A stretch of DNA of 64,000 nucleotides. Origin: an uncultured Thermoplasmata archaeon (GTDB lineage Archaea; Thermoplasmatota; Thermoplasmata; Lutacidiplasmatales; UBA184). Below the pieces are notes generated by a model. That model saw only the letters and a list, made by a program, of their open reading frames with translations. It was not told the origin of the DNA and made no database searches. Below, in pieces: positions 1-64,000 of this stretch (positions within the stretch are counted from its first letter, which is position 1; each line of letters opens with the position of its first letter). The position numbers and the translations under genes are program-made. The stretch covers positions 557,908-621,907 of the forward strand of contig CAVRCS010000004.1 in the NCBI GenBank assembly GCA_963719635.1. The letters run 5' to 3'.

Positions 1-81
1 CCGCCCGAGTCCCAGAATGTAACGAGTCCGCGTCCATGAGGTAACTCACCGGGTCCCTCCGAGCCTTCTTTCGGTCCGGGT

Positions 82-909
82 CTACGCCCGGCTCGCCGTG
101 ACCATCCCTACCGGGGGATGGTCTTCCCCGAACTGCTGTCGCATCCGTTCGGCTTCGTCCCAGCGCCGCAAGAGGTCTTCGCGAAGTTCTCCGCTTCGGA
201 TCGTCTCCACGAGAGCCCGAGGGAAGAAGGCCAGAAAGTGCGGGAGGTCCAACTCGAGGGTCTCGGTCCGCTCTACGACGCCACCTGCCCGCTCCACCAG
301 CGACGCGAGGTAGGTCAGCGGGACATAGTGGAGATCGTCGCGGGTTCCGGAAGTAGCCATGAACACGTCTTCCCGGAGGTTGTACATCGCGAGATGGGCC
401 CGCTCCGCATTCGTCCGAGCGACCGGAAGCGACTCTGCCAGAAAGACGCGGGGAGAAACTCGAAGCATCTCCCGGAAGACTCGCACGGCGTTCTCTTCCC
501 CCCGGAGCGACCGAATTCCGTGTAGGCATACCGCAAGTTCCACCGCATCGGCACGGAACGGTAGACGGCGCGCGTCGCACGCGACGGGCCGGATTCGGTC
601 CCCCATGCCGCTGGCGGCCACGACGGGTCGGAACTGCTCCCATCGTGACCGTTCGACTGCCACGACCCGTCCCGCCCGCCCAGCCGCATAGGCGAGCGGA
701 ACCGTCGAAACAGCGTGGCCACCGGAGCCCACCTCGAGGACCCTGGCGCCCACCAGGTCTGGAGCCCTGCGAAGGACCACGTGCCGCTCCAGCATCTCGC
801 ACCGGAGCCACTCCGGAGGGAGCGGGGGAGTCGCTCGAAGTGGAACCCGGCCGATGAGGTCACGGAACTCCGGCGGGGCAGCCCGCAGCTGGGCCTCGAA
901 CCGCTCCAT
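82..909 (-). CDS. Class I SAM-dependent methyltransferase
   Basis: ORF 82..1017. Contains SAM-binding motif VLEVGSGGH followed by VVAVERS. Start moved to the internal ATG (MERFEAQL, residue 37) because the upstream 36 aa are low complexity. Confidence 0.65.
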   Translation of the reverse strand: MERFEAQLRAAPPEFRDLIGRVPLRATPPLPPEWLRCEMLERHVVLRRAPDLVGARVLEVGSGGHAVSTVPLAYAAGRAGRVVAVERSRWEQFRPVVAASGMGDRIRPVACDARRLPFRADAVELAVCLHGIRSLRGEENAVRVFREMLRVSPRVFLAESLPVARTNAERAHLAMYNLREDVFMATSGTRDDLHYVPLTYLASLVERAGGVVERTETLELDLPHFLAFFPRALVETIRSGELREDLLRRWDEAERMRQQFGEDHPPVGMVTASRA

Positions 910-1157
910 CCGGCAGCCGGTCGTGAATGGGCTCAGCCTTGAGGGATTATCGGTGCCGGCGTCTTCGGGCCCGCCGCTGGAGTCGAGCCGCCGGGGGAGC
1001 CCTCCGGGCACGGTCACCCCCTTACCGGTTACCCCGCGGCGAGGGAGGGCCCGCCGAGCCCGTGGCCCCCCGAGGGCGGGCTCCGGCTCTGGTCGCAGGC
1101 TCGCCCCGGCGCCGAGCGATACCTACCGCGAGCCGGCCTCGGGTTCTCGGGGCGATC

Positions 1158-4100
1158 CTAGCCCAGACGGGCGGCGATCGTCGGTCGGCCCCGTGCCGGC
1201 AGGAGCGCAGGCGCGAACGCGGGGGTCGCGGCCCCCTTGGCGGAGAAGACAACGTAGACATCCTCGTAGGGCCCGTTCACGACCACCTGCCCGCCGGACG
1301 GGTGGGCGTGGTACCCCTTCGCCGTCGCGCGGGCGGTGTAGTGATACGAGCCGTTGGTGAGGTTGAACCAGATTACGTCCGGCGCGGGCGCGCTCTCGGT
1401 CTGCCCCCTGATGGTGACCGACCAGTTTGTGCCGTTGGGCACTCCGGACTCGTTGAACAGCACCGGGAGGTAGTACGCGAAGTCCAGGACGATTCGCTCG
1501 CTCTTGGTCGCCGTGAGCGAGCCGGACGCCCCGCCGACGACGGTCTTGCCGACCTTGGCGGTGATCGTCTGGTTGACGAGCGGGGACGTCACCTCGTAGA
1601 CGTACGTCCCCGGCGCGAGGCCCGCGACCTTGAGCACGCTGCCGGAGCTGCAGAACGGCACGCTGTCGAGGTCCAGGCAGAACGACTGTCCCGCGCCCAA
1701 GCCCTTTTCCTTGAACGTGAGGGTCACGGTCTTCCCCTTTGCGAAGGAGACCGCCACGCTGGTGCTGGGGTATCTCGTGTTCACATTCGAGAGGCTCGGC
1801 GAGCCGACCCAGCCGTTGGGCCCGGCGACGAGCGCAGGGTACGTCCCGAGCGGGAAGGTGAAGTTCATCGCCGGGGTGTGGACCGACTGGCCGATCCCAT
1901 CGAAGTAGACCGACCATGCGTGCTTGCCGAGAGTCTGCGCCGCGAGTCCACTTTCGGTGAACGTCACCACCGAGACGAGACCGGGCGCGGTGCCGAGAGG
2001 GTGCTGGTCGGCGGTTCCGCCGAGGACCGGGTACGGGGCGAGGTGGCCACTAGAGTACGTGTGCCAGTCCGACCAGTAGTTCCCGACCCCCGCGGAGCTG
2101 TTGAAGTAATTCCCTGCCGCACCGATCGCTTGCGAGCTCCCGGGGATGTAGAGCACGCCGGTGAAGAAGTTGTAGAGGAACGCGTTGTCGTAGACGTGGT
2201 TCCCTTCGCCTACTAGGATCTCAACGGCGGGCCCGCCCGAGTGGAAGAAGATGTTGCCGGCTACGGTGTTGTCGTTCGATTGGACCACCAGCACCGCGAC
2301 TCCATCCTGAAGGAACTCCGAGCCGGTCACCGTGCTGGTGTTGCTGGCGTAGAGGACGAGACCGAAGACGTCCCCGACAGACCGCAGGTAGCTGACCGAC
2401 GCGCCCGTCACCCCCTCGAACTCGACCGCGGCGCCCCCGGACGAGGAGACGTTCACGAGCGTCACGTCCGAGGAGACCGAGATCGCCGCCCCCAGCGAGA
2501 CGTCGCTCGCGTTCAGCTGGAAGACATCCATCCCCGCAACACCCGGCAGGTTGTAGTACGGAGTTGTGTCCGCCTCGAGGGCGATGTCCTCCCCGGCGAA
2601 GATCCCGTCGGAAGCCCAGGTGACGTTCACCCAGGAGAACGAGTCGTCCAGGCTGCTGAACACTTCGGCCCCGTACGCCCCGAGGGCGGCGTAGATGCCC
2701 ACGACCGAGGTCCCCACTGAGCCGATATCCTGGACCCCCGCCGCGCCGGAGAAAGCGTCTACCGTGTGAACGGTGGTGCCGACCGAATCGCCGACGTACA
2801 CCCCGCCCGAGCCGTCCGAAGCGGTGACGTCCAAGACCTGCGCGTGGGAGTCACCCCAGAGGACGATCTCCCCGCCCTGGCCGCCGAACCCCTCAAGGCT
2901 CTCGTCACTGGCCCGGTCCCCGGCCCCGAAGTAGAGGTTGAGCTGCGAGGTGTAGCCGGGGTACGGACCGAGGATCGCCGGCACCCCGACGAGCACGCTC
3001 GGGGAGAACCCTCCGTCCCAGAAGTAGAGATTGCCGAGCGGCGAATCCTGCCCCTCGGTGAGGTTCTTGACGTGAACCGAGCCGACGCCGGAGGCCGTGA
3101 AGATCTCGAACGACGGGAACTGGTAGTCGTTCAGGTGGTTGAACGAGGCGTTCGGGCTGATGGTGAGGTTCTGGAAGGTGTAGGGGGCGCTCGCGGAACC
3201 GCTGACGTTGAAGGCGAGGGCGGACGCCTCCGCCGCCGAGAACATGTACAGCGGGGCGTTCAGCGAGCCCGGGTCCGACGGCAGGGTGAGCGTGTAGCCG
3301 GCGGCGTTTCCGGTGATCGGGGTACCGTTGACCTCGGCCGAGCCGGGGGCGAACGCCTGGACGTAGTACTGGCCGGTCCACGCCCCGCCGGTCGGCGGGA
3401 GGTCGGTGCTGAACGCCCCGGTGCTCGTGGTCGGCAGGACGCTGAAATTGTCCGGCAGGGAACCGTTCGCGAACGGGTCCGTGACGGGCGGCGTGTTGCT
3501 GACGAAGACGAACCCGTAGGAGGGGGTGATGGTGCCGGCGACGTGGATGTGGCCGGAGGCGACGGAGACGCTGGGGACCGCGTTCCACAGGCCGTACAGC
3601 ATCGCGGGCCCCTGGTTCGCCATCAGGAGATGGGCCGGGGTCCAGTAATCGGCGATGCCGGTGGACGTCTCGCCGGTGTCGGTGCCGAAGTTGTAGGCCG
3701 AGGGGACGGTCTGGAAGCCCCCGACGCTGGCGTTGGAGTACTCGAGGCTGATGGACGCGTTCAGGGCGCTGAAGACCGCGTTGTCGCCGCCAATGTCCCC
3801 GACGAGGTCGATCTCGGAATCCTCGGGGAGCCCCAGCGGCGTGGGGGTGAAACCGTTGACCGAGAAGGCGGGCGGGGCGGCCGCCGGACTGTCGCCGGTG
3901 TCGTTGAAGACGAGCTGGTCGCTGACCCCGGTGAACGTCTCGCTGAGGCCGGCCTCGTCGACGTAGTAGCCGTAGGTGAGGACGTCCTGGCCAAAGCCGT
4001 TGACGCTGGCGTTGTTGTACAGCTGGATGGTGACGGGGTAGGAGGCGGGGCTGAGAGGAATCGTGCCCCCGACGCACTGGAAGACGCCGCCGTAGACGTT

Positions 4101-4910
4101 GAGGATGTTCTGGGCGCCCGAGGTGTTGTTGTTGCAGGCCGAGACGAGCGTGCCGGGCGGGATGTAGGCGAACCCGTTGGTGAAGTTGAACGTGTCCGAC
4201 ACGAAGTGGATGCCGGTGTCGTTCCAGTTCACGACATTCTGGGTCCAGAAGACGCCCAGGGTGTTGCCCTGCAGCGAGACGTTGGTAAGGATGGTGTTGA
4301 GCTGGATGCCGAACTCGTCGACGCTGCCGACGTAGCCGAGGGATTGCCCGCCGGGCTCGATGACGCCCGTGGAGCCGGGGTCCGTGGCGTTGGGAGGGGT
4401 CAGGAATGTGACCGCGCCGAGCACGTGGGGCGCGTTGTACGCGTAGGGGTTCGCGCCGAGGCCGAAGTCGGCGAGGCCGAGCGGGGCGGGCTGCGCGAGG
4501 TACCCCGGGGTGATCACGTTCGAAACGTGCGCGACGGGATGTTCCAGGAGGTCGAGGTTGGGGAGGGAGGTCAGGGGGCGAATCGACGTCGAGGGGTGGA
4601 TCAGGCCGTAGACCCAGCTCCCCGGCTGGTTCGCCGACGGGAGGTGGGAGAGGGCGGCGATAACGGCGGGCGACGAGGGTCCGAACGGTCTCCCGTGGCT
4701 CGCGAGTTGGGAGCTGGTCCCAAGCTGCGAGGCGACGGCCGGCGCGGCAGCGGAGGCTCCGGCGGGATTAGCGGCGTACGCATCGGAGGTTCCCCCATGG
4801 GACGGGCTCAGAACGGCAGACGCGACCCCGAGGCCGCCTACCGCGGAGAGAGCCATGATCACTGTGGCGATCGTCGCAAGAACTGCTCCTCTCCGCTCGA
4901 ACATTCGCAT
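1158..4910 (-). CDS. Large secreted/anchored thermopsin-family (peptidase A5-like) protein with beta-helix region and Ig-like C-terminal repeats
   Basis: ORF 1158..5123, with start set to ATG 4910 (MRMFERRG). N-terminal hydrophobic anchor AVLATIATVIMALSAVGGLGVASA. Thermopsin-like blocks (PAPLGLADFGL, FGIQLNTIL, VFWTQNVVNW, FVSDTFNF, YNFGTDTGE) match my recollection of Sulfolobus thermopsin. Dozens of N-x-S/T sequons. The central Gly/Asn/Val-rich repeats look like a parallel beta-helix. Confidence 0.7.
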   Translation of the reverse strand: MRMFERRGAVLATIATVIMALSAVGGLGVASAVLSPSHGGTSDAYAANPAGASAAAPAVASQLGTSSQLASHGRPFGPSSPAVIAALSHLPSANQPGSWVYGLIHPSTSIRPLTSLPNLDLLEHPVAHVSNVITPGYLAQPAPLGLADFGLGANPYAYNAPHVLGAVTFLTPPNATDPGSTGVIEPGGQSLGYVGSVDEFGIQLNTILTNVSLQGNTLGVFWTQNVVNWNDTGIHFVSDTFNFTNGFAYIPPGTLVSACNNNTSGAQNILNVYGGVFQCVGGTIPLSPASYPVTIQLYNNASVNGFGQDVLTYGYYVDEAGLSETFTGVSDQLVFNDTGDSPAAAPPAFSVNGFTPTPLGLPEDSEIDLVGDIGGDNAVFSALNASISLEYSNASVGGFQTVPSAYNFGTDTGETSTGIADYWTPAHLLMANQGPAMLYGLWNAVPSVSVASGHIHVAGTITPSYGFVFVSNTPPVTDPFANGSLPDNFSVLPTTSTGAFSTDLPPTGGAWTGQYYVQAFAPGSAEVNGTPITGNAAGYTLTLPSDPGSLNAPLYMFSAAEASALAFNVSGSASAPYTFQNLTISPNASFNHLNDYQFPSFEIFTASGVGSVHVKNLTEGQDSPLGNLYFWDGGFSPSVLVGVPAILGPYPGYTSQLNLYFGAGDRASDESLEGFGGQGGEIVLWGDSHAQVLDVTASDGSGGVYVGDSVGTTVHTVDAFSGAAGVQDIGSVGTSVVGIYAALGAYGAEVFSSLDDSFSWVNVTWASDGIFAGEDIALEADTTPYYNLPGVAGMDVFQLNASDVSLGAAISVSSDVTLVNVSSSGGAAVEFEGVTGASVSYLRSVGDVFGLVLYASNTSTVTGSEFLQDGVAVLVVQSNDNTVAGNIFFHSGGPAVEILVGEGNHVYDNAFLYNFFTGVLYIPGSSQAIGAAGNYFNSSAGVGNYWSDWHTYSSGHLAPYPVLGGTADQHPLGTAPGLVSVVTFTESGLAAQTLGKHAWSVYFDGIGQSVHTPAMNFTFPLGTYPALVAGPNGWVGSPSLSNVNTRYPSTSVAVSFAKGKTVTLTFKEKGLGAGQSFCLDLDSVPFCSSGSVLKVAGLAPGTYVYEVTSPLVNQTITAKVGKTVVGGASGSLTATKSERIVLDFAYYLPVLFNESGVPNGTNWSVTIRGQTESAPAPDVIWFNLTNGSYHYTARATAKGYHAHPSGGQVVVNGPYEDVYVVFSAKGAATPAFAPALLPARGRPTIAARLG

Positions 4911-5192
4911 CCCCGCTGCCCGGTCGGGAGGACCCGGCTCGAGCGCCGAAGGCCTCTCCCCTCTTGAACTCGTCGAGGCGACGTTCCTCGACAGGGCCAC
5001 GTTTCGCAGGGTCCGGAAGCCGTTATTTGACGTCCGGGCGCCGAGGCAGCCGAGATCGGGAGTTGCAGGGTGGATCACCCTGCCGAGCCCGGGCTCCGAC
5101 GGCCCCCGGCGCCACGCTTTCACGGCTCAGGGCGTCAGCAGCTGGGAGCTCGCCGACCGCACTTCCGACCCCGGCGGTGCGCGGTCGCCCTG

Positions 5193-6458
5193 CTACGCGC
5201 CGTGGACCGGTCCATTCGACTCTCCGGGTGCGGTCGCCTCCGTTTCCGCCGGGAAGGCCCGCTTGACGTACCAGTCGGCGGTGAGATTGCCTACCACGAT
5301 CGAGATGAACGCCACCCCGAAGACCGTTGCGACGATCGTGTCGATGGTCCCCGTCGCGACCCCGCGCGGCGCCGCGAGCAACGAGAGCGCCAGCACGACC
5401 GGGATCGCCCCGCGGATGCCGGAGATCGCGATGACGTTGTACCAGCTGTCGGGGAGGCGCGAGCCGCCCACCCGCGAGAGCGGGCGGTGGAGATAGACGA
5501 ACGCCGCCCGGCCCACGGTCAGCAGCGCGGCGACGATCACGATGAGCCCGAGGTGAGCCAGGAGGTGCACGCTCGCGAAGAGGAGGCCCATCGCCAGGAA
5601 GACCACCGAGTTCGCGACGTAGACGATCACGGTCCAGAAGTCGTAGAGGCCGTGGCGGACGGCCGGAGCCGTCGCCCGGGGCGCCACCCAGGTCCCCACC
5701 GCGATCCCCGCGATGGTGCACGCGATGATGCCGGACGCCCCGAGCGCCTGCGCGAGCAGGAACGAGCCGTACGCGGCGACGAGCGAGAGGGCGGTCTCGA
5801 CGGCGGCGTCGTGGAGCCGAAGATGGAGCAGGTAGACGACCGCGGCGACGAGGAGCCCGACCGCCAGACCCCCCGCGACGAGGTAGGCGAACTGGGCGGT
5901 GGCGGCGACCGGATTCGCGTGGCCCGACGTGAGCACAGAGAGGAGCACGACGAACAGCGTCACCCCGACCGCGTCGTTCAGGAGCGCCTCGCTCTCGACG
6001 ATCGTCGCGAGGCCGGCGGGGACCTTGAGCCGGCGGAACAGGTCCACGATCGCGATCGGGTCGGTCGGGGAGAGGATCGCTGCGAGGAGCAGCGCCGCCG
6101 CGATCGGGAGGCCCGTGAGGTATCCGACCAGGGAGCCGGTGAAGAGGGTGATGAAGACGACGCCCAGGAACGCCAGGAACAGGATCAGTCCGGCGCGTCG
6201 GAGGAGGAGCCGGAGGTTGATGTTGAGCGCCGCCTCGAAGATGATCGGCGGGAGGATCAGGGTGAAGAACAGACCCGGGGCCAGCAGGGTCTGCGCGCTC
6301 ACTTTTAGCGGAGCGAACCCAGTTTCCGCCCCGAAGATCCCGATGGCGAAGCCGAGGAAGACCAGCGCGACGGTGTAGGGAACCCGCAGGCGGCGGGCGC
6401 CGATGACCACGACGACCGCGATGAGGACGAGCACGATGAACGGGGTGAGGCTCACCAT
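5193..6458 (-). CDS. Na+/H+ antiporter, CPA1 (NhaP-type)
   Basis: 421-aa polytopic membrane protein with the CPA1 signatures ILSPTDPIAI and IVESEALLNDAVGV. Confidence 0.85.
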   Translation of the reverse strand: MVSLTPFIVLVLIAVVVVIGARRLRVPYTVALVFLGFAIGIFGAETGFAPLKVSAQTLLAPGLFFTLILPPIIFEAALNINLRLLLRRAGLILFLAFLGVVFITLFTGSLVGYLTGLPIAAALLLAAILSPTDPIAIVDLFRRLKVPAGLATIVESEALLNDAVGVTLFVVLLSVLTSGHANPVAATAQFAYLVAGGLAVGLLVAAVVYLLHLRLHDAAVETALSLVAAYGSFLLAQALGASGIIACTIAGIAVGTWVAPRATAPAVRHGLYDFWTVIVYVANSVVFLAMGLLFASVHLLAHLGLIVIVAALLTVGRAAFVYLHRPLSRVGGSRLPDSWYNVIAISGIRGAIPVVLALSLLAAPRGVATGTIDTIVATVFGVAFISIVVGNLTADWYVKRAFPAETEATAPGESNGPVHGA

Positions 6459-6834
6459 GGGTCCGACGCGAGAGCAGGGCTCCGCCGCCCCGGTAGCGGA
6501 CGGCCCCCTTCAAGGAGAGCCCGCCGCGGCAGGTCCGGCACGGTCGCCCTTCGTGCAGGACTCTCGACCGAGGCGCGCGAGGGCAGCGAGGCGGGCGCCG
6601 CTTCGCCAGGGGGCGAGCGGCTCCTCCCCGAGCCGGCCCGAGCAGGGCCCGATCGACCGCGGTTTCACCCGGGAACTCCGCCCTGCGGCACTCGGGGCGC
6701 CGCCCGACTCGACCGGTGGCGCCCGCCGCTCGGGTTCCTTGGCACCGGGCCGTCGGACGCCTTCGAGCGCACCGTCCGGGCGCACTGTGGCCGCTCCCGG
6801 GCGGCGCTGTCGCCCGCGGGGACCGGTCGCACGG

Positions 6835-8721
6835 CTACGAGACGGTCGGCGCGCGCTGGAACCGCGCGACCGACTCCCGCGTCACGATGCCGACCAGCGC
6901 CCGCGGGTCGTCGGCCCGGGTGACGAGGAGCGCGTCCAGCCCCTCGCGGTCCATGATGCCGACGGCGTCCAACAGGGTAGAATCGACCCGGACGTACGGG
7001 AAGCTCTCCTGGACGATCTCGTGGACCATTGAGCGCCCCCGCTCCACCGCCGGGACCTCGAGAATGTCCGCGAGCCGCAGCTCGCCGGCGAGACGGTCCT
7101 TGTCGACGACCGCGAGCACCGGGTGCGGCGAACGGGAAAGGGCGTACTCGGCATCGTGCACCGACAGCGTCGGTGCCACGGTCGTTACGTCGTGCTCGAG
7201 CGCCTGCACGACGGGCATGTGCCGCAGGAACTCGGCGAAGTACTCGGTGGTGTGCGCCGGCGACGCGAGCCGGTTCTCGACCTGCTCCGAGTAGAGGTGG
7301 TGGCGGCCGGCGACGTAGAACCCGATGAAGATCGCGACCATCGCGGGAACGAGCAGCGTCTCGGACCCGGTCATCTCGACGACCATGAGGATCGTGGCGA
7401 TGGGGGCCTTGGAGACGCTCCCGAAGAACGCCATCATCCCGATGATGGTGTACGCGGCGACGTCCCCCGGGTCCATCAGCGAGCGTGCGGTGAGGTCGAG
7501 GAACCCGCTGACCGCGAAGCCGACGAGGGCTCCGACGACGATCGCGGGACCGAACAGGCCGGCGCTCCCGCCGGAGCCGACCGTCAGGGACGTCGCCATG
7601 ATCTTGACGAGGATCGCCCCGACCACGAGCAGCAGCAGGACGACCCCGGCGTGGCCTTGGAACAGGAACCACTGGACGACGCCGTAGCCGATCCCGACGC
7701 CGCCGATTGCCAGCAGGTGCCCCTGCAGCGGGACTAGGTAGTAGAGCGCGACGATCACCGCGCCGGCGATCCCCACGCCGACCGCGGGCCGGGACCACGG
7801 CGGGATCGGGAGGCGCTGAAAGCCGGCGCGGGTGCGGTGGAACGCGACGACGTAGAAGATGCCCAGGAGCCCGGCGACCGCGCCCAGGACCGCGAAGAAC
7901 GGAAGTTGGACAGGCGACCAGGCGACCCCCGGGGTCGCGAACTCCGGCCCGAAGCCGAAGAACCCCCCGAAGATCGAGTAGGAGACGACCGAGGCGATGA
8001 TCGAGGGCATGATCACCTCGGGCTCGAAGTCGGAGAGATAGAGGACCTCGCTCGAGAGGAGCGCGGCGCCGAACGGCGCCTTGAAGATCGCCCCGATCCC
8101 TGCGGCGAGCCCCGCCATCGCGGCGACGCGGCGCTCCTGGGTCGAGAGGCCCAGCGGGCGAGCGAGGAGGCTGCCGAGCCCGGAGCCGATCTGCGCGGTC
8201 GGCCCCTCACGGCCCCCGCTCCCGCCGGTCCCGATCGTGAGGACCGAGGCGAGGAACTTCAGCGGCGGGACCCGGTACCGGATCGCTCCCCGGCCACGGT
8301 GGAACGCCCGGATCGATTGGTCCGTCCCGTGGCCCTCCACCTCGGGCGCGATCCGCCACGTCAGCAGCCCGACGCCGAGGCCGCCGGCGACCATCAGGAT
8401 CGGGAGGAGGAAGAACGTCCGGGGGTTCGTCGCCCAGGAGTATCCGGCGCCCGGGGCCGCGCCACTGTGCGGCAGATGGATGCCCAACAGCATCCCCAGC
8501 AGCTCCGCCCCGCCCGCCGTCAGGGCGGCGTAGAAGGCGACGGCGACGAGGCCGGCCATGACGCCGACGCTCGTCCCGATCAGGGCCCAGCGGTACAGGC
8601 TTCGCGTCTCAAGGACGCCGGAGCGACGGATGCTCTCACGGAGCGTTTGCAGGCGGCCCGCCGGCCCGGCGGGGGACGGGGCCGCAGCCGGCGGTTCGCT
8701 CGAGGCGGGCGCTGACCCCAA
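6835..8721 (-). CDS. ClC-family chloride channel/transporter with C-terminal CBS pair
   Basis: Selectivity-filter motifs GSGGREGP and GLFGP, about 10 TM helices, and a C-terminal tandem CBS-like region (VTTVAPTLSVHDA ... VRVDSTLLDAV). Confidence 0.9.
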   Translation of the reverse strand: MGSAPASSEPPAAAPSPAGPAGRLQTLRESIRRSGVLETRSLYRWALIGTSVGVMAGLVAVAFYAALTAGGAELLGMLLGIHLPHSGAAPGAGYSWATNPRTFFLLPILMVAGGLGVGLLTWRIAPEVEGHGTDQSIRAFHRGRGAIRYRVPPLKFLASVLTIGTGGSGGREGPTAQIGSGLGSLLARPLGLSTQERRVAAMAGLAAGIGAIFKAPFGAALLSSEVLYLSDFEPEVIMPSIIASVVSYSIFGGFFGFGPEFATPGVAWSPVQLPFFAVLGAVAGLLGIFYVVAFHRTRAGFQRLPIPPWSRPAVGVGIAGAVIVALYYLVPLQGHLLAIGGVGIGYGVVQWFLFQGHAGVVLLLLVVGAILVKIMATSLTVGSGGSAGLFGPAIVVGALVGFAVSGFLDLTARSLMDPGDVAAYTIIGMMAFFGSVSKAPIATILMVVEMTGSETLLVPAMVAIFIGFYVAGRHHLYSEQVENRLASPAHTTEYFAEFLRHMPVVQALEHDVTTVAPTLSVHDAEYALSRSPHPVLAVVDKDRLAGELRLADILEVPAVERGRSMVHEIVQESFPYVRVDSTLLDAVGIMDREGLDALLVTRADDPRALVGIVTRESVARFQRAPTVS

Positions 8722-8949
8722 TCGTCCCTCGCCGGGCCGCCTTCGCTCTCAGCGGGGTTCCGCCGGGGCCCCGGAGAGTTGCTCCACGGACGCGACAGAG
8801 CTCGCGGGCTCGTGCTCGGCGATGCGGCCCACCCCCGTCGTTGACAAAACGATGACGCGCCGGGGCGGTTGCCGCCGTGCGACACCGTCGTTCGCCGCCC
8901 CCGAGGGAGCCCCGCGGCCCGCCGCCGCGGGGCTTCGGCGGTGCGCGCT

Positions 8950-11569
8950 CTAGCTCAGCTCCAGGGCGACGCTCCCGTTGCGGTTGAGCACCGCGACCGT
9001 GCCGTGCGAGGGGGTGATCGTCCCGTGGCCGTGGATCACGGCGTCGGTGTAGGCGTAGCTGCCGGGGACTTCGTAGAACGTGAGCGAGCTGCCCGACGTC
9101 GTTTCGGTGACGCCGTTGACGGTCACCGACCACTGGACGCCGCCGCCGTGGCTCAGCGAGAACGTCACCGTGTAAGCGGTGATGGGCAACGGGAACGCGT
9201 CGCCGCCGGTGGCGATGTAGCCGTACTCGTCGTACGGCAGCGGGCTGCCCGGAACATAGTCGCCCCAGGAGTTTCCGCCCTGCCAGGACGATGGGACTAT
9301 CGTCCCGGTGAGGGCGAAGCCGTCGACGGTGTTCACGTACGAGCGCGGCTCGACCATCGGGAGGTTCCAGCTCTCCGCGTTCGTCTGCCCGAACCCGTAG
9401 AAGAAGTTCTCATCCGGGACGAAGGCGGTGATCGAGGTGTCGACCTTGTTGTTGTAGATCAAATCGCCGCTCTCGAACGCGAAGAGGGCGATCGGGGGGC
9501 CGTTCGCCCCGCCGCTCCCCGGGTACATCGTCGGGCTGAGGACCGTGCTGTTGACGAACGTGTTCCCCCAGACGACATTCCCCGTGGGCGCGGACGGCTC
9601 GAGACCCGCGAGCAGCAGCGAGCTGCCCTGGCTGACGAACGTGCTGTCGCCGATGAGGTCGTTCGTGCCGCCCCACACGACGACGTTCGACAGAGGGAGG
9701 AGTCCAGTCGGACCGTAATCCTGGAAGAAGAACCAGCCGGTGATGCCGCGCGCGCCCCAGATCGCCACGTTGGAGGCGTTGAACAGTTCGAACTGCAGGT
9801 TGTTCGTCGTCGGGAGGCCGTTCGCCAGGTTCCGCGCCGCCTCGTCGCTCGCGTAGGTGAACCCAAGCAGCGTCGGGTTCTGTAGCGTCACGTGCGCCGT
9901 CGTCCCGGCGAGAAGCACGCCGGCGAAGACCGGGAAGAAGTAGTCGTTGTACTCGTCGAACGCCGAGTTGATCCCTCCCTTTGCAGGGTTGTTGTCGAGC
10001 AAGTACGGGTGCGACGCCGTGCCGAACCCGCCGGAGGAGATCGCCGCCAGCTGGCCGTTGTTCCACGCGTCCAGCGGGGTGTAGACCCCTTCGGACGGGT
10101 TGTGAGCGAGGACGAGGTGCAGGGTCACGGTCGAGCCGGCGTGGACGGTGACGGTCGTCTGGACCGGCGTGTAGTCGCTGAGCATCGCGTCGATCGTGTA
10201 CGTCCCCGGCGGCATCAGGTAGTGGACGCTGGAGGCGGTCTGGGTCGGCGCCCACGCCGCGGTGTTCGGGTTGAACGCGGTGCCGGGCGTGAAGAATACG
10301 AACGCGTTGGACGGCGACAGCGCCCCCGAGAACGTCGCGTGGCCGAGGTTGCCCCCCGGCGTCGCGTTCCAGAGCGGGGCCGGGATCGAGGGACCTGCGC
10401 TGAGCGCGACGGTACCGGGGACCGAGTACGTCTCGGCGATCCCCTCGGAGCTCTCCCCGGTGTCGGTGCCGACGTTCCAGGCAGACGGGGGGTTGACGTA
10501 CCCGGCCCAGCCCGGCGTTCCAGTACCTGGAGCTTCTCCGAGCCGCTGAGCCCGTAGATCGACGTCGTGGTGCCGCCGCCCGGCCCGCCGATCATGATCT
10601 CGGCGTCGTAGAGCAGGAAGCCGGTCGGCGTCACCTGGGAGCCGTCCACGAGGAACGGCGACGCGGGGACGGAGCCGATCGGGGTGGTGGAGTTGAACAG
10701 GACGGTGTCGTAGACGCCGGCCGCCTCACTGTGGCCCGTCGCGGCGTTCACCACATCGAAGCCGAACCGGATCGTGGTGTAGCCGTAGCCGGTGCTGACC
10801 AGGTTGGTGGTGCTGGAGTTGAGGAAGAGGTGGACGGTCACCGGGAGCGACACCGGATCGTCGGGCCGAAGTCGTAGTAGAACTCGGGGTACACCGGTGT
10901 GCCGTTGCCGGAGTAGATCGTCCCCTGGGCGAGGGAAGTGGCCGGCGAGGAGAAGTTCCAGACGTTGTCGAGGAACGTGATCGAGCCAGGAACGAGGTTC
11001 CAGTAGAAGACGTTCTGCGTCCAGAACGAATCGACGGCGCTGTCGCCGACGGTCGTATTATTGGTGACAGCGTTGAGCTGGACCCCGAACGTGTTGTTCG
11101 ACCCGGTGGTCGACAGCGCCCCGTCGTTGTCCATCCAGAACGAGTTGACGCTGTTGATGGTGATCGTCCCCTCCCAGCTTGAGCTGCGGAGAGTGTACGG
11201 GACGGGCGTGCCGGTCGTGTTGGAGACGCCCCACGTCCCGATCCCCATCGGCGCTGGGGCGATCGGGGTGAGCGGGGAGACGACCCCGTTCGAGACCTTC
11301 TCCTGCGCGAGGAGGTTGGGGAGCGAGACCGCGGCGCGGGGGATGTGATCGGACTGGGTGAGCGCGAGGATCTGCTGCTCCTCCGCCGACCGCGCGGAGA
11401 GCGACGGTGCGCGAGCGAGCGAGGCGGCGGCGTCCGACGACCCGCTGTGGCCCGCGTGCACGGCCTCTCCGACGAGGCCGCCGACGCGGGGACCGAGCAG
11501 TCCGACGCCCAACGAAAGTACGGTCAGCGCGGCGATCGCGACAGCCAAAACTATGGCGCGGCTCGACAT
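8950..11569 (-). pseudogene. Thermopsin-family surface protein paralog, interrupted by two frame changes
   Basis: Three consecutive minus-strand ORFs in three different frames (10838..11569, 10215..10853 and 8950..10215 with an open extension up to ~10540). Together they are collinear with the intact paralog 1158..4910 (APAPMGIGTWGV, FGVQLNAV, FWTQNVFYWN, FLDNVWNF, FYYDFGPT | LLYDAEIMIGGPGGG | PSAWNVGTDTGE). The total span of 2620 nt is not a multiple of 3. Confidence 0.7.
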
Positions 11570-11593
11570 GGCTCGGGTCGTACAACCGGCTGG

Positions 11594-11599
11594 TTTATA
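11594..11599 (+). promoter_or_regulatory. TATA-like box (TTTATA) 21 nt upstream of GTG 11621
   Basis: Isolated AT hexamer in a >70% GC background, at the spacing expected for an archaeal leaderless transcript. Confidence 0.4.
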
Positions 11600-11620
11600 G
11601 GCTTGAAAAGGGAAGCTCCC

Positions 11621-12386
11621 GTGCCCACGCGCGGCGCATGGGAGCGCTCCCGGCGCGCTGTGCTGGAGGTACGGCTACGCAGGCATCGGACGGAGCCGGC
11701 GGCGGAGGGCGTGGCTCTCGTGGAGCAGCGGCAAAGACGCAGCCTACTCGCTCGCGACCGTCCGGCGGGAAGGGACGGTCGACGTCGTCGGGCTGCTGAC
11801 GGTCGTGAGCGACCCGTTCGACCGCGTGTCGATGCACGGCGTCCGGGAAGAGCTGCTGGAGGCGCAGGCGGACGCCGTCGGCCTCCCGCTCCATACGGTC
11901 CGGATCCCGTATCCGTGCCCGAACGAGACGTACGAGCGGGCGATGGCGGCAGCCCTGGAGACCGCCGTGGCCGAAGGCGTGCGGGACGTTGTCTTCGGCG
12001 ACCTCTTCCTCAACGATGTCCGCGCCTACCGCGAGGACCGGCTCCGGCCGCTCGGCTTCCGGGCCCACTTTCCGCTCTGGGGCCGTCCGACCGGGGCGCT
12101 CGCGCGGGAGATGGTCCGTGCCGGAGTGCAGGCGACGATCTGCTGTTTGGACCCCCGCAAGCTGCCGCGGCGGTTCGCGGGCCGGCGGCTCGACGACGCC
12201 CTGCTGGACGAGCTTCCGCCGGAGGTAGACCCGTGCGGAGAGCGCGGTGAGTTCCACACGTTCGTGAGCGGCGGACCGGGGTTCGCCCGTCCCTTGGCCG
12301 TGCGGACCGGCGAGACGGTGGAGCGGGACGGGTTTGTCTTCACCGACCTGCTTGCGGCCGGAACGGCGGCGGCACCGCCGGCCTAG
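11621..12386 (+). CDS. PP-loop ATP pyrophosphatase of the Dph6 / MJ0570 (diphthine-ammonia ligase-like) family; frame-disrupted near the PP-loop
   Basis: The frame of ORF 11805..12386 extends upstream through WSSGKDAAYSL (an SGGKDS-type PP-loop) but has no ATG/GTG/TTG there. The neighbouring frame encodes GVALV immediately before the motif and has GTG starts at 11621 and 11660. The downstream sequence EFHTFV is typical of the family. The start is uncertain. Confidence 0.6.
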
Positions 12387-13323
12387 CGCCCGACCGGCGG
12401 ACTCGGCCCCTCGACCGTGGCGGCGAGAGCTTCGACAACCGCGTCGTCGTCGTTCGGCATCGGGACACGGTGGTAGTCGATCCCGTGGGCTTCCGCGAAC
12501 TCCCGGACGACCACGTCCAGGTCGTACAGGACCTCGAGGTGGTCGAAGACGAAGCCGAACGACGCCACGAGTTGGCTCCGCGCGCCCCGCTGCCGCCAAT
12601 CGAGCATCACGTCGTTGATGTCCGGCCCGAGCCACGCCTCGGTCGTGTTCCCCGCGCTCTGGTAGGTGAACGCCCAACGGGCGAGGTTCGCCGCACCGGC
12701 GATCGCCTCCGAGGTCTCGCGCAGCAGCGTCGGGTACGGGTCCCCCCGGTCGGCCATCCGCTGCGGCAGGCTGTGGGCGCTGAGAAGGACCGCCAGGTTC
12801 GGGTCGTCTAGGCGGCGGAGCTCGGCCGGGATCGCGTTGGCCCAGTATCCGATCCAGTGCGGGTCGAGGTGCCAGTCGAGTCGGAGGTCGACCTCCACGC
12901 GCGACCCTGCGGCCCGCTGGCCCTCCGCGACGCCCTCCCCGTACGGCTCGCCGATCCAGAGCGACGGGTAGGGGGTCGTCGCGACGGCGACCAGGCGCCG
13001 AACGCCGAGACGGGCCGCCTCCGGGATCACGTCGCGGATCGCGGGGTGCCCGTGCTTCACCCCGAGGAAGACCCGGCACCCGGCGTCGTGCGCGCGAGGC
13101 GTCGCTCCAGCTTCTCGCGGAGCGACGCGAGGATCTTCGGTTGCGGCGAGCCGCCGATCCGGTCGTACCGCCGCCGATACTCCGCGACCGTCTCCGCGGA
13201 GGGTGCCTTCCCGTGCATCACCTCGCCCAGGTACGCTTCCAGCTCGTCTCCGGAGCCGGGGCTGCCGTAGCCCATCAGCAGCACGCCGGAGTCGCCCTCG
13301 GTCGCCGACGGCCGTGAGGTCAT
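12383..13323 (-). CDS. hemH: Ferrochelatase (possibly coproporphyrin ferrochelatase); frame-disrupted near 13090
   Basis: The N-terminal part lies in ORF 13057..13581 (MTSRP...GVLLMGYGSPG). The C-terminal part lies in ORF 12383..13060 (LLSAHSLP with the His ligand, FVFDHLEVLYDLD). The alternate frame reads AHDAGCRVFLGVKHG across the junction. The 941-nt span is not a multiple of 3. Confidence 0.8.
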
Positions 13324-14353
13324 TGCGTGGACTCCGCGGCCCGGTGGACGAACTCGACGAGCTCGGCGACGCGGGCGGGGTCGGTCTCGGGGAGGACGCC
13401 GTGGCCTAAATTGAAGACGTGCGCACGACGGTCGGGATCTCTTGGAGGACCCGCCGCGCCTCGGCGCGGACGACCTCGGGGCCCGCGAGCAGGACCGCCG
13501 GGTCCAGGTTCCCCTGGAGCGCGAGGTGCGGTCCGACGCGGCGCCGGACGGCCCCGAGCGGCTCGCAGGCGTCGACCCCAAGGGCGTCGGCCCCGGTCCG
13601 CGCGAGGAGCTCGAGCAGCTGGGACGAGCCGGTGGAGAAGTAGATCGTCGGTCGGTGGAGAGGGCGGAGCGCGTCGAAGATCCGCTGCAGCGGGGCGAGG
13701 AGGTGGCGTTCGAACGGACCCGGGCCGAGGGCGCCGACCCAGGTGTCGAACAGCTGCAGTGCGGCCGCGCCCGCAGCGACCTGAAGCCGCAGGTAGTCGA
13801 TCGTCATCTCCGCGAGGCGGTCGATCAGCCGGTCGAACGTGCCGGGGTCGCGGTACAGCAGGCGCTTCGTCTCGACGAGCTCGCGGGAAGCGCGGCCCTC
13901 GATGAGGTACGACGCGAGCGTGAACGGCGCGCCGGCGAACCCGACGATCGGCCGGTCGTGCTCTTGCTCGAGGAACCGTTCGATCGCCCGGCCGACGTAC
14001 GGGACGTCGCGCGCCGCCGAGAACTCCGCCAGCCCGTCGACGTCGGCCCGGGTCCGCAGCGGCCGGGGAACGACGGGCCCCGTGCCGGGGTCGATCGAGA
14101 ACTCTACCCCCAGTCCCTCGAACGGGAGCGTGATGTCGGCGAAGACGACGGCGGCGTCGACGTCGTAGCGACGCAGCGGCTCGAGCGTCACCTCCGCCGC
14201 CAGCTCCGGGCTCCGGGCGATCTCCAGGATCGGGTGCTGGGCGCGGAGCGCTCGGTACCCCGGGAGATGGCGTCCGGCCTGACGCATCAGCCAAACCGGG
14301 GTCCGTTCGGGGACCTCGCCCCGCAGCGCCCGGAGGAGGTACGGCCGGGTCAT
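13320..14353 (-). CDS. hemE: Uroporphyrinogen decarboxylase; frame-disrupted near 13430
   Basis: PVWLMRQAGRHLPGY signature. The conserved C-terminal HVFNLGHGVLPETDP lies in the frame of ORF 13320..14294. Its TGA overlaps the hemH ATG (ATGA). Confidence 0.85.
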
Positions 14354-15660
14354 CGTCGCCGGCCGTTCGCCGCAGCGCGCATCGCGCGTCGGAACACCGG
14401 GGCCGTGCGGTCGAGGTCGGCCGGCCGCACCGCCGCCGAGACGAACGTCGTCTCTAGCGGGGACGGTGGAAGGTAGACGCCGCCGTCAAGCGCGGCGTGA
14501 AAGTACCGGGCGTACCGCCGGCGGTCCGAACGGGAGGCGTCCGCCTCGTCCTCGACAGGGCCGTCCGTGAAGAACGTCCCCACCATCGAGCCGGCCCGCT
14601 GGACCGTAAACGGGCCGGCGCGTTCCTGCTCTGCCTCCGACCGCAACGTCTCCTCCAACTGCGCCGCGGTGTGCTCGAGGGCCCGGTACGTCCGTGCGCT
14701 CAGCGCGTCCAGCGTCGCCGCGCCGGCGGCCATCGCCACCGGATTGCCGGAGAGGGTGCCGGCCTGATAGACGGGCCCCACCGGCGCCAGCTGCTCGAGG
14801 AGTTTCGCCCGGCCGCCGTAGGCGCCGACGGGCAGCCCGCCCCCGATGACCTTCGCGAGCGTGACGAGGTCGGCGTCCAGGCCCAGCTGGCGGTGGATCG
14901 TCCCGAGGCGCAGCCGAAAGCCGGTGATCACTTCGTCGGCGATCACCAGAGCGCCGTGCCGGTGGGCGACGGTTCCCACCGTCCTCAGGAACCCCGGCTT
15001 CGGTGGGACCACCCCCATGTTCCCGGGGACCGGTTCGACGAGGACCGCAGCGATGCGGCGACCCTCCCGCTCGAAGAGCCGCGCGAGGGCCTCCCCGTCG
15101 TTGAACGGAACGACCCGCGTGAGCGCGGCGACCGGTCCCGGAACTCCCGCCGACTCCGGGAGCCCGAGCGTCGACACGCCGGAGCCGGCCCGCGCGAGCA
15201 GGCCGTCCGAGTGGCCGTGGTAGCCGCCGGCGAACTTCACGACGAGGTCGCGCCCGGTTGCCCCGCGCGCGAGCCGAACGGCGCTCATCACCGCCTCCGT
15301 TCCGGAGCTGACGAACCGGATCCGCTCGAGCTCCGGACACCGGCGGCGGATCCGCTCCGCCAACTCGTGCTCCCGGGGCGACGGTGCGCCGAACGTGAGG
15401 CCGTCCCGGCTGGCGGCGCGGACGGCCCGGACGACCGTCGGGGGTGCGTGGCCGAGCAGCGCCGCCCCCCACGACCCGACCAGGTCGAGGTACCGACGGC
15501 CGTCCACGTCCTCGAGGAACGCCCCGCGGCCCCGCGCAAAGAAGACCGGCGTGCCGCCGACCGCGCGGAACGACCGGACCGGACTGTCGACGCCGCCGGG
15601 CAGGACCCGAACGGCCCGGCGCCAGGCGGCGCGCGACGCCGGCCCGGGGGCCCGTTTCAC
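14350..15660 (-). CDS. hemL: Glutamate-1-semialdehyde 2,1-aminomutase
   Basis: C-terminal 436 aa of ORF 14350..16527, from GTG 15660. Contains LPGGVDSPVRSF and the PLP-lysine context DLVTLAKVIGGGLP. Confidence 0.9.
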   Translation of the reverse strand: MKRAPGPASRAAWRRAVRVLPGGVDSPVRSFRAVGGTPVFFARGRGAFLEDVDGRRYLDLVGSWGAALLGHAPPTVVRAVRAASRDGLTFGAPSPREHELAERIRRRCPELERIRFVSSGTEAVMSAVRLARGATGRDLVVKFAGGYHGHSDGLLARAGSGVSTLGLPESAGVPGPVAALTRVVPFNDGEALARLFEREGRRIAAVLVEPVPGNMGVVPPKPGFLRTVGTVAHRHGALVIADEVITGFRLRLGTIHRQLGLDADLVTLAKVIGGGLPVGAYGGRAKLLEQLAPVGPVYQAGTLSGNPVAMAAGAATLDALSARTYRALEHTAAQLEETLRSEAEQERAGPFTVQRAGSMVGTFFTDGPVEDEADASRSDRRRYARYFHAALDGGVYLPPSPLETTFVSAAVRPADLDRTAPVFRRAMRAAANGRRR

Positions 15661-16377
15661 GGGATCCCTTCGGCCAGCTCGAGCGCGCGGGCCGGAGGAC
15701 TGAGGGCGCAGGTGAAGATCGGGGTCTCGAGCTGCGTGTAGCGGCTCGCCTCGGAGGGTCGCAGGTCGTGGACGAGGTCGAGGAATTCGGCCGCGGTCCG
15801 CTTCGAAGGCGAGGATGAACTCCGCGTCGTCCAGCCCGAACGAGTAGCCGGTGTGGATCTCCACGTCCGGGTACTTGTGTCCGATGCGCAGGTGTTCTCC
15901 CATGATGCGTCGGCGCTCCTCGAACGGGAGGCCGTACCACTCCCGCTTCTTCGTGAACGGGTAGACGAAGACGTACGGCCGGCCGCTCGCCTCGCGGCGG
16001 CCGGAGGAGCCCTCCCCGCCGACGGCGTGCGGGCCGACGTACTCGGAGATCCGGCCCATGCCCAGGTACGAGTGGCGGACGTCCAAGTATCCGCCCAGCG
16101 GGGAGCCCGCGATCTTCGCGTGCAGGATCGTGATCGGCTCGAGCTCGGAGGAGATCGACCAGACGAGCAGGTCGGCGTCCCCCTTCAGCCCGACGAGCGT
16201 GTACGTCCGCACGCGGACACCGGCCGGCGGATGGCTCAGGAGCTCGGCGAGGGCCGCCCGGCCCCGGCTCCGCTCGTCGAGCGGGAGCCTGCGCCACTCC
16301 GGACGGAGCTGATAGAACGTGTACTTCACGAAGTCCCGCGGCCCCTCGGAGTCGGGACCGTGCCGTGCGCCGCTCAC
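15657..16377 (-). CDS. hemQ: Chlorite-dismutase-like coproheme decarboxylase family protein (HemQ/ChdC-like); frame-disrupted near 15790
   Basis: KYTFYQL and YVFVYPFTKKREWYGLPFEERRRIMGEH. After AFEADR the sequence continues in another frame as AEFLDLVHDLRPSEASRYTQLETPIFTCALS...EGIP*. The GTG start overlaps the hemB stop, and its own stop overlaps the hemL GTG. Confidence 0.8.
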
Positions 16378-17393
16378 GCCGCCTCCCGGAGCCAGCGGGC
16401 GACGTCCCGGGCGTAGTAGCTGACGATCAGGTCCGCCCCCGCGCGTCGTATCGCTGTCAGGGTCTCGAGCACCGCGGCCCGTTCGTCGAACGCTCCCTGC
16501 CGCGCTCCGGCGTTCAGCATCGCGCACTCCCCGCTCACCTGGTAGGCGGCGAGCGGGACGTCGAACCGTCGGCGCGCACGGGCGAGCAGGTCGAGGCTCG
16601 TGAGCGCCGGTTTGACCATGAGGATGTCCGCCCCCTCCTCGGCGTCGAGCCGCATCTCCCGCATCGCCTCGCGGGCGTTGCGCGGGTCCATCTGGTACGT
16701 CGCCCGGTCCCCGAACGCCGGGGAGGAAGCTTCGGCGTCACGGAACGGCCCGTAGAGGGCGGACGCGTGCTTGGAGGCGTACGCGAGGATCGCGGTCGCA
16801 GAGGAGCCTGCGTCGTCCAGCGCGGCGCGGACCGCCGCGACCTGCCCGTCCATCATCGCGCTGGGTGCCACCACGTCGGCTCCCGCCTCGGCGTGGGCCG
16901 ACGCGACGCGGCCGAGGAGGGGAGTCGACGCGTCGTTGTCGACCTCGCCTCCCGCGACGGCGCCACAATGGCCGTGGGAGGTGTAGGCGCACAGACAGAC
17001 GTCGGTGACGACGATCAGCTCCGGCGCGGCCCGCTTCATCGCGCGGACCGCGAGCGCCACGGCTCCCCGGGGGGACCACGCCTCGGTGCCCACCGCGTCC
17101 TTGCGGCCGGCGGCGCCGAAGAGGAGCACCGCACGAACGCCTCCGTCGTAAAGGCCGCGAGCCAGCCGACCGACCGAGCCGACAGACTCCCAGGCGGCTC
17201 CCGGGATCGACCGAATCGGTTCGGGTCTACCGTTGCCGGGGCGAACGAAGACGGGGAGCACCAAGCGCCGGGCCTCGACGGACGTCTCGGCGACCCAGTC
17301 GCGCAGGGCGCCGGAGCGTCGGAGGCGCCGGGGTCGAACCCGAAGGGGCGCCCCACGGGAGCCGCCAGGGCGCGAGGGCCTACGGGCGGGCAT
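16374..17393 (-). CDS. hemB: Porphobilinogen synthase (delta-aminolevulinate dehydratase)
   Basis: Cys-rich metal site DVCLCAYTSHGHCG, Schiff-base lysine context ILMVKPAL, and YQVSGE. Confidence 0.9.
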   Translation of the reverse strand: MPARRPSRPGGSRGAPLRVRPRRLRRSGALRDWVAETSVEARRLVLPVFVRPGNGRPEPIRSIPGAAWESVGSVGRLARGLYDGGVRAVLLFGAAGRKDAVGTEAWSPRGAVALAVRAMKRAAPELIVVTDVCLCAYTSHGHCGAVAGGEVDNDASTPLLGRVASAHAEAGADVVAPSAMMDGQVAAVRAALDDAGSSATAILAYASKHASALYGPFRDAEASSPAFGDRATYQMDPRNAREAMREMRLDAEEGADILMVKPALTSLDLLARARRRFDVPLAAYQVSGECAMLNAGARQGAFDERAAVLETLTAIRRAGADLIVSYYARDVARWLREAA

Positions 17394-18141
17394 AGTTCAC
17401 GGCCCGGACGAGGTGACCGACTAAGCGTTGCGGGTCGGTACTTCGTGCCACCACGACCGTACGAAAGCCGGCACGGCGGGCGGCTCCCGCGCTTCGAGGG
17501 CCCAGCACCACGACCGGGACTTCCCCGCCCAGTGCCTTGAGCCGCAGGGGCCCGAGCCCCTCCCGGAGTGCCCCGAGCGCGGAAGGGCTCGTCACCAGGA
17601 GCGCTGCCGCCCCCGAAAGAGGAACCCGTCGCGCACGGAGAGCGGCCGGTCGTGTGCGGGTGCGGTATGCGACGATATCCACGACCGTATGGCCTCGTTG
17701 CCGGAGCGTCCGAGCGAGCTCCGTCCCCGCGAGGTCGGAGCGGAAGTAAACCAGCCTCCGCCGGGGCCCGGGGCCCAACCGTGCCGTGATCCCCGCGGCT
17801 CCCAGCTCCCGGCTCCCCCGGTGGACCCGGACCCCGAACCCGGCGAGAAGCCGAGCACTCCCCGGCCCTGCCGTCCAGACTTCCGGCGGGCCGTGGTTCG
17901 CGGCGAAGCGAAGCCAGTATCGAAACGCCGGCCCCACAGCCTGCCGGCTGGTCACGATCGCCGAGCCGTTCGCGGCCGTGGCGAGCCTCCGACGGAGCGC
18001 AGCGTCTAACGGGCGAGGTACTGCCTGAAGGACATCGACCCGGCGCAGCTCGACTCCCCGGGCACGGGCCGCTGCTCTCAGTCCCGGTAGTGCATCCCGG
18101 GAGGAGAGGAGGTAGACGGTGCGCCGACGGCCCCGCGCCAT
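17380..18141 (-). CDS. hemD: Uroporphyrinogen-III synthase
   Basis: 253 aa, positioned between hemC and hemB. Two-lobed pattern with VTSRQAV and LLVTSPSA, typical of HemD. Sequence signal is weaker than for its neighbours. Confidence 0.7.
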   Translation of the reverse strand: MARGRRRTVYLLSSRDALPGLRAAARARGVELRRVDVLQAVPRPLDAALRRRLATAANGSAIVTSRQAVGPAFRYWLRFAANHGPPEVWTAGPGSARLLAGFGVRVHRGSRELGAAGITARLGPGPRRRLVYFRSDLAGTELARTLRQRGHTVVDIVAYRTRTRPAALRARRVPLSGAAALLVTSPSALGALREGLGPLRLKALGGEVPVVVLGPRSAGAARRAGFRTVVVARSTDPQRLVGHLVRAVNYARP

Positions 18142-18147
18142 GTGCTC

Positions 18148-19056
18148 CTACCGCGGACTTCCCGAAAGAAGGGTGGCCGCCCCCAGTCGCAGCAGCGACC
18201 GTCCCAGCCGGGCACCGAGCGACGCAGCCCGGCCAGGCGGCCCGGCATCGCTCCCGCGCAGGCGGACCCGCCCGTCCGGAGAAAGTACCTCGCCCGTGAT
18301 CCGGATGCCCCGGGAACTGGCTCGGGCGAGCGCGGCGAGCGGCGTTCGGCAGTCCCCCCCCAGCGCGAGGGCGAACGAGCGCTCGGCGGTCACGGCCGCA
18401 TGGGTCGGACCGTGGTCCACGACCCGGAGGAGCCGTCGAAGTCGCCGGTCCCTGGACGACGCGACGAGCGCGAGCGCTCCCTGGGCCGGCGCCGGGAGGA
18501 ACTCGCTCAACGGGAGGGCGAGGCCGACCTCCTCCCCGCGGCCGAGTCGACGGACACCGGCGAGGGCGAGCGCCGCGGCGTCGAGCTTCCCTGCCCGGAC
18601 CTTCGCGATCCGACTGTCGACGTTGCCCCGCAGTTCTACCACCCGAAGGTCCGGCCTCCACCGCAACAACTGGGCCCGGCGCCGAAGGCTGCTGGAGCCG
18701 ACACGCGCCGCCGGCGGAAGGGCCGACGCAAAGCCGGGGCGTCGGACGACCAAGCAGTCCCGCGGGTCTGCCCGCCGGGGGCACGCGACCAGCTCGAGAC
18801 CATCCGCGAGCGTCAGCGGGAGGTCCTTTGCGCTGTGGACGGCCAGGTCGACCTCCCCGCGGAGGAGCGCCCGGTCGATCGCATCGGTAAAGTCGGGGGA
18901 GCCCCCGGGGGCGAGGTCGCGGTCCCCGGTAGTCACCAGGGGAACCGGCTCGAAGTCGATCCCGTGGTGACGGCGGGCGAGGACCCGGAGGACGAGCGTG
19001 GTCTGCGCGAGCGCGAGGGGGCTTCGCCGCGTCCCGACGCGGATGCGCGGGGTCAC
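18148..19056 (-). CDS. hemC: Hydroxymethylbilane synthase (porphobilinogen deaminase)
   Basis: RIRVGTRRSPLALAQT N-terminus and 302-aa length. GTG start in a GTGA overlap with the inferred hemA stop. Confidence 0.9.
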   Translation of the reverse strand: MTPRIRVGTRRSPLALAQTTLVLRVLARRHHGIDFEPVPLVTTGDRDLAPGGSPDFTDAIDRALLRGEVDLAVHSAKDLPLTLADGLELVACPRRADPRDCLVVRRPGFASALPPAARVGSSSLRRRAQLLRWRPDLRVVELRGNVDSRIAKVRAGKLDAAALALAGVRRLGRGEEVGLALPLSEFLPAPAQGALALVASSRDRRLRRLLRVVDHGPTHAAVTAERSFALALGGDCRTPLAALARASSRGIRITGEVLSPDGRVRLRGSDAGPPGRAASLGARLGRSLLRLGAATLLSGSPR

Positions 19057-20335
19057 GGCTCGGCCCCGTCGGGCCGCCAGAGGTCCAGGGCGAACCGGCG
19101 GAGCCGATCCCCTCCTCTCCCGGCGGGATCCGGCGGAGCCGTTCGGTCGGCGTGCGGAGCAGGCGCTCGGTCAGCCGACGCGTGAGTCGGTCGATCGCCG
19201 CCTCCTGATCGGGGCCGAGCTGGCCGAGGAAACGGTGCGCGAGGTCGAGTTCGGCCCGGCGCATCGCCTCGACCTCCCGCCGGACGTGCGCGATCCACGG
19301 CTCGAGAGCGGCCGCTTCGACTCGGCTGTACGCTAGGCCCGCCGCTGCGTCGAGCAGCGGCTCGATGGGGTCGTCCCGGGTTCGTCGGCTGGCGGAGCGC
19401 AGGTCCTCCAGGTCGACGAGTCGGACCCGGGAGAGGTCCCGGACCGCCGGGTCGACGTTCCGTGGCATCCCCAGGTCCACGAGCAGAACATCCCGGTCGA
19501 CGGAGAGGTCGGCGGGACCGAGGGTGCGCTCTCCGCTCTTCGTGGCGGTGACGACCGCATCCGATAGGGCGACCTCCGCCGCGAGCTCACCGGTCCGGAC
19601 GGCGCGGGCGCCGGTGGCTCGTAGGAACGCCTCGTCGGGCCCCCGATGCCGGTAGACGATCGTGACCCGGGCCGACGGGGAGAGTAGCTCCGCGACGGCC
19701 CGCCCCACGGCGCCCGCCCCGACCACCAGGACGCGGGGGAACGGCCGGCCGGAGAGCTCGAGAACCTTCGTCGCTGCGACCGCCGCGATGGAGCAGGACG
19801 CCGGCACCGACGGGGCGATCGTGTCCGCCGCAGCCGCCGCGTCCTCGAAGAGCCCGCGCAGCAGGCGCTGGCGGTGCCGGCTCAGGGTCGCACGCCCTGC
19901 GGAACGAACCTGGTGGCGGACCTCCCGCTCGCCGACCACCATCGACTCCCGGCCTGCGGCGACCCGGAAGAGGTGGGCGACCGCATCGCGGCCCGTGCGC
20001 TCGCGCCATGGTTCGCTGCACGCCGCGAGGTCGGCCCTCCACCCGTCGACCGCTTCCGCCCTCCGGGCAACCATCACCAGCTCCCGACGGGAGCACGTCG
20101 CCAGCAGCGCCGCCTCCTCGGTTCCTGCGTGCTGCGCAAAGCGGTCGGCGAACCAGCTCCCGTCCACGCGCCGCGCCAGCGCGTCCAGCGCGTCCAAGGA
20201 CGCGGTGGCGAGGCTGAACTCAAAGCTCGCGAGGATAAGGGCGGCCGGCTCGGATCCGGAAGCTCCGGCGCGCGGCTCCGTCGCCACGCGCCCGGGGCTC
20301 CGCGCCACAGCGCGGGGCAGCGGCACCGCCGGCAT
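19053..20335 (-). CDS. hemA: Glutamyl-tRNA reductase; frame-disrupted near 19110
   Basis: N-terminal 409 aa of ORF 17036..20335. Catalytic-Cys context LATCSRRELV and NADPH fold VLVVGAGAVGRAV. The frame with DRLRRFALDLWRPDGAEP* ends at TGA 19053, overlapping the hemC GTG. The 1283-nt span is not a multiple of 3. Confidence 0.8.
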
Positions 20336-20487
20336 CCTCGGTCGGACCCCGGTCGCGGCTTTACAGGGGGCGTACGAATTGTCCGGACCTCAGGCGGATA
20401 GACCCCGCTCGGGCCGGCCGCCCGCCGGACGACCACGGGGAGGCGGCGCGGCTTGGGTGGGGACGGCCGCACCGCACGCCGGCACTT

Positions 20488-20493
20488 CTTTAA
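20488..20493 (+). promoter_or_regulatory. TATA-like element (CTTTAA) 23 nt upstream of GTG 20517
   Basis: AT patch in a GC-rich intergenic region, at leaderless spacing. Confidence 0.35.
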
Positions 20494-20516
20494 GGTCGGC
20501 CGGCTGAGCGGAAAAC

Positions 20517-20957
20517 GTGGCCGCAGGCTCCTCTCGCTCCCCGCCGGACGTCGCCGCGATGCTGGGCAAGGCTCCGATCTTTTCCGCCCTGAGCGAGCGG
20601 CAGTTGCGGTCGCTGGCGAAGACCGCCAAGGTCGTCGCGTACCCTACGGACACGCGGATCGTCAAGCAGGGCGAACCCGGGATCGGCCTCTACCTGCTGC
20701 TCGACGGCGAGGCGGAGGTCCGGCGGGGCGACCGGATCCTGGCGAAGCTCGGCGCCGGCCAGTTCTTTGGAGAGATGACGCTCTTGGACGAGCAGCCACG
20801 CTCCGCGGACGTCGTCGCGGTAATGCCGTCCGAGTGCGCCGTCCTCTCGCGGTGGGAGTTCTGGGGTTTCGCGAAGGGCGAGCCGGAGGTCCTGCAGGGC
20901 GTCATGCGCGAGATGGCACGCCGGCTGCGCGAGACCAACCGCGCGCTCTCGGAATAG
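20517..20957 (+). CDS. Stand-alone cyclic-nucleotide-binding (CAP/Crp effector) domain protein
   Basis: PIFSALSERQL...GEPGIGLYLLLDGEAEV...GQFFGEMTLLDEQPRSADVVA is a classic cNMP-binding beta-barrel signature. No HTH domain follows. Confidence 0.8.
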   Translation: MAAGSSRSPPDVAAMLGKAPIFSALSERQLRSLAKTAKVVAYPTDTRIVKQGEPGIGLYLLLDGEAEVRRGDRILAKLGAGQFFGEMTLLDEQPRSADVVAVMPSECAVLSRWEFWGFAKGEPEVLQGVMREMARRLRETNRALSE

Positions 20958-21028
20958 GCGCGCTCGCGTCGCCGGGCTCGCCGACGCGCTCGGCTCCTTC
21001 GGAGGCGACACCCTCGCCGGCCCCCCGC

Positions 21029-21046
21029 TATATCGACATCGATATA
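21029..21046. promoter_or_regulatory. Perfect inverted repeat TATATCGA-CA-TCGATATA overlapping the padR TATA region; probable PadR operator
   Basis: Read directly from the sequence: 8-bp arms and a 2-nt spacer. Its last base is the A of the first ATG of ORF 21046, and it lies 26 nt upstream of the more likely ATG at 21073. Confidence 0.5.
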
Positions 21047-21072
21047 TGCTGTCGGCCCGAGCAGGCCGACGC

Positions 21073-21584
21073 ATGCGGCCGCGGCTCGTCGGGCTCTACG
21101 CCCTCGCGACGATGGAGCGCGAGGGTGTGGTCCACGGCTACCTGCTCTCCCAACGGATCTCTGAGAGGACCGATGGAGCGTGGCGCCCGGGTCCGGGCGC
21201 GGTCTATCCGTCGCTCTCCGCCCTGGTAGAACGGGGGTGGGCGCGTCGCCGGGCGCCGGCCGCCGCCGGGAGTACCGTATCACCCCGGCGGGCCGCGCGG
21301 CGCTCCGGGGGATCCGTCGCGGGGCGGGCCGGGCCCCACGGGGCGGTCCAGACCTGAGCACACTCTGGTCCGAGGTCCTCGGGGAGGCGGACGTCGGCAA
21401 GTTCCTGCTGCGCCGGCTGGACCGGAGCCTCGAGGGGGTCGCCCGCTACGTCGGCCACGCTCCCCCGAGGGGCGACGCGGCGGCCGTCCGACGCCTGGCG
21501 ATAGTCGCCCTGACCCGGGCCCGCGCGCGGCTCTCCCCGAGGCGACCGCCGCGCCGGCTGCGGACCCCACACGGTCGTCGATGA
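21073..21584 (+). CDS. PadR-family transcriptional regulator; frame-disrupted near 21242
   Basis: VHGYLLSQRI...GAVYPSLSALVERGW in the frame of ORF 21046, continued as GRRREYRITPAGRAAL in the frame of ORF 21180..21584. The stop overlaps the ABC ATPase start (ATGA). Confidence 0.7.
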
Positions 21585-22608
21585 GCGCCGCGGCAGTTCC
21601 CCCTCGGGCCTTGGAGACTCCCTTCGCCGCGATCGAAGTCCGCGAGCTGTCGAAGCAGTACGGCTCGGCGTCCAAGGGGGTGCTGGCGCTCGACCGTGTC
21701 TCCCTCTCGATCCCGACCGGGACGGTGTTCGGGCTGCTCGGCCCGAACGGCGCCGGGAAGACGACGCTGATCAAGGTCCTCACCGGGATCAGCGACATCA
21801 CCTCGGGGGACGCGCGCGTCGCCGGGTTTGACGTCCGCCGGCAGTCGCTCCGCGTCCGCGCCCGCATCGGCTGGGTGGCGGCCGAGGTGATCCTGGACGA
21901 CGACTTCTCGGCATGGGAGAACCTGTGGCTGCAGGCGAAGCTGCAGGATCTGCCCGGCTGGCAGCCGCGCGCGCTGGAGCTGCTCCGCTACTTCTCCCTC
22001 GAGGACCGGAAGGACGACAAGGTCGGCCAGTTCTCGACTGGGATGCGCAAGAAGCTCGAGATCGCCCTCGCGCTGCTGCACCAGCCGTCGGTGATCTTCA
22101 TGGACGAGCCGACGATCGGGCTGGACGTCTCGACGCGGCGGATGCTCTGGGAGTTCATCACGGGCGTCCACACCGAGTTCGGCGTCACGATCCTGTTGAC
22201 GACGCACTATATCGAGGAGGCCGACGCGCTGTGCGAGCGGATCGGCATCATCGACAAAGGGCGGATCATCGCGGAGGGGACCCCGAACGAGCTGAAGGCG
22301 CGGGTGCGCGCCGACTTTGTCGTCCTCGAGACACGGGACGGGTTCGACCCGAACCTCCTGCAGGCGCTCCCCGGGGTCCAGGAGGTCCGACCGCACGGTT
22401 CGGAGTGGATCATCCGGGTCGGCTCCGCCGAGGAGTTCCTTCCCCATCTCCTCCGCGCGGTCCCGGCGGAGGCGGTGCGGCGGATCAGCGTGGAGAAGCC
22501 GAGCCTGGAGACGATCTTCCTCGAGCTGACCGGCGGCGGATCGGACAGGAGGAGCCGATGCGGGACGTGCGGCGGTTCTACATGCAGATGCGGCGTGCGC
22601 GCTCGTGA
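21581..22608 (+). CDS. ABC transporter ATP-binding protein (ABC-2/DrrA-like); frame-disrupted near 22530
   Basis: Walker A GPNGAGKTT, signature FSTGMRKKL and Walker B VIFMDEPTIGLD. The track ORF runs on to 23485 out of frame. The alternate frame ends ...RRIGQEEPMRDVRRFYMQMRRARS* at 22608, in a GTGA overlap with the permease start. Confidence 0.85.
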
Positions 22609-23369
22609 GGAGCCAGCTCGTCGGGCTGTACGCCCGGGAACTCCTGCGGACGTTCCGCAACCCGTTCGTCCTCCTCTTCACGGTCGTCCAGCCGTTCATG
22701 TGGCTCGCCTTCTTCGGCTCCGGGTTCGCGAAGTACGCCAGCGACCTCGCCTCGGTCTACGGTACGAACAACTACATCGAGTTCCTGCTCCCCGGCGTGC
22801 TGTCGACCTCGATGCTCTCGATCGGGATGTTCGGGTCGATGAGCGCGATCCAGGACAAGCGGTTCGGTTTCATGAAGCGCATCCTGATCACGCCGACCTC
22901 CAAGCCGGTGATCTTCCTCTCCAAGGCGCTCGGCTCGGCGTCGCGCGGGATGATCCAGATCCCGGTGATGGTCGCCGCCGCGTTCGCGTTCGGCGTCTCG
23001 TTCCACCTCTCCGCGTTCGACTGGCTGCTGTGGGTCGCCGGCCTCCTGTGCGTCGCCCTCGGCTTCTCCAGCCTGTTCCTGTCGATCACGGCGTCGTCGA
23101 CCGACTGGCAGACCCCCGGCGTCGTCTCCAACTTCATCACCATGCCGCTGATGTTCTCGAGCGCCGCCCTGTACCCGTCCAGCGGCTTCCCCCCCTGGAT
23201 GCAGACGATCTCCCGGGGCAACCCGATCAGCTACTCCGCGATCCTCGGCAGGGACCTCCTCCTCTCCAACCACGTCGACACGTTCGCCCTGGGGTACCTG
23301 GCGCTGTTCGCGGTCGTGATGCTCGTCATCGGCTACGCGGTGTCGGCCCGGTACCTCCGGGTCGAGTAG
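22605..23369 (+). CDS. ABC-2 type transporter permease
   Basis: 254 aa with six predicted TM helices. Typical ABC-2 N-terminus LYARELLRTFRNPF. Confidence 0.8.
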   Translation: MRSQLVGLYARELLRTFRNPFVLLFTVVQPFMWLAFFGSGFAKYASDLASVYGTNNYIEFLLPGVLSTSMLSIGMFGSMSAIQDKRFGFMKRILITPTSKPVIFLSKALGSASRGMIQIPVMVAAAFAFGVSFHLSAFDWLLWVAGLLCVALGFSSLFLSITASSTDWQTPGVVSNFITMPLMFSSAALYPSSGFPPWMQTISRGNPISYSAILGRDLLLSNHVDTFALGYLALFAVVMLVIGYAVSARYLRVE

Positions 23370-23415
23370 CGGCCCGGGCCAGACGGGCTTTTCTCGGCGC
23401 CCGGCTAGCTCGGCC

Positions 23416-24270
23416 GTGGACCTCCTCGACCTCGTGCTCCTCCTGGTCGTCACCGGGGTCCTCGCCGGGCTCGTTGGCTCGCTGACGGGCCTCGGCGGCG
23501 CCGTCGTCGCCATCCCGATCCTCGTGGTCGCGTTCTCCGTCCCGTTCCCGCAGGCGGCGGGCGCGGGCCTCCTCACCATCCTCGCGACCTCCTCGACGAC
23601 CGGGGCCGCGTACGTCCGCGAGGGACTGAGCGACCTGCGGATCGGCATGTTCCTGGAGATCGCGACCGTGCCGGGGGCGCTGCTCGGAGCGACGGTCACG
23701 GTCGTCCTGGTACACGCCCGGCTGGACTCGGCGCTCCTGCTCGCGCTCGGCGCGGTCCTCCTGGCGCTCGTCCCCGGCGTGATCGTCCGTGGCCGGGCGG
23801 GGCCGTTCGTCCCGGCCGAGCCGGACGGAGTCTCCCGGACCCTCGGGCTGCGGGGCTCGTACCACGACGAGGCGCGGAAGGAAGAGGTGCCGTACGCGGC
23901 CGCCCGGACCCGGCCCGCGCTGGGGGTCGCCTTCGCCGCGGGGATCGTCGCCGGGATGTTCGGCATCGGCGGCGGGGTGTTCAAGGTCCTCGCCCTCGAG
24001 CGGTACCTCCGGCTTCCGATGAAGGTCGCCGCGGCGACCAGCAACTTCATGATCGGCGTGACCGGAGCCGCGGGCGCCGGGGTCCTGCTCGTCGCAGGCT
24101 ACGTGAACCCCATCATCGGCGGCCCCCTCGCGCTCGGGACCGCCGTCGGGGCGATGGTCGGCAGCCACATCCTGCCGACGCTCCGGAACCGGACCGTGCG
24201 CTGGCTGTTCGTTCCGATCGTCGTGGTCCTCGCGGTCGAAGTGATCCTTCGGGGGCTCGGGCTCCCATGA
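23416..24270 (+). CDS. TauE/SafE (TSUP, DUF81) family anion exporter
   Basis: Two internal repeats, each with a GxGGG-type motif (LTGLGGAVV, MFGIGGGVF). About 8 TM helices. Confidence 0.8.
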   Translation: MDLLDLVLLLVVTGVLAGLVGSLTGLGGAVVAIPILVVAFSVPFPQAAGAGLLTILATSSTTGAAYVREGLSDLRIGMFLEIATVPGALLGATVTVVLVHARLDSALLLALGAVLLALVPGVIVRGRAGPFVPAEPDGVSRTLGLRGSYHDEARKEEVPYAAARTRPALGVAFAAGIVAGMFGIGGGVFKVLALERYLRLPMKVAAATSNFMIGVTGAAGAGVLLVAGYVNPIIGGPLALGTAVGAMVGSHILPTLRNRTVRWLFVPIVVVLAVEVILRGLGLP

Positions 24271-24690
24271 CCGGCGACCCGCGGACCCCGGCTGCCCAGA
24301 CGCCCCCCGGAGATCTGTCGGACGAGACCCACTACCGGATGGCGAACGTCCTCCGCGTCGGCTTGCTCGCCTCCCTCGGTCCTGCTCACCGTCGGCCTCG
24401 TCGCTCTGGTCGCCCGGGCGCCGGGGTCGGGAGCCTCCGGGTGGGTCACGCAGGATCCGATCGGCCGCTACCTCGACCTACCGGCCCTCGCCGCCGGCCT
24501 CGCGAACGGCGTCCCGGCCGCGTACCTGACGCTCGGGGTGTTCGTGCTCGTCGCGACCCCGGTCGTCCGGGTCATCACCGGCACTGCTGCGTTCCTGCAC
24601 CACGGCGAGCGGCGGATGGCGGCGCTGACCGCCGTCGTCCTCGCGCTGCTGGTCTTGGGGCTGTTCGTGATCGGCCCGCTCGTGCGCTGA
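24267..24690 (+). CDS. DUF1634-like small membrane protein; frame-disrupted near 24380
   Basis: ATGA overlap with the TauE gene. After ANVLRVGLLASL the hydrophobic sequence continues in another frame (LLTVGLVALVA...LTLGVFVLVATPVVRVITG...VVLALLVLGLFVIGPLVR*). The family name comes from the typical TauE neighbourhood and from memory. Confidence 0.55.
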
Positions 24691-24706
24691 CGGCGCCGGG
24701 ACGCCG

Positions 24707-26096
24707 CTACGAAGCGGGCGACGCAGGCCCCACCACCGCGAGGACGTCCTTCACGGCCCGGATCCCCCGGTCGGCGAGGGCGCGGGCGTCCCCCGCGGTC
24801 TTCCCCTCCGCCGAGACGCGGAAGATCGCCTCCGTCCCGGACGGCCGCAGCAACAGCCAGCCGCGGTCGGTGTACAGTTTCACGCCGTCGAGCGTCTCGA
24901 GCCGCTCCCCCTCGCGGGTGAACCGCGCGGCCAGCTGGGTGAGGACCGCAGCCCGCTGCGCAACGGGGCAGGCGACCGTCTCTTTCACCAGAGGGTACGC
25001 CGGGACGTCCCGGAGGAGCTCCGCCAAGGTCGTCTCCGTGCGGGCCAGCAGGTCCAACGTCGCCGCGAGGCTCATCGCCCCATCGCGCGCGAGCTGGAAC
25101 GCCGGGAAGACGATGCCCCCGTTGTCCTCCCCGCCGAGGACCGCGCCGTGCTCCCGCATCGCCCGGACGATCGACGGCGAGCCGACCTTGGTGTAGACGA
25201 CCCGGCCCCCCGCCGGGGCGATCGCGTCCTCGACGGCCCGGGAGGTGGAGACCGGGACGACCACCATCCCGCCGTGCGCGCGTTCGACCGCGTCGCGAGC
25301 GAGCGCGGCGAGCATCGTTTCACCCGGGACGAACGAACCGTCTGCCCTGACGAAGACGGCGCGGTCCGCGTCGCCGTCGTGGGCGACGCCCAGCTCCGCG
25401 CCGACGGCCGGCACGAGCCGCCGCAGGTCGGCGACGTTCTGCTCCGTCGGCTCCGACCGGTGTCCTGGGAACGTGCCGTCGATATGGCCGTTGAGGGTGA
25501 CGGTCCGGCATCCGAGACGGTGGAGCAGCCGCGGGCTCGTCGGGACGGAGGCGCCGTTCCCGCAGTCGAGGGCGAGGTGGAACCGGCGGGCGGCGATCCG
25601 CGGGCGGTCCACGCGTTCGAGGATCCCTCGGAGGTACCGCTCGGCGCCGAGGGCGTCGTGGTCGATTTCCGCGACCTGGGAGTACGGGACCGGCGCCGCG
25701 GCGGCCGCGTCGTACGCCCCCTCGATCTTCGCCTCGACCTCGGGCGGTGCCTCGAGACCGTCCGCGGCGATGCACTTGAAGCCGTTGAACTCGGGCGGAT
25801 TGTGCGAGGCGGTGACGATGACGGCGAACCCGGCGCCGACGCGCGGGACGCTGTACCTGGATCGCGGGGGTCGGCAGCAGCCCCAGCTCCAGGACGCGGT
25901 GCCCGCTCATCGCCAGGGTCGACCCGACGATCCGGGCGAGCGCGACGCTCGAGGTCCGGCCGTCCCACCCGACGGCGACCGGCCGGTCCCGGGGCGCCAC
26001 CGTGGCGATCGCGTTGGCGATCCGCGTCGCGAACACGGGGGTGAGCGTCTCACCGACGACCTCCCGGATGCCGTTCGTGCCGAACAGTCCGGTCAC
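24707..26096 (-). CDS. Archaeal phosphohexomutase (phosphoglucosamine/phosphomannomutase family); frame-disrupted near 25858
   Basis: N-terminal GLFGTNGIRE in ORF 25320..26096. The phosphoserine loop TASHNPPEFNGFK, metal loop AHDGDADR and GGEDNGG lie in the frame of ORF 24707..25612. Confidence 0.85.
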
Positions 26097-26216
26097 GGGA
26101 ACCGCGCGCTCACAGGAACCGTGCTATAAGAGCGGGGAGCGCGCCGAGGAGAGCGGTCGTCCGGTCTCCCCCGGCTGCGACCCCAACGGTTTTGCCGGAC
26201 GCCCCGCTCTCCGGGC

Positions 26217-26693
26217 GTGGACCCTCCTCCGTGGCTCGTGGACGAGATGCTCGGCCGGCTTGCCCGCTACCTCCGGTTCGTGGGCTGCGACACGGCGTAC
26301 GCGCGTGGCCTCGGCGACGACGAGGTCCTCGGGTGGGCGGAGCGGGAGGGCCGGGTGCTGCTCACCCGGGACCGTCTGCTGAGCCAGCGTGCCAAGGGGG
26401 CTCTCCGACTCTTCAGTCCGTCGATCGCCGAGCAGTGGCGCGAGCTCCGCACGGCGTGGCCGTCCGTCCCGACCGAGCCTCGCTTCGAGCGGTGCACCCT
26501 CTGTAACGGCTCGCTCCGACCCGCTGACGTCGGCGGCGCCGCGCCGTCCGACCCTGGGGTTCCGGCCGGGGTGCTCGCGCGCGGGGTCGCCATCTACCGA
26601 TGTGTCGCCTGCCGGCACGCCTACTGGGACGGCTCGCACACCGCGCGGATCCGCGCGCAGCTCGCGCTCTGGGAGCGCGGGAGCCCTGTGTGA
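26217..26693 (+). CDS. Mut7-C RNase-like (DUF82) PIN-fold protein with C-terminal zinc ribbon
   Basis: LVDEMLGRLARYLRFVGCDTAY...LLTRD, followed by C-x2-C ... C-x2-C (CTLCNG...CVACRH). Confidence 0.7.
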   Translation: MDPPPWLVDEMLGRLARYLRFVGCDTAYARGLGDDEVLGWAEREGRVLLTRDRLLSQRAKGALRLFSPSIAEQWRELRTAWPSVPTEPRFERCTLCNGSLRPADVGGAAPSDPGVPAGVLARGVAIYRCVACRHAYWDGSHTARIRAQLALWERGSPV

Positions 26694-27697
26694 CCGACGG
26701 CTACGTGGAGCTCTCGGGCGAATCCCGAGCGCTCGCGCTGGCGGAGCTGGAGGGGGCGGTGGGGGCCCTCGGGGGGTCCGTCGCCCCGGGGCAGTCGGAC
26801 CCCCCCGGCGCCACGATTCGGGTCATCGTCCCGGCGGAGTCTGACCTCGCGCGGCTCGCCGGCCGCCTCGCTCTCGCGCGCCGGACCCTCGTGGCGGTCG
26901 AGCCGGATCGCTCGCTGGCGGCTGCGGCGGCGCGAGAAGGGGCGTCCGGCGCGTCAGCGGCGTTCCGTCGGCTCGGCACCCGCGGAGGGACGGCGGATGC
27001 GACGGTCCGCGCCCTCGGGAAGGCGTACGTCGACGGCGGCGGCAGGATCGACCTGGGCCATCCCGCGCGACGGTACTGGCTGGATGGTCTCGCCGGGGGC
27101 GCTGCGGAACTCCTGCGCGAGGTCTCAGCGGTGGACCGGGCGTCGGTGGCGGCGCGCGCGATGCCCCGGCTGCCGTTTCGCCGCCCGGTGTCGTTGCCGC
27201 CGCGGTTCGCGCGGGCGGCGGTGAATCTCGCCTCGGTCCGGCCCGGGGACGCCGTGTTGGACCCGTTCCTCGGCACCGGCGCCCTCCTCGCGGAGGCCGC
27301 GCTCGTCGGCGCGCGCGTCTACGGGATCGACGCGGAGCCTTCGATGGTGCGCGGCGCACTCAGGAACTTCCAGCACCTGGGCGTCTCGGCGGAAGCGCTT
27401 GTCGAAGGGGACGCGCGGTCGGTCGAACTCTCCGGAGGACCGGAGTGGTTTGACGCAATCGTGACCGACCCGCCGTACGGCCGGTCCTCCGCCACTTTCG
27501 GGGAGCGCCCGGACGACCTCGTACGGGAGACCCTGGCGCGGTGGGGGGCGCGGGTCCGTCCGGGGGGTCGGGTGGTGGTCGTGAGTCCGGGGGCGCCGCC
27601 GCCGCTCCCCCCGCCGTGGGAGGAGGTCGCCCGAGCGGCGGTACGAGCGCACCGCAGCCTGACGCGGGAGTTCCGGGCGTACCGGCGCGCCCGCTGA
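26690..27697 (+). CDS. THUMP-domain tRNA (guanine-N2) methyltransferase, Trm11/TrmG10-like
   Basis: GTG 26690 lies in a GTGA overlap with the upstream stop. Methyltransferase motif I is DPFLGTGALLAEAA and motif IV is VTDPPYG. Confidence 0.75.
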   Translation: MTDGYVELSGESRALALAELEGAVGALGGSVAPGQSDPPGATIRVIVPAESDLARLAGRLALARRTLVAVEPDRSLAAAAAREGASGASAAFRRLGTRGGTADATVRALGKAYVDGGGRIDLGHPARRYWLDGLAGGAAELLREVSAVDRASVAARAMPRLPFRRPVSLPPRFARAAVNLASVRPGDAVLDPFLGTGALLAEAALVGARVYGIDAEPSMVRGALRNFQHLGVSAEALVEGDARSVELSGGPEWFDAIVTDPPYGRSSATFGERPDDLVRETLARWGARVRPGGRVVVVSPGAPPPLPPPWEEVARAAVRAHRSLTREFRAYRRAR

Positions 27698-29263
27698 CTA
27701 GAAATTGAGGGTCGGGTAGCCCGCGGCGACAACGCCTCCGCCGGTGGGTGCGCAGAACTCTGTCGCCTCGACGGCGAAGGTGACGCCCAGCGCGGACTCG
27801 GAGTCGGTGAACTCGATCTCTGCGGTGGCGGTACCGCCGCCGGCAGCCGTGACCGCGTCGGCGCTCGGCAACGTCGCGGAGCCGCCGCTCACCGGTGCCA
27901 GACGGGTACCGTTCGCCAGCACGAACGTCCAGCTCGCGTTCGCCTCCCACGCGGCGAGCGCCGAGCTGTTGAGGTCGCTTCCCGGCATCGTCGACACGTT
28001 CTGGATCGAGAACGTGAACACCAGTCCCCGCGGGACCGGGTCGTGGTTCGTGACGGTCGCGTTGAGGTAGGCGGCGATCGCGGCGCCCAGCGGCGGGGCG
28101 ACCTCGCTCGGGGCCGCCGGGTTCAGGTGCAGCGCGCCGGTCGGCGCGGAGAGCGGCACGAGCACGAAGCCGGTGACGAGGATCGCCGCGACGAGGACCC
28201 CGACCGCGACCCGTTTCGCGTCGAGCGGGGTCACGTCGTTCAACGGGGGCGGGTGCCGAAGGCCCAGCACCAGCACGAGGACGCCGAACAGCAGCCAGCC
28301 GACGTAGAACAGTCCGAAGCCGAAGAGCGTCGCGGCCGCCGCGTAGCTGACGTACCGCGCCCGGTCGCCCAGCAGCGCCCGGAAGACATGCCCCCCGTCC
28401 AGCGTGCCCGCGGGGAGGAGGTTGATCGCGGTGACGAGGATGCCGACCCAGCCGGCGAGGGCGAGCGGGTGGAGCGAGACGATCGACGACGGGAAGAACG
28501 CGGTGAGGAGGTCCCAGAAGAGCGACGGGCCGACCAGGAGGTTGCCGTAGCTCTGTCCCAGCAGGGACGGCCCGCAGTAGCTCGCCGCGAGGACCGGGGC
28601 GTGGACGGAGAGCGCGAGGCCGCCGAGCGCGATCGGGATCGACATCGCGAAGCCGGCGAGGGGGCCGGCGGCGCCGACGTCGAACAGCGCCTTGCGGTCC
28701 GGGAACGGCTCGCGCATGGAGATGAACGCGCCGAACGTCCCGAGGATGTACGGCGGCGGGATGGGGATGAAGTACGGGAGCGACGCGTCCAGCTTGCGCC
28801 GCCGGGCGACCAAGTAGTGGGCCGACTCGTGGACGCCGAGGATCGCGAGCAGCGGGAGCGCGAAGTAGATCGCCCCGTAGAGGACGTCGCTCGGCTCCAG
28901 CACGAGGCGGCCGACGTACGAGAGCCAGAGCATCGAGCCGGCGAAGACGGTCGTCGCGACCGTCGCGCCCAGGAGCGCCAGGTTGACCCAGGGCCGCCGG
29001 GGGCCGAGTCGCGGGCGTCGGATCACCTCGATGAACTGCTCGCCGGTCTCGCGGCGCAGGATCGGGATGTAGCCGAGGGGCGCGAGCTCGACCCGGAGCG
29101 ACTCGAAGTGGCGCTCGATTGTTTTCCGGTCCGCATGGATCGCGAAGAGGACCGACTGCGGGCCGACCCGGGTCTCGTAGACGGGGAAGAACGTCGAGAC
29201 GGCCTGCCGGACCCGGTCCAGCTCGGAGCGGACGCCGGTCGGGATCGGCCCGCTGCTCGGCAT
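27698..29263 (-). CDS. Site-2 protease family (M50) intramembrane metalloprotease with an extra C-terminal extracytoplasmic domain
   Basis: HESAHY (HExxH) and NLLPAGTLDGGH (NxxPxxxLDG) motifs and multiple TM helices. The C-terminal ~130 aa are Ser/Thr/Ala-rich with N-x-S/T sequons. Confidence 0.85.
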   Translation of the reverse strand: MPSSGPIPTGVRSELDRVRQAVSTFFPVYETRVGPQSVLFAIHADRKTIERHFESLRVELAPLGYIPILRRETGEQFIEVIRRPRLGPRRPWVNLALLGATVATTVFAGSMLWLSYVGRLVLEPSDVLYGAIYFALPLLAILGVHESAHYLVARRRKLDASLPYFIPIPPPYILGTFGAFISMREPFPDRKALFDVGAAGPLAGFAMSIPIALGGLALSVHAPVLAASYCGPSLLGQSYGNLLVGPSLFWDLLTAFFPSSIVSLHPLALAGWVGILVTAINLLPAGTLDGGHVFRALLGDRARYVSYAAAATLFGFGLFYVGWLLFGVLVLVLGLRHPPPLNDVTPLDAKRVAVGVLVAAILVTGFVLVPLSAPTGALHLNPAAPSEVAPPLGAAIAAYLNATVTNHDPVPRGLVFTFSIQNVSTMPGSDLNSSALAAWEANASWTFVLANGTRLAPVSGGSATLPSADAVTAAGGGTATAEIEFTDSESALGVTFAVEATEFCAPTGGGVVAAGYPTLNF

Positions 29264-29281
29264 GATTGGCCGGGGGCCCGC

Positions 29282-29593
29282 CTACTCGGCCGCCGACTTC
29301 TTCAGTCGGCGGGAGCGCTCCTTCGAGGAGAAGCCGGTGACCTCCGCGAGGAAGCGGTTGTACCGCGCGATCGTCTCCCGCGCCACGCCGTCGTCCACGC
29401 GGGGGTTCATGCGGACGTCAACCGCGAGCGCGCGTCCGTCCGGCTTCGCCGTCAGCCGTTCGAGCGCGCCGTACGCCGCCTGTACCTCCGTCGGGAGGAC
29501 CTCTACCACCGTGAAGTGGGTGCGCGCAATCGCGCCGAGCGCCGCCACTTCGAGGTTCCGGCGGTGGCTCGCCCGGACCGGGTACTTCTGCAC
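29282..29593 (-). CDS. Hypothetical protein (~103 aa)
   Basis: ORF 29282..29635. Start moved to GTG 29593 (VQKYPV) because a TATA-like CTTTTATC sits 24 nt upstream of it, inside the longer ORF. No family recognised. Confidence 0.45.
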   Translation of the reverse strand: MQKYPVRASHRRNLEVAALGAIARTHFTVVEVLPTEVQAAYGALERLTAKPDGRALAVDVRMNPRVDDGVARETIARYNRFLAEVTGFSSKERSRRLKKSAAE

Positions 29594-29617
29594 GGCGGCC
29601 GTTGGAGTCCGGGTGCC

Positions 29618-29625
29618 GATAAAAG
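29618..29625 (-). promoter_or_regulatory. TATA-like box CTTTTATC (minus strand)
   Basis: The same octamer precedes the TPR gene at 57701. It lies 24 nt upstream of GTG 29593. Confidence 0.4.
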
Positions 29626-29667
29626 ATGGAGGCACGGCGCCCGGAGTGGGCTCGTCCCGGGTCCGCC

Positions 29668-29889
29668 TCAGACCGTCTCGATCTCGAAGAGGACGCGGAA
29701 GCCGCGGAGCTGCTCGGAGAGCGTGTCGGCGAGCTCCATCACCGTCTCGCGGGGGACCGCGCCGCGCCAGTCGTAGACGAAGTCGTAGTTGCCGTGGGTC
29801 GGGGCGAAGCCCGCCTGCAGCAGGCGGTCCGCCACCTCGGACGGCTTGCCGCCCTCACTGTCGAAGGTGACGCGGAGATACGTCTCCAT
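29668..29889 (-). CDS. Small hypothetical protein (73 aa)
   Basis: Balanced, non-junk composition (METYLRVTFDSEGGKPSEVADRLLQAGF...). ATG start. No family recognised. Confidence 0.45.
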   Translation of the reverse strand: METYLRVTFDSEGGKPSEVADRLLQAGFAPTHGNYDFVYDWRGAVPRETVMELADTLSEQLRGFRVLFEIETV

Positions 29890-29928
29890 CGGGGGCCCGA
29901 ACGGGACCCGGTTTGAAAGGGTTGTCGT

Positions 29929-30708
29929 TCAGCGGCGACGGAGGCTACGGAGGAGCGCCCGCTCGAGCGCCGCCGGGGTCCGCCCGGCGATCGCGAACGG
30001 CACCAACCCGACGTGCGGGCCCCGGAGCGCGACGGTCCACCCGCCAGCCCGGCGCGCGACCGCGATCCCCAGGTCCCGCTCCTGCTGGAGGCGCTCTGCC
30101 GCCCGAGCGAGCGCGCCCGCCGCGCGGAGCCCGGTCGGGGTCGTCCGGTGGAGACGGACCTTCGGGAACGCCGCCCGGATCGCGCGGCGTACGGCGTCCA
30201 CGTCGGGGGCCGCCGCCTCGACCCCGACCGCGAGGGGGGCCGTGCGGTGCCCCTCCCGGTCGATCTCGCCGGCGCGGATGCGACGGGAGCTCACCGGTTC
30301 GAGGTCGTCCCCGAGCACGAGCGGGACCGTCACCAACGGGATGCGCCCGTTTCCGCGCCGTACACGCTCGCGGTTGACCGCGCGGCCGCCCTCCACGGTC
30401 TCCACCGACACCACGAGCGCGTCGACCCCCGGTTCGACCGCCCCGCCGAACCGGTCGTAGATCGGCACGATGCTCCACCGCCGCGCGGGGTAGCGGCTGC
30501 TGAGCCACCGCTCGAGCGCCCGCCGGCGCGCCGCCGCCGAGGCGACCGCCGTCGGCTGCGGCTTGGGGTGCGCGGCGAGGTAGGCATCGGTGGTGAGGCC
30601 GATCGCGACCGTTCGGCCGATCCGGAACGCCGTGCGGACGAGCGCTTCGTGCCCGACGTGCAGGCGGTCGAACGTGCCGCCGAGGACCACGCGGCCGAAG
30701 CGGGGCAC
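29929..30708 (-). CDS. coaD: Archaeal-type phosphopantetheine adenylyltransferase with ~100-aa C-terminal extension
   Basis: Nucleotidyltransferase motif GGTFDRLHVGH and SSRRIR near residue 150. The extra C-terminal region is of unknown affinity. Confidence 0.7.
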   Translation of the reverse strand: MPRFGRVVLGGTFDRLHVGHEALVRTAFRIGRTVAIGLTTDAYLAAHPKPQPTAVASAAARRRALERWLSSRYPARRWSIVPIYDRFGGAVEPGVDALVVSVETVEGGRAVNRERVRRGNGRIPLVTVPLVLGDDLEPVSSRRIRAGEIDREGHRTAPLAVGVEAAAPDVDAVRRAIRAAFPKVRLHRTTPTGLRAAGALARAAERLQQERDLGIAVARRAGGWTVALRGPHVGLVPFAIAGRTPAALERALLRSLRRR

Positions 30709-30718
30709 GCCCGGCTCC

Positions 30719-30907
30719 TCAGACGTACGTCGACAACGCGACGATGACGACCGCGCCGATCGCGACGTACAGCATCAGCCGGTACGTCCGGGCGGAGCTC
30801 AGGCGGCGCTGGCGCTCGGACGCGCACGCCGCGCTGCACGTCTCGGCGTCCGGCTTCGTGACCCGTCCGCAGACCTTGCAGTGCCGGTGCTCCGCGTCGC
30901 TCGGCAT
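30719..30907 (-). CDS. DUF2116-like zinc-ribbon protein with C-terminal TM helix
   Basis: CKVCG...CSAAC four-Cys ribbon followed by LMLYVAIGAVVIVALSTYV. Confidence 0.6.
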   Translation of the reverse strand: MPSDAEHRHCKVCGRVTKPDAETCSAACASERQRRLSSARTYRLMLYVAIGAVVIVALSTYV

Positions 30908-30946
30908 CGAACTTCGACCGCCTCGACCAAAGAAGTCGGCCGGACC

Positions 30947-33900
30947 TTATGAGGTCGGCCGCCGGGGCCGGCGGGGCCTCGCCAGCCGCCCTTGCGGGCC
31001 CGGCGGCGGGGCTCCTTGGAAGACGTCTCGGCGGAGAGCTCCGGGTCCATCGGATTCGGCGGGTCGGCCGCGAACGGCGAGTCGTCCGGCGACGGCTCGC
31101 TGCCGGCGACGAACGGAGCCGGGGGGGCCGCGAGCGCCGCGAGATCCGATGGGAGCCGGCGGTCGCCGGCGTCGGGAACGCGCCGCCCTCGGGTGAGTAC
31201 CTGGCGGAGGAGGTTGAGCCAGATCCGCCCGTGGCTCTGGACGCTCGTCTCCAGCCGGTCGCGCAGGTCGGCGGTCTGTTCCTCCAGTGCCCGTTCGACG
31301 CGGTGCAGCTCTTCGAGCAGTTCCTTGCGGACCGCCAGCAGGCGGGCCTCCGACGGCTTCGCCTGGACGTTCGCCTCGTGCTCGCTCAGCTTGAGCCACG
31401 TCTGCCGGACGATCGGCAGCACGTGGTCGTTGATCACCATGACCCGCCGGTCGAGGTCCTCCAGCTCTTCGCGGAGCTTCGTCTCCATCCCAACGAGGTC
31501 GCCTTCCCGCACGGCGATCTGCTTTTCCAGCTCGGCGATCCGCCCGAGGGCGAGGTCGCTCTCGGTCCGGAACCGTCCTTCGGACTCTTCGAGGGTGCGG
31601 GCGAGCTCGGCCCGCTGTACCTCGACCGCCCCGTCGACCTCGTGGCCGACCCGCTCGCTCAGGCGGTTGTCGAAGTCGGCCGAGCCGATCGTGGCGCCGA
31701 TCGTCTCTTCGAGGTCGGCCTTCAGGCGCGCCAGGAGCTCGACGTACTTCTCCTGCTCCGCCTGCTGGGTCTCGCGGACCATCTGCTCGACGAACGACTG
31801 CATGCGGACCTGCAGGCCCGCGACCGCCGCCCGCTGCGCTTCGTTCGCTTCCGCGATCCGCGCGTCCCGCTCGAGGTTGAGCCGCCGCTCGACGTGCGCG
31901 ACCCGGTCGTCGGCCGCCCCGGAGAGCCGCTGCGCCTCGTTCGACAGGGTCGCCGCCAGGTGCTCTTCGACGTCCTTCGTCCGCCCGTCGACGAGCAGCC
32001 CGATCCGCTGCTCGAGGTCCCGGGCGTCCCGGTTCCGCTTCTGCTCTCCTTCGGCGAGGCGGGTGTCGAGGATCTCACGGACCCGCGCCTCGACCTCCTC
32101 GCGGAGCGCGTTCGCCTGCTCCTTGGACTCCAGCAGTTCCAGGTCGAGCTGGGCGACCAGCGCGGCACGGAGGTCCTCCTCCGACTTCGCCGCCCGGGCG
32201 CCGAGCTCCTCGGAAGCGTCCTTGATGTCGCGCCGGAACCGCTCGGCCCACCCTTCGGCGGTGGAACGGATCCCCTCCGAGACCCGGCTCTCGATCTCCC
32301 CGAGCTTCGGGTCGACGCGGGCGGCGATCTGCGCCTGGATCTCGGGTCCTAGGGCCGCCGCGGTGACGCTCGGCTGGCGCTCGAGGGCGGCCAGGCGGGC
32401 GCCGAGCTCGGTCCGGACGGTGTCGGCGGACTTCGTCGCCGCCTCGGCGGCCTCACGGAGGCGCGCGTCGAGCATCGCCGTCCAGCGCCGCTCCAGGTCC
32501 CGGGTTGCGAGCGAGAGGCGGGCATCCAGCAGGCCGCGGTCGGCGGTGCTCGGAACGACCGGGCCGAGCCGGTCCGCCGGGCGGACGCCGGCCGTCCCCG
32601 CGGCCTCCGCCGGCGGGGGGCGGGCGAGCGAGGAAAGGAGCGGAGGGGCCGGGGCCCGCGCGGGCGCCGTGGCGGCCGGCGCAGCGGCGCGGATCGACGG
32701 GTCGTCGGACGTGGAGACCGGGACCTTCCCGGGGGAATCCATCGGCACGGCGATCTGCGCCGGCCCGCGGAGCCACTGCGGCACACCGGCCGGTGCCGCC
32801 GGGGGCGCGGACGCCGCGGGCACGGGGGCAGGCGCCGCCGAGGTCCCGGCCGGCGGCGCGGCCGGGGCGGCCTGCTTCGGAGGGACCGGGACGGGCGGGG
32901 GAGGGGTGGGAGGACCTGCTCGCCGTCGGGGCCGGCGCGGGGGCGGCGGCAGCGACCGTCGGGGATGCGGCGGCCGCCGGAGCGGCCTCGACCGCGGCGG
33001 CGGAAAGGACCGGGCTCTCCCCCGGCCGCGCCTCGAGGGTACTCGTTCGCCCGCTTCGCCGTGTCGCCGGAGACCGAGACGGTGCGGCCCCGGGGCCGGG
33101 CGAGCAGGAGCGCGGCGGTCTCCATCGCCGTGCCGACCCGCCACATCTCCTTGCGCCGCTCGCGGCCGGTCGGCGCCTCCGCCGCCGAGAGCGCCTCGGT
33201 GAGGCGCGGTCCCTCGACCTGGTCGACGCGCCGGACGACCTCGGCGGCCTTCTCGTCCGCGTGGTCGCGGACGTACCTGGAGCACGAGCGGGAGGCTCTC
33301 CTTCGTCTTCGTGGAGGGAGGGCGCGTCAAGTCGCGGAGCGACACCGGCTGGCCTTGCCAGCTCTGCATGCGCTTGACGTGCCGCTCCCCCTCGGCCTCC
33401 TGCCGGGCTGACCCGCATCACGGCGAGCGCGAGCGGCAGCTGCTCGGTGAACTCGCGGATGTTCACCTTCGGCGCGGGCAGGAAGTACGGAAAGACGAGG
33501 AAGCTGCCGAGGGCGACCAGCGCCGCCGGCATCGCGCCGACGAGGGCCTGGACCGCCTGGCTGACCGAGTCCCACTGGTCGGCCGTCGCGACGGCGACGA
33601 CCGGTTCGGTGGTCCCGCGGTGGAAGAGGAACCCTTCGCCGACCGCCTGGAACGTAGCGGCGTCCGGCTCGGCGCGCGAGCGGCGCGCCTCCTCCCGGCC
33701 GGCCATCATCGCGTGGGCGCGGAGGACGGAGCCGCCGAACGCGCCGGTCTGCACAAGCTCCTCGGTCGCGAAGACGAGCGTCTTCATCCCGAGGCGTGGG
33801 CGGTCCTCGGTGGAGAGGAACATCCGGCCGACGCACGTGTAGCGGCCGCCGGCGGCCGGGTACAGGAAGAGGTTCGGGTAGAACGAGAGCGTCTGGCTCG

Positions 33901-34111
33901 GGTCCGGGTCCCAGTAATCCTGCGTGTCGGCGACGTTGATCGTCAGGTTGCCGACGAGGCGGATCGCCTCCAGCGCCTCCTGCCGGCCCGGGAACTCGTC
34001 CGGGATCGCCGTGTAGCCGGGGCTCTCGGCCTCGTTATCGACCTGCCGACACCAGACCGAGGCGATCGGCGCGACCGGGCGGAGGGACGCCAGCCCGCCG
34101 GCGCTCATCAC
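30947..34111 (-). CDS. ~1,050-aa protein of unknown function: novel N-terminal globular domain, Pro/Ala linker and ~550-aa coiled coil; at least four frame changes in this sequence
   Basis: The start (GTG 34111 or ATG 34108) overlaps the GTPase stop. The N-terminal ~240 aa lie in the frame of ORF 32453..34660 (SVWCRQVDNEAESPGYTAIPDEF...FLVFPYFLPAPKVNIREFTEQLPLALAV). Plausible coding then switches frames near 33407, 33275, 33040 and 32915. The coiled-coil body lies in the frame of ORF 30799..33369. The 3' end is uncertain. The track frame runs over the DUF2116 gene, while a TAA at 30947 in another frame is the likelier stop. Confidence 0.55.
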
Positions 34112-35274
34112 GACCCCTTCGTCGCGCGGCGGGCGAGGACCCGTTCGCACGCCCGAGCGAGCGGGAGCGTCGTGTTGACCATCACCGGGACCCCCAGCGT
34201 CGGCGTCCCGACCTCGGGCGCCTGCTCGCCCCCCTCGCCGAGGAACATCGGGTGGCCCTCGCCGGTGGAGACGGCGCTGGAGACGAGGAAGACGTCCTCG
34301 CGCGTGGAGATGCCGCGGCCTTCCTGTGCGACGAGGATCGTCCCCATGCCGGCGCCGTCCCGGCGGAGGAGGAAGTCGGCCGTGTCGAACTGGCTGCGGT
34401 AGCTCCGCTCCTTGATCGACCGCTCGATCTCGGCGTAGAACTCCTTGAGCCGGTCCGCCTTCGACACGGCGATGACGAGCGGCAGGTTGTGGGCCTTCAC
34501 ATACCGGAAGACCCCGCGGGCGAGGTTCACCTGCTGCGCCTGGTCGCGCAGCGAGGCGAGGGAGGGGGAGAGGAGGAGGATGAGCGCGTCCGCCCCGTCC
34601 ACGAAGCGGCCGAGCAGGGTGAGTCCGCGCCGCCAGAGCTCCTGGCGGTCCGGTCGCCACGAGTCGAAGTGCGGGATCACGCGGCAGCTCCGGTCGGTGA
34701 CCTCCGCGTCCGCGCTGCTCAGCCAGAGCCGGTCGTAGGTGAAGTAGTCGGCGATGATCCCGCCGGCCTCGTCGACCGTCTGCAGCTCCATGGGGCGCGA
34801 GCCGCCCGGGGTGTCCGCGGTGCCGAAGCGGAAGCGCATCCGCATCTCGACGAACTGGTTGAACTTCGTCGGAAGCGGGTACTTCGTCAGGATCCCCTGG
34901 TCCTCGCGGCCCGCGCTCAGCTCGACCCAGAGCTTCTTGCGGTCCTCCAGGGGGCGGTTGACGTAGTAGCGGGTCGTCGTCTCGAGGCTCCCCTCGGGGT
35001 CGGTCGGGTCGGCCGTCTCGTACGTCGTCTCCTCGAGCGCGACGTCGCTCTCCAAGTCGCCGAAGATCGGCAGGCTCCAGCCGTTCTCGGGGGTCGGGAT
35101 GTACGTGATCGGCAGGTTGAGGCCAAAGTGCCCGGAGAGGAACCGGAAGTACGTCGTCTTCCCCGACGCCGGGATCCCGACGACCGCGATCCGCGCCGAC
35201 TCCTCGGACGGCTTGGTCTCCCGCTTCGCCCCGGGGGCGCGCCGGCCCCGGGTCGTGACCTTCACTTCCGCCAC
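34108..35274 (-). CDS. Atypical P-loop GTPase (TRAFAC-like) with large insertion between G1 and G3
   Basis: G1 VVGIPASGKTT, G3 TVDEAGG, G4 AVSKAD and G5-like VSSAVSTG. About 130 aa separate G1 from G3. GTG start lies 12 nt after the vWA gene stop. Confidence 0.7.
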   Translation of the reverse strand: MAEVKVTTRGRRAPGAKRETKPSEESARIAVVGIPASGKTTYFRFLSGHFGLNLPITYIPTPENGWSLPIFGDLESDVALEETTYETADPTDPEGSLETTTRYYVNRPLEDRKKLWVELSAGREDQGILTKYPLPTKFNQFVEMRMRFRFGTADTPGGSRPMELQTVDEAGGIIADYFTYDRLWLSSADAEVTDRSCRVIPHFDSWRPDRQELWRRGLTLLGRFVDGADALILLLSPSLASLRDQAQQVNLARGVFRYVKAHNLPLVIAVSKADRLKEFYAEIERSIKERSYRSQFDTADFLLRRDGAGMGTILVAQEGRGISTREDVFLVSSAVSTGEGHPMFLGEGGEQAPEVGTPTLGVPVMVNTTLPLARACERVLARRATKGS

Positions 35275-35286
35275 GGGGTCACTCCG

Positions 35287-36824
35287 CTAACGCATCTCCG
35301 CGAGGCATATCTCAACGAAGTCAAGCGTCCCGTCCACGACCGGGCCGGTCCCGGCGAGCTCGAGGCGGGTATCCTGCAGCCGGCCGAACACCACCTCGAC
35401 CGCGGCCTCGTGCTTGAGCGCGGCGTCCTGGAGGTCGCCGGCGCCGGCGAGCCGGGTGAGCTGGTACGTCCCCCGCAGGTCCATCAGGTCGCCGAGGAGC
35501 CGTTGCAGCCGTTCGCGGATCGCGGGCCGGGTCCCCTCCAGCCGCTGCTCTGCGTCGTCGAGGAACCGGACCAGCGTCTCGGTTTCCTTGTCGTTCTGGA
35601 GCTTCGCCTGCAGCAGCGCGAGCCGGCGGACGACCTGACCCCGACTCTCGTCCGGGAGCTTCTCCGCCTCCGTCCACGCGCTCAGCAGCGCCTTCGCGGA
35701 CTCCTCCGGCTTGTTCTGCGCGAACCGGATCCTCGCCTCCCAGTAGAACCGGGTGACGGGAGGGAGGAGCGGGGCCGAGCGGGCGAGGAGCCCGGCGGCC
35801 TGGTCGTACTGCCCCGCGAGGTACGTCTCGACGACCTCGCCGATGGGGCCGTACCGGTCCTTGAGGTAGGCGGGGGTGCCGGCGACCGTCGGAAGGATCC
35901 CGACCTCGACCGACGGGGCGACGAGTGAGCTGGACGGCGACGGCGCCGCGACCGGTCCGACCTTCAGGCGCGTGACCGTCTCGTGCGCGCCCGGGTCCTT
36001 CAGCGCCTTCGCAGAGTCGGAGGCGGTCTTGGCGAGCTCCTCGGGGTGCAGCTCGTCCAGCGACGGTCGTTCGTCGCCGTAGCCGACGTCCAGGAACGCC
36101 TGCACCATCTTGGCGAACAGCGCGGAGCCGGTCGTCACCTCCTGGAACGTGAAGACGCCGGTCCCGCCGATCTCGGCGGAGCGCTGGCGCAGCCGGTCGA
36201 GGACGCCGTTCATCTGGCCGGCGTCCGCGCCCTTGTCGCGCTCGGAGCCGCTGCCGATCCCGAGGATGCGGACGCTGAGCTGCGAGTTCGGGGGAAGGAG
36301 GTGCGGGACGAGGTCGGCCCTCGCCTTCGGACCGGAACCCGGCTCCCCGACGCTCGCCGTGTACTTGGTCGAGGCGTTGTCCCAGCCATCGGTGACGAGC
36401 ACGAGGTTGCCCTGCACGCCGTTCTCGCCGGTGCGGAGCAGCTCCGCGCCCGTGGCGAGCGCGTCCCACACGGCGGACCGGCCGCTCGGCGTCAGCAGCG
36501 AGATCAGGTTCTCGATGAACGGAAGGTGGTCGCGCTGGATCATGCCGAGCGGGACGGGGACCCGGACCGTCTCGGTGAACGTCACGAGGCCGAACGGGGT
36601 CCCGCTCTTCGCCGCGTCCTTGAGGATCCGATAGACGGCGGTCCGCGCGACCTCGATCTTCTGCCGCTCGCGTGACGTCCCTTCCGGCTCGGGCAGGGGA
36701 GCCATCATGCTCTTGGAGAGGTCGAGGAGCAGGACGTTCCGTTCCCGGAGGTCCGGACCGCCGGCGGCGTCGCCGCTACTTCGGCCTGCACGCTAGGAGT
36801 CCCCGGCTCTGCGCCGACGCCCAC
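35287..36824 (-). CDS. von Willebrand factor A (vWA) domain protein with C-terminal TPR-like helical domain; 5' end frame-disrupted or non-canonical
   Basis: The frame of ORF 35287..36708 continues upstream through RNVLLLDLSKSM (MIDAS DxSxS), but no ATG/GTG/TTG occurs before the in-frame TAG at 36793. A GTG at 36824 in another frame would join near 36745. Downstream vWA elements are FGLVTFTE, SGRSAVWDAL and LVLVTDGWDN. Confidence 0.65.
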
Positions 36825-36914
36825 GCGACCCTAGCTCCGGGCGCCCGCCGGCGCCGGCCCGCCAGAGAGCATGGTCGGTCAGACCGAGAGCTGGGTATTT
36901 GTGGCTTCCGTCCG

Positions 36915-37487
36915 TCACCCCGTGAAAGCGGCGGCGTACACGCGGGCTCCGGGCGGAAACCGGAGCCTGCCGCTGCCCTCCACCGTCTTGCCGGAGACGG
37001 CGAGCCCGGCCGCGCGCGCCGCGGCCAGCGCCCCGTCGAACGCCTCCCGGGTCAGCGGGACGTCCTGGACGACCGGCTCGGTCAGTCGGAGCATCCACAC
37101 CGACGGCGCGGTCCGGACGTCGAGCGTCGGCGGGCACTCCGACAGGTCGACGAGCCGGAACCACGCCGGCGCGCGAGACCAGGCGAGCACCGTCCGTCGT
37201 CCGTCGGAGGAGGAGACCTGCACCCCGTCGCCGTCGACGGAGAACGACACCGGGACACCCCGCCGCGCGGTCCACGCCGCGCTCCCAAAGCCCACGGCGG
37301 CGAACCCGAGGAGCAGAGCCCCGACAACGACGTCGACCGTCCGTCCGGCGGACGGTCCCGCGTGGGTCTCCAAGGAGAGGGAGACGAGCCCTCCGAGGAG
37401 CAGCACCGCGCTGAGGCCACAGAGCACCCCGAGGGAGCGGCGGCGCGCGCGACGCGCGGCGGGGACGAAGGAGGATAGGTCGAACAA
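36915..37487 (-). CDS. Membrane protein (two N-terminal TM helices plus a small beta-rich cytoplasmic domain)
   Basis: TTG start. Hydrophobic segments LGVLCGLSAVLLLGGLVSLSL and VVVGALLLGFAAVGFGSAAW. Co-directional with the vWA gene, ~90-120 nt upstream of it. Confidence 0.5.
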   Translation of the reverse strand: MFDLSSFVPAARRARRRSLGVLCGLSAVLLLGGLVSLSLETHAGPSAGRTVDVVVGALLLGFAAVGFGSAAWTARRGVPVSFSVDGDGVQVSSSDGRRTVLAWSRAPAWFRLVDLSECPPTLDVRTAPSVWMLRLTEPVVQDVPLTREAFDGALAAARAAGLAVSGKTVEGSGRLRFPPGARVYAAAFTG

Positions 37488-37563
37488 GCGGTGCTCCCAG
37501 CCTAGGGCAGGCCGGCGTCCGCCAGCGCCACCGGCGGCCGCTCCCCGAAGGAGACAACAACGG

Positions 37564-37570
37564 TTATGAA
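37564..37570 (+). promoter_or_regulatory. TATA-like element (TTATGAA) 24 nt upstream of the rps17e ATG
   Basis: The only AT patch in the 37488..37594 intergenic region. Confidence 0.35.
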
Positions 37571-37594
37571 CGGTCGGCCGTCCCCCGCGCGCAC

Positions 37595-37819
37595 ATGGGC
37601 AACATCCGCCAGACGTACATCAAGCGGGTCGCCATCGAGCTGATCCGCAACCACCCCGAGTCGTTCGGCGGCGACTACGCTCTCAACAAGCAGAAGGTGC
37701 TCGAGCTGACGGACCTGGGCGTGGCGGTCGACGGCAAGTACACCGTCGTCCACAAGAAGCTCGCCAACCGCATCGCCGGCTACGCGACGCGCTACGTGAA
37801 GCGCAAGCGCGGCACCTGA
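37595..37819 (+). CDS. rps17e: 30S ribosomal protein eS17 (S17e)
   Basis: MGNIRQTYIKRVAIELI... is a typical S17e N-terminus. 74 aa. Confidence 0.9.
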   Translation: MGNIRQTYIKRVAIELIRNHPESFGGDYALNKQKVLELTDLGVAVDGKYTVVHKKLANRIAGYATRYVKRKRGT

Positions 37820-37831
37820 GCGGCTGCCGTC

Positions 37832-38497
37832 TCAGTCCAGGACGCCGAGACCGTCCTGCAGGTGCACGATCTCCACCGGGGTCGTCGGCAGTCCGACGAA
37901 GAACCCCCTCGAGTTGGCGACCACGCAGGCGCCGACGACCGGGATTCCGAAGTTCGCGGTGGAGCGGGAGACCGGAACGCCCAGGACCGCTTCGGCGAGG
38001 GCGAGCTCCCGGTCGGTCGCCTTCGGGTGGACCACCGCTCCGCGGTTGGTGGCGACGCCGGCCATCCCCACGGTGGCGAGCCCGGCGAGCGTGCCGCGTT
38101 CTGCCCGGACCCCCAGCGCCGCGGCGATCGCCTCGACCGCCTCCGCGGAGTACTCCGGATGGACGAGCGCGCCTTGGTCGTTCGTGAGCACGTTGTTGCC
38201 GAGCGCGTTCAGCCGGTGCCGGAGGACGGTGAGGGGACCGACGCGCTCGAGCGCCCGCCGCTCCGCGGTGCCGACCCCTTCGCCGACGATGACCCCGCGC
38301 GAGTTGCAGGCGACGAGCGCGCCGACGACCTCGCTGTCGGTGACGGTCGTCCGCACGACCGTCACGCCGAGGATCCGGGTCAGGTCCCGCTCAACGGCGG
38401 CGGGAAGGGACGGCGGAACGATCGCCCACCGCTCATCGGGTCGGACGAAGACCCCCAGGTAGGGGCTTCCTGCGACCAGCGTGCGCCCGACCGGCAC
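37832..38497 (-). CDS. eif6: Translation initiation factor 6 (aIF6)
   Basis: 221 aa with pentein repeats (GSPYLGVF, ACNSRGVIV, LGNNVLTNDQGALVHP, GVATNRGAVVHP, VANSRGFFVG). Confidence 0.9.
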   Translation of the reverse strand: MPVGRTLVAGSPYLGVFVRPDERWAIVPPSLPAAVERDLTRILGVTVVRTTVTDSEVVGALVACNSRGVIVGEGVGTAERRALERVGPLTVLRHRLNALGNNVLTNDQGALVHPEYSAEAVEAIAAALGVRAERGTLAGLATVGMAGVATNRGAVVHPKATDRELALAEAVLGVPVSRSTANFGIPVVGACVVANSRGFFVGLPTTPVEIVHLQDGLGVLD

Positions 38498-38519
38498 GCT
38501 CCGCGCCCTCCGCGAAGGC

Positions 38520-38816
38520 TCATTCGGTGTCGAGGAGGTCGACCTCGATCAGGCCGTCCTCGAAACGGATCGCCTTCACCCGCACGTGCGACGGGATATG
38601 CTGGATCCCGCGTTCCCACACGTGCTCGTTGAGCCGGGGGTCGATCCACACGTCCTTCGCCTCCCCCTTCATGTGGCGCACGACGAACCGCCGGATCGTC
38701 TCGAGGGCGTGGCCGGCGCGCCGGCGGCGCGACGGCTGGTGGCGGCTCGCCCGCAGCGGGATGACGTACTCGCGCTCGAGCTCCTCGCGCTTCCGGGCCG
38801 GGGGTTTCGTCGGCAT
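38520..38816 (-). CDS. rpl31e: 50S ribosomal protein eL31 (L31e)
   Basis: REYVIPLR...VWIDPRLNEHVWERGIQ is an L31e signature. Confidence 0.9.
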   Translation of the reverse strand: MPTKPPARKREELEREYVIPLRASRHQPSRRRRAGHALETIRRFVVRHMKGEAKDVWIDPRLNEHVWERGIQHIPSHVRVKAIRFEDGLIEVDLLDTE

Positions 38817-38829
38817 CTCTGTTCGCCTC

Positions 38830-38988
38830 CTACTTGTGCAGGTGCCCGCGCTTCCAGCTGTGCCGCTTCGGGTGGCGGGTCACCGCCCGGTTCGTCCGCT
38901 GGATCACCCAGGCCGGGACGCGGCGGTTCCCCTTGACGACGCGGAACAGTCGGACCTTGCGCGCGTGACTCTTGCGTCGATTCGCCAT
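38830..38988 (-). CDS. rpl39e: 50S ribosomal protein eL39 (L39e)
   Basis: Not in the ORF track because it is 52 aa. Hand translation gives MANRRKSHARKVRLFRVVKGNRRVPAWVIQRTNRAVTRHPKRHSWKRGHLHK*. GGAGG lies ~9 nt upstream of the ATG. Confidence 0.85.
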   Translation of the reverse strand: MANRRKSHARKVRLFRVVKGNRRVPAWVIQRTNRAVTRHPKRHSWKRGHLHK

Positions 38989-39001
38989 CGTCAGTTCCTC
39001 C

Positions 39002-39358
39002 CTAACGTCGGGTGATCTTGATCTCGCGGCGCTCGGGCGCGATCCGCTCGAGGAGCGAGCGGAGCGTGACGTCGTCCACCGCGCGGGGCAGTCGCCCGCT
39101 CGCCGCCAGGGCGATGAGCTGTTGCTCGACGCCGGCCGCCACGTCCGGCTTGGCGAGGCGGATGCGCGCCAGCCGCTCCCGGGCTTCGGGGGTGAGGATG
39201 CGGCGCAGCACCTCGCTCCGCTCGGAGTCCCGTCGGCGCATCTCGGCCTCCTGCGCGGCGAACTCCTGGGCGTTCACCGCCTCGGACGCCTGCATCTCCT
39301 GCAGCTGCTGGATCTTGCGGCGTCGCAGCTCGCTTAGCTCGTCGTCGTCGGATTGCAT
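39002..39358 (-). CDS. PDCD5/TFAR19-like DNA-binding protein
   Basis: RRILTPEARERLARIRLAKPD...IALAASGRL is typical of the family. Start set to the internal ATG (MQSDDDEL). Confidence 0.8.
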   Translation of the reverse strand: MQSDDDELSELRRRKIQQLQEMQASEAVNAQEFAAQEAEMRRRDSERSEVLRRILTPEARERLARIRLAKPDVAAGVEQQLIALAASGRLPRAVDDVTLRSLLERIAPERREIKITRR

Positions 39359-39387
39359 CGGCGCGGCGCTCCTGCCCCGTACGTTCC

Positions 39388-39843
39388 TCAAAGGTACTTG
39401 GCGAGTTCGGGGCGGGAGGCGGCGAGGCTCTGGAGGAGTTCGCGGCTGACCGCATCGAGCAGCTTCTGGCCGCTCGCCGTGACACGGCGTCCGCGGGTCT
39501 TGTACGGCTGCAGGAGGCCGGCCTTCTCGAGCTGCTGAACGATCTCGCGCGCCACCGCGCGCGAGCCGCTCCGGGCGTGGTACGGCGCGCTGCCGCGGTC
39601 ACGCTTGCCGCCGTACTCCGCGCTCAGGCGCGTGACGCCGATAACGCCCTTCAGGTACACCTTGCGGAGGACGGAGGCGCTGCGCAGGTACCACCACTCC
39701 GGGTCGACCGGCGCCCGCTCCTTGTGGACCCCCGTCTTCACGAACGCCGCCCACGTCGGCGGAGCGACCGCCGACCGGCTCTTCAATTCCGCCGCCAAGC
39801 GCGGGAGCAACGCGGACGCCGGGACGTCGTTCGGATGGGGCAT
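39388..39843 (-). CDS. rps19e: 30S ribosomal protein eS19 (S19e)
   Basis: PTWAAFVKTGVHKERAP...WWYLRSASVLRKVY...GGKRDRG is an S19e signature. Confidence 0.9.
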   Translation of the reverse strand: MPHPNDVPASALLPRLAAELKSRSAVAPPTWAAFVKTGVHKERAPVDPEWWYLRSASVLRKVYLKGVIGVTRLSAEYGGKRDRGSAPYHARSGSRAVAREIVQQLEKAGLLQPYKTRGRRVTASGQKLLDAVSRELLQSLAASRPELAKYL

Positions 39844-39869
39844 GGAGCGGCGCGGCCACTCGGCCTCTG

Positions 39870-39877
39870 TATTTAAA
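39870..39877 (-). promoter_or_regulatory. TATA box (TTTAAATA on the minus strand), 26 nt upstream of the rps19e ATG
   Basis: Strong AT octamer in a GC-rich intergenic region. The spacing implies a leaderless transcript for the rps19e-eif6 operon. Confidence 0.5.
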
Positions 39878-40002
39878 CGCGGCGCGAGGCGCGGACCGCG
39901 CTCCTCGGGAACCGCCGCCGCCGTTCGCCGCCGGAGCCGGCCCGGGTCGAGGGCTTAACAAGCCTTACAGACGTGTCCGGGTGACGGAGGTCGGAGGAAC
40001 CG

Positions 40003-40617
40003 ATGGGCAGCGAAACGTCCGCCCTGATCCTCAGCGCCGGCGCGTCGAGCCGGTTCGGCGGAGAGCCGAAGGCCCTCCTTCCCGTCGACGGCCGCACCGG
40101 CGTGCGCCGGATCGCGGAGGTCTGCCTCGCCGACGGGTTCTCGCCGGTCGTCGTGGTCGTCGGCCTCCACCGCAGCGCGGTCGCCCACGAGCTGCGCGGC
40201 CTCGACGTCCAGCTCGTCGACTCGGAGCACTGGGAGGAGGGCCGGACGGCTTCGGTCCAGACGGGGCTCGCCTCTCTTCCCGAGGAGCAGGATGTGCTGC
40301 TGTGGCCGGTCGACCATCCGTTCGTCGCCCCGCGCACGGTCGACGCGTTGCTGTCGGCCCGGGAGACCGACCTGATCGGCGTATGGTTCATCCCGACGTA
40401 CGAGGGCCGGGGAGGCCACCCGGTGCTTTGGCGTCCGATTGTCGGCCGCGACATCTTTGACCTCCGGCCGGACGCCCCGATCCGCTCGCTGCTGCCGGAG
40501 TTCGGCCCGCAGGTCCGTCGCGTCGCGGTGGACGATCCGGGCGTGGTGGCGAACGTTGACACCCCGGAGGATTACTACGCCGCCGTCCGCCGCTGGGAGT
40601 CGCGCGGGGTCGTCTGA
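40003..40617 (+). CDS. MobA/MocA-like molybdenum cofactor nucleotidyltransferase
   Basis: LILSAGASSRFGGEPKALLP nucleotide-binding loop and WPVDHPFV. Upstream of a Mo-hydroxylase cluster. Confidence 0.75.
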   Translation: MGSETSALILSAGASSRFGGEPKALLPVDGRTGVRRIAEVCLADGFSPVVVVVGLHRSAVAHELRGLDVQLVDSEHWEEGRTASVQTGLASLPEEQDVLLWPVDHPFVAPRTVDALLSARETDLIGVWFIPTYEGRGGHPVLWRPIVGRDIFDLRPDAPIRSLLPEFGPQVRRVAVDDPGVVANVDTPEDYYAAVRRWESRGVV

Positions 40618-41462
40618 TGGATCGGAAGACCGAGGCCGAGGTCGTTCGCCTGCTCGCCGAGCACCGGCCGTTCGTCCGCGCGAGCGTCGTCCGCGCCGTC
40701 GGTTCGGTCCCGGGCAAGCTCGGCGCCACGATGGTCGTCCGCGAGGACGGGACCGCGGTCGGCACCGTGGGCGGCGCCGCGCTCGAGGAGGAGGTGAAGC
40801 GGCTGGCCGGGGTCGCGCTCGAGCGCCACCAAGGCGACCTGGTCCACTTCGACCTCGCGGCGTGGAAGCGCGGAGGGCTCCCGAGCCTCTGCGGCGGGTC
40901 GGTGGACATCGCGCTCGAGTACGTTGCCCCGCGGCCGAACGTGCTCCTCTGGGGCGGCGGCCACGTCAGCGAAGCGGTCGCGCGCCTGCTTCCGGGCCTC
41001 GATTTCGACCACTCGGTCGCCGACGACCGGCCGGATTACGTCGGCGCGGAACGGTTCCCTGCCGCCGACCGACGCGAGGTCGTCGCGGCGGCGGAGCTGT
41101 TCGAGCGGTTCCGTCCGGCGGAGTTCACGCACCTGCTCGTCCTCGGCTACAGCGCCGAAAAGGACCTCGAGGTGCTCTTCGCGGCGACGCGCCAGTTCCC
41201 GAACACGATCGGCCTGATCGCCAGTACGCCGAAGCGCGAGCACCTGTACGCGGGGCTGCGCTCCCGCGGCGTCTCGCGCGCGGCGGTCGCACGGATCCGC
41301 TCCCCGGTCGGGGTGCCGATCGGCGCCCAGACCCCGGCGGAGATCGCCGTCAGCATCGTCGCCGAGATCGTCCAAGACCTGCACCCGTCGCCGTTACGTG
41401 CTCCGGGCGGTCGGGCGCGCGAGGTCCGAGCGGAGAGCGATGGCCACGAGCGAGCGCGTTAG
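40617..41462 (+). CDS. XdhC/CoxI-family molybdoenzyme maturation factor
   Basis: N-terminal XdhC_CoxI-like segment (RASVVRAVGSVPGKLGATMVV) and a Rossmann-like second half (LLWGGGHVSEAVARL). TGATG junction with the upstream gene. Confidence 0.75.
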   Translation: MDRKTEAEVVRLLAEHRPFVRASVVRAVGSVPGKLGATMVVREDGTAVGTVGGAALEEEVKRLAGVALERHQGDLVHFDLAAWKRGGLPSLCGGSVDIALEYVAPRPNVLLWGGGHVSEAVARLLPGLDFDHSVADDRPDYVGAERFPAADRREVVAAAELFERFRPAEFTHLLVLGYSAEKDLEVLFAATRQFPNTIGLIASTPKREHLYAGLRSRGVSRAAVARIRSPVGVPIGAQTPAEIAVSIVAEIVQDLHPSPLRAPGGRAREVRAESDGHERAR

Positions 41463-41913
41463 CTTCACGCTGAACGACCGCCCGGTCGTCGCGCACTGCC
41501 CGTCCGAGCGGATCCTGCTCGACCTGCTGCGGGAGGAGCTGCGGCTCACCGGTACCAAGCGCGGCTGCGACCTCGGCACGTGCGGCTGCTGCACCGTCCT
41601 GATCGACGGCCGTCCGACGCTCAGTTGCCTCACGCTCGCCCACCTCGTGCAGGGCCGGTCGGTCACGACGATCGAAGGGGTGAGCCCGGCGCACGGCCTC
41701 TCCGCCGTGCAGCGGGCGTTCGTCGAGGAAGGGGCGACGCAGTGCGGCTTCTGCACGCCCGGATTCGTGATGACGGCGACCGCGTTGCTGAAGGAGCGGC
41801 CGCACCCCAGCCGCGAGGAGGTCGAACGCGCGATCTCCGGCAACCTCTGCCGCTGCACCGGTTACCTCTCCATCGTGCGCGCCGTCGAACGGGCCGCGCA
41901 GGAGCAGCCCTGA
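41440..41913 (+). CDS. Molybdenum hydroxylase small subunit, [2Fe-2S] (CoxS/XdhC-iron-sulfur type)
   Basis: GCDLGTCGCCTV and CGFCTPGF...CRCTGY cluster motifs. Start at the internal ATG (MATSERV). Confidence 0.9.
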   Translation: MATSERVSFTLNDRPVVAHCPSERILLDLLREELRLTGTKRGCDLGTCGCCTVLIDGRPTLSCLTLAHLVQGRSVTTIEGVSPAHGLSAVQRAFVEEGATQCGFCTPGFVMTATALLKERPHPSREEVERAISGNLCRCTGYLSIVRAVERAAQEQP

Positions 41914-44253
41914 TGCCCGCGGGTCCTTCGGCCGCAACCCCCGCCGAGCCGCTCCACCTTCTCGGGAAACGCATCCCGTACATCGAGGGCCCGCTCAAGG
42001 TGACGGGCCGGGCCGAGTACACGGACGACATCCGTCGCCCGGGCCAGTTGGTCGGGCGGCTGCTCCGCAGCCCGTGGCCGCACGCCCGGATCGTCTCCGT
42101 CGATCTCCGCGAAGCCCGCGCGATGCCGGGGGTCGCGGCGGTCCTGACCGGCGAAAAGTACCCGACCCCGTTCGGCGTCCTGCCGATCACCCACGACGAG
42201 ACCGCGATCGCGGTCGGCAAGACCCGCTACATCGGCGACATCGTCGCGGCCGTGGCGGCGTCGGACGAGCGGACGGCCGAGCTCGCGCTCGAGAAGGTCC
42301 GCTTCGAGGTCGAGCCACTCCCCGAGTACCCGGACCCGGAGGGCGGGATCCGACCGGTCCCCGAGCCGATCCACGCCCGCGGCCTCGCGGGCTCGAACAT
42401 CCAGAAGGAGGTCGTCCAGCATTTCGGCGACGTCGACGCCGCGTTCGCCGCGGCGGCCCACAAGGTCCGCGTGCGCGGGACGTTCGCCGGCGTCACCCAT
42501 GCGTTCACCGAGCCGCTCGTCACGCTCGCGGAAGCGACCCCGGACGGCCGCCTCACCGTCTGGAGCGCGACCCAGGTCCCCCATTACCTCCACCGGGCGC
42601 TCTCCGAGGTCCTCGGCCTGCCGATGCACCGGATCCGGGTCATCAAGCCAGAGGTCGGCGGGGGGTTCGGCGGGAAGTCGGACCCGCTGCCGCACGAGAT
42701 CGCCTGCGCCGCGCTGGCGCTCGAGACCGGCCGTCCGGTGAAGATGCTCCTCGACCGGGAGGACGTCTTCTACACGAACCACGGCCGCCACCCGACGCGC
42801 AACGACGTGCGCATCGCGGCGGACGCCGAGGGGCGTCTCCTCGCCTACGACATCGAAGCGCTCATCGACGGCGGCGCGTGGAGCTCGTTCGGCACCGTCA
42901 CGACGTACTACAACGGCGTGCTGGCGATGGGGCCGTACCGGGTCCCGAACTTCCGCTACAAGGGACGCCGGGTGTACACGACCAAGCCGCCGAGCGGTGC
43001 GATGCGCGCGCACGGCGGCACGAACATCCGCTACTCGGTGGAGGTCGCCCTCGACCAGCTCGCCGAGGAGCTGCGCATCGACCCGTTCGACCTGAGGCGC
43101 CGCAACGCCCTGCCGCCGAACTCGACGACCGTCAACGAGTTCCGCATCACGTCGACGTCGTTCCTGAAGTGCCTGGACACTGCGCAGCGCTCGAGCGGTT
43201 GGGAGCAGAAGTTCCGCCAGCTCCCGTACGGCCGCGGCGTCGGGCTCGGCTGCGGGTTCTACATCTCCGGCTCGAACAGCCCGATCCACTTCACCCCCAA
43301 GATGCCGCAGTCGACGGTCCACCTGAAAGCGGACATGGACGGCGGCATCGCCGTGCACTCGATGCAGGCCGACATCGGCCAGGGGTCGAACACGCTCCTC
43401 GCCGCGATCGTCGCCGAGGTGCTCGACATCGAACTGGCGCGCGTGCACGTCCAGCGCGTCGACTCGGATGTGAGCCCGGTCGACCTCGGCTCGTACTCCA
43501 GCCGCGTGACGTTCATGATGGGGAACGCGGCGCGCTCCGCCGCCCTCCAGCTGCGCGCGAAGATCGTCGACGCCGCTGCCACGCTCCTCCATGTCGCCCC
43601 GGTGGAGGTGGAGCTCGCGCACGAGCGGCTGAACGTCCGCGGCCGAGCCGGAGACGGCGGTGACGTTCGACGCCGCCCTCCACGAGGCGATCGCCGTCCC
43701 CGGAGCCCTCGCGGTCAGCGGCTCGTACCAGACGTCGCCGCGCGGCGGGACGTTCAAAGGGGCCCGCGCGGGGACGGCGCCGGCGTACACTTTCGGCGCG
43801 TACGTCGCCGAGGTCGACGTCGACGTCGAGACCGGCGTGTACTCGGTCGAGAAGGTCTGGGCGGCGTTCGACTGCGGCCGCGCGCTGAACCGGCTCGCGG
43901 TCGAGGGCCAGATCGAAGGGTCGATCCACATGGGGCTCGGCCAGGTGATGGGCGAGTCGATGAACTACCGCGGTTCCCGGTTGCTCAACCCGTCGCTGCT
44001 CGAGTACAAGATCCCGGCCCCGCAGCAGATGCCGGACGTCGAGGTGCTGCTCGTCGGCGACGACGACCCGGACGGCCCGTTCGGGGCGAAGGAGGCCGGC
44101 GAGGGGCCGCTGATCGCGACGCTGCCGGCCGTCGCGAACGCGCTCTACGACGCGATCGGCTGCCGGTTCACGGAGCTGCCTATCACCCCGGACCGCGTCG
44201 TCCGCGCGCTCGAGGAACGCCAGAAGGAGGGCCGCCCCTGGAAGGGGGCGTAG
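41913..44253 (+). CDS. Molybdenum hydroxylase large (molybdopterin-binding) subunit, xanthine dehydrogenase/CoxL family; frame-disrupted near 43645
   Basis: The N-terminal 575 aa lie in the frame of ORF 41580..44471 (EVGGGFGGKSD, ADIGQGSNT). The C-terminal part is ORF 43660..44253 (GAKEAGEGPL). The 2341-nt span is not a multiple of 3. No AYxCSFR CODH signature was seen. Confidence 0.85.
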
Positions 44254-44257
44254 GCGC

Positions 44258-45244
44258 ATGCACCTCGACCCGTTCGAACTGCACCGCCCGACGACCGTCG
44301 ACGAGACGGTCCGGCTCGCCGGCGAGCTCGCCGGCCGGTTCGACTACCTCGCGGGCGGCACCGACCTGCTGCCGAACTACAAGATGCACCTCAACCTGCG
44401 GCCGCACCTCGTCGCCCTTGAGGACGTCGTCGAGCTGGGGTCGCACTCGGTCGGCCGCCTGGGGGCGATGAGCCGCCTCGCCGACCTCGAGCGCGACCCC
44501 GAGCTCGCCCGGGCGTGGCCCGCGCTCGCGGACGCCCTCGGCGAGGTCGCGACGCCGCTCGTCCGTGCGACCGGGACGGTCGGGGGGAACCTGCTCGTCG
44601 AGACCCGGTGCTTCTTCTTCAACCAGAGCTACTTCTGGCGCGCCAGCCTCGGATTCTGCCTGAAGGCGGACGGCGACAACTGCCACGTCGTCCCCCAGAA
44701 GACGACCTGCTACGCCACGTTCAGCGGCGACCTCGCCCCGGCGCTCCTGGTCGCCGACGCCGAGGTGGAGGTCGCCGGGCCGGACGGGCGCCGGCGCGTG
44801 CCGCTCTCCGGCCTGTACAACCTCGCCGGCGACGGGATCCGCCGGCTCACGCTCGCCGCCGGCGAGCTCGTCGTCGCCGTCCACCTGCCGGACGCCGCCC
44901 GCGGCCGCAGGGGCCGCTACCTCAAACTCCGCGTCCGCCCCGCCTTCGATTTTCCGGAGCTGGGCGTCGCGGTCGCGGGCCGGTGGGACGCCGACGGCCG
45001 GGCCACCGAACTCCGGGTGGCGGTCGGCGGGGCCGACCCGCATCCGCGGCGGTTCGACGAGCTCACCGGCCCGCTCGAGGGCCAGCGGTTGGACGATGCG
45101 CGGCGCCGCGCCCTCGGCGCGGATGTCGCCCGGAAGGTCCGGCCGGTCCACAACACGTTCCTGCTGCCGGAGTACCGCAAGAAGATGGTCGCGGTCTACG
45201 TTCGTCGGGCGCTCGAGGAGGCCGAGCGGCGGCGGGACCTGTGA
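44258..45244 (+). CDS. Molybdenum hydroxylase medium subunit, FAD-binding (CoxM-like)
   Basis: FDYLAGGTDLLPNYK FAD-binding signature. 328 aa. Confidence 0.85.
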   Translation: MHLDPFELHRPTTVDETVRLAGELAGRFDYLAGGTDLLPNYKMHLNLRPHLVALEDVVELGSHSVGRLGAMSRLADLERDPELARAWPALADALGEVATPLVRATGTVGGNLLVETRCFFFNQSYFWRASLGFCLKADGDNCHVVPQKTTCYATFSGDLAPALLVADAEVEVAGPDGRRRVPLSGLYNLAGDGIRRLTLAAGELVVAVHLPDAARGRRGRYLKLRVRPAFDFPELGVAVAGRWDADGRATELRVAVGGADPHPRRFDELTGPLEGQRLDDARRRALGADVARKVRPVHNTFLLPEYRKKMVAVYVRRALEEAERRRDL

Positions 45245-45642
45245 GCAGCGCGCCGGTCTTCGAGCTCGTCCCGCTCTCCCGCCTCAAGGTCCACGAGGAG
45301 CACGACCCGACGAAGGTCGACGAGCTCGTCGCGGAGCTGCTGCGGACCGGAGAGTTCTCCGACCCGATCTGGGTCGCGCGCGGCTCGTGGGTGATCCTGA
45401 ACGGCCACCACCGCGTCGAGGCGCTGCGCCGGCTCGGGATGCGCCGCATCCCGGCGTGGGTCTTCGACTACGACGACGAACGGGTCGCGCTCGAGCGCTG
45501 GGGGCCGGGTCCCCCGATCGACAAGGCGGAGGTGGTGCGCCGAGCCGAGGGCGGCCGCCCGTTCCCCGCCAAGACGACCCGCCACCGTCTCCACGTCGAG
45601 CTTCCGGCGCGGTCGGTGCCGCTCGCCGACCTCGGCGCCTAG
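45241..45642 (+). CDS. ParB/sulfiredoxin-fold (ParB-like nuclease domain) protein
   Basis: GTG in a GTGA overlap with the coxM-like stop. LKVHEEHDP...ILNGHHRVEALRRLG is the ParB/Srx core motif. Confidence 0.6.
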   Translation: MSSAPVFELVPLSRLKVHEEHDPTKVDELVAELLRTGEFSDPIWVARGSWVILNGHHRVEALRRLGMRRIPAWVFDYDDERVALERWGPGPPIDKAEVVRRAEGGRPFPAKTTRHRLHVELPARSVPLADLGA

Positions 45643-45700
45643 GTCCGCGCCGGGGCGGTAGCTCCGGCACGCTTACGGCGGGCGGGCGCTCGCGCGGGCG

Positions 45701-46660
45701 ATGCGACTCGTCCCGTTCGACGGGCTGCCGGCGTCGCTTGAGCGCGACGCCGCCGCCGTGCAGCTCGCCGCTTTCTCCGGATTCCTGAGCCCGGCGGTCG
45801 TCGCAAAGTACCGCCGGCGGCCGAACGCGTTCGCCGACTACGTCGCCGTCTTCGCCGTCGACCGCGGCACGGTCGTCGGCGAGACGTTCGTCCTCCGCCT
45901 GCCGTACCGGAGCCGCTCCGGGGTTGAGACGATCGCGGCGATCGCGAGCGTCACGACCGTGGTCTCGGAGAGCCGGCGCGGCGTCGCCCGCCGCGTGCTG
46001 GACGAGGTCCACCGACGGGAGGTCGCCGCCGGGACCCGGTTCGCCTTCCTCTGGACGAGCCAGTCGTGGCGGGCGCACGGGCTGTACGAGCAGCTCGGCT
46101 ACCGCGACGTCTTCGTTTCACCGCTCGCGGTGCGCCTCGCCCCGGGCCACCGTCGGCTCTGCCGGGGCGACTCGCTCCGCGCAGCGACCCGCGCGGAGCT
46201 GCCGCGGTTGGAGGCGCTCCACCGCGCCGCGACGGCAGGCCGTCTCGGCTTCTCTCCCCGAGCGGACCGTGCGATGGTCGTCGAGCAGGCGTGCGGCTTC
46301 CTCGCCCTGGATAGGGTGCTGGTCTACCGGCGATCCGAACGACTCGCCGGCTACGTCCGGGTCGATCGCGGCCCGACCCACTTCCGCGTCGGCGAGGTCG
46401 TCGTCGGGCCCCGCGACCGGCCCGGACTGCTGGACGCGCTCGAACGGACCCCCCAGGAGGGCGCGATCGTCTTCGTCAACACCCCGGCGCTCGACCTGGC
46501 CGCGGAGCTGCGCCGCCGCGGGTACCTCGTCCGACGGGGCGCTGACTGGAGGGCCCTGATGGCAAAGCCGCTCCGGGGGACGATGACGGGGCCCGAGCTC
46601 CGCCGCGAGCTCGGGGTCGACGACCCGTCGTTCGTCGCGATGGCCGGCGACCGCTTCTAG
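45701..46660 (+). CDS. GNAT-family N-acetyltransferase (two-domain, Eis-like size)
   Basis: Acetyl-CoA motif A-like VSESRRGVARRVLD...GLYEQLGY. Confidence 0.6.
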   Translation: MRLVPFDGLPASLERDAAAVQLAAFSGFLSPAVVAKYRRRPNAFADYVAVFAVDRGTVVGETFVLRLPYRSRSGVETIAAIASVTTVVSESRRGVARRVLDEVHRREVAAGTRFAFLWTSQSWRAHGLYEQLGYRDVFVSPLAVRLAPGHRRLCRGDSLRAATRAELPRLEALHRAATAGRLGFSPRADRAMVVEQACGFLALDRVLVYRRSERLAGYVRVDRGPTHFRVGEVVVGPRDRPGLLDALERTPQEGAIVFVNTPALDLAAELRRRGYLVRRGADWRALMAKPLRGTMTGPELRRELGVDDPSFVAMAGDRF

Positions 46661-46682
46661 CCGGTCCCCGCGGCGAAGGCGT

Positions 46683-47321
46683 TCAGCGTCGTTTCGGGGA
46701 CGCCGTCGGCCGTTCGGGGTACGGCAGCGGCAGCTCGCCGTCGGCGAACCGCCGCAACGTGTCGGCGAGCAGCTCGACTTCGACCGGATGGAGCCGGGCC
46801 CTCAGGGAGGCGGGCGTGTCGTCCGGCCGCACCTCGATCGGCGCCTGGGCGATCGTCGGCCCCCGGTCGACCTCGGCCGTCACGAGATGGACCGTCGCGC
46901 CGGTCTCCGGCTCGCCCGCAGCGAGGACCGCGCGGTGCACCCGCTCGCCGTACAGGCCGGCGCCCCCGTGCTTCGGCAGGAGCGACGGATGAAGGTTGAT
47001 CGCGCGCCCGCGCCACGTGGAGGTCCACGCCGGCGGGAGGATCGTCAGGAACCCGGCGAGGACGACCAGCTCGACGCCCCGCTCCTGCAGCTCGTGGGTG
47101 AGCCGCTGGGCCCACACCTCGGGCGGGGAGCCGCGGGTCGGCAGGACGAGCGTCGGCAGGCCTCGCTGCCGGGCCTTCTCGATCGCGGGGACATGCGGCC
47201 GGTCCGCGACGACGAGGGCGATCTGCACCGGCAGGTGGCCGCCGCTGGCAAGTTCGGCGATCGCGTCCAGGGTCGTCCCCTCGCCGGAGACCAGGACGCC
47301 CAGGGGCAGCAAGCGGGTCAC
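46683..47321 (-). CDS. purN: Phosphoribosylglycinamide formyltransferase
   Basis: VLVSGEGTTLDAI, INLHPSLLPKHGG and TVHLVTAEVDRGP are PurN signatures. Confidence 0.85.
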   Translation of the reverse strand: MTRLLPLGVLVSGEGTTLDAIAELASGGHLPVQIALVVADRPHVPAIEKARQRGLPTLVLPTRGSPPEVWAQRLTHELQERGVELVVLAGFLTILPPAWTSTWRGRAINLHPSLLPKHGGAGLYGERVHRAVLAAGEPETGATVHLVTAEVDRGPTIAQAPIEVRPDDTPASLRARLHPVEVELLADTLRRFADGELPLPYPERPTASPKRR

Positions 47322-47364
47322 GGGCCGTCGAGGCGACGGCGCGCAGAATACGCTGGCGGGGCGG

Positions 47365-48390
47365 CTACAGCATCACCCGCAGGTTCAGCTTCTCGGTGAG
47401 CTCTTTGTAGCGGTTGCGGATCGTCACTTCGGTGACGCCCGCGACCTCGGCGACCTCGCGTTGCGTGCGGCGCTCGCCGCTCTGCACCGTCGAGATGTAG
47501 ATCGCGGCGGCAGCGACGCCGGTGGGCCCCCGTCCGCTGGTCAGCTCCCGCTCGGTCGCCTGCTTCAGGATCTCGTTCGCGCGGGACTGGATCTCACCCT
47601 TGAGCTTCAGCTCGCTGCAGAACCGCTGGATGTAATCCTGCGGGCGCGTCGGCAAGAGGCGCAGGTGGAGCTCGCGGGTCATGAACCGGTACGTCCGGCC
47701 GATCTCCTTGCGGCCGATCCGCGACTTGGAGGCGATCTCGTCGAGCGTCCGCGGCACGTTGCACTGGCGGCAGCTGCCGTACAGGGACGCGGCGACGACC
47801 CCCTCGATGGAGCGGCCCCGGATCAGGTTCTTGGCGACCGCCTTGCGGTAGATCATCGCCGCGGTCTCGCGGACGTTGCGCGGCAGCGCCATCCCCGACG
47901 CGATGCGGTCGAGCTCGGCCAGGGCGAAGGCGAGGTTCCGCTCGGTCGCGTTGGAGACCCGAATGCGGCGCTGCCACTTGCGCAGCCGGTACAGCTGCGC
48001 GCGGTTGCGCGTCGGGATCGACTTGCCGAACGGGTCGCGGTTCTTCCACCCGATCTCGGTCGAGAGTCCCTTGTCGTGGATCGTGAGCGTCGTGGGAGCG
48101 CCGGTCCGCGAGCGCTTGTCCCCCTGCTCGGCGTCGAACGCCCGCCACTCCGGCCCCTGGTCGATCATCGACTCCTCGAGCACGAGGCCGCACTCGTCGC
48201 AGACGACCTCACCCCGCTCGTAGTCGCGAGTCAGGTGGGTCGAGCCGCAACTGGTGCAGCGGGTCGACGTGCTGATGTCACCCGGTTTCGCGCCGCCCAC
48301 CTTCTCTTCGGGAGCGGGGGGTTCCGCGGGGGTCGGAGCGGGGGTTGACACGCCACCGCTCGCCTTCGACGCGCGGGTGCTCGCCTTCAC
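47365..48390 (-). CDS. tfb: Transcription initiation factor IIB (TFB)
   Basis: Zn ribbon CTSCGS...CDECG, B-linker, and two cyclin-fold repeats ([26 protein letters not shown]). GTG 48390 overlaps the gar1 stop (GTGA). Confidence 0.9.
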
Positions 48391-48653
48391 GAGAAGAGTA
48401 CCTCCGCCCCGAGGAGCGCCGCGCCGTCGATCGGCGTCGGCGCCCGCCGGGGCCGGACCAGGACGTACGGCCTCGCGACCGGCCCGAAGACACGGACCAC
48501 CCGGCCCTCCAACCGCCCGCGGGCGTCCCGGACCGTGGAGCCTTCCGGTGGGAACTCCGAGGACGGCGCGCGCAGGGTGACGAATCCGCTCGGAGTGAAT
48601 GCGACGACGTTCCCGGCGACGTGGGGTCCGCTGCGGCTCGGAATCCGCGACAA
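48387..48653 (-). CDS. gar1: H/ACA ribonucleoprotein component Gar1
   Basis: C-terminal 88 aa of ORF 48387..50012. [19 protein letters not shown] is the Gar1 core motif. The TTG 48653 start was chosen from promoter spacing and is uncertain. Confidence 0.7.
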
Positions 48654-48674
48654 GTAATATAAAGGATTTTCGAA

Positions 48675-48682
48675 GTATATTT
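48675..48682 (-). promoter_or_regulatory. TATA box (AAATATAC on the minus strand) 21 nt upstream of the gar1 TTG; a second TATA-like TTTATATTA sits at 48655..48663
   Basis: 48654..48700 is the most AT-rich stretch of the window. Confidence 0.45.
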
Positions 48683-48715
48683 GAAGATTTCGCTCGGACG
48701 CCTTCTCGGGGGCCG

Positions 48716-50008
48716 TCAGTCCCGGTGCCGCGAGCGCTGGCGTCGTGCGGGGCTCTGGGGGTTCGGCAGAACGCTCGCTCTCTCGTCGTCGCCCAGGTCC
48801 GGCGGAACGTACGCAGAGGCGATGGCGATCCGGGTCGGGCGCGGCGCCTGCGGGCCGGATCCGTCGGCGAGCGCATCCGGTCCGGGGGACCGGGGCGTGT
48901 CCGCCCCCTCGTCGGGAACCGGGTCGAGCGGCGGAACGATCGGCAGCGGGCCGCGCGAGGGGATCTGTCGGTTCGCGCCCGGACCGCTGGCGAGAGGGCG
49001 GGCCCCGACCGCCGGCGGCCGGGAGATCGGCAGCTCGGGGGCCTCCTCTTCCTCGACGTCCTCCTCCTCGGGCTCCTCCTCCGAGGCCTCCGCCTCTTCG
49101 CCGGAGTCGGCCGTCGGCTCCTCCTCGTCCGTCGGCTCCGGCCCGCTGGCGAGCGCTGGCCCCGCCGCAGCGAGCCGCTTCTCCTTCGTGAGCCGGTCGA
49201 CCTCCGCCCAGAGGGCCTCGACCTCCTCCTCCGGCGACGCGTAGCGGCGGTCCTCGCTCAGCGCCTGGCGCACCTGCGAGATCAGCCGGACGGCATCGGT
49301 GGCCCCGTGGGCGCGGGTCTTGATCCGGTGGAGGCGGCGGGCGAGGTTGCGGGCCTCGCTCAGGATCTCGTCCTCGTCGGCCGCGGACATCGCCGCGACC
49401 GCCGGGGCGCGCGGGATCCGCGCGACGGTCTTGCGCGCCGCCACGAGCCGCTCGGCGCTCGCGCCGAGCGCCGGGTCCTGCAGCGAGCGGATCAGGTGCG
49501 AGAAGGCGGCGACCGATTCCCGGACGTCCTCGCCACGGTCGCGCGCCCGTCGGATCGACAGCCCGAGCGCCTGGGCCTCGTGCGCGAGGAACTTCGGGAG
49601 CGCATCGTTGAGCACCGCGAGGGCGAACGACGCGCCGGCCGCCGCCTTCTCGAGCGAGGCGGGCGTCAACGACTCGCCGAGCAGTTGCGCGCGGGGGTTG
49701 CCGACCCGGGCATCGATCCGGGCCAGGTCGAGGCCCACGGTGTCGGCGACCCCGCGCAGCCCGTCGACCCGCTGCAGGAGTTCCCGCAGCCAACCCCAGT
49801 CCTGGTCGGCCCGCGCGAGGAGCGTCTCCGCGCGCTTGACGAGCATTTCCGCGCGGTCGACCTCGCCCGCGCGCGTCGCCTGGTCCAGCTCGTTCTCGAG
49901 CTGGGCGGTGGGGATCGGCAGCCCCTCGACCTGGTACTTGCCGGCCCGGTCGACCACCGCTGCAAGGCGGCGACGCAGATCCGGGAACGGGGACGGCTTG
50001 CGGGGCAT
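48716..50008 (-). CDS. Hypothetical helical protein with acidic (Glu-rich) stretch and Pro-rich disordered tail
   Basis: 430-aa ORF starting 3 nt after the upstream stop. The first ~290 aa have helical heptad-like composition, followed by [28 protein letters not shown]. No family recognised. Confidence 0.5.
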
Positions 50009-50011
50009 CCA

Positions 50012-51406
50012 CTAGCTCCGGGGGGACGGTACAATCAAATTTCGCATAAGTCGAGTGAGGGCCGCGTCGGCTTCTGCAAAGCGGCGGGCGCGGAGCAGCT
50101 CCGTCGCCTCATGAATCTGCCGTGCGGCGCTGAGGGCCTCCTCGCTTTCGGCGGGAAGGGCCCGGACCCGCGCTGCGAGCCCCCGGGCCTTCTTCAGCAG
50201 CACGGCGACCGCTTCGGCGTCCGTGACCGCGGGCGCTTCGGCCGCAGCGGCGACCGGCGCCGGCGGCGAGGGCGGAGCCGGCTGCGCAGTCGGACTTCCG
50301 CGCGGAGGTGCCTGGGCGGGGGGCGCGCGCGAAGCGCTCGCCGCGACCTCGGCCGGCCGGGGCCGGGCCACCGGGAGCGGAGGTACCGGCGCAGGGGGCG
50401 CGGGCGGTGGCCGGGCCGCTTCCGCTTCGGCGGCCTCCTTCGCCTCCCGCGCCAGCGCGACGAGCTCCTTGCGCAGCTCGTGGACGCTCTGGACGGCGCT
50501 CTCGAGCCGCCCTTGGGTGAGGTGCTCCTTCGCCTCCGTGTGGAGCCGACGGGCGGAGCGCGCCTTAGCGAGATGGGCCGGGTGCCCGTCGAGGGTCGCC
50601 CGGTGCCGGGCGAGCTCCTGCTCCAGCGCAGGAGGGATCGCTTCGTGGAGCGCCATCAAGGCGTCCGCGGCGGCTTGGGCGACTGAGTCCAGCTCGCGCT
50701 CCCCGGACGCCATCGACCCGAGGGTGGCGCGGAGCGCCTGGAGCCGGTCGGCCCGCGCATCCACGGTGACCCCGAGGTCGGCGGCCTCCTCCCGCAGGGT
50801 CGTCACCTGCGCGATGAGTGCCTGCAGCCCTCGCCAGTGCGCCTCGATCCGGGCGAGCCGTCGTTCGGAAGCTAGGAGACCGGCGACCGACGTCGACGGG
50901 TCTCCCGCGACGAGCGTCTCCGCAAGGCGTCCGAGCTCCTCGTCGAGCGCGAGCCGGAGGCCGGTCGCCTCCAGCGTCTTCCCCCGCGCTTCGAGGTCGG
51001 CGAGGTGCCGTCCGAGGAGCTCGTCGGTCTCGCGGTCGAGCCGCCCCTGGGCCGAGCGGAGCACCTGCTGCGCGTCGGCGACGCGGCCGGACGCTTCGTT
51101 GAGCGCGGCTTCGCACAGCTCGGCGGTGACGTCGGGAGAATCGCGGTCGACCGTCCGGAGCAGTTCGGTCCGCTCCTCGAGAGCGCGCGCGAGCGTCCCG
51201 TTCACGTCGGCGTCCGGACGTGGCTCGCGGCGCCGGGGCGGAAGTTCGGGGAGCGTGGCGGCGCCGTCCGCTCCGTCGGGCTCGGCCGTCGGGGGAGGAA
51301 GCGGACCGTGGAGCGCGGGGATCAGCGCCGTCGGGAACCCGCACTTCGGGCATCGGGGCGAGCCGGCGGCGGCCGCCGTGCCGCAGACCGGACAGCTCGT
51401 CGCCAC
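50012..51406 (-). CDS. Hypothetical zinc-ribbon protein with long alpha-helical/coiled-coil body
   Basis: N-terminal CPVCG-x11-CPKCG, then ~300 aa of helical repeats, a Pro/Ala linker and a C-terminal helical hairpin. No family recognised. Confidence 0.55.
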   Translation of the reverse strand: MATSCPVCGTAAAAGSPRCPKCGFPTALIPALHGPLPPPTAEPDGADGAATLPELPPRRREPRPDADVNGTLARALEERTELLRTVDRDSPDVTAELCEAALNEASGRVADAQQVLRSAQGRLDRETDELLGRHLADLEARGKTLEATGLRLALDEELGRLAETLVAGDPSTSVAGLLASERRLARIEAHWRGLQALIAQVTTLREEAADLGVTVDARADRLQALRATLGSMASGERELDSVAQAAADALMALHEAIPPALEQELARHRATLDGHPAHLAKARSARRLHTEAKEHLTQGRLESAVQSVHELRKELVALAREAKEAAEAEAARPPPAPPAPVPPLPVARPRPAEVAASASRAPPAQAPPRGSPTAQPAPPSPPAPVAAAAEAPAVTDAEAVAVLLKKARGLAARVRALPAESEEALSAARQIHEATELLRARRFAEADAALTRLMRNLIVPSPRS

Positions 51407-51483
51407 TCGCGGCTCCCCCCCACGAGCACGAAGTTGGTGCCTTTAGCGGTTGGTGCGGGTCGAGCTCGCGCTCGGGGGAGGTT

Positions 51484-51777
51484 TCAGCCGCCCGAGAACG
51501 TTGGGACGACGACGAGCCTCATGGGAGCGGTGACCGGAGTATCGAGGGGAATGGAAACGTCCTCGTGGAGGACCGCGGAGCCTTCCGGGGCCTCCCCCGC
51601 GGCCCGGACGATCTCCCGGACGAGCGTTCCCGCAGCGACGAGCTGGCGGCTCGTCGCGGTTCGGCCGGCCCGGGCTACTTCGACCTCGACCGGAACCGGG
51701 TCCAAGGCGCCCGCCTCCAGGCGCGTAAGGGACGGCCGTCCGGTAGACCGGGGTCGCGGATCGGGTCCGTCGCGCAT
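51484..51777 (-). CDS. ThiS/MoaD-type ubiquitin-like small archaeal modifier (SAMP-like), C-terminal Gly-Gly
   Basis: Ends ...RLVVVPTFSGG* directly before the stop. Beta-grasp pattern VEVEVARAG...GTLVREIVRAAGEAPEGSAVLHEDVSIP. Start is ambiguous: ATG 51777, or TTG 51705 for a 73-aa product. The longer track ORF overlaps the tRNA. Confidence 0.65.
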   Translation of the reverse strand: MRDGPDPRPRSTGRPSLTRLEAGALDPVPVEVEVARAGRTATSRQLVAAGTLVREIVRAAGEAPEGSAVLHEDVSIPLDTPVTAPMRLVVVPTFSGG

Positions 51778-51933
51778 CGTGCTCCCTTCCATCGCCGACG
51801 GCCCTCCCGGTAGCATCGCGGCAACATATCGAAGCTGTCGAGCCAAGAGGGGGCGGCGGACGGAACCGACCAGAGCCACCGGCGTCGTGGCCCCCCCGTC
51901 GATCCACGTCGGGTACGCCCAGCTCGGCCGGGA

Positions 51934-52020
51934 CGCTGAGGGGGAGATTTGAACTCCCGATGGTCTTTCGACCAACCAGATCTCGAATCTGGCGCCTTGG
52001 CCGAGCTAGGCTACCTCAGC
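51934..52020 (-). tRNA. tRNA-Ser (anticodon CGA)
   Basis: Hand-folded cloverleaf. Acceptor GCTGAGG/CCTCAGC, D arm GCCT/AGGC, anticodon stem CCAGA/TCTGG with loop TTCGAGA, 17-nt variable arm (class II), T arm GGGAG-TTCAAAT-CTCCC, discriminator G. No encoded CCA. Confidence 0.9.
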
Positions 52021-52285
52021 ACCCGGACCCCGGGGGAAGTTCTCGGCACATAGCCGTTTCGCGACAGACCCGCGGCGCGCTCCCGTGCCGAGCGCCGATG
52101 CGATTATCGTTTCGGCGGCCGGCACTCGCTCGACGAGGAGCCGCGGGTAGCCTGTGCGGCAAAGCGCCGCGACGCCCGGCGAGGGATGACCCGCCGGCAC
52201 GCCCCTTCTGTCACGCCGAGGACGAATGTGACAGACTCTCCGCCGCGTGCCCCCGCGGCCCCGGGCCGACCCCGCGGTGGAGGCC

Positions 52286-53443
52286 TCAGGGCGAGGTATG
52301 GTGTCGCACCGTACGCCGAGGCGCGGGACGCGGGAGGACTCTCCGCACCGCTTTCTTGGCACCGACGAGCGGGGCCGCGCGCCGCCCCGAGGGACGGTCA
52401 CGCATCTCCCGACCCACCCCTGCCGCCAACTCCTGACGCCAGCGGTCGACCGCCGCGATGGGCAGAGGGTCGACCCGGTGCAGCGCGGCCAGCTCGAGAC
52501 TGACGAGGTCGCCGAGGAGGACCCCTTGCAGCAGTTGCTCGAGGCGCCCCTCGCCGGGGATACTCACCTCGCCGACGGGGACCCCCTGTCGCCGGGCAAC
52601 CCCGGCCAGGTGGATCAACCCTGCCCGCACGCTCGGGCGGTCGGAGGCCGACCCGAGCGCCACGAGCGCGAACCGACGCGCCTGCGCCCGGGAGAGGCTC
52701 GCCCAACCGACGAGCGCGTTGTGCAGCCACTCCGGTACTTCGCCCGCGACGGCCAGGCGCTTCGCGTTCTCCTCGACCTGGCTCGCCCAGCGCCGTGCGA
52801 CCGGAGCGAGGGCCGGCCCGGAGACAACGACAGGCAGCCGGTCGCCGATGTCGCGCGCTACACGGGCGGCCAGCCCCTCGCGCCCGGAGAGGCGACCCAG
52901 CCCCGCCCTGAGGGCGGCGGACGCGGCGACGACGAGCCCCTCGTTCGACTCCGGGAACTCGGCGTCCAGGGCGCCGAGGATCCCCCCAGCAGGTACCCGA
53001 CGGCGGCGCGGGGCGGGAGGCCGGGCGGGACCCGCACGAGCGGAACGCCGTCCGCGTCGGCGCGCTCCGCCAACGCGCCCCCGGAGGCGACCACTAGCCC
53101 GTCGGGTGTCCCGACGGCCGGCGGCGTCGTAGGCGAGGAGCGCCTCCGCCGTTTCCCCCGAATAGCTGACCACGAGGACCCGCGCGCCCGGGGGCACCGC
53201 CCGCGGGAGCTCCTCGCCCCGGACGAGGTCGAGCGTGCTCCGGCCCGCGGCGTCGAGCACCGACCGTGCGAGGTCCACCGCGGCGGCGGAGGCGCCCAGG
53301 CCGCAGCCGAAGAGCCGGCCGTCGTCGCGGTCGTGCGGCAGGGTCCGCTCGCGTCCGAGCCGGAATCCGTCGATAAACGTCGCGGGAAGCTCGGCTACGA
53401 GCGCCCGCATCCTCGCGAGCCCGTCGGCGGCGGGCGGGGACAT
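52286..53443 (-). CDS. Bifunctional phosphoglucose/phosphomannose isomerase (SIS domain, archaeal PGI/PMI type); two frame changes (~53110, ~52985)
   Basis: VVSYSGETAEAL (S-x-SG-x-T) in the frame of ORF 52286..53443. VVASGGALAERADADGVPLVRVPPG...RAAVGYLLGG in the frame of ORF 52858..53094. The sequence then returns to the first frame at a C6 run (52982..52987). The 3' end is uncertain. Confidence 0.7.
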   Translation of the reverse strand: MSPPAADGLARMRALVAELPATFIDGFRLGRERTLPHDRDDGRLFGCGLGASAAAVDLARSVLDAAGRSTLDLVRGEELPRAVPPGARVLVVSYSGETAEALLAYDAAGRRDTRRASGRLRGRVGGARRRGRRSARAGPARPPAPRRRRVPAGGILGALDAEFPESNEGLVVAASAALRAGLGRLSGREGLAARVARDIGDRLPVVVSGPALAPVARRWASQVEENAKRLAVAGEVPEWLHNALVGWASLSRAQARRFALVALGSASDRPSVRAGLIHLAGVARRQGVPVGEVSIPGEGRLEQLLQGVLLGDLVSLELAALHRVDPLPIAAVDRWRQELAAGVGREMRDRPSGRRAAPLVGAKKAVRRVLPRPAPRRTVRHHTSP

Positions 53444-53601
53444 CGGCGGAGCCGGGAGCCGTCCGAGATAGCCGTTGCGGCGAGCGGCGAAGGCCCGCGC
53501 CCGCGGCCCGGCCGCCGCCGGCGCCTGCGAAGGTTCTTGAGGTCCCCCCTCCCATCCTCACGTGCGTGGGTCTCGCCGAGGCGCCCGCGCGCGAGCGCTA
53601 G

Positions 53602-55533
53602 GTGGCGGACCGCGGAGCAGGCCGACCCCTTTCCGAGGCCCGGGTCTCGGTCGGGAGTCCGGAGATCGACGAGATGCTCAGCGGCGGGCTGATGCCCCGT
53701 CGCCCGTACCTGGTGGTCGGCCCGTCCGGCACCGGCAAGACCACCCTCGCGCTCCAGTTCCTCTGCGAGGGGATCCGGCACGGCGAAAAGGTGCTGTACG
53801 TCACCGTGGAGGACCCGCCGAACGAGGTCCGGTTCAACCACCGCGCGCTGCGCCCGCTGCTCGACCGCATCGACGTCTTCGACGCAATCCCGGACGTGAT
53901 GCGCTACGAGCACACGCCGTTCAAGGATATCGCGGCGGTCCGGGAGGTCGTCCCGTTCGCCCGCGTTCCCGAGGAGATCCGGCAGACGCCGGAGTTCTCG
54001 AGCGTCGAGATCACCGGCGCCGCGCTCGAGCAGATGCTCCGCAGCGAGGTGCAGAAGCACGGCTACACCCGGCTCGTCGTCGACTCGCTGACCGCGCTGC
54101 AGTACTTCTGCATGAAAGGGTACGACCCGATGATCGGGGCGCAAACGTTCCTGCGCTTCCTCACCGACCTCCGGGTCACGAGCCTGCTCACGGTGGAGGC
54201 GCCGCTGGAGGACGTGGAGTCGCCCGAGCGGATGCTCGCCCGGGGCGAGGTGCGCCTCTTCCGCTGGGAGTTGGACGGCGCGACGGTCCGCGCGGTCGGC
54301 GTTGAGAAGTTCCGGGGGAGCGCGCACGACGTGCGGCTGCACCCGTACCGGATCAGCCCGCGGGGCTTGGACGTCCAGCTCGGTCCCACGATCTCGCGCG
54401 ACACCCGGCAGATCGTCCCGCCCGCCATCGCCGTCGCGCTCGGCGTCGTTCCGACCCCGCCCAGCGCGTCGTCCGCTCCGGTGGTCGCCGAGCCCCTCTC
54501 GGAGCAGATCCACGACCTGGTGACGCTCGGGGTCGACGTCGCCCCGCTCCGAACGGAGGTCGTGGCGGCTCTGACCGCAGCGAGGTCGCTGCGGCCGGAA
54601 GAGCTCGCGGTCCGCCTCGCCCGTCTCTCCGCGATGGTCATCGCGCTCACGCCCCCGGGACCTCCGACGGGGCCGTCCGACCTCCCGTCCGCCGGCCCGG
54701 CAGCCCGTGCGCTCCAGCGCGCGCGCTCCCGCGCCGACCGGACTCGAGAGGGGATTCCCCCGACCGAGGCTCCGGCCCCCACGGTCGTCGGGCGGGAGTT
54801 GGAGGGGATTCTCGCGACCCTTCCGGCGTTCGCAGCGGCGCCCGAGCCGTCGATCCGTACGGCGGGCGAGGAACCCACCGTGCCCGAAACACCGGTCGAG
54901 ACCCACGCCGCTCCGACCCCTCCCGCACCCGATGCGGGAGAGGGCCCGTCGGCGCCCGTCGTCGTCCCCGCCCTGCCGGGGCCCGCACCGTCGGAAAGGC
55001 ATCGTCCGGCGATCCTGCCCCCGCCGCCGCCTCCGCCGACCTGGGGACCCAAGCCCGCCGCCCCGGCGCTCCGCCGACGTTCCTCGCGGACATCGCCCGT
55101 GACGTCACCGGTGCCTCCTCCGCTGCCGGTGGTGCCAAAGCTCCCCGGGGCGCCTTCCCTCGAAATCGCGGCGCCAGCCCCCGCTGCCCGACCCGCGGCT
55201 CCCGACCTCCCCACCCCCGAGGCGGTGCGAGGGGCCGAGCCGGCAGCGACCGTGCCGAAGACCCTAGCTCCGCGTCGCCGCCGCCGGACGACCACTCCGA
55301 AGCGTGTCGCGGTCTCGCCCGCGGAAGGGTCGTCCCTTCCCACAGAGGAGGCGACCGCCGCCGGTGACGAGGCGAAGCCCCGCCGGCGGACCGTCCGGCG
55401 CAAGAAGGCGCCGACGGTCGTCTCCGCCACCGCGGTCGACCCGCCCTCTGAGGGCCCCCCGGCATCGTCCGCTCCCCCGCCCGCGCCCGCGGCTTCCTCC
55501 CGAGAACCGACGACTCCCGCGGGGTCGGCATGA
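53602..55533 (+). CDS. KaiC/RecA-superfamily ATPase (single KaiC-like domain) with ~380-aa Pro-rich, basic disordered tail
   Basis: IDEMLSGGLMPRRPYLVVGPSGTGKTTLALQF (Walker A) and TRLVVDSLTAL (Walker B). From about residue 265 the composition is Pro/Ala/Thr-rich with RRRR/KK patches. Confidence 0.75.
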   Translation: MADRGAGRPLSEARVSVGSPEIDEMLSGGLMPRRPYLVVGPSGTGKTTLALQFLCEGIRHGEKVLYVTVEDPPNEVRFNHRALRPLLDRIDVFDAIPDVMRYEHTPFKDIAAVREVVPFARVPEEIRQTPEFSSVEITGAALEQMLRSEVQKHGYTRLVVDSLTALQYFCMKGYDPMIGAQTFLRFLTDLRVTSLLTVEAPLEDVESPERMLARGEVRLFRWELDGATVRAVGVEKFRGSAHDVRLHPYRISPRGLDVQLGPTISRDTRQIVPPAIAVALGVVPTPPSASSAPVVAEPLSEQIHDLVTLGVDVAPLRTEVVAALTAARSLRPEELAVRLARLSAMVIALTPPGPPTGPSDLPSAGPAARALQRARSRADRTREGIPPTEAPAPTVVGRELEGILATLPAFAAAPEPSIRTAGEEPTVPETPVETHAAPTPPAPDAGEGPSAPVVVPALPGPAPSERHRPAILPPPPPPPTWGPKPAAPALRRRSSRTSPVTSPVPPPLPVVPKLPGAPSLEIAAPAPAARPAAPDLPTPEAVRGAEPAATVPKTLAPRRRRRTTTPKRVAVSPAEGSSLPTEEATAAGDEAKPRRRTVRRKKAPTVVSATAVDPPSEGPPASSAPPPAPAASSREPTTPAGSA

Positions 55534-56315
55534 GCGTCTACGAGGCGGAGCTCTCGCCTCGCGTCTCCACCGGCATTCCCGGCCTCGACCGGATGCTCGG
55601 CGGCGGCGTGATCCCCGGCAGGCCGTACCTCGTCACCGGCGGCAACGGCGCGGGGAAGACGCTGCTCGCGCTCAGCTTCCTCCTCGAGGGCCTGCGTCAG
55701 GACGAAGAGGTACTGCTGGTCGCCGCCGACGAACCGCCGGCGGAGATCGTCGAGAATGTACGGTCGTTCCGATGGGACCTTTCCCAGGTCCAGACGCTGG
55801 ACGCGAATCCCGGAGGTCGGGGGTTCAAGCGGACCGCCGCCGTGCAGGAGATCCGCTCGATGAACGACCTGAGGTCGATGCGGGCGATCACCGACGAGGC
55901 GACGCGGAACCCCACCGCCGACCCCGAGGGGATCACCATCCAGTCGATCCACCTCAAGCTGCGGCAGCAGATGGCCGACCGCCCGTTCCGCCGCGTCGTC
56001 GTCGACTCGATGACGTCGATCCGGCGCTTCGCCTTGCGGGGCGGCATCGACTCGCAGGCGGAGCGGACGGAGATCCAGTCGCTGCTGCGGTTCCTCGCCG
56101 AGCGCGAAACGACGACCTTGATCACCGCTTCGCCGGCCGACCCGGGCGTGCTCGCCGCGGAGGAGGTCCTGACGCGGGGAGAGATCCTGCTGACGCGCAA
56201 ATGGATCGGCGACCGGTCCGTCCGTCAGATCAAGGTCGTCCGCATGCGCGGCTGCGCGCACGACCCGGAGCGCCGCCCGTTCGCGATCACCCCGCAGGGA
56301 CTCGTCGTCGGGTAG
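55530..56315 (+). CDS. KaiC/RecA-superfamily ATPase (single KaiC-like domain)
   Basis: ATGA overlap with the upstream paralog. GLDRMLGGGVIPGRPYLVTGGNGAGKTLLALSF and RRVVVDSMTSI. Confidence 0.8.
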   Translation: MSVYEAELSPRVSTGIPGLDRMLGGGVIPGRPYLVTGGNGAGKTLLALSFLLEGLRQDEEVLLVAADEPPAEIVENVRSFRWDLSQVQTLDANPGGRGFKRTAAVQEIRSMNDLRSMRAITDEATRNPTADPEGITIQSIHLKLRQQMADRPFRRVVVDSMTSIRRFALRGGIDSQAERTEIQSLLRFLAERETTTLITASPADPGVLAAEEVLTRGEILLTRKWIGDRSVRQIKVVRMRGCAHDPERRPFAITPQGLVVG

Positions 56316-56327
56316 GTGTCGGCGACG

Positions 56328-57599
56328 CTATGCCGCCGCCAGGACGCGGCCGACTTTCGCCGCGCTCTCTTTCGTCCGGAGCCGCGGGGCGACGTAGACG
56401 CTCACCGCGGAGTCGGCGCTCGGCCGAACGGCCAGCGACCTCCAGGGGACCGGGGCCCGGAACGGGAAGGAGACCCGGCCGTCCTCGACGAGCCCCACGG
56501 TCCCCCAGTCCTCCGCAGGGTCGCCGCGGGTGACGAGGCCGGCGAGGTCCAGCAGCGCCGAGCCGGGCGGGCCGCCCAGGGCCGCCGCGATTGCATCCTC
56601 CAGCGCCCTCCGCTCGGCCGGCCGGTCGATCCATCGGCTCCAGCGGCGTCGCTCGCCTGCCGGGACCGTAGGGATCGCCAGCGCCCGCTTGTAGAGCCGG
56701 CGCTCGAGCAGCCGTTCGACGAGCTCCCCGGCTACCCCGCCGGCCGTCCCGAGCCGGACGAGCAGCTCGCCGTCGGTGAGCGCGAACAGCCCGGAGGCGC
56801 TCTGCGGAAAGCCGGGAGACCGCTCGACCGCGGCCTGGGCCATCATCTCCGCCGCGCGGACGGTCTTGTGGTAGTATACGGTGGAGTACATCAGCGCCCG
56901 GCCGACGGCGAACCCGGCGACCGCGCTCCGCCCCTTTTCGGCGAAGACCATCCGGCCGTCCTGAGCGCGCACGGTGTCGAACAGGCGCACCGCGTCGATC
57001 GCGCCGTGCGCGACCCCGGTGTAGTGCGCGTCGCGCTGCAGGTAGTCGAGCCGGTCCGCGTCGATCGCCCCGTGGAGGATCGCGCCCGGGAGCGGGGCCC
57101 GGGGGCTCGGCCGCCGGGGGTCGATCAGTTCGGCGACCGCGCGGGCGTCCACGCCGTACCGCTCCAGCGTGGCGGGGACGAGCGATTTCTCCGCCGGCCA
57201 GGTCGCATCGCGCCCGAGCACCCGCTCGCGCGAGAGCCGCTCGTGCCGGCCGCCGGTCACCTCCCGCAGCGGGAGGTCGAGGGTGTGCGAGAACGGCGGA
57301 TGCCCCAGGTCGTGGAGCAGGGCCGCGACGCGGACCCGCTCCGCCGTCGTCGCGTCGAGCCCGAGCCGTCGTGCGATCTCGGAGGCGACCCAGAACGTGC
57401 CCAGCGCGTGCTCCAGCCGCGTGTGGTTCGCGCCCGGGAAGACGAGGTGGGCGAAGCCGGTCTGCCGGATCCCCCAGAGACGCTGGACCTCGGGGGTCCC
57501 GAGGAGGGCCAGCGCGACGCCGTCGAGCGTGATCGTGCCGTGGACCGGGTCGAAGATCGACTTCCCGGCCGGAGCTCGGGTAGCGGCGTGGCGCGGCAC
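56328..57599 (-). CDS. HD-domain phosphohydrolase (dNTP triphosphohydrolase-like)
   Basis: NHTRLEHALGT ... LLHDLGHPPFSH ... DADRLDYLQRD match the HD superfamily metal ligands. Confidence 0.8.
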   Translation of the reverse strand: MPRHAATRAPAGKSIFDPVHGTITLDGVALALLGTPEVQRLWGIRQTGFAHLVFPGANHTRLEHALGTFWVASEIARRLGLDATTAERVRVAALLHDLGHPPFSHTLDLPLREVTGGRHERLSRERVLGRDATWPAEKSLVPATLERYGVDARAVAELIDPRRPSPRAPLPGAILHGAIDADRLDYLQRDAHYTGVAHGAIDAVRLFDTVRAQDGRMVFAEKGRSAVAGFAVGRALMYSTVYYHKTVRAAEMMAQAAVERSPGFPQSASGLFALTDGELLVRLGTAGGVAGELVERLLERRLYKRALAIPTVPAGERRRWSRWIDRPAERRALEDAIAAALGGPPGSALLDLAGLVTRGDPAEDWGTVGLVEDGRVSFPFRAPVPWRSLAVRPSADSAVSVYVAPRLRTKESAAKVGRVLAAA

Positions 57600-57700
57600 G
57601 ACGGGACCGAGCCGTCTTGGCGCATAACGCCCCGGAGCGCGGCGGACGCCGCCCCGGGCCCGGTCCTCTCCCGGCGGACCTCCGCGCCTCGGGACTAACT

Positions 57701-57708
57701 CTTTTATC
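57701..57708 (+). promoter_or_regulatory. TATA-like box CTTTTATC, 25 nt upstream of ATG 57734
   Basis: AT patch in the divergent intergenic region between the HD and TPR genes. The same octamer occurs at 29618..29625. Confidence 0.45.
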
Positions 57709-57733
57709 GCGCGTCGAAGCTCGAACTGTGCTT

Positions 57734-60700
57734 ATGGCTTCAGCCGCTCGCTCCGGCCACCGGGCCACCCCGCTCGAGGAGGTGCGGGCGCGGTTCCGCG
57801 CGGTCGAAGAGGCGGAGCCCGGCAGGGACCGGGGCCGGTACGTCGAGGCCCTCAAGGCGTTCCTCGCCACCGCCGAGCGGCACGCGGACGCGATCGCCGC
57901 CGACGGTCGGGACGTCGCGCCGCTGCTCGACGAGGCGGCGATGGCGTTCTACCGCGCTTCCAATCCCGCGCTCGCCGAGCGGGCCGTCGACCTCGGGCTG
58001 CGGCTGAGCCCGGGGACCTCCAGCCTGCTTCACCACAAGGCGCTCGTCCTGCTCGCGCTCAACCGCGACCTTCCCGAGGTCGTCAAGCTCGTCGACGAGG
58101 CGCTCGAGGCGAACCCGACCGACCGCGGGCTGTGGGCGACGCGCGGCGACGCGCTGCGCCTTCTCGGCCGGACGGACGACGCCGCCGACGCCTACGTCCG
58201 CGCCCAGGCGCTCGACCTCACCTCGACCGAGTACGTCGAGCGCGCCCTCAAGCTCGTCCCGCACCACCCCCGCGCGTTGCGGTTGAAGGTCGACCTCGCG
58301 CGCGCCCACGGCGGCGACCTCCGCGCCCTCGAGGCGGTCGAGGAGCTTCTCTCGCAGAACCCGGACGACGGCGACCTGCAGCTCTCGCACGCCGAGCTGC
58401 TCGCCTCGGTCGGGCGCCGGGACGACGCCCTGGAGGCGTTGCGCAAGGTGGCGTATGCCGGCTCCGAGCCGACCCGCGCGCTTGAGATGCGCCTGTTGTT
58501 CGACCTCGGGCGCGGGAACGAGGCGGTCCCGATCGCGCGCGGGATGGTCGAGGGGGAAGAGCCGCCGTCCGCGCGCACGCTCGAGGAGGTGGCGGCGCTC
58601 GCCGCCGCCTCCGAGCCCGAGCTCGCCCTCGCCGCACGCCAGCGGCTCGCCTCCGTCGACCCGCGGAACGTGCAGAACCTGCTCGACCTGCGCCTGCTCG
58701 CGGAGAGCCTCGGGCGCCACGAGATCGCGCTCGCCGCCTGCCGGGCCGTCCTCGCCTCCGACGCCCAGAACCTGGAGGCGATGCGCGCGGTCGCCGAGAT
58801 CGAGGCGGGCGCCGGCCGGGCCACGGAGGCGCTCGAGGCGTACCGGGAACTCGCCCAGCACCACCCGGGGGCCATCGGGGAGTTGCGCAAGGCGCTCGCG
58901 CTGGCGCGGTCGACCGCCCACCCGCAGGACCTCCGGGCGTTCGCCGAAGCGATCCTCGCCGTCGAGCCCACCGACGCGGAAGCGCGCAGCGAGCTCGCCT
59001 ACGCGCTCGCCTCGGCCGGCGACACCGCCGGTGCGCTGGAAGAGTTCGATGCGCTGCTCAAGGCGCACCCGGGAGATGTGAACGTCCTCCTCGCCAAGCG
59101 CGACCTCCTCTCGACGTCGGACGACCGGCAGGCGCTCGCCCCGGTGCTGGACGAGCTGTTCCGGCTCGACCCGACGCGGACCGACGTCGCCGTAGAGCGC
59201 GGACACCTCCACCTCGCGAACGCCTACGACATGCCGGAAGGCTCGGCCGAGCGGAGCGAGGGGGCGCGGGCGGCCCTCGTCTCGTACGAGCGGGCGTCCT
59301 CCGACCCGGACGCCGCCGACGTCGCCCTGCTCGGGATCGCCCGGGCGTCGCGCCTCGTCGACGACCACGAGCGCGCCGTCGGCGCCTACAGTGCGTTCCT
59401 CTCCAAGCCGGAGCATGCCGGCCGCCTCGACATCCGCAAGGAGCGGGCGCACGCGCTCCGCGAGACCGGCAACCTTCCCGAGGCGGCCGAGGAGTACGAG
59501 CGGGCGCTCGCGGGCGGGCTGGAGGACTCCGACCTCCTCTGGGGCGCCACCGACACCCTCGCCCGGCTCGGCCAGTCGGCCGCGGCGCTCCGCCACCTCG
59601 AGGTGCTCCTCCAGCGGGAGCCGAACGAACCGCTGTTCCTCCGCCGCAAGGGCCAGCTGCTGCTCCAGGCCGGTCGCCGCGCCGAGGCGCTCGCGGTGCT
59701 GCAGCGGGCCGTCCAGGGCTCGGAGCGGGACCCGCAGGCGTTCTTCGAGGTCGCCGAGGCGCTGCGGGCGCAGGGGGCGTACCCCGACGCGATCGTGTAC
59801 TACCAGCGCGGGCTCGCCGTCGACCCGAAGCATCGCTACGGCCGGCTGGCGCTCGCCGAAACGCTCCTGCTCGCAGGACGGTACCCGGACGTTCTCGGCA
59901 TCGTCGACCCGCTCCTGAAGGAGGAGCCGAACGACCTGGCGGCCTGGAAGGCTCGGGCGGACGCCTGGCGCGCGCTCGGCCGACCGCCCGAGGTCCTCTA
60001 CTCGCTGGAGGCGATCCTGCTCCTCGACCCGGAGAGCGGCCCCGCGCTGCTCGAGATGTACCGGCTACGCCGCGACCGCGGGGAGACGAAGGAGGCGTAC
60101 GAGGCGCTGGAGCGGCTCCTGCGCTCCGGCGGGGCCGAGGGGCAGGAGGCGGCGCTCCAGCTCGAGCTGGGGGACCTCGCCTCCGCGATCGGCTCGCCGG
60201 ACGCCGCGAACGCCGCCTACGAGAAGGCCGCGGCGATCGACCCGGCGATGCGGGTCGAGATCGCCCTCCGACGCGCCCGCCTCCGCCAGTCGGCCGGGCG
60301 GCCGGACCTCGCGCTCGAGGTGCTCGACTCCACGCTCCAGCACGGCACCCCGCCGGCGGCGCCGAGCATCTCGGCGCTGCTGCTCCGCGCCGAGCTGCTG
60401 GCGACGCTGGAGCGACCGGCGGAGGCGCGGACCGCCTACGAAGAGGTCCGCCGCCGCGAACCGAAGTCCCCGACGGCCGCCGCGGGGATCGCCCGGTCGA
60501 TGATCGCCGAGGGACGCCACGCGGACGCCGTCACGTTCCTCGAGGAGGCGCTCCCGCCGCTCCCGCCCGAGGACGAGGCGTTCCTCCTGCTCGCCGAGGC
60601 GCAAAGCGCGCTCGGCCACCTCGACAAGGCTAGGGACGCGCTCGCACGGGGACTGGCCACGCTCCCGAAGTCGGTCGCGCTGTGGAGCCGGCTGGGTGAG

Positions 60701-62308
60701 GTGGGGATCGCCCGGCAAGCGTGGGCGGACGCGGCGAGCGCCTTCGCCCACGCGCTGGCCCTCACGCCCGGCGCCGTCGACCTCCTGCTCCGCGCCGGCT
60801 TCGTCGCCGACCGGCTCGGCCATCCGAACGAAGCGCTCGCGTTCTACGAGCGGGCGACCCAGGCGGAGCCGAACCACAAGCAGGCGTGGACGAGCCACGG
60901 CCTCGCGCTGCTGGCGACCGGGCGGCCGACCGACGCGACCGGCAGCTTTGACCGGGCGCTGAGCATCGACTCCGACTTCGCGCCGGCGAAGGACGGCAAG
61001 AAGCTCGCGGCGGAGAAGACCCGGGACGCGGAGATCCAGCGGCACGGGCGCGAGGCGCTCCTGCTCGAAGCCCGTCTCAATCGGACGCTCACCAAGAACG
61101 ACCTGTTCGTCACGCTCCACGTCCCGTACGAGTTCCTGTCGCCGGTGCTCCGGGAGCTCGGACAGGTCCCCAAGGTCGACCTCGCGCGCCTCGCGCCGGA
61201 CGAGATGCGGGAGTTGGACACCGCCTCCTACCACCTGATCTCGGCGGCATTGGAGCGACGCCCGCCCGGGATCGAGCGGCGGGGGTTCACGCTCTCGGAC
61301 GTCGCCGCGCTGAGCCCGCCGACCGCCTCGCTCGAGTCGATGCAGCGGCTGTTCGGCTACCTGCGCGCGGTGCTGGAGGTGGAGATCCGGCCCGAGCAGA
61401 TCGCGCTTCCACCGGACGTGGAGGAGCTCGCCCGCAAGGCGCTCACGCTGCCGCCCGAGGGCCGCACCCTCTTCCAGCTCGTACGGACGCTGCGGGTCGG
61501 CGTCTACAAGGCAAGGCTCATCAAGGCGGTCGAGGCCGCAGGGGCGAGCACGGGGACCCGCGCCCCGGCGCTCGACCTGGGCGCGTACTCCCCCGAGTTC
61601 CGACCGGCGGGCGAGCTTGCCCCGGGCGTCGGCGAGACGTTCTTCTCCCCGGAGACGAGGCCGCCGCCAGACGCCGCTTCTGCCGCGGAGCGTTCCAGCG
61701 CCGCCGCCCCTGCCCCGCAGGCGACCGCCTCCCCCGCGGTGACGGCCCACGCCGGCGACCGATGCCTCGGCTGCGGCGGGGTCGCGTCGGTCGTCCATCT
61801 CTGCGGCGCCGCGCTGTGCCGGGTGTGCATCGTCCAGTTCCCGAAGTGCCCGAAGTGTGGCGAGCGGGTCGCCCACGGCTCGACCCAGCCGCTCGCCCCG
61901 GCGCCCGCGCACGCGGCGCCGTCGAAGGGAGGTTCCTCTCCGGGCGGGACCCTAGGGGCGCTGAAGGGCGTCTTCCGCCGCGGGAGCAAGGCGAGTGCGG
62001 AGCCTCCCGCCGAGCCGAGCCGCGTGCCGCGCTCGGGCGGGGGCCATCACCCCGCCCACCGCGGAGACCACGACCCTCCCTCCAAGGAGCACGCGCGACC
62101 GGCCGAGCCCGCTCCTGCCCCGAAGAAGAGCGTCGCCCCGCCGGAGCCCGACCCGGAGACCGCGAAGGCGGAACCGAAGGAGTCTCATCACCCGACGAAG
62201 GCGGCCCCCGCGGCCGGGACGGACGGCGAGGGGAAGGACGGGCCGGCGCCGTCCGCGCCCGCGCCGGCCAAGACCCGCACGAAGAGCGACGACGAGCCCC
62301 GGCTCTGA
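57734..62308 (+). CDS. Giant TPR-repeat protein (~1,524 aa) with C-terminal RING-like eight-ligand zinc finger and disordered basic/Pro-rich tail
   Basis: ORF 57617..62308, with start set to ATG 57734 from promoter spacing. About 1,050 aa of consecutive 34-aa TPR-like units (W/LxxxGxALxxLGRxxEAxxAYxxAL patterns). The finger is CLGCGGVASVVHLCGAALCRVCIVQFPKCPKCG. Confidence 0.75.
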   Translation: MASAARSGHRATPLEEVRARFRAVEEAEPGRDRGRYVEALKAFLATAERHADAIAADGRDVAPLLDEAAMAFYRASNPALAERAVDLGLRLSPGTSSLLHHKALVLLALNRDLPEVVKLVDEALEANPTDRGLWATRGDALRLLGRTDDAADAYVRAQALDLTSTEYVERALKLVPHHPRALRLKVDLARAHGGDLRALEAVEELLSQNPDDGDLQLSHAELLASVGRRDDALEALRKVAYAGSEPTRALEMRLLFDLGRGNEAVPIARGMVEGEEPPSARTLEEVAALAAASEPELALAARQRLASVDPRNVQNLLDLRLLAESLGRHEIALAACRAVLASDAQNLEAMRAVAEIEAGAGRATEALEAYRELAQHHPGAIGELRKALALARSTAHPQDLRAFAEAILAVEPTDAEARSELAYALASAGDTAGALEEFDALLKAHPGDVNVLLAKRDLLSTSDDRQALAPVLDELFRLDPTRTDVAVERGHLHLANAYDMPEGSAERSEGARAALVSYERASSDPDAADVALLGIARASRLVDDHERAVGAYSAFLSKPEHAGRLDIRKERAHALRETGNLPEAAEEYERALAGGLEDSDLLWGATDTLARLGQSAAALRHLEVLLQREPNEPLFLRRKGQLLLQAGRRAEALAVLQRAVQGSERDPQAFFEVAEALRAQGAYPDAIVYYQRGLAVDPKHRYGRLALAETLLLAGRYPDVLGIVDPLLKEEPNDLAAWKARADAWRALGRPPEVLYSLEAILLLDPESGPALLEMYRLRRDRGETKEAYEALERLLRSGGAEGQEAALQLELGDLASAIGSPDAANAAYEKAAAIDPAMRVEIALRRARLRQSAGRPDLALEVLDSTLQHGTPPAAPSISALLLRAELLATLERPAEARTAYEEVRRREPKSPTAAAGIARSMIAEGRHADAVTFLEEALPPLPPEDEAFLLLAEAQSALGHLDKARDALARGLATLPKSVALWSRLGEVGIARQAWADAASAFAHALALTPGAVDLLLRAGFVADRLGHPNEALAFYERATQAEPNHKQAWTSHGLALLATGRPTDATGSFDRALSIDSDFAPAKDGKKLAAEKTRDAEIQRHGREALLLEARLNRTLTKNDLFVTLHVPYEFLSPVLRELGQVPKVDLARLAPDEMRELDTASYHLISAALERRPPGIERRGFTLSDVAALSPPTASLESMQRLFGYLRAVLEVEIRPEQIALPPDVEELARKALTLPPEGRTLFQLVRTLRVGVYKARLIKAVEAAGASTGTRAPALDLGAYSPEFRPAGELAPGVGETFFSPETRPPPDAASAAERSSAAAPAPQATASPAVTAHAGDRCLGCGGVASVVHLCGAALCRVCIVQFPKCPKCGERVAHGSTQPLAPAPAHAAPSKGGSSPGGTLGALKGVFRRGSKASAEPPAEPSRVPRSGGGHHPAHRGDHDPPSKEHARPAEPAPAPKKSVAPPEPDPETAKAEPKESHHPTKAAPAAGTDGEGKDGPAPSAPAPAKTRTKSDDEPRL

Positions 62309-62317
62309 GGGCCGTTT

Positions 62318-62345
62318 CCGTGCGCCCTGTCGTTCCGGCGCACGG
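62318..62345 (+). terminator. Stem-loop (CCGTGCGCC / GGCGCACGG, 10-nt loop) 10 nt after the TPR gene stop
   Basis: A perfect 9-bp inverted repeat read from the sequence. Preceded by TTT. A terminator role is inferred only. Confidence 0.3.
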
Positions 62346-62419
62346 CGGATACCGTCCTCCCGGCCGGGGGACTCACGCTATTATAGCGCCCGACGCTGAT
62401 TCGGTGAGGTAGCTCTCAG

Positions 62420-62989
62420 ATGGCGACCGATACGTCGGCGGACCGCGTGCGTCCGGCGGCGTGGGGGGCGTGGCTCCTCGCGGCGATCTTCCTGGTCATC
62501 GCCGGGCTCGTCTTCGCGGCCCTCTACTTCGCGTACCCGAACGACGGGCACTGGTACGCCCTGCTCGGCAACGGGATCATCGCGGTGCTCTTCTCGCTCG
62601 GCAGCTACCTCGCCGAGGCCGCCTCGCGCGAGCCGACGATCCAGCGGTCGCTGGCGTGGGGGTTCTTCGGGATGGGGTTCGCCGTCCTGCTCCTGACGGT
62701 CGTGCTCGGCCCGACGTACGGGGTACCGAGCACCGTCGGGTCGATCGAGGGACTGATCGTGGTGCTCGCCGCGCTGTTCATCACCGTCGGGCTGATGATG
62801 TGGCGCGTCCGCGCCCTCCACGCGACCGCCTCCCGCGAGGCGCCCCGGGAGGCGTGGCGCCACGAGCCCGCGCCGTCGGCCCTGAACTACGCGGCCGCCA
62901 CCGCGCCGAGCGTCGCGGCCGTCACGCCGCCGCCGACGCGCTCGGACGCCCCGTCGTCCCCGCCGTCACCCCCGAGCCGGAGCCCGTAG
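62420..62989 (+). CDS. Membrane protein (four TM helices) with Pro/Ser-rich tail
   Basis: Hydrophobic segments AWLLAAIFLVIAGLVFAALYF, GIIAVLFSLGSYL, WGFFGMGFAVLLLTVVLG and LIVVLAALFITVGLMMW. Confidence 0.55.
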   Translation: MATDTSADRVRPAAWGAWLLAAIFLVIAGLVFAALYFAYPNDGHWYALLGNGIIAVLFSLGSYLAEAASREPTIQRSLAWGFFGMGFAVLLLTVVLGPTYGVPSTVGSIEGLIVVLAALFITVGLMMWRVRALHATASREAPREAWRHEPAPSALNYAAATAPSVAAVTPPPTRSDAPSSPPSPPSRSP

Positions 62990-62990
62990 G

Positions 62991-63692
62991 ATGGCGACGA
63001 CCGCTCCGGCCCCGTCGACCTCCCCCGCCGCGACGTGCCCGAAGTGCGGCGCCCCGGCGCCGCCGGGCTCGAGGTTCTGCAACGCCTGTGGCTCCTCCCT
63101 TGTCGTCCAGGCCGGCAGTTCGACCGGGACGCTCGCCGCCCCCGGCGCGCCCCCGCTCGACATCCGCCAGAAGGTCGACGACGACCGCGGATTCCTCAAG
63201 CGGCTGCAGCTCCTCGTCCCCGGCTTCCGCGGCTACCGGGAGGGGGAGGACCTCCGTGCGGCCGACAGCATCCTCCGGCGCGAGGCGGCGGACAAGGTAA
63301 AGGCGGCCCGCACCACCGTCGAGAACGCCCGCGCCGCGCTCTCGAACGCCGGGATGTTCTCCGTGCTCACCGACCTCGCTCCCCTCATCGCGGACATGCT
63401 CCGCATCGAAGGGTCGATCCGCGCCGCCCAGCAAGGCTACACCGGATTCTCGCCTGCGGTGCGCATCCAGCCGCAGCAGCTCGACCGCCTGTACGAGTAC
63501 GACTACGGGTTCGTCCAGGCCGCCGACCAGCTCAACCAGGCGATCGCCGGGATGCCGGCGCTCGTCTCGGCGTCGCCGCCGAATGCGGCGGCGGTCGGCA
63601 CGCTTCTGACGGACGCTCGCACCCTGCTCGCCCGCCTCGACGCCGCGTTCAAGGCGCGTATCGAGGTCGTCGAGGGAGTCTTCGTCTCGTAG
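62991..63692 (+). CDS. Zinc-ribbon protein with helical C-terminal domain
   Basis: CPKCG-x9-CNACG ribbon, starting 2 nt after the previous stop. No family recognised for the helical domain. Confidence 0.55.
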   Translation: MATTAPAPSTSPAATCPKCGAPAPPGSRFCNACGSSLVVQAGSSTGTLAAPGAPPLDIRQKVDDDRGFLKRLQLLVPGFRGYREGEDLRAADSILRREAADKVKAARTTVENARAALSNAGMFSVLTDLAPLIADMLRIEGSIRAAQQGYTGFSPAVRIQPQQLDRLYEYDYGFVQAADQLNQAIAGMPALVSASPPNAAAVGTLLTDARTLLARLDAAFKARIEVVEGVFVS

Positions 63693-63714
63693 GACGGTCC
63701 ACGGAGAGTAGACG

Positions 63715-64000
63715 ATGGTGACCAACAACCCGATCCCGTCCAAGGGCGGGAGCCTCATCGGAGCAACGACGGTCAACTGGGAGGACGCCTACAAGGGTCC
63801 GAACGTGATGTGGCGCGTCCCGCGCAACATCCGTTGGAACGACAACATCGTCGTCCGCGAGGACGAGATCGCGGTCTTCTACCGGGACGGCAAGGTCCTC
63901 GCCTACCTCGACCGGCCGGACCGCTACGCGCTCACGAGCCTGAACGCGCCGATCATCGGCAACCTCGTCAAGGAGCTCTCCGGCGTCCGCCAGGAGGCGG
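63715..64000 (+). CDS. SPFH/Band-7-like protein (YdjI / 'virion core protein-like' Band_7_1 type), 5' partial at the window edge
   Basis: Hand translation gives MVTNNPIPSKGGSLIGATTVNWEDAYKGPNVMWRVPRNIRWNDNIVVREDEIAVFYRDGKVLAYLDRPDRYALTSLNAPIIG. It matches the pattern W-R-x-P ... I-V-V-R-E-x-x-x-A-V-F ... G-K ... Y-x-L-T-x-x-N-x-P that I recall for this family. Confidence 0.65.
   Translation, partial: MVTNNPIPSKGGSLIGATTVNWEDAYKGPNVMWRVPRNIRWNDNIVVREDEIAVFYRDGKVLAYLDRPDRYALTSLNAPIIGNLVKELSGVRQEA

Follow-up and report, generated by a model that had tools for sequence, protein, structure and literature searches.

A predicted eight-gene haem b operon with coproporphyrin-route enzymes in a Lutacidiplasmatales-type Thermoplasmata archaeon

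The window, that is, the whole 64,000-nt stretch of DNA that was analysed, carries eight haem genes on the minus strand (20335-12383) in the order hemA-hemC-hemD-hemB-hemQ-hemL-hemE-hemH. Very probably, they form an operon that is native to a Lutacidiplasmatales-type soil Thermoplasmata archaeon and functional in haem b biosynthesis, and the frameshifts that interrupt four of the genes are errors of the assembly. Enzyme activities are attributed to the operon products here from their sequences. The operon is real, appears to be functional and fairly ordinary, and fits an exception known since 2010.

Results

Organization of the haem operon

Gene boundaries were read directly from the sequence. 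The first gene, hemA (glutamyl-tRNA reductase, 19053..20335, minus strand as are all the others), runs from the ATG at 20335 to the TGA at 19053 and matches Pfam GlutR_N, Shikimate_DH and GlutR_dimer, as well as TIGR01035 (137 bits). Its stop overlaps, in a GTGA, the GTG start at 19056 of the intact hemC (hydroxymethylbilane synthase, 18148..19056, TAG at 18148), the identity of which comes from NCBIfam (TIGR00212, 258 bits vs. a cut-off of 164). A single 6-nt gap precedes hemD (uroporphyrinogen-III synthase, 17380..18141, ATG at 18141, TAG at 17380; Pfam HEM4, 81.7 bits vs. a cut-off of 27.5), also intact, which overlaps by 14 nt the intact hemB (porphobilinogen synthase, 16374..17393, ATG at 17393, TGA at 16374; Pfam ALAD, 425 bits; NF006762, 425 bits vs. 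a cut-off of 297). The following gene, hemQ/chdC, encodes a coproheme decarboxylase-type protein of the Cld family (15657..16377; Pfam Chlor_dismutase); it starts with the GTG at 16377, in a GTGA overlap, stops with the TGA at 15657 and contains one frameshift. Another GTGA joins its stop to the start of the intact hemL (glutamate-1-semialdehyde 2,1-aminomutase, 14350..15660, GTG at 15660, TGA at 14350; Pfam Aminotran_3; NF000818, 561 bits vs. a cut-off of 398). ATGA overlaps lead into the last two genes, each with one frameshift: hemE (uroporphyrinogen decarboxylase, 13320..14353, ATG at 14353, TGA at 13320; Pfam URO-D) and hemH (CpfC-type ferrochelatase, 12383..13323, ATG at 13323, TAG at 12383; Pfam Ferrochelatase).

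These boundaries agree with the sequence-only reading of the window, which had described an eight-gene chain with 4-nt or 14-nt overlaps and a 6-nt hemC/hemD gap. The start/stop overlaps also support its claim of a single, tightly coupled unit, and suggest one transcript with translational coupling. That reading had foreseen frame repair for hemQ, which is indeed needed, but hemA, hemE and hemH need it as well: the unbroken chain appears only when four single frameshifts are read through. The flanks were also screened for a further conserved gene that might encode the oxidase, but no flanking family recurs at more than 14 of the 76 loci.

Four frameshifts within the operon

The hemA frameshift lies near 19109-19111, about 19 codons upstream of the stop, and the C-terminus read in another frame matches the C-termini of relatives. 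In hemQ the shift is near 15792-15796; PF06778 covers profile positions 6-157 only, and the final 44 codons fall in another frame, where the encoded residues are 68-80% identical to those of relatives. In the raw sequence this shift yields a false 725-aa hemQ-hemL fusion ORF. The hemE shift (near 13433-13436) directly precedes the conserved HVFNLGHG motif: Pfam URO-D is matched with 337 bits at profile positions 5-311, while positions 316-345 are in another frame, and tblastn with proteins of relatives also detects the shift. In hemH, the break near 13081 splits Pfam Ferrochelatase positions 2-84 and 95-314 over two frames, again in agreement with tblastn.

As the flanks of the operon are not syntenic with relatives G002 or G011, the frameshift rate of the assembly was measured against 410 kb of G011. 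Alignment of 193.5 kb to G011 proteins revealed at least 24 shifts, of which three fall within the essential rpoB; in the reverse test, 188.5 kb of G011 yielded not one genuine shift. Because shifts occur genome-wide in this assembly and not in the relative, the four operon frameshifts are most likely indels introduced by an assembly that is error-prone and probably built from long reads, and not gene decay. In other long-read MAGs of the lineage it is different genes of the operon that are split.

It is improbable, if conceivable since relatives have lost the operon, that the frameshifts are real and that this archaeon is on its way to haem auxotrophy, joining the operon-less third of its genus. 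Four shifts within 8 kb are rather many. About 20 of the 61 genus genomes lack the whole operon (hemB, hemQ and hemH among its genes) and yet retain COX1. On a coxA tree, the presence or absence of the operon switches at least 7-9 times, a count of losses that is only rough because several nodes of the coxA tree, used as a proxy for the species tree, strongly contradict the hemB-hemQ tree. Against decay, the same detector finds two shifts in the approximately 7 kb of the operon where about 0.8 would be expected, an excess over the genome-wide rate that is not significant (P ~0.2); and, apart from the shifts, the operon genes contain neither in-frame stops nor deletions and keep their conserved motifs. 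A selective decay of the coproporphyrin branch, in which only hemQ, hemE and hemH would be broken, was rejected on account of the fourth shift, in hemA, and of the genome-wide excess that includes rpoB.

Distribution and origin of the operon

A full-length archaeal 16S rRNA gene (1472 bits) marks the host as archaeal. The same eight-gene order is present in 76 species-level Thermoplasmata genomes and in a second Thermoplasmata family. Every aerobic-looking family of the class has HemH together with HemQ; in one of them (f20), which probably corresponds to Thermoplasmatales, 33 of 33 genomes carry the pair. Thermoplasma and Picrophilus have been described as carrying hemE and hemH without hemF, hemN, hemG or hemY and without ahb genes, and the oxidase gap was noted at the time (Storbeck et al., 2010, PMC3004389). 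The earlier suggestion that such a gene set may be lineage-typical is borne out by this distribution, and the operon appears to be lineage-typical and not a recent import.

A search for homologous proteins returned only close relatives (71-100% identity) and no outgroups, and Atlas matches gave broad bacterial leads only. In the HemQ tree that was built, sequences of the family form one clade (SH-aLRT 99) beside the HemQ of other Thermoplasmata families, the whole lying within a broader radiation in which bacterial sequences also occur. An old inter-domain transfer is possible. The nearest labelled HemQ proteins outside Thermoplasmata are bacterial (Rubrobacteraceae, 47% identity; Nitrospirota, 46-50%; Poribacteria), HemH resembles Bacillus CpfC and the operon flanks are not syntenic between species, all of which could speak for a recent transfer from a bacterium, Gram-positive or not. 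This is nevertheless very unlikely: the GC content of the operon is native (72-75% vs. about 71% for the genome), the HemQ clade stands beside other Thermoplasmata, the eight-gene order is absent from Nitrospirota loci, and across the 76 species HemQ identity diverges down to about 57%. Neither base composition nor the tree supports the proposal of a notable or recent bacterial acquisition.

Types of the late haem enzymes

The coproporphyrin-branch enzymes that had been claimed for the operon, UroD, a CpfC-type ferrochelatase and a ChdC-type Cld-like protein, all appear to be encoded. With 366 bits, the intact HemE of a relative clears the TIGR01464 cut-off of 303. HemH reaches 169 bits on TIGR00109 (cut-off 125), and the best matches of a relative's intact HemH among solved structures are the coproporphyrin ferrochelatases of Bacillus and Listeria (162-176 bits), human ferrochelatase scoring about 60 bits. 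We therefore classify HemH, by similarity, as CpfC-type rather than as a protoporphyrin ferrochelatase.

The best solved matches of HemQ are coproheme decarboxylases (98 and 80 bits). NCBIfam HemQ_actino is matched at 138 bits, below its equivalog cut-off of 235 bits. After frame repair, the Tyr and distal residues that the sequence-only reading had singled out for checking are all found: the protein carries the VYPF..K..WY Tyr motif, the MGEH proximal His and a distal His of actinobacterial type, which points to a ChdC-type protein. Pfam and public annotations label it as 'chlorite dismutase family', but it is hardly credible that it works as a chlorite dismutase proper or has a peroxidase role outside haem synthesis, given the ChdC Tyr motif, the solved ChdCs that are its best matches and the position of the gene inside a haem operon at every locus examined. 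Moreover, the residue 13 positions after the proximal His is His, not Arg, and is invariant in six orthologs and in the window. This position, from residue numbers and not from an alignment, we take to be that of the catalytic Arg of Nitrospira Cld (His160/Arg173) and of Gln187 of Listeria ChdC.

Haem routes present in the genome

The search for ahbABCD, which had been proposed as a check, indicates that the Ahb route is missing. AhbA/B (PF17805) were found in none of 61 genus genomes, while the controls Haloferax, Sulfolobus and Methanosarcina matched. SUMT is absent from this genome (G000), where the sole TP_methylase is the diphthine synthase Dph5 (TIGR00522, 161 bits). No AhbC/D-like gene was found in G000 either, the best NirJ2/AhbD-like match being a generic radical SAM protein (E 9e-12 over 114 positions). 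In haloarchaea, a Cld-like protein (Haloferax PitA) has been proposed to stand in aerobically for AhbD in the last step of the siroheme-dependent pathway (PMC5746218). For this genome such a hybrid route has next to no probability, in view of these absences and of the operon that hemQ shares with UroD and a CpfC-type ferrochelatase.

The absence of cgoX/hemY that had been stated for the window extends to the whole 1.83-Mb assembly. No full-length HemY was found in G000, TIGR00562 and PF01593 matching only a FAD-binding N-terminal motif of about 30-75 residues; HemY is present in only 7 of the 61 genus genomes. PF07285 was found in none of five genomes, some of them 99-100% complete, PF01218 had no match in G000, and PF06969, PF12724 and PF03653 were without a match in G000 and, in the four relatives that were searched, never exceeded the cut-off. 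A CopD-like membrane protein, present in some congeners, was rejected as the oxidase, being absent from G000, G011, G017 and G069. HemY, CgoN, HemJ, HemG, HemN_C, HemF and the CopD-like protein were thus all negative as candidates for oxidizing coproporphyrinogen III. Nor does G000 contain what the protoporphyrin-dependent route requires (HemF or HemN, together with HemY, HemG or HemJ). As AhbA/B, SUMT and an AhbD-like gene are missing, and as the ferrochelatase is of CpfC type and the Cld-like protein of ChdC type, the route is predicted to be coproporphyrin-dependent. COX1 is located at C1:467004-468356 of G000, with CtaA adjacent.

Discussion

We propose that HemA, HemL, HemB, HemC and HemD would lead from glutamyl-tRNA to uroporphyrinogen III, which HemE would convert to coproporphyrinogen III. 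Oxidation of the latter to coproporphyrin III would be carried out by an enzyme of unrecognised kind or would proceed without an enzyme. The CpfC-type HemH would then insert iron to give coproheme, the ChdC-type HemQ would decarboxylate coproheme to haem b, and haem b would be passed to CtaA and the haem-copper oxidase. A wider proposal, which we advance tentatively and consider to have somewhat less than an even chance, is that most of the lineage, including this genome, finishes the coproporphyrin route with an unrecognised oxidase or with none, and that, separately, the operon, as the only tetrapyrrole pathway of the cell, was lost repeatedly in aerobic congeners, which must then be haem auxotrophs fed by neighbours.

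The trunk enzymes are shared with the coproporphyrin-dependent pathway of Firmicutes and Actinobacteria (UroD-CgoX-CpfC-ChdC; in Bacillus subtilis, hemAXCDBL plus hemEHY). The likeness extends to UroD, a soluble CpfC of Bacillus type and a putative ChdC with catalytic Tyr, proximal His and actinobacterial-type distal His. Unlike in those bacteria, the host is an archaeon without CgoX, CgoN and hemX, and unlike in B. subtilis a single operon holds all eight genes, hemQ standing between hemB and hemL. Thermoplasma and Picrophilus, which belong to the same archaeal class, share the gene set and the missing oxidase step, but their genes are scattered whereas here they form one complete operon. The HemQ proteins are also distant: that of this genome is 26-31% identical to those of family f20, far from them in the tree, and matches the T. 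acidophilum ChdC structure 3DTZ with only 56 bits. With the siroheme-dependent Ahb pathway of most archaea (AhbA/B, AhbC, AhbD), the operon would have in common the trunk to uroporphyrinogen III and coproheme as the last intermediate; it differs from it in that this genome has no defining Ahb enzyme or SUMT and in that iron would be inserted by a HemH-type chelatase.

For the window itself, the result means in practice that its broken genes are most likely assembly artefacts. For the lineage, a clean, complete and lineage-wide operon is added to the known exception, in which aerobic Thermoplasmata would make haem by the coproporphyrin route and not by the Ahb route. The gap open since 2010 is sharpened, seven known or candidate porphyrinogen oxidase/dehydrogenase families being absent from this genome and from near-complete relatives; these genomes are therefore good material for finding the missing enzyme. 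Finally, the operon has been lost in a patchy way from congeners that still carry the oxidase, which suggests haem cross-feeding between soil archaea.

Content and integrity of the haem operon

The assembly of the source archaeon (G000) comprises 1.83 Mb in five contigs, with about 71% GC, and includes a full-length archaeal 16S rRNA gene. On the minus strand of the window (G000:C4:557908–621907), positions 20335–12383, Pfam and NCBIfam identify an operon encoding glutamyl-tRNA reductase (hemA), hydroxymethylbilane synthase (hemC), uroporphyrinogen-III synthase (hemD), porphobilinogen synthase (hemB), a chlorite-dismutase-family (Cld) protein (hemQ), glutamate-1-semialdehyde aminomutase (hemL), uroporphyrinogen decarboxylase (UroD; hemE) and ferrochelatase (hemH). 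The junctions, read directly in the sequence, are GTGA/ATGA overlaps except at hemD/hemB, where the overlap is 14 nt, and at hemC/hemD, where there is a 6-nt gap, in agreement with the eight-gene chain described in the sequence-only reading. That reading also placed coproporphyrin-branch genes in an archaeal context, which the UroD, ferrochelatase and Cld-family genes of the operon and the 16S rRNA gene of the assembly bear out. The GC content of the operon is native. Divergent from hemA, window positions 20517–20957 (plus strand) encode a stand-alone cNMP-binding domain protein of 146 aa, whose similarity to CRP is confined to the N-terminal sensor part (55.6 bits); the gene is not among the conserved operon neighbors in other species.

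Compared with intact same-genus orthologs, four operon genes carry one frameshift each on the minus strand: hemA (about 19110), hemQ (about 15793), hemE (about 13435) and hemH (about 13081). That of hemQ accounts for the 725-aa "hemQ-hemL" reading frame among the raw ORFs. ORFs of 410 kb from a 99%-complete relative (G011) were then aligned to G000. Over the 193.5 kb aligned, 24 frame changes were found in G000 (genome-wide lower bound, at least 24 per 194 kb), three of them in a single gene assigned by NCBIfam to archaeal RNA polymerase subunit B (G000:C4:300849-301885, outside the window). In the reverse comparison, G011 shows one event over 188.5 kb, caused by the false hemQ-hemL fusion of G000. 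The same detector finds two events in the approximately 7 kb of the operon vs. about 0.8 expected, an excess that is not significant, and other long-read MAGs of the lineage are split in different operon genes (hemL, hemA, hemC). Because shifts occur genome-wide, with none genuine in G011, assembly indels are the best reading of the four frameshifts; real decay of the operon, against which the genome-wide count, the insignificant excess and the differing splits all speak, is unlikely. The G000 assembly is indel-rich, and any "pseudogene" in it therefore needs checking at read level. A second, divergent COX1-family gene (G000:C4:8911-9782, outside the window) is matched by two overlapping profile pieces (positions 1–125 and 114–269); this split is probably another frameshift like those in the operon.

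A probable coproporphyrin-type route

The search for ahb genes in the rest of the genome favors the coproporphyrin branch. AhbA/B were found in 0/61 genus genomes searched, archaeal control genomes being positive. SUMT is missing from G000, its only TP_methylase being diphthine synthase, and the genome also lacks an AhbD-like radical SAM enzyme. Orthologous HemH proteins score 162–176 bits to solved Bacillus/Listeria coproporphyrin ferrochelatases (CpfC) vs. about 60 bits to human ferrochelatase, and the best matches of orthologous HemQ among solved structures are coproheme decarboxylases (ChdC). The catalytic tyrosine and distal residues of HemQ were also inspected: HemQ retains the tyrosine motif VYPF..K..WY, a His in the proximal position and another His that aligns with His118 of the Corynebacterium enzyme. 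The residue 13 positions after the proximal His, which by the residue numbering in the literature should be the site of the Cld catalytic Arg, is His and not Arg. The NCBIfam score of HemQ lies below the equivalog cut-off. G000 encodes COX1, with CtaA adjoining. Ahb absence, a CpfC-like HemH and a ChdC-like HemQ thus point to a coproporphyrin-type route, which, as COX1 and CtaA suggest, would feed an aerobic respiratory chain. Complex IV, ctaA and ctaB are reported in the description of Lutacidiplasmatales (PMC9287336), where a term search of the main text returned neither porphyrin nor chlorite dismutase, and haem passages not concerned with the haem b route.

Distribution and origin

Species-representative genomes were scanned with six HemQ sequences of the genus, which yielded 76 loci: 75 carry the title "Thermoplasmata archaeon" or Candidatus Lutacidiplasma silvani, and the title of the remaining one is simply "bacterium". 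The next hits are four Nitrospirota loci, at 46–50% identity. Nearly all of the 76 preserve the eight-gene order. The operon lacks hemH in at least eight loci that extend well beyond hemE; where this is so, hemH is found in a second locus. Across the class, families f1 (that of G000), f10, f20, f27 and f29 have both HemH and HemQ; in f20, which we infer to be Thermoplasmatales, the two occur together in 33/33 genomes. Family f27 shares the order hemA-hemC ... hemB-hemQ-hemL-hemE-hemH, hemD not being detected there by tblastn. Genus tallies take in the unpublished genome G031, and class tallies the unpublished G162 and G268; none of the claims depends solely on these three.

In the HemQ tree, f1 forms one clade (SH-aLRT 99), adjoining f27 and then f29 and f24 with moderate support; f20 proteins lie far from f1, and f10 is placed elsewhere. 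The closest labeled bacterial relatives (Rubrobacteraceae, Nitrospirota, Poribacteria) are 41–50% identical. On this phylogeny, the conserved order and its recurrence in f27, we conclude that the operon is, as the sequence-only reading had allowed, lineage-typical and old. Its native GC content and the single f1 clade speak against a recent form of the bacterial acquisition suggested there; an ancient transfer between domains is plausible.

Operon absence within the genus

HemQ (34/61), HemH (36/61) and ALAD (38/61) rise and fall together among the genus genomes, and COX1 is present in 54/61, including 20/20 high-quality ones. As the pathway counts are below that of COX1, about 20/61 genomes, several of them 90–95% complete, have a haem-copper oxidase and no tetrapyrrole pathway (hemB, hemQ, hemH and AhbA/B all lacking); these are candidate haem auxotrophs. 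The trait requires at least 7–9 state changes on the coxA tree, a rough figure because this tree conflicts with the hemB-hemQ tree (23 genus genomes compared) at several strongly supported nodes. For example, the coxA tree supports (G017,G046) and (G052,G070), and the hem tree (G039,G042,G056,G070) and (G018,G052). The conflict reflects either an exchange of one locus between members of the genus or chimerism in some bins. In both trees the G000 operon clusters with the operons of G062 and G064.

The missing oxidation step

Seven families were searched for the missing oxidation step. HemY/CgoX, CgoN, HemJ, HemG, HemN_C and the CopD-family membrane protein gave no match above cut-off in G000 or the near-complete relatives searched, nor did HemF, searched in G000 only; no extra conserved gene was found in the operon flanks. 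The lack of cgoX/hemY claimed for the window hence extends to the whole G000 assembly.

Some same-genus genomes carry a second module of a radical SAM enzyme (TIGR04053 family, AhbD-like), hemH and hemY; in others, it combines the radical SAM enzyme with hemH and a CopD-family membrane protein of 168 aa. Second-module loci are L136, L137 and L126 (G043, G070, G002), and L204:3133-3636(-) and L205-L209 (G062, G064, G018, G052, G048, G040). None of the nine loci examined has both hemY and the CopD-like gene, and this mutual exclusion supports the CopD-like protein as an oxidase candidate. G000 has neither gene and neither module. Another genome, G005, has its working hemH in the second module, and its main operon contig bears a weak relic of the N-terminal part of hemH that contains a TAG in frame (G005:C17:26809-27015).

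In Picrophilus and Thermoplasma, hemE and hemH are present, hemF/N/G/Y and ahb genes are absent, and the route was termed "unclear" (Storbeck et al., 2010; PMC3004389). The G000 lineage is alike in having hemE and hemH and the same missing oxidase step. As that study describes the same picture, the oxidase gap is already known; what is new here is that the missing oxidase is the rule across the lineage.

Follow-up and report, generated by a model that had tools for sequence, protein, structure and literature searches.

A conserved three-gene operon of Thermoplasmata archaea encoding a vWA protein, a predicted GTPase and a large partner

DENN modules of the classical kind act as GEFs. A related point of reference is provided by the longin-DENN GAPs of eukaryotes (C9orf72-SMCR8, FLCN-FNIP and Avl9/DENND6; PMC8213707; PMC12290439; bioRxiv 10.64898/2026.01.05.697756): the arginine finger of DENN GAPs sits in the longin beta4-beta5 loop (bioRxiv 10.64898/2026.01.05.697756), and the GP/WD catalytic-pocket motifs of longin GAPs sit after strand 1 (PMC12290439). 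An operon of Asgard archaea encodes a LAMTOR1-like Roadblock protein, a small Rab-like GTPase plus a DENN protein (bioRxiv 10.1101/2020.10.19.343400). A Glu is conserved in the Walker B motif of DO-GTPases, and the gene directly downstream encodes GAP1, which comprises three globular domains; GAP1-N2 neighbourhoods hold vWA proteins and coiled-coil fusions, and a few archaea have such systems (PMC7159879).

The operon described here is located in the window, by which we mean the entire 64,000-nucleotide stretch of DNA that was analysed. Like the Asgard operon, it is an archaeal operon in which a predicted GTPase would be paired with a DENN-type protein, and in both cases the latter is proposed to be the cognate regulator of the former. 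However, the DENN likeness in the present case comes from predicted structure only, with no Pfam DENN or longin match, and the GTPase belongs to a 388-aa orphan family that does not resemble Rab, Rag or Arf. A vWA/MIDAS protein, rather than a Roadblock protein, is the third component, the putative regulator forms a single polypeptide with a Pro/Ala linker and a long helical rod, and the host belongs to the Thermoplasmatota rather than to the Asgard archaea. In MoxR-vWA pairs an NTPase gene likewise adjoins a gene for a MIDAS vWA protein, and by analogy NTP-driven remodelling with a vWA adaptor might be envisaged, but the P-loop protein here is of the GTPase type and not an AAA+ MoxR, the vWA gene comes first, and there is a third, obligatory, regulator-like partner.

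No existing database assigns this triad a function. The reading that we favor, and hold tentatively, is a lineage-specific, vertically inherited GTPase switch with a DENN-like regulator on a helical tether and a vWA adaptor, likely serving a cell-structural role. A longin/DENN-like head on the partner would give the module a concrete logic, namely that of a GTPase and its cognate regulator.

Layout and conservation of the triad

In the window, the vWA, GTPase and partner genes are co-directional on the minus strand (Table 1), and the called frames have GC3 values of 0.94-0.97. Both junctions reported by the first-pass annotation are borne out by the coordinates: 12 nt separate the vWA stop from the GTPase start, and the claimed GTGATG overlap corresponds to the GTPase TGA and the partner ATG (34108-34106) having one base in common within the string GTGATGA. 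From this overlap (TGATG), it seems probable that the GTPase and its partner are made together and act as a complex, and one promoter in the S17e-vWA spacer could drive all three genes.

Table 1. Coordinates of the triad, its motifs and flanking genes in the window
Feature	Position	Strand	Remarks
Two-TM ORF	36915-37487	-	GC3 0.91, looks coding
vWA/MIDAS adaptor gene (putative adaptor)	35287..36824	-	GTG start 36824, stop at 35287; start and frameshift via alignment to L001
MIDAS residues of vWA domain	36385..36723	-	DLSKS 36709-36723, TPSGRS 36475-36492, VLVTDG 36385-36402
GTPase gene	34108..35274	-	388 aa, intact in window
G1 GIPASGKT	35155-35178	-	GTPase motif
G3/Walker B DEAGG	34759-34773	-	Glu after Asp; no Gln after motif
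G4 SKAD	34453-34464	-	GTPase motif
G5-like SSAV	34270-34281	-	GTPase motif
Predicted longin-like subdomain, partner residues ~1-135	33704..34108	-	AF2 model of homologue P0143
Partner motif WCRQVDNEAESP	34019-34054	-	Strand 1 and loop after; 167/168 loci
Partner motif DTQDYWDP	33905-33928	-	168/168 loci
Partner motif STEDRPRLG	33788-33814	-	Arg103 and Arg105, beta4-beta5 loop; 168/168 loci
Predicted alpha/beta (DENN-core-like), then helical (d-DENN-like) subdomains, residues ~136-350	33039..33703	-	AF2
Pro/Ala-rich linker, probably disordered	32536..33037	-	From translation in three frames and alignment with L001 and L004
Linker motif VPQWLRGP...VPVSTSDDPS	32761-32784	-	Conserved
Helical rod, ~445 aa, E/A/L/R-rich	31201..32535	-	Composition, period, long/short-form alignment
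Partner C-terminal tail	30982..31200	-	DNA alignment to L001
Tail acidic motif PFAADPPNPMDPEL	31036-31077	-	Conserved
DUF2116 zinc-ribbon protein, C-terminal TM helix	30719..30907	-	Pfam E 2.3e-11

Every one of the 168 related loci examined contains the operon, and all of them come from Thermoplasmata MAGs (Lutacidiplasmatales-like) of soil and peat archaea. Checked across these relatives, the triad stays together: in loci seeded with the GTPase, the partner is directly downstream in 88 of 88 and the vWA gene upstream in 87 of 88, and for the 80 partner-seeded loci the counts are 61 of 61 for an upstream GTPase and 48 of 48 for the vWA gene. In 76 of 88 loci, the distance at the GTPase-partner junction falls between -9 and +10 nt, and most vWA-GTPase gaps measure 8-19 nt. 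Recurrence in 168 independent loci therefore places this gene set far beyond chance. The core observation is real, and the triad is an uncharacterised, truly linked operon, the edges of which need correction.

At the upstream end, the four-gene minus-strand operon originally drawn holds for the vWA, GTPase and partner genes but not for the upstream two-TM membrane protein, the ORF for which sits in a ~585-nt insertion specific to the window and has no homologues in any of the 168 loci; it was rejected as a system component on these grounds. At the downstream end, the proposed DUF2116 zinc-ribbon protein was confirmed by Pfam. Its gene is 23-105 nt from the partner stop in 51 of the 60 loci with a match, including those of a distant clade, and the protein is a candidate member of the system and a possible membrane anchor.

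The GTPase is conserved on par with ribosomal proteins. Relative to L001, the nearest relative of the window locus in the GTPase identity comparison, identities are 91% for the GTPase, 94% for L39e, 89% for L31e, 88% for S17e, 83% for S19e and 80% for eIF6, with the partner head at 83% and the vWA protein at 78%. Median identities over 88 loci are 82% (S17e), 79.5% (GTPase) and 72.5% (partner head). The operon has the genes for S17e, eIF6, L31e, L39e and S19e as neighbours in the window and likewise in at least 71 of 88 loci, and a single locus comes from each of the 80 species genomes listed.

One option offered earlier was an active conflict system (anti-virus or other) with an NTPase-vWA-third-component layout, and the grouping of an NTPase, a vWA protein and a large third protein does recall MoxR-vWA ternary systems (PMC7159879). 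This option is a poor fit and extremely improbable, as evident by the ribosomal protein-like conservation of the GTPase (91% identity to L001), the fixed chromosomal position and the single locus in each listed genome. In addition, PADLOC-DB yields no matches, the triad lacks effector domains (nuclease, protease, pore or other), and its NTPase does not belong to the AAA+ MoxR proteins. Between defence and a role in cell structure, the latter is more likely.

The neighbouring genes could also be taken to indicate a ribosome-biogenesis or translation-linked GTPase module, with Midasin and Nog1 as possible analogues of the MIDAS and GTPase proteins. Consistent with this, Foldseek ranks a pre-60S particle chain first for the GTPase model and a Nog1-associated particle 23rd. 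However, these are generic G-domain matches (E ~1e-3, TM ~0.3), and S17e is transcribed divergently from the triad. Moreover, the distant clade (GTPase 58-61% identical) has different upstream genes, devoid of the ribosomal neighbours, and still keeps the vWA-GTPase-partner-DUF2116-CTP_transf-hyp73-M50 order. We consider such a module very unlikely.

Frame breaks in the window

The vWA and partner (3.1 kb) genes of the window together carry at least seven indels or frame breaks and a lost stop codon, with one of the indels in vWA. The MIDAS had been described as intact, and its motif residues are indeed all there, but a single nucleotide is deleted after the GTG start (36824) and before the MIDAS, which leaves DLSKS out of frame with this start and upstream of the first in-frame start codon. 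For the partner, DNA alignment to L001 reveals 1-nt insertions near 33406-33410 and at 33276 that split residues ~136-350 over three frames, a third insertion (33038) at the boundary of the helical subdomain with the linker, at least one further frame change in the linker near 32900, and insertions of 1 nt (~31200) and 2 nt (near 31122) in the tail. The TAG stop of relatives reads TGG (30982-30984). In 65 of the 71 complete cases among relatives, a single ORF of 934-1205 aa encodes the partner, estimated previously at ~1,050 aa, and its frame is not open in the window.

Judging from sequence comparisons, these breaks are an assembly artefact, because unrelated genes of the window are broken alike, often at GTACCTGG. 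The same type of +1 insertion disrupts the housekeeping genes for PGM (at 25853) and a MoCo dehydrogenase (at 43643-43648), a large, putative thermopsin-like ORF at ~10520 has the same kind of break, and frame breaks fall on four of the window's six GTACCTGG sites, versus a background of 7%. If the vWA and partner genes were instead real pseudogenes of a system decaying in the source genome, this would fit the concentration of breaks in the triad, given that only two are seen in ~17 kb of flanking genes relative to L001. However, the damage to unrelated genes and its coincidence with GTACCTGG make decay quite unlikely, as do the shifted segments, each of which retains 77-83% identity to intact homologues and has no internal stops. 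A long-read assembly would account for both the contig of 809,592 nt and the indels.

The GTPase and the vWA protein

The DLSKS, GIPASGKT, DEAGG and SKAD motifs quoted in the first-pass annotation were all found in the window, and those of the GTPase are near-invariant across loci (GIPASGKTT in 146 of 148, DEAGG in 153 of 153, SKAD in 152 of 152). They support the TRAFAC-type reading proposed for this NTPase, and the 388-aa protein is predicted to be a divergent GTPase of that type with intact G1-G5. SKAD would be an unusual G4, and GTP is the predicted ligand. Intrinsic hydrolysis is probably slow, since no glutamine follows DxxG. The G domain is much expanded, with one large, beta-rich insert separating G1 from G3 and another large insert separating G3 from G4. 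An AF2 model keeps the strand and helix order of a G domain at low confidence (pLDDT 54.5), and therefore the class assignment leans mainly on the motifs. Foldseek matches of this model include Nog1-containing pre-60S particles, Rho/Rac and kinesin, with E values of ~1e-3 to 1e-2. Homologues number more than 120, with lengths of 383-393 aa and 78-91% identity, and an exhaustive profile search detected no relatives outside this family. Pfam, NCBIfam, PADLOC and PDB sequence searches returned nothing for either the GTPase or the partner, in agreement with the initial view that the system is uncharacterised.

Some features of the triad resemble DO-GTPase-GAP1 systems, in that the TRAFAC-type GTPase has Glu in Walker B (DEAGG), the gene directly downstream encodes a tripartite partner, and some versions of those systems include vWA and coiled-coil proteins (PMC7159879). 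The triad could be a very divergent, fixed ('domesticated') descendant of this class of NTP-dependent conflict systems, and 8 of 23 members of the family indeed give weak Pfam DO-GTPase2 matches, the best with E 0.012. However, these matches span only the 14-residue P-loop and reach 12.5 bits against a cut-off of 27, and no GAP1-N, GAP1-M or GAP1-C match was found in 29 partner sequences at E up to 10, such that neither set of Pfam models rises above noise. The triad is also single-copy, without paralogues, mobility, variable modules or effector, FNIII, GASH and EAD components, has no PADLOC match, and is held in strict synteny with housekeeping genes. Such a descent is unlikely.

The vWA gene matches the Pfam models VWA_2 (38.7 bits) and VWA (32.5 bits), both above gathering cut-offs, and its product is ~511 aa in relatives. 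DxSxS is present within the first 80 residues searched in 68 of 78 extracted homologues; the ten others include N-termini over-extended by the start-codon rule, in which the motif may fall beyond that range. [VL]LVTDG is found in 74 of the 78. The C-terminal half is helical and terminates in an invariant LDF[IV]E[IV]CLAEMR, but the TPR-like character ascribed to this tail was not upheld, as no HMM finds TPR repeats in it. In the proposed switch, the complete MIDAS may mediate metal-dependent binding of an acidic ligand motif, and the helical half could recruit another component or target.

The large partner and its predicted regulatory role

The first-pass annotation could not assign the head of the partner. 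Profiles assign nothing, whereas AlphaFold and Foldseek predict a longin/DENN-like fold, which we propose tentatively. The fold derives from a single AF2 model, that of P0143, a 40%-identical homologue modelled from a 29-sequence alignment (pLDDT 74.5 overall, 80-94 across most of the head). The longin-like part (strand 11-18, helix 39-55, strands 71-81, 87-96 and 102-111, helix 112-132; pLDDT mostly 80-94) is followed by beta-alpha units (146-254) and then helices (268-328). The first ~330 residues of the partner would therefore have the longin-like, alpha/beta, helical order of a DENN module.

The best Foldseek match of the head is 7mge_C, from the C9orf72:SMCR8:WDR41:ARF1 complex (E 2.9e-4, probability 0.84), with a globally poor superposition (TM 0.15/0.21, rmsd 18.7); this chain may be C9orf72, SMCR8 or the WDR41 propeller. 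TagF, a T6SS accessory protein (PDB 9t0n), is second (E 0.05, 393 aligned columns), but it has no sequence similarity to the head, and the triad locus is without T6SS genes. The longin domains of Lst4 and a Lokiarchaeota Roadblock-Longin protein follow and are individually non-significant (E 0.7-1.5). We know of no GTPase partner for TagF, and literature searches found no paper in which 'TagF' and 'DENN' both occur as whole words. Neither sequence nor profile methods linked the head to DENN, longin, TagF or GAP1.

The predicted subdomain order is that of the eukaryotic longin-DENN GAPs, and in both cases the longin part is the most conserved surface, as evident by the clustering of invariant partner residues there. 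The segment GRMFLSTEDRPR[LI]G, kept in 168 of 168 loci, maps to the beta4-beta5 loop of the AF2 model, which would place the invariant arginines of the head at the Avl9-type arginine-finger loop. A second invariant patch follows strand 1, matching the position of the GP/WD motifs. Unlike the eukaryotic proteins, with which it has no detectable sequence homology, the partner carries ESP(G) rather than GP and would be a putative GAP for a GTPase unrelated in sequence to Arf, Rab and Rag; the rod and the vWA protein have no counterpart there. In the GTPase switch that we propose, the head would dock on the GTPase switch regions, and the Arg103/Arg105 loop (STEDRPRLG, longin beta4-beta5) may serve as the arginine finger, in which case the partner would be a GAP. 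Alternatively, it could act as a GEF.

The Pro/Ala linker noted earlier is present, and the equivalent segment of P0143 has pLDDT values below 50. What had been called ~550 aa of uninterrupted coiled coil is instead a rod that contains five prolines and has a hydrophobic period of ~3.65-3.75, versus 3.5 for a heptad. Its length differs by lineage (~150 aa in a short clade, ~450-650 aa in the main clade) with conserved ends, the last of which carries VLPIVRQTWLK and SHGRIWLNLL, and the AF2 model of the short form has long helices at 400-554.

This long rod, with its ~3.7-residue amphipathic period, would fit surface-bound or right-handed helical assemblies, as expected if the GTPase, like septins, dynamins or kinesins, were a machine that polymerises or remodels membranes and the partner a structural filament or rod. 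The expanded G domain with its large inserts, the kinesin motor domains among the Foldseek matches and the conserved neighbouring DUF2116 zinc-ribbon/TM-helix protein point the same way. However, dynamin, septin and kinesin family profiles give no match to the GTPase, the kinesin matches are weak (probability 0.2-0.7, TM ~0.15-0.2), and the invariance of the longin surface suits a regulator interface better than a filament lattice, leaving this an improbable reading. For the regulated GTPase switch, linker, rod and conserved C-terminal motifs could together act as a long tether or scaffold, with engagement set by nucleotide state. Beyond its acidic motif, the tail has a basic end, KEPRRRARKGG, that reaches position 30985.

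Gene order and disrupted frames in the window

The triad consists of a vWA gene, a GTPase gene and a very long partner gene, all on the minus strand of a window that has a GC content of ~72% and is contained in a contig of 809,592 nt. The tight packing described in the first-pass annotation is present, as evident by the 12 nt between the vWA stop and the GTPase start and by the single base common to the GTPase TGA and the partner ATG, and every motif quoted there was found in the window. GC3 in the called frames is 0.94-0.97. However, neither the vWA gene nor the partner gene is open in the window. In the vWA gene, the first in-frame start codon comes only after the MIDAS motif DLSKS, and the partner gene is split across three frames. 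In four related loci (L001-L004), the vWA protein is 502-511 aa long and begins at a GTG equivalent to window position 36824, and the partner is a single ORF of 1022-1061 aa. The partner is one ORF of 934-1205 aa in 65 of the 71 loci with a locatable stop, and of ~558-560 aa in four.

DNA alignment to the close relative L001 places 1-nt insertions in the window partner near 33406-33410, 33276, 33038 and 31200, a 2-nt insertion near 31122, and a 1-nt deletion near the 5′ end of the vWA gene. Alignment to the same locus locates another frame change near 32900, in the Pro/Ala region of the partner. The end of the partner had been set at 30947, which is a TAA in another frame; the stop of its relatives, a TAG, falls at 30982-30984, where the window carries TGG. 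Read-through past this codon adds 61 codons, to a stop at 30799-30801, and crosses the DUF2116 gene.

We read these frame breaks as systematic assembly errors because the same damage occurs in unrelated genes and is associated with the sequence GTACCTGG. Genes for phosphoglucomutase (at 25853) and a MoCo dehydrogenase subunit (at 43643-43648) are broken likewise, as is a large ORF near 10520 that we take to be thermopsin-like from our own reading of its sequence rather than from a family scan. Of the six GTACCTGG sites in the window, four fall at a frame break, versus a background of 7%. Since GTACCTGG contains CCTGG and GTAC, methylation-linked base-calling error is a possible cause of these insertions. 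The density of frame breaks in the partner gene is high, and the vWA and partner genes of this genome could be real, recent pseudogenes, but the motif-associated errors elsewhere in the window make this explanation unlikely. Motif-associated frameshifts such as those in this assembly can hide long genes from annotation.

Features of the window, of related loci and of the partner model (window positions unless marked otherwise)
Feature	Position	Strand	Remarks
ORF190, 190-aa ORF	36915-37487	-	two hydrophobic segments; GC3 0.91
S17e-vWA spacer	36825-37594		divergent; equivalents in L001-L088
vWA gene	stop 35287	-	Pfam VWA/VWA_2
GTPase gene	34108-35274	-	388 aa, intact
Partner gene	start ATG 34108-34106	-	very long
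Partner rod	31201-32535
PFAADPPNPMDPEL	31036-31077		short acidic motif; disordered C-terminal tail of partner
DUF2116 gene	30719-30907	-	Pfam
GTACCTGG with single-base insertion breaking frame	10523, 25853, 31197, 33273	+
Further single-base frame breaks	33037 and 43643-43648
430-aa ORF	48716-50008	-	GC3 0.92; strong coding signature
tRNA-Ser (CGA)	51931-52021	-	no other RNA gene detected across the 64 kb
Extra 339-416-aa protein, loci L005 and L006	3909-4928 (locus)
Extra 339-416-aa protein, locus L007	3546-4796 (locus)
Extra 339-416-aa protein, locus L089	909-1925 (locus)
P0143 strand	residues 11-18		AF2
P0143 helix	residues 39-55		AF2
P0143 three strands	residues 71-81, 87-96, 102-111		AF2
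P0143 helix	residues 112-132		AF2
P0143 alpha/beta unit	residues 146-254		AF2
P0143 helical unit	residues 268-328		AF2
P0143 disordered Pro/Ala linker	after residue 328		AF2
P0143 long helices	residues 400-554		AF2

Linkage and conservation of the triad

Word-indexed homologue searches with the partner recovered 30 and 16 proteins, most of them truncated, and missed the ~1,000-aa forms. Therefore, its distribution was established from DNA-level locus scans. All 88 loci found through the GTPase have the partner head, and 87 of the 88 have the vWA gene; among loci found in JGI metagenomes through the partner head, the GTPase lies directly upstream in 61 of 61 and the vWA gene is present in 48 of 48. 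Co-occurrence is strict in both directions, and the three genes first grouped from this one sequence are neighbors throughout the related loci.

At least 120 GTPase homologues, of 383-393 aa and 78-91% identity, occur among the matches listed, and those with a source name are all ‘Thermoplasmata archaeon’. Many of the homologues come from peat and soil of the SPRUCE and Microflora Danica sites. A scan of GTDB species representatives yielded 153 genomes with the locus, and the 80 listed are nearly all Thermoplasmata MAGs from soil and peat, including one named Candidatus Lutacidiplasmatales and one labelled only ‘bacterium’. The triad is restricted to a clade of Thermoplasmata from soil and peat. 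Published Lutacidiplasmatales genomes have a GC content of ~69%, in line with the window (PMC9287336).

Relative to L001, the GTPase is 91% identical, the partner head 83%, the vWA protein 78% and the partner rod 64%, alongside values of 94% for L39e, 89% for L31e, 88% for S17e, 83% for S19e and 80% for eIF6. To judge from these identities, the level of conservation is that of a core gene. In a more distant clade, the GC content is 59-65%, the GTPase is 58-61% identical and the partner measures only 555-559 aa. This clade keeps the order vWA-GTPase-partner-DUF2116-CTP_transf_like-hyp73-M50 peptidase, but its upstream genes differ. A ribosome-linked role for the triad is weakened by this clade, which has lost the ribosomal neighbors.

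The upstream ORF190, which had been counted as a two-TM membrane protein of the operon, is not a component of the system. Its codon-position signature is coding-like, and it falls within an insertion of ~585 nt (36973-37558) relative to L001 that is specific to the window; no homologue occurs in any of the 168 related loci. Its only cluster mate among 15 billion proteins is a 59-aa fragment, and a search for target-site duplications around the insertion gave none that were convincing. The spacer between the S17e and vWA genes is an insertion hot spot, measuring 209-440 nt in most of the 88 loci L001-L088 and 0.8-3.5 kb in seven. The inserts (e.g. those of L010 and L050) are unrelated at the DNA level.

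An orphan GTPase and the predicted fold of its partner

Pfam, NCBIfam and PADLOC scans of all proteins gave matches to VWA and DUF2116 only, so that two of the domains named at first reading are confirmed by Pfam, and the GTPase and the partner are left with no match. Sequence searches of the PDB, with single sequences and with three profiles, gave nothing significant. For the GTPase, Pfam and NCBIfam GTPase models produced partial matches that were all under cut-off. Its TRAFAC-type motifs, three of them noted at first reading, are near-invariant and in the correct order, G1, G3, G4 and G5 reading GIPASGKT, DEAGG, SKAD (with Ser replacing Asn/Thr) and SSAV, with G1 in 146 of 148 loci, G3 in 153 of 153 and G4 in 152 of 152. 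In its Walker B motif, DEAGG, the Asp is followed by Glu and no Gln follows the motif, and large inserts bring the G domain to 388 aa.

An exhaustive HMMER profile search with the GTPase against 1.84 billion representatives returned 16 matches, comprising one other full-length cluster and mostly fragments, and therefore provided no bridge to a known GTPase family. At the level of sequence, the family is an orphan. The AF2 model keeps the G-domain order at low confidence (pLDDT 54.5), and Foldseek searches with it matched pre-60S GTPase chains and Rho/Rac (E 1e-3 to 1e-2, TM 0.2-0.5), with kinesin also present at weak scores. A prediction at this pLDDT is too uncertain to support a class finer than a generic G domain.

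The vWA protein scores above the Pfam gathering cut-offs, with VWA_2 at 38.7 bits (cut-off 27) and VWA at 32.5 bits (cut-off 23.8), and four homologues score likewise. The MIDAS set is complete in the window protein (DLSKS, TPSGRS and VLVTDG), as the first-pass annotation had indicated from DLSKS, and homologues carry DxSxS in 68 of 78 and [VL]LVTDG in 74 of 78 cases. The tail, described there as TPR-like, is helical, but no TPR model matches this C-terminal half. In MoxR-vWA pairs the NTPase is an AAA+ MoxR, whereas the NTPase beside this vWA gene carries GTPase motifs and matches AAA-named models only through its generic P-loop and below cut-off (AAA_18 at 16.9 bits versus 29.4).

The N-terminal domain of the partner, which could not be assigned at first reading, was approached through AF2 and Foldseek. 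A model of P0143, a complete short-form homologue, has a pLDDT of 74.5 overall and of 80-94 over most of the head. DENN modules combine a longin sandwich, a three-layer alpha/beta domain and an all-helical domain (PMC3521125), and the predicted order of the head fits this longin-DENN-d-DENN layout. The top Foldseek match in the PDB is 7mge_C (E 2.9e-4, probability 0.84, but TM 0.15/0.21), a chain of the C9orf72:SMCR8:WDR41:ARF1 complex; the match is to chain C and not to a named subunit, and sequence look-ups find both C9orf72 and SMCR8 in 7MGE. TagF ranked second (E 0.05), followed at E 0.7-1.5 by Lokiarchaeota Roadblock-Longin and Lst4 longin domains, and a literature search found no paper linking TagF to DENN proteins. 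Searches by sequence were empty: no DENN-clan or longin Pfam match in 29 partner members at E up to 10, no match in PDB profile searches, and a probability of 0.3% over 10 columns when the partner profile was aligned to human C9orf72 with hhalign. The longin/DENN reading of the head, which derives from the structural model, is our best lead.

The partner's invariant residues are concentrated almost entirely in the longin-like part, and three motifs of the head are invariant in 167-168 of 168 loci. These are WCRQVD[NH]EAESP, on strand 1 and the loop after it, DTxDYWDP, in the longin-like part, and GRMFLSTEDRPR[LI]G, which carries Arg103 and Arg105 in the β4-β5 loop of the model. The last, STEDRPR[LI]G, is present in 168 of 168 loci and lies between the second and third of the three consecutive model strands. 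A 2026 preprint takes as the defining trait of DENN GAPs a conserved patch on the longin domain, where an arginine finger lies between β4 and β5 (bioRxiv 10.64898/2026.01.05.697756), and the C9orf72 complex with ARF1 captures such a finger at work (PMC8213707). In the longin GAPs C9orf72, SMCR8, FLCN and NPRL2, strand 1 is followed by a second motif of the catalytic pocket, GP/WD (PMC12290439), a region where the partner has its WCRQVD[NH]EAESP motif. Only if the longin assignment is right would the partner possess the conserved β4-β5-loop arginine of a DENN-type GAP, which would be Arg103 or Arg105, in the same loop of the model.

The rod beyond the Pro/Ala linker had been described as an uninterrupted coiled coil. 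AF2 still predicts long helices, but there is no canonical heptad period, with power at 3.5 falling within that of shuffled sequences (p 0.20). The best hydrophobic period is 3.65-3.75, over the whole rod as well as within stretches of 84 residues (p 0.026 at 3.67), giving weak support to a hendecad-like periodicity rather than one of 3.5. Periods of ~3.65-3.75 are usual for amphipathic helices that bind surfaces or for right-handed coiled coils. The conserved C-terminal motifs are VLPxVRQTWLK and GRIWL, to which long forms add PFAxDPPNPMDPEL and a basic end. A rod paralogue at 48.8-50.5 kb (tblastn 50539-48839) was considered and rejected, as the similarity is confined to shared low-complexity Pro/Ala and helical composition. 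The 430-aa ORF of this region is helical in its N-terminal half and ends in an acidic tail rich in Pro.

A candidate GTPase circuit and its alternatives

Searches of Pfam, NCBIfam, PADLOC and the PDB found no described system for the GTPase or the partner, in agreement with the initial impression, and the locus is real and uncharacterised, yet more interpretable than the first reading allowed. One rival is that the triad is a domesticated relative of the DO-GTPase-GAP1 systems, which have a Walker-B Glu, a downstream three-domain partner and occasional vWA and coiled-coil proteins (PMC7159879). The triad shares the Glu, in the invariant DEAGG, together with a three-domain downstream partner and vWA and coiled-coil proteins of the kind occasionally found there, and the partner abuts or overlaps the GTPase stop in most loci. 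However, the Pfam DO-GTPase2 model matches at the P-loop only (12.5 bits versus 27; 8 of the 23 members match, with E 0.012 at best), and no GAP1-N1/N2/M/C model matches the partner. Moreover, DO-GTPase-GAP1 neighborhoods are mobile, with variable effector, FNIII or GASH domains, whereas no such domain occurs in any inspected locus of the triad, which keeps a fixed synteny with housekeeping genes; the defining mobility and effectors are absent.

The fixed synteny and the absence of effectors also disfavor an active conflict system, an option raised in the first-pass annotation, as do the core-gene conservation and the lack of any PADLOC-DB 2.0 match when five proteins were scanned with E values of up to 0.1. 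Because of this conservation, the fixed synteny and the absence of effectors, the data point to a role that is cell-structural rather than defensive. As a possible rival to the scheme below, the GTPase may itself polymerise or drive remodelling, and its partner may be a structural protein.

Among archaea, an Asgard operon encodes a Roadblock protein, a Rab-like GTPase and a DENN protein (bioRxiv 10.1101/2020.10.19.343400) and therefore offers an archaeal precedent for a GTPase-DENN operon, with none known outside Asgard. On the strength of the partner model, the locus is best filed as a putative variation on the theme of a GTPase plus a longin/DENN regulator, one in which the GTPase is an orphan, the adaptor a MIDAS protein and the tether a part of the regulator itself. 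Linkage, motifs and conservation are observed, and the rest of the scheme is inferred. The triad would be expressed as one operon with GTPase and partner translationally coupled, and the GTPase would be the switch. The partner head would be its cognate regulator, most likely a GAP acting via Arg103 or Arg105, with a GEF as the alternative. With its linker, its rod of variable length and its conserved C-terminal motifs, the partner would serve as a long tether or scaffold, and the vWA protein would bind an acidic ligand through its MIDAS and recruit a further component. A candidate for this ligand is PFAADPPNPMDPEL, which the aligned main-clade relatives (L001 and L004) conserve and the short clade lacks.

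GTPases paired with longin/DENN regulators have a central part in the membrane traffic of eukaryotes and, to our knowledge, have been traced so far no further than Asgard archaea. If Thermoplasmatota have a pair of similar structure, fixed and conserved like ribosomal proteins, this logic would be older than thought or would have arisen twice. It seems rather unlikely that a non-Asgard archaeal lineage, here Lutacidiplasmatales-like Thermoplasmata, runs a full eukaryote-style small-GTPase circuit, in which a dedicated GTPase is under the control of a true longin-DENN GAP set in a golgin-like tether and a MIDAS adaptor couples the two to a target. If true, the DENN fold and the arginine-finger mechanism would be older and more widespread than the Asgard-eukaryote lineage, and the circuit would serve an essential process, for instance division or the organisation of the membrane or envelope. 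This lineage abounds in soils and peat, and we know of no work on its cell biology. The triad is a tractable target in this respect, being a compact three-protein system with a mutational prediction at Arg103/Arg105 and at the MIDAS aspartate.

Loci of the short-partner clade encode an extra protein of 339-416 aa just upstream of the vWA gene, a protein that neither the window nor any main-clade locus has. Its N-terminal domain of ~95 aa is conserved and is joined by a Pro/Ala linker to a helical C-terminal region, and the copies of L007 and L006 are 30% identical overall (E 3e-40). This protein may supply the rod length that is missing from the short partner.
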